This document shows, in pieces, positions 1 through 34,303 of a stretch of DNA of 34,303 nucleotides (position 1 is the stretch's first letter; each line of letters begins with the position of its first letter). The translations under genes and the position numbers were made by a program. The stretch comes from a virus (lineage: Duplodnaviria > Caudoviricetes). The stretch lies in the IMG/VR virus record IMGVR_UViG_3300032260_000012, positions 1-34,303 of that record, one strand, 5' to 3'. Below the pieces are notes generated by a model, which did not search any database, had not been told where the DNA came from, and saw only the letters and a program-made list of their open reading frames with translations.

Positions 1-357
1 GTAATCCGTCGCTACATCCCTACACCCTGCGGTTTGGCGAGTCATACGCTCCATCGATGCTTCTGGTTTCATCTCCATGGATGCAAGAAACCATTTTTTG
101 TGTAAATTCCACCCACAGACGTGGCCGACTAACTGAGATTTACCATGGCCGTTATATCCACCCCAGATAGTCACTTCTCCAGGCCTAAATCTGATTAGGT
201 TGTGAGTCTTTGACCAAGGCAAGCAGTCCCCCGTCGTTGCTACATCACCATTCATCCGCTGAATGACCTTATCGGTGAACTCACTGGCCTGGGACACAAA
301 CTGGCTTTGCTGCTCACCAATCAACCCCAAAACATCTTCGTCAGTGATGACTTTCAC
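1..357 (-). CDS. DnaB/T7 gp4-like SF4 replicative helicase, N-terminal part (truncated by window edge)
   Basis: Not in ORF track. Manual translation from GTG at 357 (GTGA overlap with upstream stop) gives MKVITDEDVLG...RFRPGEVTIWGGYNGHGKSQL...FLASMEMKPE, with Walker A GxxGxGKS and the SxEM motif of SF4 helicases; open to base 1. Confidence 0.85.
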   Translation of the reverse strand, partial: MKVITDEDVLGLIGEQQSQFVSQASEFTDKVIQRMNGDVATTGDCLPWSKTHNLIRFRPGEVTIWGGYNGHGKSQLVGHVCGWNLHKKWFLASMEMKPEASMERMTRQTAGCRDVATDY

Positions 358-785
358 GAGGCTCTGCCCTTGATTCGCATATATGCCTGAAGTTCTAGAT
401 CCATGTCTCGCTCTGTCAGCTTTTCACCGTTAGCACGTTTGCGCCTTCCCTCATCGATGATCAATTTATCCTTTGTCCCTTGATCCATGGGGGGTGTTGC
501 CTGATTACGTTTAATCCTGCGCCTCTGCTGTTCATAGTGGATTAGGTTGTTGTGACGCGTAACAAAATCGTCGGAAAACAACGCCCCCATATCCAACTCA
601 ACTGAAGACATGATGTCCGCCGGGGCACATCCCGCGAAGCAACGAATCAAAACGTTACCGTTATCGGCTTGCGTAATGGCAAGAGATGGGTCTGAGTCCT
701 CGTGCGCCGGGCAGCAAGCCATCCAGCTACCTTCACCCCTTACCCTTACCTTCTCCAAGCGAGAAAGCAGAACCTCGACGCTCAT
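354..785 (-). CDS. Primase-type zinc-finger (CHC2-like) protein without TOPRIM domain
   Basis: WMACCPAHEDSDPSLAI...VLIRCFAGC zinc-binding motif; lies between initiator and helicase. Confidence 0.75.
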   Translation of the reverse strand: MSVEVLLSRLEKVRVRGEGSWMACCPAHEDSDPSLAITQADNGNVLIRCFAGCAPADIMSSVELDMGALFSDDFVTRHNNLIHYEQQRRRIKRNQATPPMDQGTKDKLIIDEGRRKRANGEKLTERDMDLELQAYMRIKGRAS

Positions 786-1510
786 ACGGCCCCCACGGAA
801 TAATCATCTTGTGAAGCCTCGGCGTTAGGCCCATTGTTTTTTTGAATCGTTAACGTGTCCCACTGCTTACGTAGCTTCGAGGGTGAAAGGATGTTGGCTT
901 TCCAAAAAACGTGCTGATTGGCCCACTCGAACAATTGTTGAATATCTGAGTGAGTCCGCTGGTCTTGATCTCGCATCAAGCGAATATCGTTAGCCCACGA
1001 TTCGAAATTTGGTTCTTTGGCTCCTGAGTTAAGATCTTTGATTCTCGAAAACATCTGTTGAGCAATTTTAAGATCTTCGTCAGAGAATTTTTTCTGTGAC
1101 GTATTACTTCCCTTCCCTTCCCTTCCCTTCCCTTCCGGGGGTGAGCGCTCGGCGACTGTTCGTCGAATTGTGGTTTCTATAACGCCATCAGAATTAGGAT
1201 ATTTGTATGTTGCCTTATCTATTTTCTGATGAACCCATCCCGTTACCTGCCAATAACGTTTGTTTTCTACTTCATATTCAATGATTAAGCCGTTGTCTAT
1301 TAATTCGTCTACCATTCGACGAATGTTCTCCGACAAGTAGTCGTCGCCTGGGAACACTTCCATCTTTAAACGCTTAACGCTTGCAGGGTGAATACCTGCG
1401 TCATCTGCAAAGTTCCAAATGCCGATAAACAACAATCGAGCGTCGACGGAACATTCCACGACTTGTTCAGATGTCCAAAAATCAGGTTTAATCGTCCTAA
1501 TCCTCGCCAT
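782..1510 (-). CDS. Phage replication initiator (lambda O-like C-terminus)
   Basis: N-terminal MARIRTIKPDFW typical of phage replisome organisers; GKGREGKG linker; C-terminal WANDIRLMR...FWKANILSPSKLRKQWD resembles the O-protein C-terminal domain. Confidence 0.8.
   Translation of the reverse strand: MARIRTIKPDFWTSEQVVECSVDARLLFIGIWNFADDAGIHPASVKRLKMEVFPGDDYLSENIRRMVDELIDNGLIIEYEVENKRYWQVTGWVHQKIDKATYKYPNSDGVIETTIRRTVAERSPPEGKGREGKGSNTSQKKFSDEDLKIAQQMFSRIKDLNSGAKEPNFESWANDIRLMRDQDQRTHSDIQQLFEWANQHVFWKANILSPSKLRKQWDTLTIQKNNGPNAEASQDDYSVGAV
1108..1136. repeat. (TTCCC)n pentamer tandem repeat inside the initiator gene
   Basis: ttcccttcccttcccttcccttcccttcc; encodes EGKGREGKG. Confidence 0.85.
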
Positions 1511-1695
1511 TATTTAACCAATTTCAAACCGAGAATGCGTCTGTGCCTCGGCAAAGCAGGGGGTAACCGTTTATCTAGTCGCCTAATAATGGCGAAAGCT
1601 TCCTCATTGAGCCCCTTAGCGTGTAAATTAAGCGCCTCACTGGTCTGCGCCTGGATACATCGAAGGGTTTCGTCTGGATCATCGAGTAAGCCCAT
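1510..1695 (-). CDS. Small hypothetical protein (CII position)
   Basis: Coupled to the initiator by TAATG; directly downstream of the cro-like gene. Confidence 0.55.
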   Translation of the reverse strand: MGLLDDPDETLRCIQAQTSEALNLHAKGLNEEAFAIIRRLDKRLPPALPRHRRILGLKLVK

Positions 1696-1704
1696 TTGTT
1701 CCCC

Positions 1705-1902
1705 CTATTTTTCCTCGTCAGCTGGCCAAACCATGCCCGGCCATATCTCCATTCTCATGTCAAGCTCGCGTTGGGGAGGGATAGGCTTATCCATCCCCCA
1801 CAGAGTGACCGCCATCTTCGAGCACGGACGTATCTGATCAAACGCTGCAGCAATATCCTTCTTCTGATCGTAGTGTTCGAGTAAGTGTCTGACTGTAATC
1901 AT
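1705..1902 (-). CDS. Cro-like repressor
   Basis: 65 aa, HTH-like (DIAAAF...SKMAVTLWG..IP..R); divergent from the cI-like gene. Confidence 0.7.
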   Translation of the reverse strand: MITVRHLLEHYDQKKDIAAAFDQIRPCSKMAVTLWGMDKPIPPQRELDMRMEIWPGMVWPADEEK

Positions 1903-1907
1903 ATTTT

Positions 1908-1928
1908 AAAAGTAAAGCATGGGTTTAC
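1908..1928. promoter_or_regulatory. Repressor operator (OR-like) overlapping the cro promoter
   Basis: aaaaGTAAAGCATGGGTTTAC; exact 21-bp reverse complement at 2512-2532; imperfect palindrome GTAAA-N7-TTTAC. Confidence 0.8.
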
Positions 1929-1978
1929 CGAATTAGCAAGTGCTTTTATTACAATATTCTGATTAGTTATTTTGGGCT

Positions 1979-1997
1979 AGTTAAGCTATGCTTTACT
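1979..1997. promoter_or_regulatory. Second operator upstream of the cI-like gene
   Basis: AGTTAAGCTATGCTTTACT shares the ATGCTTTACT half-site; 18/19 identical to 4213-4231. Confidence 0.7.
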
Positions 1998-2023
1998 CAG
2001 TAGTAAAGGAAGAGGTATACAAA

Positions 2024-2419
2024 ATGAACGATCAAGCTCACAGATTAGATGAGACGTTAAGAACCACACGGAAAAACCGCAGAATAAGTCAAACGGATAT
2101 CGGCGCTTCCTGTAGTCCTCAGGTTGGAAAGGTCACGGTTGGCCTTTGGGAACACCCAGACCACAAAAAAAGGAATACTCCTCGCTTAGATCAACTCCAG
2201 GTCTATTCTGACTTAACGGGAAAATCTGTTGATTATATTATTGATGAATCAATCGAGGTGGCCGAAGGGTGGAAGGTAGACACCGAAGACGAATCGACGG
2301 TTACTAAAATAAAGGTTTTGTTAGATAAGTTTGAAGATTTACCCCTTGTAGCCAAAAAAGTATTTTTGAGCAGTGCCAAACACCGAGCAAAAGAATTAGA
2401 AGAGGAGCAAGAAGCTTAA
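2024..2419 (+). CDS. CI-like XRE-family HTH repressor lacking an S24 autopeptidase domain
   Basis: LRTTRKNRRISQTDIG...VGKVTVGLWE HTH. ATG at 2024 has a GAGG RBS; the track start at 1988 lies inside the operator. Too short for a peptidase domain. Confidence 0.75.
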   Translation: MNDQAHRLDETLRTTRKNRRISQTDIGASCSPQVGKVTVGLWEHPDHKKRNTPRLDQLQVYSDLTGKSVDYIIDESIEVAEGWKVDTEDESTVTKIKVLLDKFEDLPLVAKKVFLSSAKHRAKELEEEQEA

Positions 2420-2460
2420 AGACTTCTCCGTTGTAAAAACATCTGTCCAATTAATCTGAG

Positions 2461-2484
2461 CCTGCTAACCAGCGGGTTTTTTTT
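2461..2484 (+). terminator. Intrinsic terminator after the repressor
   Basis: CCTGCT-aacc-AGCGGG followed by T8. Confidence 0.8.
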
Positions 2485-2500
2485 CGTCTAAAAATACACC

Positions 2501-2533
2501 TTGATTAAAAAGTAAACCCATGCTTTACTTTTT
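2501..2533 (+). promoter_or_regulatory. pL-like promoter with operator in the spacer
   Basis: TTGATT at 2501-2506, then palindrome AAAAAGTAAA-cccatgc-TTTACTTTTT; further half-site ATGCTTAACT at 2560-2569. Confidence 0.7.
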
Positions 2534-2582
2534 GCATCAGCATATTTTAATACGATCATATGCTTAACTTGGCAAATGAAAA

Positions 2583-3269
2583 ATGAATGATACCGCTAGA
2601 CAAATAGAAACAACAACGCCTATGCAGCTGTTAGCAATAGCTACAGAGAAAGGCGCTGATTTAGATCAGATGGAAAAGCTGATGAACTTACAAGAGCGGT
2701 GGGAGGCGTCACAGGCTAAGAAGGCGTTCTTTCAGGCCATGTCAGAATTTCAATCGAAAGTGCCTTCTATCAAGAAGCTAAAAGAAGGCCACAATTGCAA
2801 ATATGCACCTATTGGCGATATTGCCGAGCAGATACGCAAGACAATGAATGACTGTGGGTTTTCTTATCGGTTTGAGCAGGAACATTCGGAGCGGATCAAA
2901 GTAATCTGTGTGGTAACCCATGTCGATGGGCATAGCGAGCGCACGGATATGAGCGCGGGCGCTGACTCTTCTGGAAATAAAAACGGCGTACAAGCAATAG
3001 GCTCCACAATTACATATCTGCAGCGATACACGCTTACTAGCGCTCTAGGCATTACCACTGCAGATGAGGACATGGACGGGCGATTGATGACATCAGACGG
3101 CGACTTTCTATCTGGTGAACAAACATCACAGTTGGAAACTTTATTATCCGAAACAGGTTCCAGTAGAAAGAAATTTCTAGCGTATTTTGGCGCGAAAGAG
3201 CCGGGGGAAATTAAGGCTAGCCAATTCACGCGTGCGGTGACCATGTTAGAACGGAAGCTGGAAAAATGA
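2583..3269 (+). CDS. erf: ERF-family single-strand annealing protein
   Basis: KYAPIGDI...H.DGHSE...QAIGSTITYLQRYTLTSALGI...DEDMDG ERF signature. Confidence 0.9.
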   Translation: MNDTARQIETTTPMQLLAIATEKGADLDQMEKLMNLQERWEASQAKKAFFQAMSEFQSKVPSIKKLKEGHNCKYAPIGDIAEQIRKTMNDCGFSYRFEQEHSERIKVICVVTHVDGHSERTDMSAGADSSGNKNGVQAIGSTITYLQRYTLTSALGITTADEDMDGRLMTSDGDFLSGEQTSQLETLLSETGSSRKKFLAYFGAKEPGEIKASQFTRAVTMLERKLEK

Positions 3270-3889
3270 AGATTCACAACGTTGAACAAGGCACGCCCGA
3301 ATGGTTAGCCCTCCGACTCAGTATTCCAACCGCTTCTATGTTCGGAAAGATTATTACTCCCACAGGCAAGCTGTCAACGTCTGCAAGCGGCTACATGATG
3401 CAATTAGCCGGTGAGTGGGTAGCCGGTGCCCCAGAAGAATCATTTACAAATGCTGACATGCAGCGCGGAACAGAACAAGAAGCAGAAGCCCGGAACTATT
3501 ACCAGTTTTTTGCCGATGTGGAAGTGGTCCAGGTCGGTTTTATTACTTCCGATGATGGCCTCATTGGCTGCTCTCCTGATGGCCTGGTTGGTGATTCTGG
3601 CGGACTAGAGATTAAATGTCCAAAGATGAATGGCCACACCGAAACGCTGTTAAAGCAATCTCACCCTACTAAATACATCCCCCAAATTCAGGGGTGCATG
3701 ATGCTTACGGATAGAGAGTGGTGGGATTTTGTCAGTTATCACCAAAAAATAGAGCCCTTAATTGTCCGGGTTACCCGAGATGACGAGTACATCAAAAAAA
3801 TGCAGATTGCTTTGGATAATTTCAACGATAAGTTGAAGGAGACCAAAGAGAAATTGAGCATTTACCGAAAATTGGAGTGCGCTGCATGA
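3266..3889 (+). CDS. YqaJ/lambda-exonuclease family recombination nuclease
   Basis: EQGTPEWLALR...TAS, GCSPDGLV, LEIKCP and YIPQIQG motifs. Confidence 0.92.
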   Translation: MKIHNVEQGTPEWLALRLSIPTASMFGKIITPTGKLSTSASGYMMQLAGEWVAGAPEESFTNADMQRGTEQEAEARNYYQFFADVEVVQVGFITSDDGLIGCSPDGLVGDSGGLEIKCPKMNGHTETLLKQSHPTKYIPQIQGCMMLTDREWWDFVSYHQKIEPLIVRVTRDDEYIKKMQIALDNFNDKLKETKEKLSIYRKLECAA

Positions 3890-4191
3890 GTTACGATAAT
3901 ACTAACAAGGGCGCTATTTGGGGGAATACCCGCAAAGAAAAAGACACCCACCCAGACCTCACCGGCTCGATTAATATTGAAGGGAAGGAATATTGGGTAA
4001 GCGCTTGGAAAAGAAAGCCAGACGAAAACCCTAAAGCCCCAGCATTAAGGCTGTCCGTTAAACTGAAAGAACAGCCCCAGCAAGCAGCACCACAACAACA
4101 GGCTAGTTATCAGCAGCCGCAGCAAGCAGCCGCAGCGCCTCAACAGAACAGCGGCGGTTATGACGATTTCGACGACGATATTCCTTTCTGA
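3886..4191 (+). CDS. Single-stranded DNA-binding protein (phage type)
   Basis: YDNTNKGA...HPDLTGSINIEGKEYWVSAW, Q-rich linker, acidic tail DDFDDDIPF; ATGA overlap at 3886. Confidence 0.8.
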   Translation: MSYDNTNKGAIWGNTRKEKDTHPDLTGSINIEGKEYWVSAWKRKPDENPKAPALRLSVKLKEQPQQAAPQQQASYQQPQQAAAAPQQNSGGYDDFDDDIPF

Positions 4192-4204
4192 CAATTATCA
4201 TTAG

Positions 4205-4233
4205 TTGACACCAGTTAAGTTATGCTTTACTTA
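4205..4233 (+). promoter_or_regulatory. Promoter with remote repressor operator
   Basis: Perfect -35 TTGACA at 4205-4210; operator copy AGTTAAGTTATGCTTTACT at 4213-4231 fills the spacer; -10 is weak. Confidence 0.65.
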
Positions 4234-4280
4234 TATGTTTTAGGGGAGTTTTACTACTTATAAAACATGGGGATAACACA

Positions 4281-4562
4281 ATGGTGGCACAATCAAAAAC
4301 ATTAGCAAACCAATTAGGCGTTACGGTAAAAGATGAATTAGCCTTATTTCATGAACTCTGTGATGAATTAAGAAAATGGAATATAGTAAGCGTTGCTGAA
4401 GAGGCCGAAATGTGTAATACAACACTTTATAACTGGATTAATGGTGTGTCTATCGGGAGATTCCAAAACGTCATTAAAGTTGGTCGCGTGCTAGGAATGG
4501 AACTTCAGTGGGTCCGCGATTCAGGGGGAAGCAAGAAGCCTTCATTATCTGTTGTAAAGTAG
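4281..4562 (+). CDS. HTH DNA-binding protein
   Basis: IVSVAEEAEMCNTTLYNWING...RFQNVIKVGRVLG XRE-like HTH; own promoter and terminator. Confidence 0.7.
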   Translation: MVAQSKTLANQLGVTVKDELALFHELCDELRKWNIVSVAEEAEMCNTTLYNWINGVSIGRFQNVIKVGRVLGMELQWVRDSGGSKKPSLSVVK

Positions 4563-4574
4563 AGTTTATTTACT

Positions 4575-4604
4575 AGCCCTTAGCTAAACAAGCTAAGGGC
4601 TTTT
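4575..4604 (+). terminator. Intrinsic terminator
   Basis: AGCCCTTAGCT-aaaca-AGCTAAGGGCT-TTT, perfect 11-bp stem. Confidence 0.8.
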
Positions 4605-4629
4605 GTCTGCGTAAGACAAAGGAAGTTTA

Positions 4630-4881
4630 ATGTCGGATGTAGAAGATCAAAAGATAGGCAATCTCATCGTAACGCGCAAGGTGAATATCAAGTGGGAATG
4701 TGGCCACCAATTAGTCGGGATTGAAGTACAGGCTAGAAGGCATGGCGACCAGTTAGGATGCCCGTCTTGCTTGATTATACGATTTCTTGAATGCTATGAA
4801 AATGATAAAGATAAGTTAGGAACCGATTGGTTAGAAATTGTAGCGTTGGCGGAAAAAGTAAGAGAAGACCATAAATCTTAA
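4630..4881 (+). CDS. Hypothetical protein (possible Zn ligands CGH...CPSC)
   Basis: AAGGAAG RBS; 83 aa; hairpin follows at about 4897-4918. Confidence 0.55.
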   Translation: MSDVEDQKIGNLIVTRKVNIKWECGHQLVGIEVQARRHGDQLGCPSCLIIRFLECYENDKDKLGTDWLEIVALAEKVREDHKS

Positions 4882-4967
4882 TCACACCTTCAAATCTCCC
4901 CGTGTTTCAGCGCGGGGACATCTAGCACACCTCTAGTAATCAAATAACCATCTTAAAATCACCAGGC

Positions 4968-5112
4968 AACTTTCTGTTAACATTTAGTTAACTGTTAACC
5001 TTCTGTTAACACTTGGCTAACTGTTAACTCTCTGTTACTATTTAGTTATCAGTTAACTTTCTGTTATCTATTAGTTAGCGGTTAGCCTTCTGATTACTTT
5101 TAGTAAACCAAC
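4968..5112. repeat. Five degenerate 29-bp tandem repeats; probable partition centromere (parS/parC) and par operator
   Basis: Units start at 4968, 4997, 5026, 5055 and 5084 (e.g. aactttctgttaacatttagttaactgtt; aaccttctgttaacacttggctaactgtt); array ends at the parA RBS. Confidence 0.85.
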
Positions 5113-5129
5113 CGACAAGGAGTTAAAAA

Positions 5130-5834
5130 ATGCCTACCGTCGTAATAGCGTCAAGCAAAGGTGGCCCAGGGAAAACAACGGTCGCCACATCATTAGCCTC
5201 AGAGCTTGCTAGACTGGGTGAAATCAAAAAAATGGGTGTTACCCTTATTGATTCAGATCCTAACCAGCACGCGGCTAAGTGGGCGCTTAAAGAGGGTTGC
5301 CCTAACAATATTACGCTTGTTCGGAATTCAACAGAAAAAACGATCATCGACGATATAGAAAATGCGGAAGAAAAAACGGCCCTTGTTGTGGTAGACACAG
5401 AAGGCACCGCGAGTATGACGGTTTTGAATGCCGTTAGTTTTGCTGATTTGGTTATTATACCGTGCCAAGGCGCACAAGATGACGCTGACGAAGCACTTAA
5501 AACAATTGATCTTATAATGCGCTGCCGACGAAGCTCACGACGAAACATCCCGTTTTCAATACTCTTTAACCGAACTCATCCAGCAATCGAACCAAAGGGA
5601 CTCAAGCACATTGTGAGTGAATTTAGTATATTAGGAATCGATGTTTTTAAAACTTCTATAGTAGAGCGTGAAGCGTTGAGAACTGTTCGATCTGTTGGCG
5701 GAACAGTCAATGATTTGACGCCTAAAGATGTTTCAGGTGCTGATAAAGCAGCGGCAAATTCAAACGCATTTGCACTCGAAGTAATCAGAAAATTGAATGC
5801 AATAGATTTGGGTATAGGTGTTTCTAATGACTAA
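5130..5834 (+). CDS. parA: ParA-family partition ATPase (short type Ib / VirC1-like)
   Basis: Deviant Walker A SSKGGPGKTT, LIDSDPNQ, Walker B VVVDTEG, ADLVIIP; no N-terminal HTH; AAGGAG RBS. Confidence 0.92.
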   Translation: MPTVVIASSKGGPGKTTVATSLASELARLGEIKKMGVTLIDSDPNQHAAKWALKEGCPNNITLVRNSTEKTIIDDIENAEEKTALVVVDTEGTASMTVLNAVSFADLVIIPCQGAQDDADEALKTIDLIMRCRRSSRRNIPFSILFNRTHPAIEPKGLKHIVSEFSILGIDVFKTSIVEREALRTVRSVGGTVNDLTPKDVSGADKAAANSNAFALEVIRKLNAIDLGIGVSND

Positions 5835-6183
5835 AAAACGGGCACCACTTGGAGCGGGGCTTGATTCTGATATAGGGAATTTTGCAGGCAGTGAGGGGAA
5901 AACTAAAAAACTACCTATAAACCAAAACGAAGCAAGGAATATTTCGAGAGAGGCCGGTTTTCCCAGCAGGGAAGCCCCAAAAACACGCGACCGTCGTAAC
6001 GTCTCACCATATGCGTTAAGTAAGGGATACAAGGTGCGTTCTGGTATGCATGCTTTAATCATACGTATAAGCGATGAGTTAGGCGTCAAGGATCATACAA
6101 TGCACGAACGAGCCCTTTTAGCCCTAATCGAAAAAGACTGTTCTGATGATTTAAAGGCCGAATTTGAGAGGCTGACAAAATAA
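5827..6183 (+). CDS. Small ParA partner / centromere-binding protein
   Basis: Overlaps the parA end; KRAPLG N-terminus, AGFPSRE motif and an RHH-like C-terminal region, as in plasmid stability/partitioning determinants. Confidence 0.7.
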   Translation: MTKKRAPLGAGLDSDIGNFAGSEGKTKKLPINQNEARNISREAGFPSREAPKTRDRRNVSPYALSKGYKVRSGMHALIIRISDELGVKDHTMHERALLALIEKDCSDDLKAEFERLTK

Positions 6184-6189
6184 GGTGTG

Positions 6190-6232
6190 GGCCAATATGG
6201 GTTAGGCGATTCTGTCTAGTCCAATATTGGCC
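6190..6232. terminator. Long hairpin between convergent operons
   Basis: GGCCAATAT...ATATTGGCC with inner pairing; no clear U tract. Confidence 0.45.
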
Positions 6233-6260
6233 GGCTCTGTTTAATCCACTGTTATATGCA

Positions 6261-6593
6261 TCAAACTTCTGGCAGCGAATAGAACCTTTCATCTGTCATA
6301 TCAATTCGCTTGAATCTAACTTCATTGCTTTCACCGTTATCTAAGTTATCTGCTGAAATAATGTATTCAACTATATGAGGTGCCCCAACCCATCCGCTTT
6401 CTGCCTCCTCATAATAAAACAGTCGTGGATACACTTCTGTTTTAAACAAAGGACAATCACTATGATGGCGACCGTCGTTCGCAGCAGCTAAATCAATTTC
6501 ATTCACAAACGTTAAGGATGAGCAAAAGCACCTAACAAGGCTATTCATATATTTCGACCATTTCTTCATCCGTAGGCTTGCGCTCAGCATCAC
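6261..6593 (-). CDS. Hypothetical protein
   Basis: Last gene of leftward cluster; overlap-coupled to upstream ORF; start uncertain. Confidence 0.55.
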   Translation of the reverse strand: MMLSASLRMKKWSKYMNSLVRCFCSSLTFVNEIDLAAANDGRHHSDCPLFKTEVYPRLFYYEEAESGWVGAPHIVEYIISADNLDNGESNEVRFKRIDMTDERFYSLPEV

Positions 6594-6868
6594 AATCCGT
6601 ACATCTCATCATTAAGCCGGTCACATTCTGTTTTAGCGTCAATTTCAGCGCGGTAAGGCCCCGCAACTTTTGGGCCTCTTGATGCTAACTTTTCCGAATA
6701 TTGAAAAACACACCACCCGGTTTTGGCGTGTGAGTAGCTAATGTAATATTCACCGTCTTGCATTTCATCAACCTTATCCTCCGCGCCTGGAGTGTAACAG
6801 CCCACCGACACTGATCCGCCACGCTCATGGCATGTATCGCATCCGTCGTTATTCTTGCAGGCATTCAT
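6590..6868 (-). CDS. Hypothetical protein
   Basis: AAGGGGA RBS; Cys-rich N-terminus. Confidence 0.55.
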   Translation of the reverse strand: MNACKNNDGCDTCHERGGSVSVGCYTPGAEDKVDEMQDGEYYISYSHAKTGWCVFQYSEKLASRGPKVAGPYRAEIDAKTECDRLNDEMYGL

Positions 6869-6888
6869 GTTTATCCCCTTGTTTATTG

Positions 6889-7023
6889 TTAGGTGGCCTT
6901 ATCTCTAATGTTGGCAGCCTTCGCCCGTTTTCTATTGTAATTCCACGACCACAAATCTCTCATCCACTTGAAGCGAAAACTCCCATCGTGACCCCATGCC
7001 GCATAACATTTTTTATGTTTCAT
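6889..7023 (-). CDS. Small basic hypothetical protein (44 aa)
   Basis: Manual translation MKHKKCYAAWGHDGSFRFKWMRDLWSWNYNRKRAKAANIRDKAT; fills the gap in the leftward cluster. Confidence 0.35.
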   Translation of the reverse strand: MKHKKCYAAWGHDGSFRFKWMRDLWSWNYNRKRAKAANIRDKAT

Positions 7024-7059
7024 AAAATTAATTACCCTTAAAATTCAGCCGGGAATTCC

Positions 7060-7308
7060 TCAGTTTTGCAACTTAGCTTTAATCATTTCTACATTGTTTG
7101 GATGTATATATATCTTTTGCTCTATTCGATAAAATGGCCTAACCTGTTTGTAACCAAATCGTTTAATCCATTTTTTTTGGACGCGGTAATAGTAGCTCGC
7201 AGTCATCCAACTTTTGTATTTCAGCCTTCTAACTGGCTCATCTTCTAACTCAGGTATTAAATTGTCTGCAATAACTTGAAACCCTGTTTGCTCATTCATA
7301 TCAATCAA
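7060..7308 (-). CDS. Hypothetical phage protein
   Basis: Overlaps upstream ORF; RVQKKWIKRFG and IYIHP motifs. Confidence 0.6.
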   Translation of the reverse strand: MIDMNEQTGFQVIADNLIPELEDEPVRRLKYKSWMTASYYYRVQKKWIKRFGYKQVRPFYRIEQKIYIHPNNVEMIKAKLQN

Positions 7309-7729
7309 TCCCTGTTATTCCGCGCCATACAAAATCACCTTTGTCCTCAACCATTGCCGGTTCCTCATCCTTACAATGGCATTCATGACCTATCAGGTAT
7401 TCAGCAACGGGCATCCAGAAATTACGCACGAACCCATTAGGAACATGGTTATCTTCTTCGGCACCCGTCATGTCAAAAACTTTACAAACAAATTTAGCCT
7501 CGTTTCGTGAACACCTTCCACCCCTCTTGCTAACAGAGACGTGATACTCAGGGCCTTTGTCGATATCTTTAGGGTCGTGCGCTACCTCAACTGCTGAGAT
7601 AACCGATATTCCTTGTTCTGGAAACCACCAAACATGGCCCTCATACCCTAAAGTAACTTGAGTATCTGCTGATCCTTCGTATACCCAGCCTTTGCCGCTG
7701 GGGCGCTTTGGTTTAATTATGCTTTCCAT
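7301..7729 (-). CDS. Conserved-looking hypothetical phage protein
   Basis: EYHVSVS, EEDNHVPNGFVRNFW and CHC motifs; RBS present. Confidence 0.7.
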   Translation of the reverse strand: MESIIKPKRPSGKGWVYEGSADTQVTLGYEGHVWWFPEQGISVISAVEVAHDPKDIDKGPEYHVSVSKRGGRCSRNEAKFVCKVFDMTGAEEDNHVPNGFVRNFWMPVAEYLIGHECHCKDEEPAMVEDKGDFVWRGITGID

Positions 7730-7751
7730 AAAGACTACACCCTTCCCTTCT

Positions 7752-8087
7752 TTACGAGTATTCCCAAAAAATACCTATAACCTCGCTACCATCTTCAAGC
7801 TTACTCATCCATTCAGATCTGTTGGTGTTTTTTTCCGAAATTTTTCTAATCTCGGCTACGTCCACGTCAAATACAGCGAATATAGACCACAGCCTGTCGC
7901 CATCTTCTTCTGAGTAATGCCTCCAAATATCAAAGATACAATCCTGAAAAAAGAATTTAATACCCTCAATCTCACAAACACCAAACAACGGCCCATCGTA
8001 GTACCCCCATGTTTCGACAATTTTTACATCCGGCAATACGGGGCCAAAGCTCTTGAATGAAGCTGGCAAAAATATTTGTTTGCTCAT
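7752..8087 (-). CDS. Hypothetical protein
   Basis: YYDGPLFGVC motif; tightly packed in operon. Confidence 0.6.
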   Translation of the reverse strand: MSKQIFLPASFKSFGPVLPDVKIVETWGYYDGPLFGVCEIEGIKFFFQDCIFDIWRHYSEEDGDRLWSIFAVFDVDVAEIRKISEKNTNRSEWMSKLEDGSEVIGIFWEYS

Positions 8088-8088
8088 A

Positions 8089-8505
8089 TTAATATATTGT
8101 CATGCCTAGCCTATGGCTTATGGCTGGACATTCGATATCTTTTCTAAGTTCGCCACCACTTGTTGTGTATTCTTCACACACAGGACATCGGTTAAGCCTA
8201 GCAACTTTTAATCCAGTTTTAACTTTCAACAATAATGGATGATGTTTAAGGCTCTTAAATATGTCTGAATCACTTAGTTTGTCCGTATTTAACAACGGGA
8301 CACTTACCAACATATCGTATGAGCTAATAACCGCATACTGTATGCAGTGCTCTTTCTCGCGAAGTTCTCCGAGCATGGCGCGGACATTGGGTTTAATCGT
8401 TTTTTCTTCTTCGTCGGTGAGGAATATTCCGCGCATTTCCTTTCGATTTAGCTTTGCCATCTTTTCTCTAAAGAGAATGCTTTTTTTGGCTGGAGTCTGT
8501 GGCAT
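8089..8505 (-). CDS. Hypothetical protein, basic N-terminus and CxxC...C C-terminus
   Basis: First gene of leftward cluster; AGGGGA RBS. Confidence 0.6.
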   Translation of the reverse strand: MPQTPAKKSILFREKMAKLNRKEMRGIFLTDEEEKTIKPNVRAMLGELREKEHCIQYAVISSYDMLVSVPLLNTDKLSDSDIFKSLKHHPLLLKVKTGLKVARLNRCPVCEEYTTSGGELRKDIECPAISHRLGMTIY

Positions 8506-8605
8506 TAGTTTTCCCCTGTTGGTTGTCGTAACGTGTAGTAGTGTGACTACGATACGCGCAACTGTAAAGGGTAAGCTAGCAATAAATTGAAAGTATAGGA
8601 AAATC

Positions 8606-8625
8606 CACTGTAAAAATAAGCAGTT
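8606..8625. promoter_or_regulatory. Candidate LexA (SOS) box
   Basis: caCTGTaaaaataaGCAGtt: CTG-N10-CAG at 8608-8623, AT-rich core, one mismatch to CTGT-N8-ACAG; abuts a possible -35 TTGTAA at 8624. Confidence 0.55.
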
Positions 8626-8644
8626 GTAAATGTTTTAGAATTGA

Positions 8645-8712
8645 TTAATATAGAGGGATTCCGGACTCAAACAAGGGTGGCAGCCCTCTCGTCCGGTCAT
8701 AGCTGAATATGA
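8645..8712 (-). ncRNA. Candidate antisense RNA (about 65-70 nt, RNA I/Inc-like)
   Basis: Lies downstream of a near-consensus minus-strand promoter; folds CCGGAC...GTCCGG hairpin (8661-8696) with GCUGCCAC apex; ends approximate. Confidence 0.55.
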
Positions 8713-9106
8713 GGGTCTAGTATAGCGTAATGCTATCTATTTCTCAATGATTTGCTTCTAAATCCCCTCTATAAATCCATCTATTTTTCAGGCTGCCCCG
8801 TGCGGGGTTCACAACGTTGGCGGTTATCCAAGTGGCGAATGTCGAAGGACTCTAAATCTAATTAGAGCGGGCAAGTGCTGCCGTAACACCCGCGACCATT
8901 GGCGCAGATAATATCTGTGTGGCCAAACTACTTCACGGATGAATACCCACGATAGCCATTATTCGTGCAAGGCTCAACAGGCCGAAGTGTTGAGAGGGAA
9001 CCAATCTACGGGCATGATTGGAGCGGGCTGACCGCAAGGGAACCGAAAGTCCTATACCGCTTTGCTATGCGGTTTGGTGAAAACCAAGGGATATAAGGTG
9101 CCTTTT
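8655..9106 (+). ncRNA. Candidate long structured RNA (RNA II/primer-like replicon RNA)
   Basis: No ORF of 60 aa or more; at least 9 hairpins (e.g. 8796-8807, 8850-8867, 8867-8893, 8973-8994, 9001-9021, 9056-9074, GAAA-capped about 9075-9087); pseudoknot partners 8679-8685 and 8791-8797. Confidence 0.55.
8719..8747 (-). promoter_or_regulatory. Sigma70 promoter for the antisense RNA
   Basis: Minus strand reads TTGAGA-17 bp-TATACT. Confidence 0.7.
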
Positions 9107-9225
9107 TACATCAAAATTTAAAACATTAAAATATTCTAATATTCTAATATTAGAATATGCTAGCAATTTTATTTAATTATAAATTGTGTTTAACTGCGTT
9201 AATGTAATAATTAATTTATATAAAT
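9107..9225. other. Very AT-rich tract with AATATTCT repeats; possible origin unwinding element
   Basis: aaatattctaatattctaatattagaatat and neighbouring A/T runs directly after the structured region. Confidence 0.45.
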
Positions 9226-9239
9226 ACGGAGATACGTGA

Positions 9240-9512
9240 ATGCCACCCGACAGAGAAACTGAAAAAAGAACATTAGTCATGGAAATTAAAGGAACAAAAA
9301 GACAAGCTAAATTATTATCGCAGGCGTTAGAAAACAAAGAAATCCTAGAGATGGACCCAGAAGAGGCTTTACAATATTTCGAGTATCTTTTTTTACTTTC
9401 TTTGAGTGCTTTATATTCAGAAATCGGACCGGAAAATGTGAGAAGGACTTTTGAAGACGCATTAGCCATAGTTGAAAAAAGCATTCCTTCTGCGGAAGAA
9501 ACACAGCACTAG
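9240..9512 (+). CDS. Hypothetical protein
   Basis: GGAGA RBS; first gene of the rightward cluster. Confidence 0.55.
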   Translation: MPPDRETEKRTLVMEIKGTKRQAKLLSQALENKEILEMDPEEALQYFEYLFLLSLSALYSEIGPENVRRTFEDALAIVEKSIPSAEETQH

Positions 9513-9514
9513 AG

Positions 9515-10036
9515 GTGGCGATTGGGGTAATGGCAATGCTAAATAAAAAATATATTAACCGAATGGATTACGATGGCGCGGTAGGGTGGTTGGTAAGGTT
9601 TCCGCGCAATCATAAGAAAGATCCGCGTAACTTTGAACGCAAATTTTTTGCGGACAGTATGTTTGAAGATAGGGCAGCTGCCAAAAAAGCGGCCTATATT
9701 TTTCGTGACAAGCGCCTAGCACAGACAAAACAACTTCATTTGTTAGATAAAAAACTCCACCGTACAAATAACAACTGTGGAGAAAAGAAAAGCAACAAGA
9801 GAAATACCAGCGGCATTATGGGTATCGAGCGTAACGAGCTTAATTGGAAAGCCTTTGGGGCAATTAACAAAAAAACATGGACGAAATCATTTAGCGTGGT
9901 TGAACATTCAGAGAGAGGCGCTTTCAAGGCGGCTTGTTATGAACGGTTTAATCGTCATGGACCTTTGAGAGTTTCAATAAAAGTTGGTAACTTCCCATGT
10001 CAAATTCCCGTTAAATACGTAAAAATTAGACCATAG
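9515..10036 (+). CDS. Tandem AP2-domain DNA-binding protein without HNH
   Basis: Two AP2-like units: GWLVRF...ERKFFAD...AAKKAAYIFRDK and NTSGIMGI...WKA...TKSFSV...GAFKAACYER; true start may be ATG 9530 or 9536. Confidence 0.65.
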   Translation: MAIGVMAMLNKKYINRMDYDGAVGWLVRFPRNHKKDPRNFERKFFADSMFEDRAAAKKAAYIFRDKRLAQTKQLHLLDKKLHRTNNNCGEKKSNKRNTSGIMGIERNELNWKAFGAINKKTWTKSFSVVEHSERGAFKAACYERFNRHGPLRVSIKVGNFPCQIPVKYVKIRP

Positions 10037-10046
10037 GCCTGAATAT

Positions 10047-10397
10047 ATGAACATCCTAAAAACACACAGAAAGATTGTCGATCTCCTTGAAGTTACTGGA
10101 CGAGGGAAGGGCAAAACACCCTCCATAGAACAAATGGCTATGGTGCTTCTGATCTATCGCAAAAAGGCGACATCAGCCGCAGAAATAGCCGAAGTAATGA
10201 AAAAATCAGTGCCTTCTGTACGATCAATGGGGTATAAATTAAGCGATGGTAAAACAACCTCTTTTGATTCAGCTTATGGATTTATTGAATTAATACCATC
10301 TAGTAAGGTAATGCTTATCGACCCTGCAGTTAGATATCGTTTAACCCCGGACGGCAAAAAGTTTGCCCGAATAATAGCGAAAAGCTTTGGTGATTAA
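10047..10397 (+). CDS. Winged-helix (MarR-like) DNA-binding protein
   Basis: QMAMVLLIY...SAAEIAEVMKKSVPSVRS...YRLTPDGK. Confidence 0.65.
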   Translation: MNILKTHRKIVDLLEVTGRGKGKTPSIEQMAMVLLIYRKKATSAAEIAEVMKKSVPSVRSMGYKLSDGKTTSFDSAYGFIELIPSSKVMLIDPAVRYRLTPDGKKFARIIAKSFGD

Positions 10398-10745
10398 TAG
10401 AATGTCTATTCGCAATATACATAGATCACTATACAAACAAATACCTTCATTCAAGTGTAAAGCAGGCTGTAATGATTGTTGTGGCCCCGTGCCATTGTCA
10501 AAATATGAAGCCAATAGACTTGGTATTCCAGGCGCAGTTATAACGCCTATAAAGAACTCTACCTGTGGATTTGCCGGTGAAGATGGTTGCAGTGCATACA
10601 AAAACGTCCGTTTATGTGTCGTTTATTTGGCACGGTTGATACACCTAGATTAACCTGTCCTCATGGGAATAAGCCCCATAAATTACTTTCATCAATTAAG
10701 GGGGACCAATTAAGACGGGAATATATAGGTATTGTTGAAAAGTAA
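10390..10745 (+). pseudogene. YkgJ-family (CxxxCxxCC) Zn/Fe-S cluster protein, frameshifted
   Basis: CKAGCNDCCGP...C...CSAY in frame 1; the family motif RPFMCRLFG...CPHG continues in the -1 frame from the A5 run at 10600-10604 to TAA at 10745. Confidence 0.75.
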
Positions 10746-11017
10746 GTTGCTTTATTTTTCAAGACTAATTAGGATGGATATCGGAATTAGCAGGTACTAG
10801 ACAAATCGTATACAGTTTCGTCGGGGTCTAGAATTATTCCACTTGGACCGTTGGTATTGAGTAGCAGCTCCTCGCCCCCGCCTGGGGTTTCAGTTATTCA
10901 TTCCAACGGTCTATTTACTCTACAAGAGATATGCAATAGATCGTTGGGAGATGCGACGCGGCCATGATCGTGCCTACATGACCCCCAACGAGGTGGCTGA
11001 GTTTCTCGTCCGACGAT

Positions 11018-11740
11018 CTATTTTATATCTCTTAGATGCGAAAGAATCACACCAGTATCATGTTCACCAACGCCAGCTAACATAAATTCCTCATGGTTCC
11101 GCCAAGCCAGCCACATGAGCTTGATTTGCTCCAACAATGATAACTCGTCTCCAAGCCTCAACGAATCCCCTTTATGAACATAACCATATTTTTTAAATGG
11201 TAAATCCGGCACCGGATCATTTGACATGCACACCCGCAGATAGTTAACGTTCCGCGCCTGTTTCATTGAAAACGTCCGATCATAATAGTCCTGGGTAAAT
11301 ACCATCGGTTGAGCGAACGTAATACAATCAATCTCTTTGAATAAATGAGCGTAAAACTCTACAAACGCATCGGCCATGGCACCGCCCCGGCTCATCCCTG
11401 TTATCAAGATCTTTTCCGGGTTCAATTCAATCAACCTATCCATGATCTGTTCTGCCATTAGTTCCATGCTGATTTTCACACCCTGGTTCACGCCCCCATC
11501 GGTCTCATGGTACTTGTAGAAATTCAACGCCCATTGGAACAAATCCTTTGTGCCTGGGAACGCCACAACAGCTCTATCCCCCTCGTGGATGATGTAACAC
11601 GCATCACCCTTTCCCTTTAACAATGGGTCGATAATCGTAAGTGAATCACCAAACAGACTTTGAATTTCGTCGGGGTCTTTGTGTAGCACCACATCGGCGT
11701 ATCGTAAGGCATCAAGAAGTTCGGGCTTAGTAAAATTCAT
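11018..11740 (-). CDS. Class 3 lipase / alpha-beta hydrolase
   Basis: VVAFPGT, nucleophile elbow ITGMSRGGA, TFAQP, NDPVPDLP, GYVH and C-terminal His (GEHD). Confidence 0.85.
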   Translation of the reverse strand: MNFTKPELLDALRYADVVLHKDPDEIQSLFGDSLTIIDPLLKGKGDACYIIHEGDRAVVAFPGTKDLFQWALNFYKYHETDGGVNQGVKISMELMAEQIMDRLIELNPEKILITGMSRGGAMADAFVEFYAHLFKEIDCITFAQPMVFTQDYYDRTFSMKQARNVNYLRVCMSNDPVPDLPFKKYGYVHKGDSLRLGDELSLLEQIKLMWLAWRNHEEFMLAGVGEHDTGVILSHLRDIK

Positions 11741-11741
11741 A

Positions 11742-12122
11742 TCAATAACTCCAAATACACGGGCGAAAGGGTTCGTCCAAATCGTCTAGATGAATGATTC
11801 GTTCATGAAGGGGGCCTTTCTGTTTGATGCCCACACCCTTAATTCCAAAATCTAAGGCAGTCCTTACAAGCTTAAGGGCACGCTCACCATATATATTTAT
11901 ATCTACCGCCCTTCCTGTAGTGTGTGGGCCATTAAGACCAGTAGAGCTTACGCTGTGGTTATGTGCCGGACATCGATAGGCAGATGTAACAATGAGGGGG
12001 AAATCAACAAATTTGCGTGTCAGACCTAAACGCCACATAAAAAAATCATTCATTAACATCTGGCCACAACCACATTTACACGTCATTTCTTCCTTTGTGA
12101 AATGATCCCACCGCGTACTCAT
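11742..12122 (-). CDS. Peptidase M15A family endolysin
   Basis: HFTKEEMTCKCGCG, VTSAYRCPAHN, HTTGRAVDI and IHLD motifs. Confidence 0.9.
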   Translation of the reverse strand: MSTRWDHFTKEEMTCKCGCGQMLMNDFFMWRLGLTRKFVDFPLIVTSAYRCPAHNHSVSSTGLNGPHTTGRAVDINIYGERALKLVRTALDFGIKGVGIKQKGPLHERIIHLDDLDEPFRPCIWSY

Positions 12123-12358
12123 TTTTTTAGAAACTTGCTTTCAAGCCGTTCAACTCTAAACGTGAGATGACTGATTTTTTCATTCCCCACCATTTGCCGG
12201 GCGGTCACTTCGGCCACGTTGCCTTTTATCTGTTCTATCGACGACCCCACCCATAAGATGGCCGCGAGAATGAGCCCCGTTAAAATATTATTTAATTTGA
12301 TTCCGCTTTCAGCGGGCCTGTCGGTTACTTGTTGGGGTTCCATTAACGGGGTCTCCAA
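12119..12358 (-). CDS. Holin-like single-TM protein
   Basis: Hydrophobic ILTGLILAAILWVG followed by a coiled coil; directly upstream of the endolysin. Confidence 0.5.
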   Translation of the reverse strand: METPLMEPQQVTDRPAESGIKLNNILTGLILAAILWVGSSIEQIKGNVAEVTARQMVGNEKISHLTFRVERLESKFLKK

Positions 12359-12664
12359 TTAAGTTAGAAGGGTGTTTTTTGTTGCCTCAATCATCTGTCC
12401 ATTTTGTTTAACCACTTCGTTTCTAAACATCTCAATAGCGTGTGTTTGCCCCCGATTTGTTTGGGCGTTTTCAACCAACAAAATAGGTAACCAGTCCCCG
12501 AGAGAGCATCCCCACTCATCCAATGTATCTTCGCCTTGAGGATTTTTCCCACGTAAAGCAACGTAATGAGAACAGCGAAATATTTTCTTTTCTGCTTCAT
12601 CCACTCTCTCGCATTCATGCCCGTATGGACATGTCGTAACAACTTCGTAATCTTTGAGGGCCAT
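12359..12664 (-). CDS. Cys-containing hypothetical protein following the tail fibre
   Basis: CPYG.EC...C...G.NPQ...DEWGC..WLP.LLVENAQ..R...AIE.FRNE pattern. Confidence 0.65.
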   Translation of the reverse strand: MALKDYEVVTTCPYGHECERVDEAEKKIFRCSHYVALRGKNPQGEDTLDEWGCSLGDWLPILLVENAQTNRGQTHAIEMFRNEVVKQNGQMIEATKNTLLT

Positions 12665-12666
12665 AG

Positions 12667-13803
12667 TTAATCCTTAGAACAAACAATTACATCAATGTAT
12701 TGAGGGGCGAAAGCAGTGGGGCCGTTAGAGCCTGTGTTCCCCGTACCGGCCGCTGTTGTGGTTCCTGATCCAGAGCCTGTGGATGCTGTGGTCCCAGTAT
12801 GGGTATGTGATCCGGTTGATGATGTGTTTTCGGTTCGTGAAAGAGTGGACCCATCACCACCCAATGCGTTGTAAGTTCCCGACCCACCCCAAACGTTAAT
12901 AGTGTGGGCATGACTTCCATCACTGGCAGTTGTGAATGTGTGTGTATGCGCTATTACGGTGCTGTAACCATGCGTGTGACTTGGGCCTGTGTGCGTGTGT
13001 GCCGTGGATGGGGGCGTACTAAGGCCATGCGTGCCGCCAGAACCACCGCCGCTGCCTGAGACAACTCTCAAGGCTTTATCGTTGTCAGTTACAACCTGAG
13101 TCCATCCAGTAGGGGCGGACGCTTGATAAAACACCATTTTAGTTGCGCCACCACCTGGAAGGGTAACGATGTTCGCGTCGTATGCCTGAACATCTGTCCC
13201 TATCTCAAGGTTAACGAGTGCTTTGAAATTAGCTTCAGAGGAGATATCAAGAATCGATCTTCCATATGCTAGCGAATCCAAATGAGGATTCAGTAGTATG
13301 AAATTTGTTCCATCATAAATAACATCAACAACAGAACTAGCTTGAATCGCACCATTGTAAGGGTCGCTTCCATCGGCAAATTTAATACTTTTTGCGCCAA
13401 TAGAATTGAAATTAACCGTACACGCCCCTGTGTTAACCACATCAGTCAGAAATTGATATTTCTGCCCAACAGCATAAGCACCTGGGGAGATGGTTAACGT
13501 AACCGCGTAGGTGTCTGTTCCAGCCGCACTAGCCCCAGCATAAGACAAGGCGTTATCAATCACCTGATCAGCAGAGGCGTAGTCCGTCAACGACGTTGCA
13601 TTTCCAACACCCGTATGGCGATACGTCGCCATAGGTAGGTTTGCTGTAACGGTTGTTTGCCCGTCCTTGGTGAGGCACGTGCTTAAAGCAGTCGACATGT
13701 CATTAATGACATTATTATATTTAGCACTTTCTATTAAAGTACTCGCTACCGCTGGAAAAGAAGCCCCTGGTGGAGTGTACGAACCTGATCCATTAAAGCT
13801 CAT
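12667..13803 (-). CDS. Tail fibre protein
   Basis: N-terminal FNGSGSY..P attachment region; APTGWT collar-like motif; repeated HxH motifs in a G/S/T-rich tip. Confidence 0.8.
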   Translation of the reverse strand: MSFNGSGSYTPPGASFPAVASTLIESAKYNNVINDMSTALSTCLTKDGQTTVTANLPMATYRHTGVGNATSLTDYASADQVIDNALSYAGASAAGTDTYAVTLTISPGAYAVGQKYQFLTDVVNTGACTVNFNSIGAKSIKFADGSDPYNGAIQASSVVDVIYDGTNFILLNPHLDSLAYGRSILDISSEANFKALVNLEIGTDVQAYDANIVTLPGGGATKMVFYQASAPTGWTQVVTDNDKALRVVSGSGGGSGGTHGLSTPPSTAHTHTGPSHTHGYSTVIAHTHTFTTASDGSHAHTINVWGGSGTYNALGGDGSTLSRTENTSSTGSHTHTGTTASTGSGSGTTTAAGTGNTGSNGPTAFAPQYIDVIVCSKD

Positions 13804-15623
13804 TGTGTGCCCCCTTCTCTAGCGGCTGTTTGAGATGTGGTTATCGTTGAAATTTTGTTCACCATGTCCATAGCCATTTTCCTTTTTGGATTACTAACTG
13901 GCAGTGTCAAAGCCTTTTCCAATTCACGAGGGTCTTGAAGCATTTTCACAAGGAGGCGTTTATATTCTGGCGTTTGATCTTTGCCGACCATTCCTAATAT
14001 GTGATTGGCAACAACAACGGGGCGCGAGAGAACGTGAGGCAGTGATAAGGAAACCTCCCCCGGAAGTTCTTTCATAACTGAACCCACACTAGACCCCATG
14101 CGTCGAGCCTTATCTAAATTAATAAGCTCATCGGAAACACGCTGTACCTTGCTCACTTGATCCGGACTTAGAACATCGCCAAGCTCGTTAAAGCGAGGAA
14201 ATCCCGTTGCCCTTTTCAGGGTTCTTGGGGCCTTACTAACCGCAGTCGTAAAGGTTGAGGGGGATTCTCGTTCTAACGCCGTAGTTAACGCGCCTTGAAG
14301 CTCTTTCCCTACGTTCATTTTATTGATGGGGTCAGATAACTTTTTGTATGAGGCTTGAGCCGCCTTAAATGGGGCTGAAACTAGCCCTATTTGTTCATCG
14401 AGCGTTTTCTTAATGTCATTCAAAACACCGACGTTATATTCTTTCTGGCCACCCGTTGTTGTTTTGCCCATCATCGATTTGATTTCTTTGGACAATGAAT
14501 AGAGTGCCTGGGGGCTTGTGTCGTCCATTTTTCCACGAATATTATTCAGTGGTGTGGTGATGTTTGTTTCATTTTTATTTTTAGCAAGGACATCATCAAT
14601 TTTACTCGTGACAGGTCCAATATCGACGTTCTCTCTCGATTCCTCCACCGCTTTGTATAGAGGTCTTGTTGATGACTTTCTGGCAGTTTTTGCCAACGTC
14701 ATTTTTTCGTCGGTCCCTGCAATAGCGTCAATAATTTTTTGACGTTCAGAGGTTTGTTTTCCATAGGTTGAGCGCAAAGGCACACCCTCTAAAGGCTCCT
14801 TAGCAAGCTCCTGTTCCAGCTTAATGAATTGAGACCCATACTCATCGCCGCCCTGTCTAGCTTTAGCGATAGCTTGTCCCGCCGTCTTACCTTTGGCTTT
14901 TTGAAGCGCATCGACGATTTTTTGGCGTTGATCTCCAGCCTGTTCAACTACGAATTTTTTTACATCGCGGGCGATACCTTTCTGATACATCGGCTTGGTT
15001 AGTTCGTCTACGTAGCTAGCGGCACTTTTTGCCCCTTTCGCCGCAATGGGTAAAACGCCACCCGTCCCCGCACCGATAGCGGTTTGCTTTGCTTTATCTG
15101 TCCAGAAATTTTCCCCTTGGGTAGGTTGAGCCGCACCCATTCCCGCACCAAGTTTCATACCTTGGCCAATTCTAGGTAAGAGTTTTGCAGGAACACTCCC
15201 CCCCATCGAGGCTAAAGATGCAGGGCTGACAATGTTCCCGGCTATTCTCCCAAAGTCTATGCCCGCGTCCTCCCCTCTATTCTGCTGGTAGGCTTTCTCC
15301 TCACCGCGCACATGCTTTGAAACATCAGGGATTTGGTCGCCTAGACTGGTTAATTTTCCTAGTTCACTTGCTAATTGAGCCCCCCCCGCCGCTGGGTCTA
15401 TCATCCCTTTTAGAAAAGGACTTTCCCTAGCCATTTGGAAAATAGGTATATTGCTACGGGATTCAGGCTCGACGGGGGGTTTTGATTCGGGCAGACCTTC
15501 CTGCGTCTTAACCTGCGGCTGTTTAGCCGCTTTATAGGCGCTTACAACGGTGTCAAATTCAGGCGTGCCTTTCTTGTCTTTGTTTTTAACAATCCAATTA
15601 GCGTACTGTTCAGCGGTAGCCAT
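13800..15623 (-). CDS. DNA ejection/internal virion protein
   Basis: Large A/G/K-rich protein with glycine-zipper segments; third of three ejection-position genes. Confidence 0.65.
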   Translation of the reverse strand: MATAEQYANWIVKNKDKKGTPEFDTVVSAYKAAKQPQVKTQEGLPESKPPVEPESRSNIPIFQMARESPFLKGMIDPAAGGAQLASELGKLTSLGDQIPDVSKHVRGEEKAYQQNRGEDAGIDFGRIAGNIVSPASLASMGGSVPAKLLPRIGQGMKLGAGMGAAQPTQGENFWTDKAKQTAIGAGTGGVLPIAAKGAKSAASYVDELTKPMYQKGIARDVKKFVVEQAGDQRQKIVDALQKAKGKTAGQAIAKARQGGDEYGSQFIKLEQELAKEPLEGVPLRSTYGKQTSERQKIIDAIAGTDEKMTLAKTARKSSTRPLYKAVEESRENVDIGPVTSKIDDVLAKNKNETNITTPLNNIRGKMDDTSPQALYSLSKEIKSMMGKTTTGGQKEYNVGVLNDIKKTLDEQIGLVSAPFKAAQASYKKLSDPINKMNVGKELQGALTTALERESPSTFTTAVSKAPRTLKRATGFPRFNELGDVLSPDQVSKVQRVSDELINLDKARRMGSSVGSVMKELPGEVSLSLPHVLSRPVVVANHILGMVGKDQTPEYKRLLVKMLQDPRELEKALTLPVSNPKRKMAMDMVNKISTITTSQTAAREGGTQ

Positions 15624-15624
15624 C

Positions 15625-16734
15625 TTAAAGCCCTATGATTGCGTCAGCTTGTTGAAAAAGAGTTTCAGCTTCTTGTTCTGGTTGAACAGCGTCTCTATTC
15701 AATTCCTCGTATTTACCCCATATGTCAGACACAATTTTTAGCGCCGCTAAACGTTCCTTTCTAGGAATATTAGAGTCGCCAACCTTACCGGCCATTTCTC
15801 GATACATAGCTGTATCTCTGTCAGATTGTGGCCCTTCCATACGTGGCATTTTGGAAGTAAGGGCCCCACCCAACGCTTTAAGCTGTGCGGCCTCTGTTGC
15901 ACCTTCTGGCGAGAAGCCAAAGACCCCGGCCATATAATCGTAGGCAGTACCAACACCACTCCCCGTAGGTTTCCCAGAAGAAAGAATGGTGGAGGCTGTT
16001 TCTATAAGGTTATTGATGCCCGCCATGTTCCGCCGTTTCTCTGCCGCTGCTTTTGCGGTATCAGTTGCTGCGGCAATTTGAGGGTTCATTGCCAATTGAA
16101 CATTTTTAGTGCTTTGTTCCTTAGAACCCGCTATGTCCCCTTGTAAACTAGGATCGTCAGTACTTCTAACAAACGACTGTTCAGGACTGCTGATGTCCCC
16201 AGTTCTGGCGTTTCCTACCTTGTAGCCTTCTGCCGTGGGTAAAAATTGGAAGTAAGGGCTCGAAGAGCCACCTTGTTTAGATTTGAGCATTGCCGATGAA
16301 ACATTTTGAAAGCCCTTATCGCCCCGTAAATGAGGATCAGTCGCCGCCATCATCGCCGCCTTTGCCGGGTCGCCCGGAACAGCCGGTTGTACGGGCTGGT
16401 ATTCACTCGCCCCCCTCAAAGGTCCGCCCGTTTGAGGTTTCCCGCTCATCGTCTCAATAACCCGATTAACAGCCTCAGAGCGCCCTGACTCCATTTTTCC
16501 GGCTAAGGCCTTCTCTTGCTCAGATACCGACGCCAAACCCTTCTTGGCCATTAACGCTTGCGCTAACTGGGTCATTCCTTGCCCAATACCGCCGGGAACA
16601 ACTCGACCACTCACCATTTGAGTTTGTCGGGGCGATATCGCCTGTTGAGTCATCGCGTCTAGCAGTGCCTTTCTCCGGGCTATCTGTTGCCCCTCTGCGG
16701 CATAAGGTGTATTTTCGTACATTCTTGACTCCAA
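15625..16734 (-). CDS. DNA ejection/internal virion protein
   Basis: A/Q/G-rich helical protein, PRMEGPQSDRD motif; synteny. Confidence 0.65.
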   Translation of the reverse strand: MESRMYENTPYAAEGQQIARRKALLDAMTQQAISPRQTQMVSGRVVPGGIGQGMTQLAQALMAKKGLASVSEQEKALAGKMESGRSEAVNRVIETMSGKPQTGGPLRGASEYQPVQPAVPGDPAKAAMMAATDPHLRGDKGFQNVSSAMLKSKQGGSSSPYFQFLPTAEGYKVGNARTGDISSPEQSFVRSTDDPSLQGDIAGSKEQSTKNVQLAMNPQIAAATDTAKAAAEKRRNMAGINNLIETASTILSSGKPTGSGVGTAYDYMAGVFGFSPEGATEAAQLKALGGALTSKMPRMEGPQSDRDTAMYREMAGKVGDSNIPRKERLAALKIVSDIWGKYEELNRDAVQPEQEAETLFQQADAIIGL

Positions 16735-16755
16735 AAATCTAATGAGATTATGCGG

Positions 16756-18180
16756 CTACCGTAGAGCTGAGTAATTCACAGCGTAGAAACCATTAGGCAT
16801 CGTCAAAACAGCTTCAGGAATAACAGGTAATACCTCTTGCGCCATTACACCGACATAGCGGTCACCACTACCCAGATAGCTAAACTCATAGAGTGAAATT
16901 CCAGAAGGTAGAGAGCCTACTTTGTGGTAGTTGTGTTTTAAGCGGATGTCGGAGAGTATTGCCGCTGCGCCTAAACCAAACAGCCCCGATTGCATGTTTG
17001 CGGCCTGGGCTGCGTCTGCATTAAATCCCGCCAAATCATAAGCTGATTGGTTCCCTAGTGCGCTTGTATAGTCCGCCCCACTCGTCGGCCCCTGGGGGGA
17101 ATACCCCTGGAATTGAGGCAATTGAAGCTGTGAGCCGGATCTAAACGCGCTTAATTCATTAATAGGGATTTGGCGTTGTAAGAGGATGTCCTTAATGTTC
17201 TGTTGATGAGAGCCCATTCCAGCACCGTATTCGGTCTGTGCTTCCTGCGCTTCAATACCTCTATTTCTTAGCATGGAGTTGTACATATCCATAGCGTCTT
17301 CTCGAGACATACCTCGACTCTGCATGTCGGTTAGAAATTGATTCATAGATTCAGCGTTTTGCTGTTGTCTACCGGCCAATTCACTTTGAAACTCTTGTCC
17401 AGCCAACCCGGTCGATGCTATTTCTGCCTGCTGTCTTGCGTCAGTCATTTGGCGGTCGAAACCTTCCATTTCTCGACTGTACGCTTCCGAGCCCTGGGGG
17501 ATGCCTTGGGCAATTAATTGTGAATGGCGTCTGTCACGGTCTCGGCTAACATCTGAGCTAACACGCGAAAGCATCGCATCTGTTACGCGTTGCTTTGTGC
17601 CCCCATATGTTGGCGCTGAACCTTCAGGCCCTTGGTATTCTGGTGTACCCCCTTGCGCCTGGTAGGTTGGCAATTCACCTTGAGGCCCTTGGTATTGTGG
17701 TGTATCACCGGCAATGGAAAACGGCGTCCCCATCAGCTCCTGCATTTGCTCCGAAGAGGCTAGACCTAAATCCGCCATGTTCCCCTGGAGCTGTATGTTT
17801 TTATCAAGAATCCCTTGGGCTTCCGGGCTTAGATTAATATCAGAGCGCCATTTGTCCTGATCACTCATAACGTTGTAATCTTCGCGGGTTGGCATTACTG
17901 GGGTTTTACCCCCCATGCTAGCCGGTGTCTTAAATCCTCCCTCTTGTACAGGTTGATTAAAAGCGGCTAGATCCGCTTCATAGCCTGCCATTGCCTCATC
18001 GTAGCCCGATTGGTCAAACTCTTCTGTACCAAGGTTAGTCCACGTTCTAGAACCAAAAGGGGTATACTCATCTGGTCGGTTGGCCTGCGTACTAAGGCGC
18101 ATTGCCTCGATGTTACCTTCGGACGTTGCTTCTGCAGCGCCTTGGTAATCAGGCGCGGGTGGTGGTGATGGTGAGCACAT
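16756..18180 (-). CDS. DNA transfer (pilot) protein with C-terminal S74-like intramolecular chaperone domain
   Basis: Likely start MCSPSPPPAPDY at 18180; Q-rich body; C-terminal SDIRLK...YEFSY...GVMAQEV...PEAV...VNY. Confidence 0.75.
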   Translation of the reverse strand: MCSPSPPPAPDYQGAAEATSEGNIEAMRLSTQANRPDEYTPFGSRTWTNLGTEEFDQSGYDEAMAGYEADLAAFNQPVQEGGFKTPASMGGKTPVMPTREDYNVMSDQDKWRSDINLSPEAQGILDKNIQLQGNMADLGLASSEQMQELMGTPFSIAGDTPQYQGPQGELPTYQAQGGTPEYQGPEGSAPTYGGTKQRVTDAMLSRVSSDVSRDRDRRHSQLIAQGIPQGSEAYSREMEGFDRQMTDARQQAEIASTGLAGQEFQSELAGRQQQNAESMNQFLTDMQSRGMSREDAMDMYNSMLRNRGIEAQEAQTEYGAGMGSHQQNIKDILLQRQIPINELSAFRSGSQLQLPQFQGYSPQGPTSGADYTSALGNQSAYDLAGFNADAAQAANMQSGLFGLGAAAILSDIRLKHNYHKVGSLPSGISLYEFSYLGSGDRYVGVMAQEVLPVIPEAVLTMPNGFYAVNYSALR

Positions 18181-18188
18181 AACGGTTC

Positions 18189-18632
18189 CTAAAATTGTTT
18201 GGAATAAACATAAGCCACTCTTTCGTAGCCCATCCTTTCCATAAATTTCCACGATCTATTTGTTAATTTGGCTGTCAGCACGATTTCACAAACACCTTTT
18301 TCAATCATTTCATCCTCAACAAACTTACTAAAACGCATCGCATTGCCACCTTTCCTATATTCAGGAATCATGAATAAAGTGTCTTCTGTGGCAACAAGTT
18401 TTTGAGTGTGCATCGACGGCATGACGTACATGCCAAAATTACCAACTAATTTTCCTTCGTCTCGGGCTGTATACATGAAGTAAAGCCCCATATTCTCGTA
18501 CTGCAAATATCGGGTTTTATCCATGTTTAGTTCTTGCCCGTGGCGATATTCCTCTGTTTCGTGCCAATGAGCCTCATAGTTAACTAACAGCTCGTCCCAT
18601 ATGTCCTCTATCTTCTCAAGAGAGAAAATCAC
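18189..18632 (-). CDS. GNAT-fold acetyltransferase-like tail-module protein
   Basis: EDTLFMIPEYRKGG and FMERMGY GNAT motifs. Confidence 0.75.
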   Translation of the reverse strand: MIFSLEKIEDIWDELLVNYEAHWHETEEYRHGQELNMDKTRYLQYENMGLYFMYTARDEGKLVGNFGMYVMPSMHTQKLVATEDTLFMIPEYRKGGNAMRFSKFVEDEMIEKGVCEIVLTAKLTNRSWKFMERMGYERVAYVYSKQF

Positions 18633-20191
18633 AGAACGCCACCCGTCTCATATACGTAATCATTCGCCACCCAATGGATTTCCAAATCGCTGGTATTTAC
18701 CTTTAGAGACCCAGATACCGCGTATCCAACGTTAGGGGTGGGTGAGGTCCATTGTTTGACGACCTCCAAGCCAGAGGCCCAATACGATAGATCCCAGCTG
18801 CTCACATCCCATTGGGCTTTAGCCGTGACAGAGTAGGTTGATTCGCCTGTAATCTCATTATCACTAAAGTCAATATCTAGCCCGGTCAGAAACGAGAGAT
18901 CGCCGTTCACCTGGAGTAATGGGCGAAACAGTGCTACTTTTTTTTGCTGAGATATCCCGCCGAAATAATTGAATGATGTTTTACCAACCCCAACGATATC
19001 AGAGCCAATATCATCAGTGCCCGACCACGATTTTTGAACAATGGTAGAACCCCCAAAATAAAGTTCATCATTGTATACAGCGAAACATTCAGCATCCCAT
19101 GAATCAAATTCACACCAGGACCCGGTAATGGTATTCATTACATACTGCTTATGTTCTCCCCCTTCAATAATAGGGATGTTAAAAATCATGGCAGATTGAA
19201 GAGGATAATAGACCGCCTCCCAACCGAAGTTTGAACCATAATCCCTAGCCGCTGCCGTGAAGGCTTTTTCTATTTTATGCGTAGAGGCAACCGTATCATT
19301 TGCTTCTTGAAGGGCTTTCGATAATGGGAAAACGCCATTTTGCGCAATAACAAGTAAGTCACCGGCTAACTTAATGAAACTTCGTCTACCGATTGGGTCT
19401 CCCAGCTGATAAACGCCAATTAAACCCCAGTCAGCAGCGGTCGAAGGATCTGTTCCCCGATAAACAATAACCTCACCTTCAGAGGTCATAAAAACCGCTG
19501 TATCGTCTGGACCATCACCCGAATCAAACGACCAAGTGCCCATCCACATCAAATACCCGCCCTTAGTAGCGAAAGAGGAAAGGTTAAATTCTGTTGCCGC
19601 ACCCCCCGCAGCCCCTGCCGTCAAATACCAGAACGAAAGAGAGTCTTTTTCAATTAGAAATAAGCGTCCCTGATACTCGTTGGCGTGAATTATGCTTGAT
19701 GTCGTTAAGCCCGTTATAGCGGGTGATGTGGCCCCCGTGACCGAAAGCCAAGTGGAACCGTTATAATACAAAGGAGAGTCCACACCATTGAACATCATCA
19801 AATAGTTGTTTGTTCCATCACCAAAATTCAAATGCTGGAATTTGCCATTCGTTAAGGTGGTCGATTGAGCCGCCGCCGCGCCCAAAGACGAAACGTCCCA
19901 AACGTCGTTGTCATCGACGGCGAACATCTCGCTCGTACCGTCCATTTTGTTGTAAACGGCTAACGTCTTAACTGTCCCGGTAATCCCCGTGCAATAAGCA
20001 GCGTTGCCCCCCCTTAAAATGCAATCAGTCGCCGTCGGAAACCAATTAAGTAACTTAATGGCGTCATTCGGTGACATGTCCGGGAGGGGGTCGCGGGCAT
20101 TCCATCCACCCGTAGGCGCTGAAATACTCTGAACAACACTCACCGGCCCTCTAGGAGAACCTTGCCCCTTTTGTCTGGCTGCTTTCCTCAT
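18629..20191 (-). CDS. Tail hub/nozzle (P22 gp10-like packaged-DNA stabilisation protein)
   Basis: APTGGWNARD N-terminus, beta-propeller-like composition, position after adaptor; ATGA overlap at 20191 (track start 20200). Confidence 0.7.
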   Translation of the reverse strand: MRKAARQKGQGSPRGPVSVVQSISAPTGGWNARDPLPDMSPNDAIKLLNWFPTATDCILRGGNAAYCTGITGTVKTLAVYNKMDGTSEMFAVDDNDVWDVSSLGAAAAQSTTLTNGKFQHLNFGDGTNNYLMMFNGVDSPLYYNGSTWLSVTGATSPAITGLTTSSIIHANEYQGRLFLIEKDSLSFWYLTAGAAGGAATEFNLSSFATKGGYLMWMGTWSFDSGDGPDDTAVFMTSEGEVIVYRGTDPSTAADWGLIGVYQLGDPIGRRSFIKLAGDLLVIAQNGVFPLSKALQEANDTVASTHKIEKAFTAAARDYGSNFGWEAVYYPLQSAMIFNIPIIEGGEHKQYVMNTITGSWCEFDSWDAECFAVYNDELYFGGSTIVQKSWSGTDDIGSDIVGVGKTSFNYFGGISQQKKVALFRPLLQVNGDLSFLTGLDIDFSDNEITGESTYSVTAKAQWDVSSWDLSYWASGLEVVKQWTSPTPNVGYAVSGSLKVNTSDLEIHWVANDYVYETGGVL

Positions 20192-20895
20192 AGGGGCCAA
20201 TTACCTTGGTTAACAACAATGTGTGGGTGCCGATTGTAAGGCTGTCCATCTTGATGTAGGGTCTTTTTAACACCCTGACGCCCTAATTCATTGGCAACCA
20301 TCGTTTCATAGGTGTTAAAATCTTCCTCGTAATCGAAGCCCTTTTCTTTCTTCCATCGCCATCTAAGCCCCATCAAAATAATAGGTTCAGGCAGCAGGAT
20401 TTCGTCAGCGTCTTCTGAAAAATACTGTTTATACGTGGTCCCGTCATCGTCGAGAATCCAATTCCACGAAACGTATTCGAAAGCCCAAGTATTGCCAGCC
20501 GGTGGGGTAGGAGTAGCCAATAATTCACCCCCTCTAACCCTAATCCGAAATCTAGGAGAGGTGGTAGAAAAGCCTTTTTCGGCCTGCCAATCCTGCCCAT
20601 CTATAATGTATAGAGGTAGATTCTCAGTTCGATCCCACGCCGTTTCATTTTTGATATAACGGTAACCATTAGAGGCTATCGTATTCATGGCCCCCTGACT
20701 CTCCGTAGCAACCGTTGTATGCGTAGCCTCAAACGTTATGCGTTCCCAGTGGCCACGGCCCGACAAGTCGGTTCCTTCCTCCTCTAACAACGCGAGGATC
20801 TGCAAAACCTGCTCGTCACTTGATCCATAAACAGTTGTCGGAACAGAAAGCCCCGTCCGGCGGCAAAACCTTTGGACGGTGGTTAACATGGTCAT
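20188..20895 (-). CDS. Head-tail adaptor / tail tubular protein A-like
   Basis: Size, synteny and GLRWRWKKEKGFDY motif. Confidence 0.65.
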   Translation of the reverse strand: MTMLTTVQRFCRRTGLSVPTTVYGSSDEQVLQILALLEEEGTDLSGRGHWERITFEATHTTVATESQGAMNTIASNGYRYIKNETAWDRTENLPLYIIDGQDWQAEKGFSTTSPRFRIRVRGGELLATPTPPAGNTWAFEYVSWNWILDDDGTTYKQYFSEDADEILLPEPIILMGLRWRWKKEKGFDYEEDFNTYETMVANELGRQGVKKTLHQDGQPYNRHPHIVVNQGNWPL

Positions 20896-21650
20896 TTTCT
20901 CGCCTCTTCAACTTTCTTTCGTATGGTTTCAGGCTTCATCAAATGGTGTGGTTTTGTCCCGTAAAGGTCGAAAAACTGTTCCTCGATTGGTTTTTCATCA
21001 AGGACAGGTTCATCAAAGATGTCGGCTGCGGATATCTCTTCAACTGTTTCTGTCACATCCTCGGTTTGATCCACCAACCCTTTAATCTGAATCTGCAGTG
21101 ATTCAATGGCCCCCTCTAATTGCGTTACTTTGTTTTTAAGTTCTGCATTCTCCATTACCACCGGCCCATGGTCTTTAGCTGCGCTAATGTAAGCCTGTGC
21201 TTTCTGCTTAAGGGCCACACCACCCATACCAATACGCTTTAAACCCTCTTCGTTTACACCCGCTAGATCTTCAATCGTGCGGCAATTAGCCGAAAGAAGG
21301 TTTTTCACTTGTGCGGGTGAGATTACTGGCCAATTGCGAATATCAGTACCGTTTAGAGGCGTGTCTAAACCAAGTTTCCAATGGTCATAACAGTTTCTCC
21401 AATAATCTAGCCATTTCTGGGGGATACGACTATTACGGACATTCATTTCCTGATTTTTAAACCATTGCGCCGCTTTAAACTCGAAACAATCTTTAGAATA
21501 GGGGGGAGTGACTAGAGCAAATTCAACATCTTTACTAATAGAACGGCCTGACTTTAATGAAGCCGGTTTATCTTCGATTGGGCGTAGTTCAAATTGCACC
21601 CATGCAGGGCGTTCCTCTCGATCCGAAAATTCAGCAAGCATTTTGTTCAC
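20892..21650 (-). CDS. Conserved phage protein with helix-hairpin-helix-like region and coiled coil
   Basis: GTDIRNWP...TIEDLAGV..EGLKRIGMG; C-terminal KPHHLMKPETIRKKV. Confidence 0.65.
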   Translation of the reverse strand: MNKMLAEFSDREERPAWVQFELRPIEDKPASLKSGRSISKDVEFALVTPPYSKDCFEFKAAQWFKNQEMNVRNSRIPQKWLDYWRNCYDHWKLGLDTPLNGTDIRNWPVISPAQVKNLLSANCRTIEDLAGVNEEGLKRIGMGGVALKQKAQAYISAAKDHGPVVMENAELKNKVTQLEGAIESLQIQIKGLVDQTEDVTETVEEISAADIFDEPVLDEKPIEEQFFDLYGTKPHHLMKPETIRKKVEEARK

Positions 21651-23019
21651 CTATATTCACAATGTAAAAAAGAGAGGTATCACCCTCGTCAGAATCCCAA
21701 TCAACGGAAAAACCCAAAGCCTCAAAAAGCTGTTTCCACCAAATATGTGGCTTAACCGTTAAATGAAGCGTTGCATCAATCGCCTCCCCCATTTCATCCG
21801 GGACAGTGCTGATTTGGAAAAATACCTGTTCAGAAGCGTTTAGAATGTTACAAAGGACATCCGCCACGTCTCCTGTTGGTATATGCTCCATCACATCACT
21901 ACAAAACCCGTAAGGTGAGGATGTGGGGATTTTTTTCGTTAGATCCCATTGAACGAATGGGAGGGAAAGCGCCTCTTCATCTCTGCAGTTATCAGCAAAG
22001 TCCATCAATAGAACGTCAACGCCTCTATCGACCATTCGCAGGCTGGCCCTTCCTGTCCCACAGCCGTAATCAATGACCAGGCCATCAGGGAAAAAGGATG
22101 TCACAAAGAAGTCAGCTATACATTCACCGGGGGATGCTTCACGGTAAACATCAAACTGCCACATCAGCTGGTATTTTTGCTGCTCCGTTAAGTCCTTAGG
22201 CTTTGTGTGATACATGGACTGCAAAAGTCCATCCCCGTACACGTAGATTTCACACCCCTTTTCTTTTAATGCCTTGGATGTGAATTGGAACCGTTCCGCT
22301 TGTGCCTTCATCGCAACAGACGAGGTATATGTTTTGCCTCCCCATTCAACTTCAACCGTGGGAATGAAAATATTCATGTCCTGGGGGTAGGCGTGTGAAT
22401 TACCATTTTTGTGGCACGAGTCATACCCGAAAATATGAAACTCTCTAAAGCCTCCAGCGTAAGCCGCACACAAGGCAGAATTACCCACCGCCGCACCACC
22501 GCCCAACAGCACATAACCGCCTTTTTCCTTTCTTTCTTTAGGGAAAAACTGCTCTACATCACCGATTTCCAAATGACATACGATTGGGTTATGGACGGAA
22601 TCCATAGTTACTGGGGCAACTTGTGAACCAAAAATATGGTTTTTGGCCCAATGGTCTATTAATGAGGCCGTTTCTTCTTTAGCATCAACTATGCATTGAT
22701 AATCAACACTCACACCATGATCATACAACCACTGGCTTGCAGCATTCATAGCGAACACCACAGCCCCTTGGTTTTGTAATTCTTTGATTTTGTCTAATTC
22801 ATCCACAATAGATGAGCCACCGCCCACCATCACAGCAACTAGATCCGTTGGCTTTTCAGCCTTTAGCCATTTCAAATTTTTGGCTGAATTAGTTGTTATA
22901 TTTCGAGCTAAAACTTCATCAGGGGTGTTACATATCACTAACACCGGCACAAATAATGGGGAGGAAGCATCAGGATTTCGATACTCCATTTGAATTACTT
23001 CGTTTGTTGGCGCACCCAT
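21631..23019 (-). CDS. Fusion of Maf/MptE-like (GT29-like) transferase domain and class I SAM methyltransferase
   Basis: N-domain VMVGGGSSI, FAMNAA, VDY...VDA, FHIFGYDSC; C-domain VIDYGCGTG, FCSDVMEHIP, HLTVKP..WW; AAGGAG RBS. Confidence 0.75.
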   Translation of the reverse strand: MGAPTNEVIQMEYRNPDASSPLFVPVLVICNTPDEVLARNITTNSAKNLKWLKAEKPTDLVAVMVGGGSSIVDELDKIKELQNQGAVVFAMNAASQWLYDHGVSVDYQCIVDAKEETASLIDHWAKNHIFGSQVAPVTMDSVHNPIVCHLEIGDVEQFFPKERKEKGGYVLLGGGAAVGNSALCAAYAGGFREFHIFGYDSCHKNGNSHAYPQDMNIFIPTVEVEWGGKTYTSSVAMKAQAERFQFTSKALKEKGCEIYVYGDGLLQSMYHTKPKDLTEQQKYQLMWQFDVYREASPGECIADFFVTSFFPDGLVIDYGCGTGRASLRMVDRGVDVLLMDFADNCRDEEALSLPFVQWDLTKKIPTSSPYGFCSDVMEHIPTGDVADVLCNILNASEQVFFQISTVPDEMGEAIDATLHLTVKPHIWWKQLFEALGFSVDWDSDEGDTSLFYIVNIGEQNAC

Positions 23020-23030
23020 GGTTTCTCCTT

Positions 23031-23059
23031 AAAAATGGGAGAGGTGTCACCCCTCCCAT
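23031..23059 (-). terminator. Intrinsic terminator after the capsid genes
   Basis: Minus strand ATGGGAGGGG-tgaca-CCTCTCCCAT-TTTT. Confidence 0.75.
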
Positions 23060-23068
23060 AGGCTTTTA

Positions 23069-23557
23069 TTAATCTGATGATGGTCCAGCAGGTCGGTCAA
23101 TCATGACCTGAACGGTAGTTACATCTGATTTGGCAGATGCCACAACGGCGACTAACGCGCTAGATAAGCGGTTTGTTGTTGCCGCAGCAATTGACTCGCC
23201 AGAAGCAGAGGCCAAAGCGGCACTTGCAGCAAACGAAGTTGTATTGGCTTTACTGACAACGGCTAGGCCGCTAATCTGATACCAACCATATTCACTCGCC
23301 ACACATGCCGACATAGCCACCGCGTGAGGATTTGATATACCCACCGCACTTGTAGCCAATGCCGACTGCCAACCTACGTTATAGGTCGCTAGCGCCCCCA
23401 CAGTAGTAGACGCCACACCCACAAGGTAAATAAATTCACCTTCGCCATAGGTCGGGTCTTTTGCGCGAACAATTGTCCCTAACTTATGTTTTTGAGTAGT
23501 GGAATTTTCTGCAATAGCCTGTGTGCCAGCGACCGTATCAGTGATGATATAAGTCAT
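23069..23557 (-). CDS. Capsid cement/decoration protein
   Basis: LGT.....D...GEFIY...YGWYQISG; Ala/Ser/Thr rich; directly after the major capsid gene. Confidence 0.7.
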   Translation of the reverse strand: MTYIITDTVAGTQAIAENSTTQKHKLGTIVRAKDPTYGEGEFIYLVGVASTTVGALATYNVGWQSALATSAVGISNPHAVAMSACVASEYGWYQISGLAVVSKANTTSFAASAALASASGESIAAATTNRLSSALVAVVASAKSDVTTVQVMIDRPAGPSSD

Positions 23558-23569
23558 TTTGTTTCTCCC

Positions 23570-24532
23570 TTATTCGACGATGACGCCCTGTTGATTTCGA
23601 TTGCTCAAGGTCATGTTGCCCATCCAAAGAATCGGAACAACTTCACCGTCCTGGTTGATTGGGCGCTGGCCATCCATAATTTCCAAGTCGGCATCTTTAT
23701 GGACACAAAGACCTAGATACTGGGTGTTGAGCATGTAAGCGTGACTTGCTGGGATGCCCGAATTACCATCGAAAAGAACATCAGCACCTTTGTATTTCAG
23801 CGTCACTAGCCCCGCATCTGCGCTATCTGATGTCATATAGCGCTTTAGTGAGGTTTGAGAAGCTTCGAAATATTTGTAATAGATGTTATCCATTACGATT
23901 AAATCCGGCTGATCATCCACGCCCCTGTCTAGCTCTAACCACAGAGGTAACAACATGGAGTTTTCGATAGTCGTGGCACTCGAGGTAACAGAGTTGGCCG
24001 AACAGTCAAAAATCTGATTTAGCCAGAACGCAAAAGTAGACGAATTGATACCGCCCACCGTCCCTGTGCCCGTATCAGCTACTAACGCCTGGAGGCCGTT
24101 AATCTGATTCGTTGCTGTACCATCAGAGTAAATGTCGCCAGAGAAGTTATTGTTAAACGTTCTCAACGCATTCTTAATTTTGGCCTTCGCCAATTTGATG
24201 ATTTTAGCTTCACCCGAGTTGATGCGAAGCTCACGACCACTTGAAACAACGTTCAAAGCAATTTGACGCCATTGGTACTCTGCCGCCGAAATAACATCGG
24301 ATGCCTGAATATTCAATGTGTCCCAATCACTGTAACGCTGGTAGGTCGAGTTTTCCGCGTAATCAAGAGGCGTGACGATTGTTAACCCGCCATCTTCTTT
24401 GTCGTAATTACCCTTCTTCATCATGCGTTTCAAAAGCGCGTTACGATTTGAAACGTTATCCATGATTTCTTTGCGGTGTTTACGGAAAGTGGTCGATACC
24501 AATTCCGTAAACGTATTATTTGGAGATGCCAT
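23570..24532 (-). CDS. Major capsid protein
   Basis: 320 aa; DNVSNRNALL, GG..I..PLDY, INGLQALV and GNMTLSNR motifs; follows scaffold; strong RBS. Confidence 0.9.
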   Translation of the reverse strand: MASPNNTFTELVSTTFRKHRKEIMDNVSNRNALLKRMMKKGNYDKEDGGLTIVTPLDYAENSTYQRYSDWDTLNIQASDVISAAEYQWRQIALNVVSSGRELRINSGEAKIIKLAKAKIKNALRTFNNNFSGDIYSDGTATNQINGLQALVADTGTGTVGGINSSTFAFWLNQIFDCSANSVTSSATTIENSMLLPLWLELDRGVDDQPDLIVMDNIYYKYFEASQTSLKRYMTSDSADAGLVTLKYKGADVLFDGNSGIPASHAYMLNTQYLGLCVHKDADLEIMDGQRPINQDGEVVPILWMGNMTLSNRNQQGVIVE

Positions 24533-24543
24533 TATTTAGCTCC

Positions 24544-25512
24544 TTATGAACGTTTTTGGATGTCGCGAAATGTCTCGCGCAGGGTGTCATCCATCGATCC
24601 GAGAGGCCCTGTGGGAGCTTTGGCGGTGTCTCGACTGCTGACGTTTGTAGATTTAGCTTTCAAAGCTTTTTCGGCTTCCTGCTTCGCTTTTTCTCGTAAA
24701 GCAGTCTCATTCTCTTTCGAGAGACGCTCCATTTCTTTTTCGCGTGTTACAGGGTTAGCCCAAATAGCTTTATCGTAGGCATCCTCTAAAGACAGACCCG
24801 CGTTTAAAAACGGGATTAGGTCATCAGAGACCGATTCAAATAAAGGATGCTCAGAGGCGAATGCCTCAACCTCACTTTCAACGCGTGTTCTGGCTTCCTG
24901 TAGGGTTGCCTGATCTTTTGCGTTCAAAGAAGATTTAATAGTGCTCAGTTCGTCCTGTAGCTGTTTAACAGCGGGGTCGACCTGTGCTTGTTCCTCACCC
25001 AAATTAATGCCGTAGTTTTGGGCGAGCTGGTTAAACAATTGTTGTTTATCGGTAGGGGAAGCGGTAGAAAGTCGATAATGAGCGTTCATCAAGTTACGAA
25101 CCATGGTGGGTTCATCTACTTTCATTTGCCCCAACATTTGGGAATATGGCGACATCACATCGCGCATCATTCGACCTAAATTAGAATCCCCTCGATCTTT
25201 TTCGAGGCCTTCTTTCATCTGGCCTTCGCGTTGTTCTATGTATTCTTGAACCTCGGGCGCAAGATTCCCCCAAGACTCGTGCATCTCTTTTTTCCATGAT
25301 TGGGGGACCGCACGCGCTTCTTGACTAGCTTCCTGGCTAGAACTTTCATCCTCAACGTCTTGTGAGGCTTGGGCTTCGTCCGTTCCTTGACTAGCTTCCT
25401 GACTAGCTGCCTCTTCATTGGATTCTGAGTCGAACAGGCTTGAACTCAGTTCGTTTACCCCTGATTCCATATCGAAATCTGATTCACCGCTGTCAGCGAT
25501 TGATTCGTCCAT
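24544..25512 (-). CDS. Capsid scaffolding protein
   Basis: Acidic N-terminus, PQSWKKE...W..L..EVQ, LEDAYDKAIWANP; upstream of the capsid gene. Confidence 0.8.
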   Translation of the reverse strand: MDESIADSGESDFDMESGVNELSSSLFDSESNEEAASQEASQGTDEAQASQDVEDESSSQEASQEARAVPQSWKKEMHESWGNLAPEVQEYIEQREGQMKEGLEKDRGDSNLGRMMRDVMSPYSQMLGQMKVDEPTMVRNLMNAHYRLSTASPTDKQQLFNQLAQNYGINLGEEQAQVDPAVKQLQDELSTIKSSLNAKDQATLQEARTRVESEVEAFASEHPLFESVSDDLIPFLNAGLSLEDAYDKAIWANPVTREKEMERLSKENETALREKAKQEAEKALKAKSTNVSSRDTAKAPTGPLGSMDDTLRETFRDIQKRS

Positions 25513-25526
25513 TTATTTTCTCCAAT

Positions 25527-25548
25527 AAAAAAGGCCCCGAAGGCCTTT
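25527..25548 (-). terminator. Intrinsic terminator/attenuator before the scaffold gene
   Basis: Minus strand AAAGGCC-TTCG-GGGCC-TTTTTT. Confidence 0.7.
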
Positions 25549-25576
25549 AGGTTTACAATGTGTGTTTATAAGGTTG

Positions 25577-25984
25577 TCAATTGCGGTTATATTCAAGATC
25601 AACACCCGCCTTCAGGCTTGATTCAAGTTGGTCGTGTTGTCGTGAATCCATCTTGGAAATCTCACTATCCACGGTGTCATCCAAAGACTTTTCTAGTTTT
25701 AATTCTTCGTTTCTTAAATTTTGATTGTTGTTCTCGACCATGCCCGTTTCATAAGGAACACACCCGTTACGCTTCATGTCTTCGCTGCGGGCTTTTTTAG
25801 TTGTAATAGGTCTACCGTCTATAGGGGATTCATACGCCTCAAATGAGGGCGTTATCATGGGAATAGAGATTAATTTCGTTGATTCCGCCCCACAGACACA
25901 CCATTGGGGTTCCTGGTAGTCTCTGAGTTTTAAATAACGGTCAAATTTGTGGCCGTTAGTACACTTGAATTCATACGTTGGCAC
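25577..25984 (-). CDS. FmdB-family zinc-ribbon protein
   Basis: MPTYEFKC..GH.F...C.CG; YESPIDG motif. Confidence 0.8.
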   Translation of the reverse strand: MPTYEFKCTNGHKFDRYLKLRDYQEPQWCVCGAESTKLISIPMITPSFEAYESPIDGRPITTKKARSEDMKRNGCVPYETGMVENNNQNLRNEELKLEKSLDDTVDSEISKMDSRQHDQLESSLKAGVDLEYNRN

Positions 25985-27983
25985 GATTTCGGGCCTCTTG
26001 TTTTGACATTCTAGCCGCCTGTTTATCTAGCGCGGATTGGACTTTCAACATGTGTTTATCCAACATCGATTGGAATTCAGACGTTAATTTCTGGCTTTCC
26101 ATCTGCTGTTTAGCCTTGATGAGGTCTTGACCGTGTTTCTGCTCTAATTTCGCTAACTGTTTTTGGAAATTAAAGGTCGCTTCTTCCATTTGAAGCTTGT
26201 TGTATTTTTGGTCAAGGTCTTTACCGGCCTTTTCCTTTTCCTGTTCAAATTTCTGACGCTCTTGTGCCAATTTTTTAGCTTCTTCACCCCCTGGTTTGGG
26301 TGGCTGCATTGACTTCAATTGGTCCTCAACGTCACGGCCAAAACGATACCGTCTAACGATGGCCATCATCATTGATTGAGCCACCTCAAAGGACATCGCC
26401 CCTTTTTCAACTAATGGGGCTACGCCGTTCATAAACTGCGCCATAGCATTCATGAACTCAGCTACGAGCTGCTTGTCTTCAGTCGCCTCAACATCTAACG
26501 TGGAATTTGTCTCGATATCGATCCGGTAACTTCTTAACAGGTCATTTTTTAAGACTTCGAGAATTTCCCCCCAGGAGGGCTTTTGGGCCACTTTCATTAA
26601 TTCAGGATCAGGTTGTGCGCCTTGCTGTTGACTAAGCGTCAATATCTTGACCGCTTTTTCCTTCTCTTCAGATGTAGGAAATGGGAGTTGTGTCATTTGC
26701 TTCCACGACTTTTCGGAAAACTTCGTCGAGGCAATTTCTAACATGATTTTCATCATATCCAGGGCGTAATACTGGACAAGCTTTTGAAGACGTTTTAGGC
26801 GCATCGTCCCCCATGCTTGTTTTATTTTCTGTGCACCGAGTGTTTCAGAGGCCGCCGATTGCCCTCTAACAATGTCAGAAATTCCCGTAATCTCATAAAT
26901 TACCTGCTTGCATGATTCTCGGGCTTGAATTAACTGTTGGGCAACGACGATCATCTTCTCGATGGGTAGGAACCAGATAGCGTTACTTAACCCGCCTTGG
27001 ACTAGAGACGCACCGTTATCGGTCGGGATTAGTGCGTTATCATCCTCTTTTAAAATGTTCGCTATCTCTTCGCCTAATTGGCCGTCATAGGCCCCTCGCG
27101 CTTTAATGGCTTCAATGACACGATTCAACCGGCGCTGAATTCTGTTCAATTCTTCCGCTTGATTCTCATACATCTTGTATGGGGCGGTAGGGACGAAATT
27201 TTTCGATTTTTTGATGAAACGAAGGGGTTCGGGCATGTTAAAGAACCCATTTAAACCCAGTGGGTCGTCCTGAACCTTCAAATAGTTGTCTTTGTATTGA
27301 GGGGTGATATATTTGACTTTACGATCTGTTTTATCCCAGATCTGGTAGATTAAAACAGTTTTCCTCTTACCCTTTTCCTCGTTTTCCGTGGTTTCCTCGT
27401 CGTCCTCCTCGCCTTCTGTAAAATTCAGCTCCTTAACGACTTTCTCACCGAAGAGTTTTATACATTCGTCTTTATCTAAATATTCTTCGTACGCGAGCCA
27501 TGGCATTTTTGACCACTTTTTAGCGTAGCCGAAGTAGACACGATTCCAAACCCTGGAATCAACACACACAGTTTCGTATTCAACTGATGGTATGTCGCTT
27601 TCTGTCACCTCGGCCTCATATTTGACCGACGTTATCCCCCGCCCTGGGACTAAGGCATCGAAAACGGCGTCTTCAATCGAATCGCTGAACTTGTCGTACT
27701 CGTCGATATCAGTATCAATCAAGTATTCAAGCATTCTTTGAGAAGCCTGAGAAACGACTTTTCCTAGAGGGTCTTCATCGTGAAAACGTCTCTGAATTAC
27801 GGGTCTAGGCAATTCGGAGAATAGCGCCGGCAACATTGTCTCAGTGTTTGAAAAGAGGATATTAAATGGCGTTTTCTTATCCGCGTCATAGATTTCTAAT
27901 ATGTCATCGCCGTCACTTCTAAAGTCCTTTTCTCGCTTTTTAGAAGATTTAATTTCCTCTAACCAAACTCTAATCTCGTCCAT
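25971..27983 (-). CDS. Portal protein
   Basis: FNILFSN, YEITGISDIVRG...ETLGAQ.IK and a long C-terminal coiled coil; likely start ATG 27983 (track start 28034). Confidence 0.88.
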   Translation of the reverse strand: MDEIRVWLEEIKSSKKREKDFRSDGDDILEIYDADKKTPFNILFSNTETMLPALFSELPRPVIQRRFHDEDPLGKVVSQASQRMLEYLIDTDIDEYDKFSDSIEDAVFDALVPGRGITSVKYEAEVTESDIPSVEYETVCVDSRVWNRVYFGYAKKWSKMPWLAYEEYLDKDECIKLFGEKVVKELNFTEGEEDDEETTENEEKGKRKTVLIYQIWDKTDRKVKYITPQYKDNYLKVQDDPLGLNGFFNMPEPLRFIKKSKNFVPTAPYKMYENQAEELNRIQRRLNRVIEAIKARGAYDGQLGEEIANILKEDDNALIPTDNGASLVQGGLSNAIWFLPIEKMIVVAQQLIQARESCKQVIYEITGISDIVRGQSAASETLGAQKIKQAWGTMRLKRLQKLVQYYALDMMKIMLEIASTKFSEKSWKQMTQLPFPTSEEKEKAVKILTLSQQQGAQPDPELMKVAQKPSWGEILEVLKNDLLRSYRIDIETNSTLDVEATEDKQLVAEFMNAMAQFMNGVAPLVEKGAMSFEVAQSMMMAIVRRYRFGRDVEDQLKSMQPPKPGGEEAKKLAQERQKFEQEKEKAGKDLDQKYNKLQMEEATFNFQKQLAKLEQKHGQDLIKAKQQMESQKLTSEFQSMLDKHMLKVQSALDKQAARMSKQEARNRANV

Positions 27984-29379
27984 ATTCTCTTTCTCTACGT
28001 TTCCTTGCAAAATGGGCTTTTTTGATCTGACCAAAATTCACCTGAGTGACATTCCCAACATGGAACTTCTGTCGTTGAGTTAAGTCGGGGGCCTGGTTTT
28101 TGCTAATTTTCCACGTTAATGAGAGATATCGAAAAGCATCCGCAGCGTGTGAGTGTTCGTCGTGGACCGTATCCCTTGAGAACACCTTTTTCATTTCGTC
28201 GTACTGTCTTCGATAGCTTTTTAAATTTTCGATTCCGTCAAAACATTTCTCTTCGTCAAACCAACATTTATGAAGGGTCGCATTACCGGCTTGATGTCCA
28301 TCTTCCTTACTCAACTCGGGAGTAATGGCGAATTTGCCGATATCTTCGTCCATGAACTGTTGGATAATAGACTTCCCACCCATCCCCAACCTTTTGGGCT
28401 TAGCGTCGTGTGGGAGCCAATGTAGACCGTACTCGTAACCCCACGTCGCAGCCTTATCTCTCAAAACTTGGGCGTATTCTGGGATCTCTTTGAAGTTGTC
28501 AGAGTGAAAATCGATGATACGTATTTCATTCGAAACGACCTGATAAAACCAAATCACTGTGGCGTCGGTTCTGCCGATATCCCACGCGGTAAAAACTGGG
28601 AAGCCCTCTTGATGTGGAACGTCACCGATTCGCCCGCCCTGAGACACTTTGGCCATCCCCTCGCCCCAAACAGAGCCCGGAAGGGCCGCTTCGAACGATG
28701 AGAAGTACTCTTGTAACCAAATAGCCTTCCCATACGCCTCACCGTGCTCATCTTGAAGCCGTTCTAACTCTCCCACTAATTGTTCTTGAGTGAATAATCC
28801 GGTCTGGTCAGATGTTAAAATCTCACCAAACCAGTCATCGTGCTTCATGGCGTATTGAACCATTTTGTAAAAATGATTCTTGCCGCGAGGAGTAGAGTTA
28901 AATACCGCCCAACCCCCGTTTTCGAGCAAAATCGGGCTTAAAAAGCCCCAAGCCGATGGGTTAGATAGCGCGTATTCAGAAAAAGTGATCCCGTAAGGGG
29001 TTGAACCGACCAGGGCATCGAAATTATCCGACCCCATTAACTGCCAAGTCGAACCGTTGGGTAATTCAATCTTCATCTCTTGAGATAACGTCTTGGACCT
29101 TATCTCAGGGGGGAAAACCTCATCTAACCGCTTCTTCCCGGTATGGGGGTTGATGGCGTCCCAAATCGCTTTACGGCATTGATTGTATTCTGGGAGTAAG
29201 TACCAGTAGTTCCCCACCACCTCCATTGAAGCGCACGCGTTATGGTGAAGCAAAACGGCATCCTTACCCGCCCTTCGATGCCAGCACGCCGCCGCCCTCT
29301 TGCCACCCTTCGCTAAATAGTCCCATAATGGTCGCTGGTAGTCTCTAGGCTTCCAGTTATACGGGAGGTTTATATTCAA
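27970..29379 (-). CDS. terL: Terminase large subunit
   Basis: PRDYQ, WHRRAGKD Walker A, FSEY Walker B, STPRG, AWDIG..D and SHAADAFRY nuclease motifs. Confidence 0.95.
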   Translation of the reverse strand: MNINLPYNWKPRDYQRPLWDYLAKGGKRAAACWHRRAGKDAVLLHHNACASMEVVGNYWYLLPEYNQCRKAIWDAINPHTGKKRLDEVFPPEIRSKTLSQEMKIELPNGSTWQLMGSDNFDALVGSTPYGITFSEYALSNPSAWGFLSPILLENGGWAVFNSTPRGKNHFYKMVQYAMKHDDWFGEILTSDQTGLFTQEQLVGELERLQDEHGEAYGKAIWLQEYFSSFEAALPGSVWGEGMAKVSQGGRIGDVPHQEGFPVFTAWDIGRTDATVIWFYQVVSNEIRIIDFHSDNFKEIPEYAQVLRDKAATWGYEYGLHWLPHDAKPKRLGMGGKSIIQQFMDEDIGKFAITPELSKEDGHQAGNATLHKCWFDEEKCFDGIENLKSYRRQYDEMKKVFSRDTVHDEHSHAADAFRYLSLTWKISKNQAPDLTQRQKFHVGNVTQVNFGQIKKAHFARKRREREYGRD

Positions 29380-29388
29380 GGGGATGTC

Positions 29389-29577
29389 CTAATTCTTAGG
29401 CTTCTGACTCGTTAAATGGTGCTGGCCGCAAAAGCAGCATTCATACGTCCTAAACTGCTTGCCGGTTTTCCTTGAAGTGTTTTTCTTGTTCCCCGTGAAA
29501 TGCCGCTGCCTGTTCAATATGAATTTGGCATCAGCTAAAGCAGCTTGACGGGTCGGGTATCCGATCTTGTTACACAT
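29389..29577 (-). CDS. Small Zn-finger hypothetical protein
   Basis: C.K..Y...A...R.YEC.FCG.HHLTS pattern. Confidence 0.65.
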   Translation of the reverse strand: MCNKIGYPTRQAALADAKFILNRQRHFTGNKKNTSRKTGKQFRTYECCFCGQHHLTSQKPKN

Positions 29578-29725
29578 CTAGAAACCTCGCTACCAGATTC
29601 AAATATCTCATTGCCGATGGGTCTGGTTTCCCTCGGCACCACCTCGATACCGTCTTCTCACTCACGCCCATGTGAGTAGCAAAATACACCTGCGTCCAGC
29701 CAATTCTTGCCAATAATTCAGTCAT
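29570..29725 (-). CDS. Small XRE-like HTH protein (51 aa)
   Basis: Not in ORF track; MTELLARIGWTQVYFATHMGVSEKTVSRWCRGKPDPSAMRYLNLVARFLDV; GGAG RBS; overlaps the next gene start. Confidence 0.75.
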   Translation of the reverse strand: MTELLARIGWTQVYFATHMGVSEKTVSRWCRGKPDPSAMRYLNLVARFLDV

Positions 29726-29881
29726 TTTCTAGGAAACTCCATACGGCGCGGACAGATAGTCCGTGTGGGGCGGACATGCTGGGTTTTTTTTGGGAAATTT
29801 TTGATGTTTTGTGTGTGGGGGGGTGTCGGCATCACCACCGCACCCCCCGCCTGCCGTCGACCCACCCCCCCCTTTTTTTTT

Positions 29882-29901
29882 CACTGTATGGATACACAGT
29901 A
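29882..29901. promoter_or_regulatory. LexA (SOS) box
   Basis: caCTGTatggatacACAGta, matches CTGT-N8-ACAG. Confidence 0.8.
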
Positions 29902-29944
29902 GTTTGCATCTAAATCCAGGTGGAATGCGGGCTACAGAGCACAC

Positions 29945-29964
29945 TACTGTATGAATACACAGTG
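29945..29964. promoter_or_regulatory. LexA (SOS) box
   Basis: taCTGTatgaatacACAGtg, matches CTGT-N8-ACAG. Confidence 0.8.
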
Positions 29965-29975
29965 GAATGCCCGCT

Positions 29976-30003
29976 ATTTAACATAATATATGTTATGCGC
30001 AAC
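29976..30003 (-). other. dif-like XerC/XerD recombination site
   Basis: Minus strand GTTGCGCATAA-CATATA-TTATGTTAAAT versus E. coli dif GGTGCGCATAA-TGTATA-TTATGTTAAAT: XerD arm 11/11, XerC arm 10/11. Confidence 0.92.
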
Positions 30004-30010
30004 TAGATGC

Positions 30011-30023
30011 TAAGCTATTGATA
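30011..30023 (-). promoter_or_regulatory. IHF consensus site
   Basis: Minus strand TATCAA-TAGC-TTA = WATCAA-N4-TTR. Confidence 0.65.
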
Positions 30024-30083
30024 TGTAAGGAGTTTACCAAAGACCACTGAGTGTGATCAGGTACGTTGTCGAGCTTATCGCTC

Positions 30084-30096
30084 TAAGTCATTGATT
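30084..30096 (-). promoter_or_regulatory. IHF consensus site
   Basis: Minus strand AATCAA-TGAC-TTA = WATCAA-N4-TTR. Confidence 0.65.
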
Positions 30097-30537
30097 CTAG
30101 TCGTTGACCACTTCGCCATCGATACTCACCTCATTGCATGATCTATCGACGTTCACAGTGATAGATACGCCTGTAGCGGCCTGTGAGCCTTCTGTGTAGC
30201 CGTGCTTGGATAACACTAGCGCTGCTATCTTTGGATTATATGTACCCTTTAGGCCACCGCTGAGGGCGTCTACCTCTTGTCCAGCGTCTAACGCGTGTAT
30301 GAGGCGGGAAAATTCAGGTTTTTCCTTGTCATTCGCCCAAGTTGTAACTGTTTCCCTATCTAACTCAAGGAATAGCGCCAATCCAGCCCGCGTAGGTATC
30401 AGTTCGCCCTTGTCCTTATATGTGCTTAAGTATTCAATAGTCTTAGCTAAGATAGCCTGTGTGTACTTTGTGGGTCTTCCTAGCTTACGTTTGAGCTGTT
30501 TGTGGGTTAGTCCATCTACTGTCTGTAGTTGTCCCAT
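30097..30537 (-). CDS. terS: Terminase small subunit (P22 gp3-like)
   Basis: GRPTKY, PT.AGLA.FL...RETV..W, L.G.YN..IA.L.L..HGY; AGGAG RBS. Confidence 0.85.
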   Translation of the reverse strand: MGQLQTVDGLTHKQLKRKLGRPTKYTQAILAKTIEYLSTYKDKGELIPTRAGLALFLELDRETVTTWANDKEKPEFSRLIHALDAGQEVDALSGGLKGTYNPKIAALVLSKHGYTEGSQAATGVSITVNVDRSCNEVSIDGEVVND

Positions 30538-30566
30538 ACTATACTCCTACACTTTTGGGGCTGAGC

Positions 30567-30788
30567 ATGAATAAATACTTTATTACCTTTGGATCGGATC
30601 ACAGGCACGCTGTTAATGGGGCTGCATTCGATCGTGACTCTATTGGTGTAATCAATAGCCCTTCATACATTGAGGCTAGGGAAATAGCTTTTGACCTCTT
30701 TGGCCCAAGGTGGGCCTTCCTCTATACGGAGAATGACAAAGGTTTAACGCCTTCTCTCTATCCTCGCGGGTTCATTGAGGTTAACTAG
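30567..30788 (+). CDS. Hypothetical protein
   Basis: YFITFGSDH...AREIAF..FG..WAF.Y pattern; ATG at 30567. Confidence 0.55.
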   Translation: MNKYFITFGSDHRHAVNGAAFDRDSIGVINSPSYIEAREIAFDLFGPRWAFLYTENDKGLTPSLYPRGFIEVN

Positions 30789-30819
30789 CTCCTCTTTATA
30801 AAATAATTAGTAATCTTTG

Positions 30820-30849
30820 TTGACTATTACTACAAAGGTAGTCCATAAT
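30820..30849 (+). promoter_or_regulatory. Sigma70 promoter with palindrome in the spacer
   Basis: TTGACT-18 bp-CATAAT; AT-rich upstream element; ACTAC-aaag-GTAGT at 30829-30842. Confidence 0.7.
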
Positions 30850-30890
30850 GAATACCAAGTTAGAGAGAAAAACAACACGGAGCCAAGACC

Positions 30891-31472
30891 ATGACACTTA
30901 CCAACGAACAGAAACTGAAGCTTTATGACCAGGGGCAATACAAATTCCCGGTGCCTCCTGTCTCTACCGCTCTATGGACTACTTCGGACTGGATTACTTT
31001 TATTGACCTCAATGGCGAATGGGTTACAGAAGATCGCCATCAAATTATTGGTTTAACTCCCTTAGGGCGGCGACTGCTTGAAACTGAGCTAAAAGACTTA
31101 TTCAAAAACTTTGACGGCTTGCACGGTGGTTGGATTGACGACGTAGCCGAAAAGCTAAACATTAATGAGTCTGAAGGCTGCGGTCTTGAATATGAATTAA
31201 GAAGCTTCGATACTATTAGCGGTAACACCGAGCTAATCCGCTTTGATGAAAACGATTTAATCAGAGAACACAAAATAGTGAATAGTGAAGATGCCAACCC
31301 AGTCTATACCAAGTATATAACGCTTTACCTTAGTTATAAGGCTGACTTCATTACTGTTAAAGGCTTTGCTAGTTACCACGGCCTCACACCTGACGAGGCT
31401 TGCGCAGCAATTGAACAGGGTCGCAAAGACCACGAGGCCTACTTGGCTGAAGTTAATAAAGCTTACTCATAA
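30891..31472 (+). CDS. Hypothetical early protein
   Basis: GGAG RBS; C-terminal DFITV..FA.YHGL...EA...I..GR pattern. Confidence 0.65.
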   Translation: MTLTNEQKLKLYDQGQYKFPVPPVSTALWTTSDWITFIDLNGEWVTEDRHQIIGLTPLGRRLLETELKDLFKNFDGLHGGWIDDVAEKLNINESEGCGLEYELRSFDTISGNTELIRFDENDLIREHKIVNSEDANPVYTKYITLYLSYKADFITVKGFASYHGLTPDEACAAIEQGRKDHEAYLAEVNKAYS

Positions 31473-31481
31473 GGAATCACA

Positions 31482-31676
31482 ATGACAAAATTAACTGTAA
31501 ATCAAGCTGTTCGCAAAGCGTGCAAAGAAATTCAAAGAAACTCGCAGAGTCAGAAAGTAGAAAAAGCGCTCAACTTGCTAGGGTACGGTGGCGAGCGGGT
31601 TTATAACTATTCTCTTTCTCAATTCGACACGAAGAGCATTACTAAATCTGTTCAACGCTTTATTAATCAGGGTTAA
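31482..31676 (+). CDS. Hypothetical protein
   Basis: TAAGGA RBS; operon packing. Confidence 0.6.
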   Translation: MTKLTVNQAVRKACKEIQRNSQSQKVEKALNLLGYGGERVYNYSLSQFDTKSITKSVQRFINQG

Positions 31677-31681
31677 ATGCG

Positions 31682-31906
31682 ATGAGCAAAAAAGAGTGGG
31701 CTGAAAAAATGTTGGCCGAATTGCCAGAAAATGCACACAAGGCAGTTAAAGAAATGGCCGAACACCTGAAAAAACAAGATACAGATAGCGCGTTTGATAC
31801 GTTAACGGTCTTTTGTGCAAATAATTCACCTGTTCGCTGGGAAATTATAGCAATGAAAGAAATTGCTGTATCTCTTGCGGGTTACACATCAAAAAATAGG
31901 GGCTAA
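31682..31906 (+). CDS. Hypothetical protein
   Basis: Operon packing. Confidence 0.55.
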   Translation: MSKKEWAEKMLAELPENAHKAVKEMAEHLKKQDTDSAFDTLTVFCANNSPVRWEIIAMKEIAVSLAGYTSKNRG

Positions 31907-31910
31907 CACC

Positions 31911-32108
31911 ATGCTAACCAATCAAAAACAGGTACGCTTTGCCTTTTGGGCCGCTCATCCTGACCTTAAATGTGTAAAGGTGAATGGTAAGCCAGTTCGA
32001 GAATTTCAGCAGCCTAGTGAAACGCGTAGTGCCTTTGGTGACTACATCAACTATCTACACAACGATGGTCAGATAAGCGAAACATTAGCAGCTCAAGCAA
32101 CACTTTAA
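31911..32108 (+). CDS. Hypothetical protein
   Basis: Likely start MLTNQKQVRFAFW; R.AF.DY...L..DGQISE.LA..ATL pattern. Confidence 0.6.
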   Translation: MLTNQKQVRFAFWAAHPDLKCVKVNGKPVREFQQPSETRSAFGDYINYLHNDGQISETLAAQATL

Positions 32109-32147
32109 TTAACATCCGCGCCAACGGATCAATCAGGAGATACACCC

Positions 32148-32732
32148 ATGTCTATTTTACGAGTTATTCCAGCAAATTCTAAAGCAATCCAAGATAAAAA
32201 TAGCTCTGCCATTGCTTATACCTATGAACTGGATGGCAGGCTAATTGCTAAAGGCTTTTCAGGTCGCAAGGGTGGATCTGACTACCATCTTCGTTATAAA
32301 GACAGCGAAGCACGCACCGCTAGCATTAATCGTCACTTTGAAAAGGTGCAAGCTAGGGAACAAGACCGCAAAGACCGCGCCAAAGCTAGAGCGTCATTCA
32401 ATCACACCTTGGTTATAGGTAGCATTCTTAGCGCTTCATGGGGCTATGATCAAACCCAGGTTAATTTTTTCCAGGTGGTTGAGCTTGTTGGTAAAAAATC
32501 CGTAAAAATCCGCGCCATTCGGAGCCGCATAGATAGTCAAGAACTTGGCTCTGATTATGTTGTACCTGTTAAAGATAGCTTTAGCGAATGGGATACATTC
32601 ACCAAAGATGATAACGCCCCAACCCTTAAAAGGGTAAAGGAACACAATGTAATAAGTGTTTCAAGTTACGCCAACGCCTACCCATGGGACGGTAAGGGAA
32701 AACGTGAAACCGCCTTTGGGTTTGGCCGGTAA
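32148..32732 (+). CDS. Conserved hypothetical phage protein (SWGYDQT motif)
   Basis: CAGGAG RBS; G.IL..SWGYDQT.V.FFQVV motif. Confidence 0.75.
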   Translation: MSILRVIPANSKAIQDKNSSAIAYTYELDGRLIAKGFSGRKGGSDYHLRYKDSEARTASINRHFEKVQAREQDRKDRAKARASFNHTLVIGSILSASWGYDQTQVNFFQVVELVGKKSVKIRAIRSRIDSQELGSDYVVPVKDSFSEWDTFTKDDNAPTLKRVKEHNVISVSSYANAYPWDGKGKRETAFGFGR

Positions 32733-32905
32733 TTATTAAGCGCCCCTCAAAGCTGCGCCAACAGCGGAAAGGGGCTAATCACCTACCTACAGGAGAATAG
32801 GCCAGTGACTATAGCGAACTTTAACAAGGACTTTTCCAACATTCTACCCATTTCGGTAACGGTGAAAGGTCTTTTTACAGCTAACCACAAAAAAAGGAAC
32901 AAATT

Positions 32906-33274
32906 ATGCACCCCGAAAATGAAACGGTTACTCCATGGCAAGAGTTGGGCGTCAAATTCGAAAAGTTTGGCCAAGAGCTCCAAAACCCAAACGCAAGAAT
33001 GAGTACGCTAGTAGCACTCGCTTACGATTGCGGCCTTAACTTTGAATTTGCATTATTTAACAACCGGCAACACCTGACCACTAACGAAGAATTTAGAGAG
33101 CTCACCACCGGCATGTCACAACCCGAAATAGTAGCCGCGCTTAATGACCCTGAAGGGTTGGTTGTAAAGCTTGGATCTGTTAAGGCTTGGTTAGCTGACC
33201 CTGATACAACCTATTTTAGGAACCTTCCACAATTTAAGTTAGATGCATTTAGGTCAAAGCTGAGCAAGGAGTGA
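32906..33274 (+). CDS. Hypothetical protein with C-terminal HTH-like region
   Basis: TTNEEFREL..GMSQPEIVAAL...GSVKAWL; last gene of the rightward island. Confidence 0.55.
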   Translation: MHPENETVTPWQELGVKFEKFGQELQNPNARMSTLVALAYDCGLNFEFALFNNRQHLTTNEEFRELTTGMSQPEIVAALNDPEGLVVKLGSVKAWLADPDTTYFRNLPQFKLDAFRSKLSKE

Positions 33275-33778
33275 TTCTTTGCGCATGACTTCCGCCTCTC
33301 GGGCCTCCAACTCTGCCCTTGAGGTGGCTAGCGCCTCTTTTAAGACTTGGGTATCGTTGATATCTCTTGCCGCCGTCTCGCCCTCCTTACGAGCCTGGAC
33401 CATCAATAATTCAGCGTGTTGGTTTAGCCTTTCCGCCTCCTTTACCATCCGATGAGTGGACGCTCTTGTCGTTTCTTCCATCGATAAAGCTTTGCTTCTA
33501 GCCTCTTCGATGATTGAATCTGCTTCGTTTTTAGCCTTTAAAGATGACACCATGGCTTCTCTATGCTTTGTTTCAGCATCCAGCAATAGGCGTTCTAGCT
33601 CTTTAGTCTTATACAATCGATCCACTGACGCATTCGCTTTATCAGTGTATTCCTGTATTTTTTTTAGCTGTGATTCGACGGCCTTGGGATTTTGCAGAAA
33701 CTGCAAGAGGCTAAAAAGCCCATCAACCCCGATGGGTGGCTCGACTTTGTGGAAATTGGTTTTGTTTGGTCCCATCAT
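33254..33778 (-). CDS. Coiled-coil hypothetical protein
   Basis: E/K/A-rich helical sequence; TAATG coupling. Confidence 0.6.
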   Translation of the reverse strand: MMGPNKTNFHKVEPPIGVDGLFSLLQFLQNPKAVESQLKKIQEYTDKANASVDRLYKTKELERLLLDAETKHREAMVSSLKAKNEADSIIEEARSKALSMEETTRASTHRMVKEAERLNQHAELLMVQARKEGETAARDINDTQVLKEALATSRAELEAREAEVMRKESLLAQL

Positions 33779-34086
33779 TAGCTTGACCCATCGTAGACGG
33801 CCACTTTTTGACCTGGTTGAACACCAAAAAATTCGGGTGTATCCAATTGGACGTTTACCCCATCGGTTGTGGCTGCGGTTGGATTTGGTCCAAAATCTAA
33901 AAAGGCTTCAGCGTCGCACGAAATACGTACAAACCTCGTCGTATCCTGAAAAGCCGCCGATTGTGTCGAGGTGGTATAGGATACGGTTTGGCCTGTGGTG
34001 TATCCATCCTCTAATCCTGCCTGGATGACGTTACCGCCTTCATCCCGGCATATGAATCTATATTCTCTTATGTAAGCTGTTGCCAT
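33778..34086 (-). CDS. Small beta-rich, probably virion-associated protein
   Basis: STQSAAF...TRFVRI...FGPNPTA...PEFFGV pattern. Confidence 0.65.
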   Translation of the reverse strand: MATAYIREYRFICRDEGGNVIQAGLEDGYTTGQTVSYTTSTQSAAFQDTTRFVRISCDAEAFLDFGPNPTAATTDGVNVQLDTPEFFGVQPGQKVAVYDGSS

Positions 34087-34238
34087 TATCTTAATCCCAT
34101 TCGATTAACGTTTTGGATAAACCGCCTAACTTTCTTAATCTGAGATACACCCGCAGATTTTGCGGTAATTGTTAGTTTTATACCCACCCCCGAAATACTC
34201 GCACCAATACGGGTTTTTTGAGCACCTGAAGCGGCCAT
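34086..34238 (-). CDS. Small basic hypothetical protein (50 aa)
   Basis: Not in track; MAASGAQKTRIGASISGVGIKLTITAKSAGVSQIKKVRRFIQNVNRMGLR, TAATG-coupled at both ends. Confidence 0.55.
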   Translation of the reverse strand: MAASGAQKTRIGASISGVGIKLTITAKSAGVSQIKKVRRFIQNVNRMGLR

Positions 34239-34303
34239 TAGATTAATCTCGCGGTATGTGATGAAGTTATAGCCACAGGGACAGCTGTCACAGTGACCAC
34301 TTT

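Follow-up and report, generated by a model that had tools for sequence, protein, structure and literature searches.

A phage-borne structured RNA element with an antisense-type control end, a candidate RNA-primed replication origin

Comparative sequence analysis indicates that a gene-free gap in the genome of a tailed phage encodes a real, uncatalogued structured RNA family, whose element carries an antisense-type control end in lambdoid phages and is most likely a replication origin, of neither the MRB nor the ColE1 type. With a rough probability of 0.45, the element would be an RNA-primed origin that is antisense-controlled in plasmid prophages and uncontrolled in RSP15, a T4-like Ralstonia phage. 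The stretch of DNA under study (hereafter the window) comprises all 34,303 nt, positions 1-34,303, of IMGVR_UViG_3300032260_000012, an 84% complete virus record, and coordinates are those of the window unless another record is named.

Results

The gap and its facing promoters

The non-coding gap (8506-9239, 734 bp) lies between two divergent operons and is bordered by an ORF starting at 8505 on the minus strand and an ORF starting at 9240 on the plus strand. Where a first-pass annotation had seen about 600 bp without an ORF, the entire gap holds only ORFs of at most 43 aa and the ends of two shadow frames. None of these small ORFs is kept in a related phage (G002, described below), no conserved coding frame is found between the two, and neither a Rep gene nor iterons were found in the element region. 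In both phages, an ATG about 12 bases past the predicted start of the antisense RNA opens a frame, of 21 aa in the window (8635-8700, minus strand) and of 98 aa in G002 (L004 452-748, minus strand), in each case without a ribosome-binding site; these antisense-strand frames are probably a by-product of RNA conservation. Near a partition cassette, a long structured RNA combined with an antisense RNA at its 5′ end would suit a type I toxin-antitoxin locus or a Rep-mRNA leader (hok/sok or CopA/CopT type), but with no ORF kept between the window and G002 and no fixed downstream gene, this extremely improbable reading is largely refuted.

The first-pass annotation had further placed in the gap a rightward promoter (TTGTAA at 8624, TAATAT at 8646), a near-consensus leftward promoter and, opposite the RNA made from the latter, a first hairpin, all of which are present at those positions (Table 1). 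G002 keeps the boxes of the rightward promoter as TTGTAT-16-TAATAT and those of the facing promoter as TTGAAA-17-TATACT, with altered spacers; for the facing promoter, TATACT and TTGARA thus stay 17 bases apart in both phages while the spacer between them drifts. The promoter scan scored the facing promoter, did not list the TTGTAA-16-TAATAT sense promoter, and did list a promoter-like site at 9105-9132. The loop of hairpin 1 (8679-8685) has an alternative partner at 8791-8797 in both the window and G002. The minus strand showed no intrinsic terminator that could end the antisense RNA, either at 8600-8712 in the window or in G002, and the length of about 65-70 nt that had been proposed for this RNA is therefore unsupported.

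Downstream, more than nine hairpins can be drawn up to about 9095, consistent with the at least nine previously counted to about 9105. The AT-rich repeat tract said to follow them stands as to its composition, the first 60 bases being 85% A+T (top 0.1% of the window) and G002 being AT-rich at the same place, yet its palindrome (9131-9158) is not conserved in G002.

Table 1 Positions of predicted features in and near the gap
Feature	Position	Strand	Remarks
Plasmid-type partition cassette	4971-6183	+	repeats, ParA and small partner
Predicted sigma-70 promoter of long RNA	8624-8651	+	TTGTAA-16-TAATAT; start ~8658
Alternative -10 of long RNA	8636-8641	+	conserved TAGAAT; start ~8648
5′ segment predicted to pair with 8762-8772 if RNA starts at ~8648	8650-8659	+	matching pairing predicted in G002
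Hairpin 1, target of predicted antisense RNA	8661-8696	+	34/43 bases of 8658-8700 kept in G002
Facing promoter	8747-8719	-	TTGAGA-17-TATACT; scan 10 of 12; predicted antisense RNA start ~8712
Pyrimidine-rich, poorly conserved linker	8751-8790	+	11/40 bases kept in G002
Entry segment common to G002	8791-8866	+	hairpin 8796-8807 with compensatory change; further short stems
Core stem P2	8867-8893	+	equivalents in distant copies matched by eye only
Core stem P3	8900-8925	+	equivalents in distant copies matched by eye only
P4 stem with large conserved loop L4	8933-8968	+	L4 predicted to kiss P6 and P8a loops
P5 hairpin	8973-8994	+	two-sided changes in 5/7 pairs
P6 hairpin	9001-9021	+	conserved 9-nt loop; two-sided changes in 5/6 pairs
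P7 local hairpin	9023-9035	+	fits all copies
3′ three-way junction	9023-9092 region	+	P9 (9049-9092) closing P8a (9057-9072) and P8b
AT-rich tract after core	9101-9239	.	candidate unwinding element, or merely control region of 9240 operon

A copy of the element in a complete phage

A search with the primase protein led to a complete 62.5-kb phage (G002) carrying a copy of 8613-9098 that is 79% identical and stands between different flanks. Identity is 22/53 upstream of the sense promoter, 34/45 over it (8613-8657), 30/50 over the facing promoter, 259/308 over 8791-9098 and 70/142 in the AT tract. Among contigs of run X1 compared with the window, a second phage contig matched 8661-8696 and 8822-9098 and almost none of the neighbouring genes; it has gaps where G002 has them and was counted as the same phage, not as an extra member.

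In G002 the element has an inverted orientation with respect to the homologues of the 9240 and 9515 genes and is aimed at the end of a convergent ORF; it is therefore not the leader of these genes. A role solely as the leader of the 9240 operon, which had been named as one of several outcomes that would undo the proposal of a replicon, is thereby set aside.

Other parts of the neighbourhood are kept to varying degrees. The 173-aa protein of 9515-10036 has no family match, returned itself as the sole match in a search, and is 44% identical to a G002 protein (L021 3957-4499); by eye we take it to resemble two AP2-type DNA-binding domains. The operon adjoining the element also encodes a MarR-like winged-helix protein (10047-10397) common to G002, which was considered as a Rep and rejected on this resemblance. 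Beyond the end of the 10587 ORF, a short stretch is kept (10734-11017; G002 45719-45920; 74% over 112 bases), of which 10760-11017 is non-coding and lies between convergent operons; it is possibly a further element of that position. A class 3 lipase beside the endolysin (11018-11740) is 63% identical in G002 and possibly a lysis accessory. On the other side of the gap, the protein of 8089-8505 has no relative in viral contigs. G002 also encodes an Acb2/Tad1-type anti-defence protein (L019 16178-16402; Pfam PF24729, E 3.5e-17) and an 892-aa terminase large subunit (L019 7573-10251) whose matches are split into two stretches, possibly by an intein or other insertion.

Partition cassette and replication genes

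The window encodes an O-like initiator, a primase zinc-finger protein, Erf, an exonuclease, SSB, ParA with a small partner, and podophage-type structural genes. The cassette consists of four roughly 29-bp repeats (4971-5085), ParA (5130-5834), whose nearest relatives in the plasmid collection are 50-62% identical, and a 121-aa partner (5818-6183) without a Pfam or PHROG family. It closes the early leftward-type operon, a position generally occupied by the integrase in lambdoid phages.

In G002, this pair of ParA and partner lies about 1.1 kb from the element, and the repeats differ. Neither phage integrase (0/2 records; control 14/14) nor Rep3_N (0/5 records; control 3/14) was matched in G002, and comparison of 68 ORFs with PHROGs and 63 with Pfam brought up no further Rep or recombinase; most ORFs are without a family, and G002 may encode a Rep of an unrecognised type. 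With its complete genome, its partition system and no detected integrase, G002 fits a phage-plasmid lifestyle. This call applies to G002 only, as the missing part of the 84% complete window could hold an integrase or Rep.

The ParA type itself is no predictor of the RNA, because no new RNA copy was found at ParA-linked loci (best 80 of 185 metagenome matches; 11 viral). A P2-like phage fragment (G001, L003 1-1927) has the same ParA and partner with short repeats upstream, and no RNA copy within 76% of its genome.

Seven copies in five phages

The 3′ core (~8860-9100) is present in seven copies: one each in the window, G002 and two further phages (G007 and G008), and three dispersed in RSP15, an Ackermannviridae record found as a match to the G002 copy. 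These seven copies in five phages represent about four independent lineages, and remote copies may be missed by searches without a covariance model. BLAST of the window region had given no real match in phages or plasmids except a 36-base match to RSP15, which later proved real. A pattern of the conserved loop gave 45 viral matches (3 known copies, 2 new ones and 40 chance matches); the new copies score E 3e-20 (G007) and 1.3e-5 (G008), values to which the pattern itself adds. Earlier DNA patterns had returned known copies in 1/21, 1/2 and 3/16 viral matches, the remainder being chance, and none of the 10 matches of a DNA pattern in the genome collection was a true copy. No match was found among 72,556 plasmid records with four of the seven copies as queries, and sequencing runs yielded no listed carrier of the RNA.

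The RSP15 copies lie at about 8.1, 48.6 and 106.6 kb on one strand and are ~70% identical. Each is intergenic and sits directly behind a TTGACA promoter scoring 11 of 12, with a second promoter after it; the genes downstream are uvsY, a small ORF with a helicase, and the sliding clamp. In the third copy (L169 1740-1835), the 3′ junction carries two additional hairpins, marking where inserts are tolerated by the core. The G008 fragment includes primase and antirestriction genes, and in it the element precedes the terminase genes. A divergent transcription boundary lies directly at 6/7 copies.

The window and G002 carry about 200 extra 5′ bases relative to the core, which hold hairpin 1 and the facing promoter. 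A 5′ extension bearing a facing promoter was seen solely in three lambdoid phages, the window, G002 and, weakly and by eye, G007, in which it differs, comprising two hairpins and a facing TTGACT-17-TAATCT (TAATCT serves as a -10 in ColE1). On the minus strand of G007, a hairpin with a run of five T behind it would yield an antisense RNA of about 120 nt; this terminator and the facing promoter, both seen by eye, were not called by the scan. The RSP15 copies are without the extension: the two minus-strand sites that the scan listed, neither at a 5′ end, score 9 of 12 (within one core) and 10 of 12 (beyond the 3′ end of a different core). No facing promoter was seen in G008. The core is not solely a plasmid-state element, because three copies occur in the T4-like RSP15 without the antisense part.

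A+T content is high over the 60 bases that follow the core in the three extended copies (top 0.1%, 1% and 3.8% of sequence windows), weakly raised in RSP15 (a level reached by 13-17.5% of sequence windows) and not raised in G008. Taken as a T4-type layout, a promoter and then an AT-rich element, this makes the pattern strong in three of the seven copies, weak in three and absent in one; a following promoter would equally explain the AT-richness.

In G007, a fragment of a lambdoid siphophage, the element is placed between a Cro-like ORF (labelled so by eye; no family match) and a divergent early operon. No repressor gene lies between this ORF and the divergent early promoter (L196 919-1740), the structured RNA filling that place; a tRNA gene follows the element (L196 2137-2209), and no ParA was found within 72% of the genome. 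This arrangement, together with transcription of the element towards an operon in 6/7 copies, would fit an RNA-based genetic switch, i.e., antisense-controlled attenuation or antitermination of the neighbouring operon, for which the P1 C4, P4 CI and HK022 put RNAs are analogues. We regard such a switch as improbable, given that the G002 element faces a convergent gene end, that a second strong promoter follows the element in RSP15 and G007, and that the sole C4-type Rfam match lies far below threshold (19.6 bits vs 46.7, E 0.56).

A folded core with covarying stems

Folding energy does not exceed chance (z is -0.80 over 8650-9110 and -1.72 over the antisense piece), and the structure is considered real because covariation supports it. 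In an alignment of the seven sequences, 28 pairs in six helices are paired in 89.7% of cells and 16 of them change on both sides, levels reached by 0/500 shuffles, while slid controls are 31-45% paired; the pairs were picked by hand from the same seven sequences, and kinship and the self-derived structure inflate these covariation values. Each sequence pairs better with its own strand than when strands are swapped between sequences, with own versus swapped values of 0.84/0.47 for P4, 0.94/0.54 for P5, 0.98/0.43 for P6 and, in 6/7 sequences, 1.00/0.81 for P8a; P5 and P6 were located by a best-hairpin search, a method that favours own pairing.

Two contacts are predicted to hold the core together through L4. 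Three L4 bases pair with the P6 loop in 7/7 copies, with two-sided changes in 2/3 pairs. A further four L4 bases could pair with the P8a loop in 6/7 copies; as these bases do not vary, this contact is only predicted. A long-range helix (8821-8827/9029-9035) was rejected, as it fits the window and G002 alone while P7 fits all copies.

G-U pairs outnumber A-C pairs 9:3 on the plus strand, which favours an RNA read from that strand. A selfish mobile element, spreading as structured RNA or single-stranded DNA into intergenic gaps, would account for the inversion relative to neighbours in G002, the three dispersed, ~70% identical copies in RSP15 and the patchy distribution across unrelated phages. 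The copies have no common flanking repeat, reverse transcriptase or transposase beside them, a promoter is positioned at the start of each, and the 9 to 3 excess points to RNA, leaving this explanation highly improbable.

The same fold bears on the main rival to an origin, a trans-acting phage RNA: a compact structured scaffold, a decoy for a host defence or processing factor, or a ribozyme, made early in infection, with the three RSP15 copies serving dosage and the antisense RNA silencing it in lysogens. Invariant loops, covarying stems and loop-loop contacts would suit such an RNA, as would the form of each RSP15 copy as a stand-alone unit between two promoters, the predicted pairing of the two ends of the core, and the presence of the element in phages with three different replication systems together with its absence from the plasmids searched. 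We nevertheless consider it less likely than an origin: no common protein partner is seen beside the copies, no intrinsic terminator marks the 3′ end in the window, and plasmid-state replication of G002 would fall to the O-like initiator, normally kept off by lambdoid repressors.

Comparison with known RNA origins and RNA families

The first-pass annotation had likened the gap to ColE1 and MRB origins. The architecture, a long structured RNA with a conserved facing promoter, stands; membership in either family does not. The window gave no Rfam match at the gathering score, with sub-threshold matches only in 8500-9300, and the element in six homologue loci likewise gave sub-threshold matches only; none of PAGEV, ARRPOF, RNAI, ROOL, GOLLD and C4 was matched above its threshold. 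A profile of the window and G002 found nothing at E<10 in pSIO1 and pPHDP10, the two MRB plasmids compared (pB1067 itself lies outside the collection searched), whose origins match each other over 462 bp at 75% as a control.

With ColE1 RNA II/RNA I the element shares facing promoters, alternative 5′ pairings and the lack of a Rep gene. ColE1 origins depend on RNase H and DNA polymerase I, their primer RNA is refolded by antisense binding, and ColE1 RNA II relies on a G-rich tract for hybrid formation; no conserved G-run was found in the element copies, where the longest runs are 3 to 5 bases, not at a kept place, and G skew is 0.0-0.15. The element further differs from ColE1 in having no Rfam RNAI match and in the covarying loop-loop contacts of its own core.

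According to the available portion of PMC3035462, an MRB origin comprises a ~465-nt RNA II and a ~68-nt RNA I over its 5′ part, and MRB plasmids are recognised by a conserved ~110-bp RNA I region and a ~490-bp origin homologous to pB1067, with two complementary transcripts, autonomous replication and RNA I-based incompatibility as further marks; that portion names ColE1 and MRB alone as RNA-initiated plasmid families. Judged by this description, the element resembles the pB1067 type in its ~500-bp ORF-free region, its predicted long RNA of ~450-465 nt, its predicted small 5′ antisense RNA and the consensus promoter for the latter. Unlike the element, MRB RNA I is there described as ending at a terminator hairpin with A/T runs, and MRB origins as residing on Vibrionaceae plasmids, whereas the element resides in phages; its core also exists without the antisense part.

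ARRPOF, PAGEV and GEBRO are, in the accessible text of PMC5737381, structured motifs of 223-349 nt on average linked to plasmid replication, and ARRPOF lies within a stretch devoid of genes that pKH9 requires to replicate independently of Rep. By that account the closest parallel, as a structured motif associated with Rep-independent replication, is ARRPOF; the element differs from all three in having no Rfam match, in being phage-borne and in its antisense part. ROOL and GOLLD, large ornate phage-linked RNAs in the excerpts seen of PMC5737381 and 10.1101/2024.12.08.627333, are likewise intergenic and rich in predicted tertiary contacts, with no function assigned there, and differ in that the element has no Rfam match, a smaller core and an antisense partner. 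Group I/II intron, RNase P and tRNA-like readings, considered by eye, have no Rfam support. No description of the family was found in the literature searched, of which the supplements of PMC5737381 and PMC10690425 could list an unnamed candidate; in six supplementary files of PMC10690425 there were no matches to the record numbers, RSP15 or the loop motif.

R-loop origins are a known start mode of T4-like phages, T4 having three active origins near transcription switches, one of them ori(uvsY), which need ~100 bp and share no sequence motif (PMC3016281, as far as its available sections go). In those terms, the element resembles T4 oriF/ori(uvsY) and oriG in its promoter, the predicted use of its transcript as primer and, strongly in three of the seven copies, a downstream AT-rich element, and RSP15 resembles T4 in having several copies per genome near transcription switches, one just upstream of uvsY. 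The element copies differ in sharing a 250-370 nt structured core and sigma-70 promoters.

Discussion

From the sequence, the covarying stems, the kept boxes of both promoters, the seven-copy family and a ParA in G002 without detected integrase or Rep, we infer every functional step of an origin mechanism, which would run as follows. Host RNA polymerase would make a transcript of ~450 nt from 8648-8658, the last 250 nt of which would form the compact core held by loop-loop contacts. The 3′ end of this RNA would stay on the template beside the AT-rich tract and be elongated as a primer in the manner of ColE1 and T4 oriF. Antisense RNA binding to hairpin 1 would alter 5′ folding (8679-8685 against 8791-8797) and block primer formation, a switch-off that would provide copy-number control when the prophage lives as a plasmid. 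RSP15, with three bare-core copies each behind a near-consensus promoter, would have uncontrolled early origins.

We favour an RNA-primed origin because the layout matches the MRB description in the part of PMC3035462 at hand; because a long RNA with predicted antisense control lies beside a partition cassette in the complete G002, where neither integrase nor Rep was detected; because the element is not tied to a downstream gene; because the three extended copies have AT-rich bases behind the core; and because the RSP15 copies sit at transcription switches and R-loop origins are known in T4-like phages. Counting against it are the lack of a match in the plasmids searched, of MRB likeness in sequence, of a G-run, and of an antisense terminator in the window and G002. 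G007, without ParA and with the RNA in the repressor's place, fits a regulatory role equally, and the O-like initiator present in the window, G002 and G007 could serve both states. The predicted pairing of the core ends in RSP15 better suits a free RNA than a primer, AT-richness is weak in RSP15 and absent in G008, and blocking the antisense-covered bases in folding gave no consistent core refolding across three copies. T4 origins, on the evidence of the sections of PMC3016281 used here, share no motif, unlike the element copies. A still broader proposal, which we hold doubtful, is that the copies represent a new RNA-primed origin family with a kissing-loop core, unrelated in sequence to ColE1 and MRB, which travels as a module among unrelated phages; with the antisense end it would serve a lambdoid plasmid state, and in stripped form it would be a multi-copy early origin in a T4-like phage.

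If the element is an origin, it would constitute a third, phage-borne RNA-initiated family beside ColE1 and MRB, the two named in the portion of PMC3035462 available; it would explain the persistence of Rep-less, integrase-less prophages and yield a new small replicon; and a structured origin RNA common to a T4-like phage would bear on what defines origins in the T4-like group. If the origin proposal is wrong, the element would still be an uncatalogued structured RNA of 250-450 nt with a natural on/off partner. Even then, the cultured phage RSP15 with its three copies makes the function of the RNA testable.

Follow-up and report, generated by a model that had tools for sequence, protein, structure and literature searches.

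A dif-like XerC/XerD site beside IHF and LexA motifs at the packaging module of a podophage: a candidate for self-recombination by the host Xer system

Introduction

What use would a tailed phage have for a dif-like site, recognisable by the XerC and XerD recombinases of its host, next to its terminase genes, and do the LexA and IHF motifs on either side of that site take part? The question is raised by a single 34,303-bp virus contig (hereafter, the window), which holds most of a podophage. The initial annotation of this DNA proposed that LexA and IHF formed an unusual accessory set for host XerCD, that the phage would use the site for dimer resolution or for integration at the host dif, and that SOS induction could switch the reaction. 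In the accessible portions of the sources cited here, the accessory factors of Xer recombination are PepA, ArgR, ArcA, FtsK, XafT and Endo III, and the use that phages make of the Xer system is integration (PMC9765430, PMC12407071, PMC5357621, PMC3442271, PMC11630473, 10.1101/2021.09.09.459576, 10.1101/633727). A literature search, with subscription papers and supplementary dif lists largely outside its scope, returned no paper that treats IHF or LexA as a partner of Xer and none on dif sites at tailed-phage ends, and the terms IHF and LexA are absent from the main text of an Xer review.

The site and its genomic setting

The features of the window that the argument requires are the following:

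5130..5834, plus strand: ParA partition ATPase, flanked by the same two genes as the integrase of the sister genome G001
5818..6183, plus strand: likely ribbon-helix-helix partition partner, type Ib (Atlas feature score 0.95, stability/partitioning cluster; a lead)
27970..29379, minus strand: terL, large terminase (annotation)
29570..29725, minus strand: Cro-like HTH gene, 51 aa, whose homologues follow the G box in relatives without LexA boxes
29733..29776, no strand: 22-bp direct repeat directly upstream of the HTH gene (repeat comparison)
29784..29810, minus strand: set of three A tracts in approximate phase, following the G box and predicted to bend the DNA (read from the sequence)
29843..29872, minus strand: G-rich box, conserved after terS across the clade (coordinates read from the sequence)
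29884-29899, no strand: LexA box 2, separated from box 1 by 63 bp (6 turns) and from the G run by 11 bp
29947-29962, no strand: LexA box 1, 13 bp from the XerD arm
29976-30003, minus strand: dif-like XerC/XerD core, 28 bp (motif scan; position conserved in relatives)
29976-29986, minus strand: XerD arm, perfect match
29987-29992, minus strand: phage-specific centre, differing from that of E. coli at its first two positions
29993-30003, minus strand: XerC arm, 1 mismatch to the E. coli arm
30011-30023, minus strand: proximal IHF consensus site, separated from the XerC arm by 7 bp
30084-30096, minus strand: distal IHF consensus site, at the same place in the sisters L036 and L104
30097..30537, minus strand: terS, small terminase of the P22 gp3 family (Pfam GP3_package, E=3e-16, above the cut-off; PHROG terS)

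A motif scan of the window, using consensus motifs for dif, LexA and IHF that were in part those of the initial annotation, recovered all five motifs (the dif-like core, two LexA boxes and two IHF matches). The earlier description of a 28-bp site with a perfect XerD arm, a 10/11 XerC arm and an altered centre was borne out, as was that of two IHF sites on the XerC side, the nearer one 7 bp away; the two LexA boxes are indeed on the XerD side, although the nearer one lies at 13 bp and not at about 12 bp. The site is intergenic, with 11-bp XerC and XerD arms around a 6-bp centre, and all of the motifs occupy the gap between terS, whose stop codon abuts the distal IHF site, and the HTH gene that precedes terL. 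Rfam returned no match.

Matches to the XerD arm with at most one mismatch are found in the window at the dif-like site alone (0.04 perfect matches expected), and both arms are identical to those of the chromosomal dif of 1 of 401 genomes. The two LexA boxes are the only strict ones in the 34,303 bases, where 0.5 would be expected, and the chance of two falling in a given 200 bp is about 4e-6. Each is off the symmetric consensus at 4 of 20 positions, and, as a motif, the pair agrees beyond chance with the 16-bp gammaproteobacterial SOS box consensus and its AT-rich spacer, so that the boxes are probably real operators. Four IHF consensus matches occur in the window (1.8 expected), two of them beside the dif-like site and 73 bp (about 7 turns) apart; the chance of two in 200 bp is about 6e-5.

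The gene content of the phage includes portal, capsid, terminase, an O-like initiator, Erf, a RecE-like nuclease and ParA. ParA, its ribbon-helix-helix-like partner and the O-like initiator would suit an extrachromosomal replicon, and the phage likely persists as a plasmid. The claim that the window contains no integrase holds across the 57 ORFs scanned; the same TerL and ParA are also found on a 40,892-bp contig, and about 6.6 kb of the phage lies outside the window. The host is taken to be a gammaproteobacterium from the types of arm and box, the presence of locus L184 in a gammaproteobacterial bin and the one genome with identical arms. Erf and the RecE-like nuclease could circularise the genome without Xer. 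A sediment metagenome, which may be the source of this DNA, is the only run found to contain it; no RNA data set was listed for it. The stretch is present there, free of joints, in one contig (contigs show presence, not absence), and five short contigs of the same run match the dif core with two differences.

Several other features of the window were recorded. The 22-bp direct repeat is likely the operator of the HTH gene itself, and repeats resembling it are visible by eye in L047. Four overlapping KOPS-like matches in 5-bp steps (1110-1132) lie inside the O-like initiator gene and are probably a short tandem repeat at the origin. A lipase class 3 gene (11018-11740) stands beside the endolysin gene.

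Position of the site in related phages

Searches with TerL gave 153 loci, which were reduced to 125 by dereplication. All 14 dif-like matches in these 125 loci fall within 2 kb upstream of terL, a region that makes up 14% of the sequence, in a count that comes from related and hence not independent phages, under post hoc criteria, and that includes one poor match (L054). Much of the clade has the G-rich box after terS, whether dif is present or absent. Where the box could be located, with five anchors set by hand, the start of the dif-like site precedes it by 46-194 bp, whichever way the site is oriented, and no site lies in the 500 bp after it. The G box likely marks the packaging start or the genome end.

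On a quick tree (no bootstrap) the dif site is scattered and often missing, and, as many relatives do without it, the site is dispensable. Among relatives, conservation is stronger in the XerD arm than in the XerC arm. In L141, L145, L085, L088, L129 and L130, the same place is taken by dif variants whose XerD arm ends differently, which suggests retuning to different host groups. Additionally, the contigs of L082, L128, L130, L184 and L201 stop at most about 45 bp from dif, and these stops may reflect either the ends of genomes or breaks in the assembly. Six records have repeats of 75-144 bp at their ends, which were set aside, as they look like assembly overlaps. A search with the single-sequence locus yielded 1 distant locus only, the stretches examined from cultured TerL relatives at 35-47% contained neither a G box nor an XerD-arm match, and genome G046 has matching arms but gave no TerL match.

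Of the nearest sisters, L036 carries dif and two IHF sites, with the 73-bp IHF spacing preserved; its TerL is identical to a protein of a 40,028-bp contig, a size that is also listed for the closest ParA, presumably on the same contig. In L104 (genome G001), an integrase occupies the place that parA has in the window, with the same two neighbouring genes, both IHF sites are kept and only a decayed remnant of the XerC arm is present (about 5880-5995), 7 bp from the proximal IHF site; the dif site of this integrase-bearing sister is apparently being lost. An integrase is also present in 3 of 7 near-complete dif-bearing records (G005, G010 and G013), so dif does not track a plasmid lifestyle. The ParA of the window had no match in 15 fetched records, and a search of 32 records with PF01656, a profile that is probably insensitive for this ParA type, was likewise negative.

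Cultured phages also carry such sites, which are unannotated in the records of SYP, rV5, Hena1, ZF40 and Seurat. They lie inside the terminal repeats of Hena1 (L467; 519 bp) and of vB_PpS_SYP (351 bp), and directly before terL in the temperate phage ZF40 (L470). In Seurat (L469), a gap of 3 bp separates a perfect IHF site from the XerD arm of the dif-like site. L471 (CP057073.1, 137.6 kb), filed as an E. coli plasmid, matches the dif region of rV5 and is probably an rV5-like phage.

IHF beside viral dif sites

The proposal that IHF is an accessory of the reaction gained support from spacing statistics, in which IHF appears as a positioned neighbour of the arm. These statistics come from 120 viral dif loci drawn from about 740 stretches and grouped into 71 flank clusters with one fixed representative each, some of which may still be kin. 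A perfect IHF match within 25 bp was present in 16 of the 53 representatives with non-host centres and in 0 of the 15 with host centres, while each of six farther bins held 0-2 of about 50, and none of 500 permuted motifs reached 16. Chromosomal dif sites had no perfect IHF match within 25 bp (0/31). The gap was 12-14 bp at 13 of 19 sites and 22-25 bp at 4 of 19. A scan that permitted gaps of 4-16 bp found 51 loci in 9 clusters, with 12 bp in 32 loci, 11 bp in 7 and 7 bp in 5, and no locus at 9, 10 or 13-16 bp; 5 of the 9 clusters have terminase genes no more than 3 kb away. Such tight gaps indicate that IHF is placed relative to the Xer core and support, at the level of motifs, its role as an Xer partner at phage dif sites.

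This support is qualified by the persistence of IHF sites in some dif-less relatives (see below) and by looser spacing nearer the window. Within its clade, a hand count gave IHF gaps of 2-24 bp in 14 of 19 records with at most one mismatch (7 perfect), and the 7-bp gap of the window is half a turn off the common 12 bp. The dif sites of seven cultured Vequintavirinae, again to the contrary, have no IHF site within 25 bp. Two observations concern other sequences: L339, L396, L416, L441 and L450 have a GC-rich 16-bp palindrome, separated by 12 or 22 bp from the XerC arm and in IHF phase, which is possibly the site of another accessory protein, and, on small inovirus-like contigs (L004-L034), IHF-like motifs are visible by eye at several dif sites, with gaps of about 9-17 bp to the XerC arm.

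A model of self-recombination at the genome ends

The best explanation of these results, which we hold with about even confidence, is that host XerC and XerD recombine the site with its own copies, aided by IHF, and thereby join genome ends and resolve dimers. Host-type arms, a private centre, the place by the putative packaging start and the sites of Hena1, SYP and ZF40 all fit self-recombination. The part of the original proposal that has host XerCD act on the DNA of the phage itself is thus favoured by the clade-wide place of the site, the non-host centres and the partition pair.

The reaction would run as follows. XerC and XerD of the host would recombine the dif-like site only with another copy of itself, and bending by IHF beside the arm would help to shape the synapse. 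The G box and the A tracts would mark the packaging start or genome end, so that dif would fall in the terminal redundancy, a placement observed directly in Hena1 and SYP, whose sites lie inside the terminal repeats. After injection, recombination would join the repeated ends, and genome dimers would be cut back to monomers; the changed centre would block complete exchange with the host dif. The LexA pair would be an SOS-released block on the end module, not needed for Xer recombination. This role for LexA is the most likely one under the self-recombination model, and it is assigned from the absence of the boxes in relatives, not from a positive result. The model gives no account of how XerD is activated away from FtsK.

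The role of the LexA boxes

Conservation in relatives was the test that the initial annotation had set for its accessory proteins, and its outcome was divided: the position of dif and the IHF motif recur, whereas the LexA pair does not. A LexA box within 100 bp of dif was found in 0 of 17 dif-bearing relatives, including a sister that is 83% identical, which leaves LexA a weak candidate for a defining accessory. When aligned with L036 and L104, the pair is an insertion, with another palindrome at about the same place in L036. It would thus be a lineage-specific local addition between dif and the G box.

Two explanations would nonetheless give LexA a part in recombination. According to the first, which we think rather improbable, an IHF-assisted Xer module is widespread at tailed-phage ends, and LexA has been wired into it here, and convergently in SYP and rV5, so that the host repressor would directly gate recombination, which keeps a quiet prophage monomeric and is switched at induction. 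According to the second, unlikely in our estimation, the resolution complex is built jointly by LexA, bound next to the XerD arm, and IHF, bound next to the XerC arm, and the SOS cleavage of LexA switches the reaction, sparing concatemers. The geometry is suggestive for such a complex, as the 13 bp between box 1 and the XerD arm falls in the 12-14 bp slot that is commonest for IHF elsewhere, the boxes are 6 turns apart as the IHF sites are about 7, and the palindrome of L036 occupies about the same place. Cultured phages offer further examples: the 351-bp repeat of Pseudomonas phage SYP (L468, 134-182) contains a strict LexA box, 5 bp away from the XerC arm, that, with its repeat copy, is the only one in about 5 kb of ends, and rV5 (L482) has a weaker LexA-type box 1 bp from the arm.

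The wider searches speak against a joint complex, as does the lack of the box in the 17 relatives. The 120 unbiased viral dif loci gave one strict LexA match, in an inovirus-type hairpin. In two scans of the collection, strict LexA boxes on the XerD side of dif were absent from tailed phages, and the XerC side yielded only rV5-like boxes resembling LexA sites; eight other cultured phages examined had no LexA-type box beside dif. One unselected strict match in roughly 110 sites is a weak excess over the approximately 0.1 that we estimate to be expected. Furthermore, G014, which has no dif, carries a LexA-type box before its G box.

Two lines of inquiry were abandoned. A scan of viral contigs for a LexA box plus an XerD arm gave 33 matches, all of them inovirus-like hairpins or sequences without an XerC arm, and not relatives; strict LexA boxes upstream of terL in relatives (5/12, p=0.016) appear to be mostly in coding sequence, and only that of G014 was counted. 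A third, weaker LexA-like box of the window (8608-8623; 6 of 20 positions off consensus) lies about 100 bp upstream of an unnamed leftward ORF (8089-8505), a candidate SOS-controlled antirepressor gene in view of the 143-aa repressor-like protein of the phage (1988-2419), which has no peptidase match.

Packaging, transcription and FtsK

Since the site lies between terS and the G box, a setting that the initial annotation had missed, packaging and transcription are further processes in which IHF and LexA could act. In the corresponding explanation, to which we give a low probability, both proteins act at the packaging start or at a late promoter, and dif is an FtsK-activated resolver of plasmid-prophage dimers at cell division. 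IHF acts at lambda cos and at P1 pac. In keeping with such a role, IHF sites persist in relatives that lack dif: 5 of 14 of these (L104 included) have a perfect site in the 250 bp that precede the G box, so that IHF may serve packaging there. LexA box 2 is only 11 bp from the G run, and, as the repressor-like protein lacks a peptidase match, induction may depend on genes under LexA control. The integrase-bearing sister, moreover, contrasts with the two dif-bearing ones that have ParA.

By contrast, the sharp IHF spacing is measured from the dif arm, which also weakens the simpler idea that IHF merely accompanies the G box. The dif site is found in lytic phages as well, and in records with neither ParA nor integrase (G002, G004, G011 and G015). 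The scan of the window yielded no convincing promoter overlapping the LexA pair; the best match nearby (9/12) uses the AT-rich centre of dif, and promoter counts equal chance. Finally, the seven KOPS matches of the window, of uninformative orientation, all lie at least 19 kb from the site.

Centres and the question of integration

Integration at the host dif, the other use that had been suggested for the site, would make the latter an attP and the phage an IMEX similar to VGJphi or LME-1, which we now consider very unlikely. Some features do fit: no integrase was found among the 57 ORFs, the XerD-side half of the centre matches that of the commonest chromosomal centre, one genome in 401 has both arms identical, and tailed IMEXs exist, as LME-1 demonstrates in the accessible parts of its description (PMC9765430, PMC12407071).

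The centre, however, is unlike chromosomal ones. Of 146 sites listed for Gammaproteobacteria genomes (four rows from unpublished genomes being left out), 143 have centres that start with T, and the centre of the window is found in none, so that a centre able to exchange with the host dif was not recognised, a provisional result. Strand exchange obeys a homology rule, and the phage centre differs on its XerC side, where the first exchange of the VGJ type occurs. For VGJ-type integration, the available portion of the source has XerC make the first exchange (PMC3442271). Additionally, insertion would split terS from terL, the att of LME-1 is identical to its host dif and far from terL, and the phage has a partition pair. 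The junctions at host dif that this hypothesis predicts were looked for in related loci and in one run, and none was seen: in none of the loci of relatives is dif flanked by terL to one side and by chromosomal DNA to the other, and the stretch in the metagenome run is free of joints, with contigs showing presence only.

Across the clade, centres vary between relatives and are non-host. In clusters 0 and 1 of the gap scan (L288-L338), the arms are constant around 8 and 11 different central hexamers, respectively, which suggests diversifying self-specific Xer sites.

The remaining explanation, that the site docks XerC and XerD without recombining and recruits a decatenase or unloads SMC-type complexes from the phage end, recalls the binding of XerD to dif-like sites that unloads SMC in Bacillus and Staphylococcus, as given in the accessible part of the source (10.1101/2021.09.09.459576), and suits the better conservation of the XerD arm, but it is highly improbable, as conservation extends to both arms and the 6-bp centre, and the centres avoid the host sequence, which would matter only for strand exchange.

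Relation to known systems

The self-recombination model has precedents, each of which agrees with the present site in part. In phage P1, loxP and Cre, near pac, circularise the plasmid prophage and resolve its dimers. P1 is alike in being a plasmid prophage with a site for a tyrosine recombinase close to where packaging starts, but it encodes its own recombinase, while none was found in the window, whose site is of the host type. The cultured phages Hena1, SYP, rV5 and ZF40 share the non-host centre and the position at the genome end or terminase, with a LexA-type box in SYP and, weakly, in rV5; they differ in that they mostly have no adjacent IHF site and that the box is single and on the XerC side. 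Gokushoviruses, which are tailless, reportedly carry dif mimics that host XerCD use for integration.

The following comparisons draw on the accessible portions of the sources. The VGJphi, TLCphi and CTXphi phages of Vibrio also bear dif mimics for host XerCD, although they are tailless, their sites serve integration, and TLC needs an identical centre and XafT (10.1101/2021.09.09.459576). LME-1 of Legionella is a short-tailed phage that uses the host Xer system and whose TerL is 31% identical, but it relies on a single recombinase, XerL, its att is identical to the host dif, its integration is proven and its site is outside terS-terL (PMC9765430, PMC12407071). The plasmid sites cer (ColE1) and psi (pSC101) resemble that of the phage in their XerCD core, non-chromosomal centre and neighbouring sites for host proteins (PMC5357621, PMC3442271). 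These proteins are PepA plus ArgR or ArcA, over about 180 bp, whereas the phage site has IHF and LexA motifs, with the IHF motifs on the XerC side, and sits at the packaging module, unlike cer and psi.

Implications

A 250-bp fragment in E. coli suffices to test all of these ideas. If direct LexA control of a recombination site were true, it would be a new kind of SOS output. If IHF acts at a fixed spacing from the core, it would be a new accessory factor of XerCD. If host recombinases act on the site as proposed, the Xer system would have a new job, the host-catalysed joining and resolution of tailed-phage genomes, lytic ones included, and this would provide one answer to how some terminally repeated genomes circularise.
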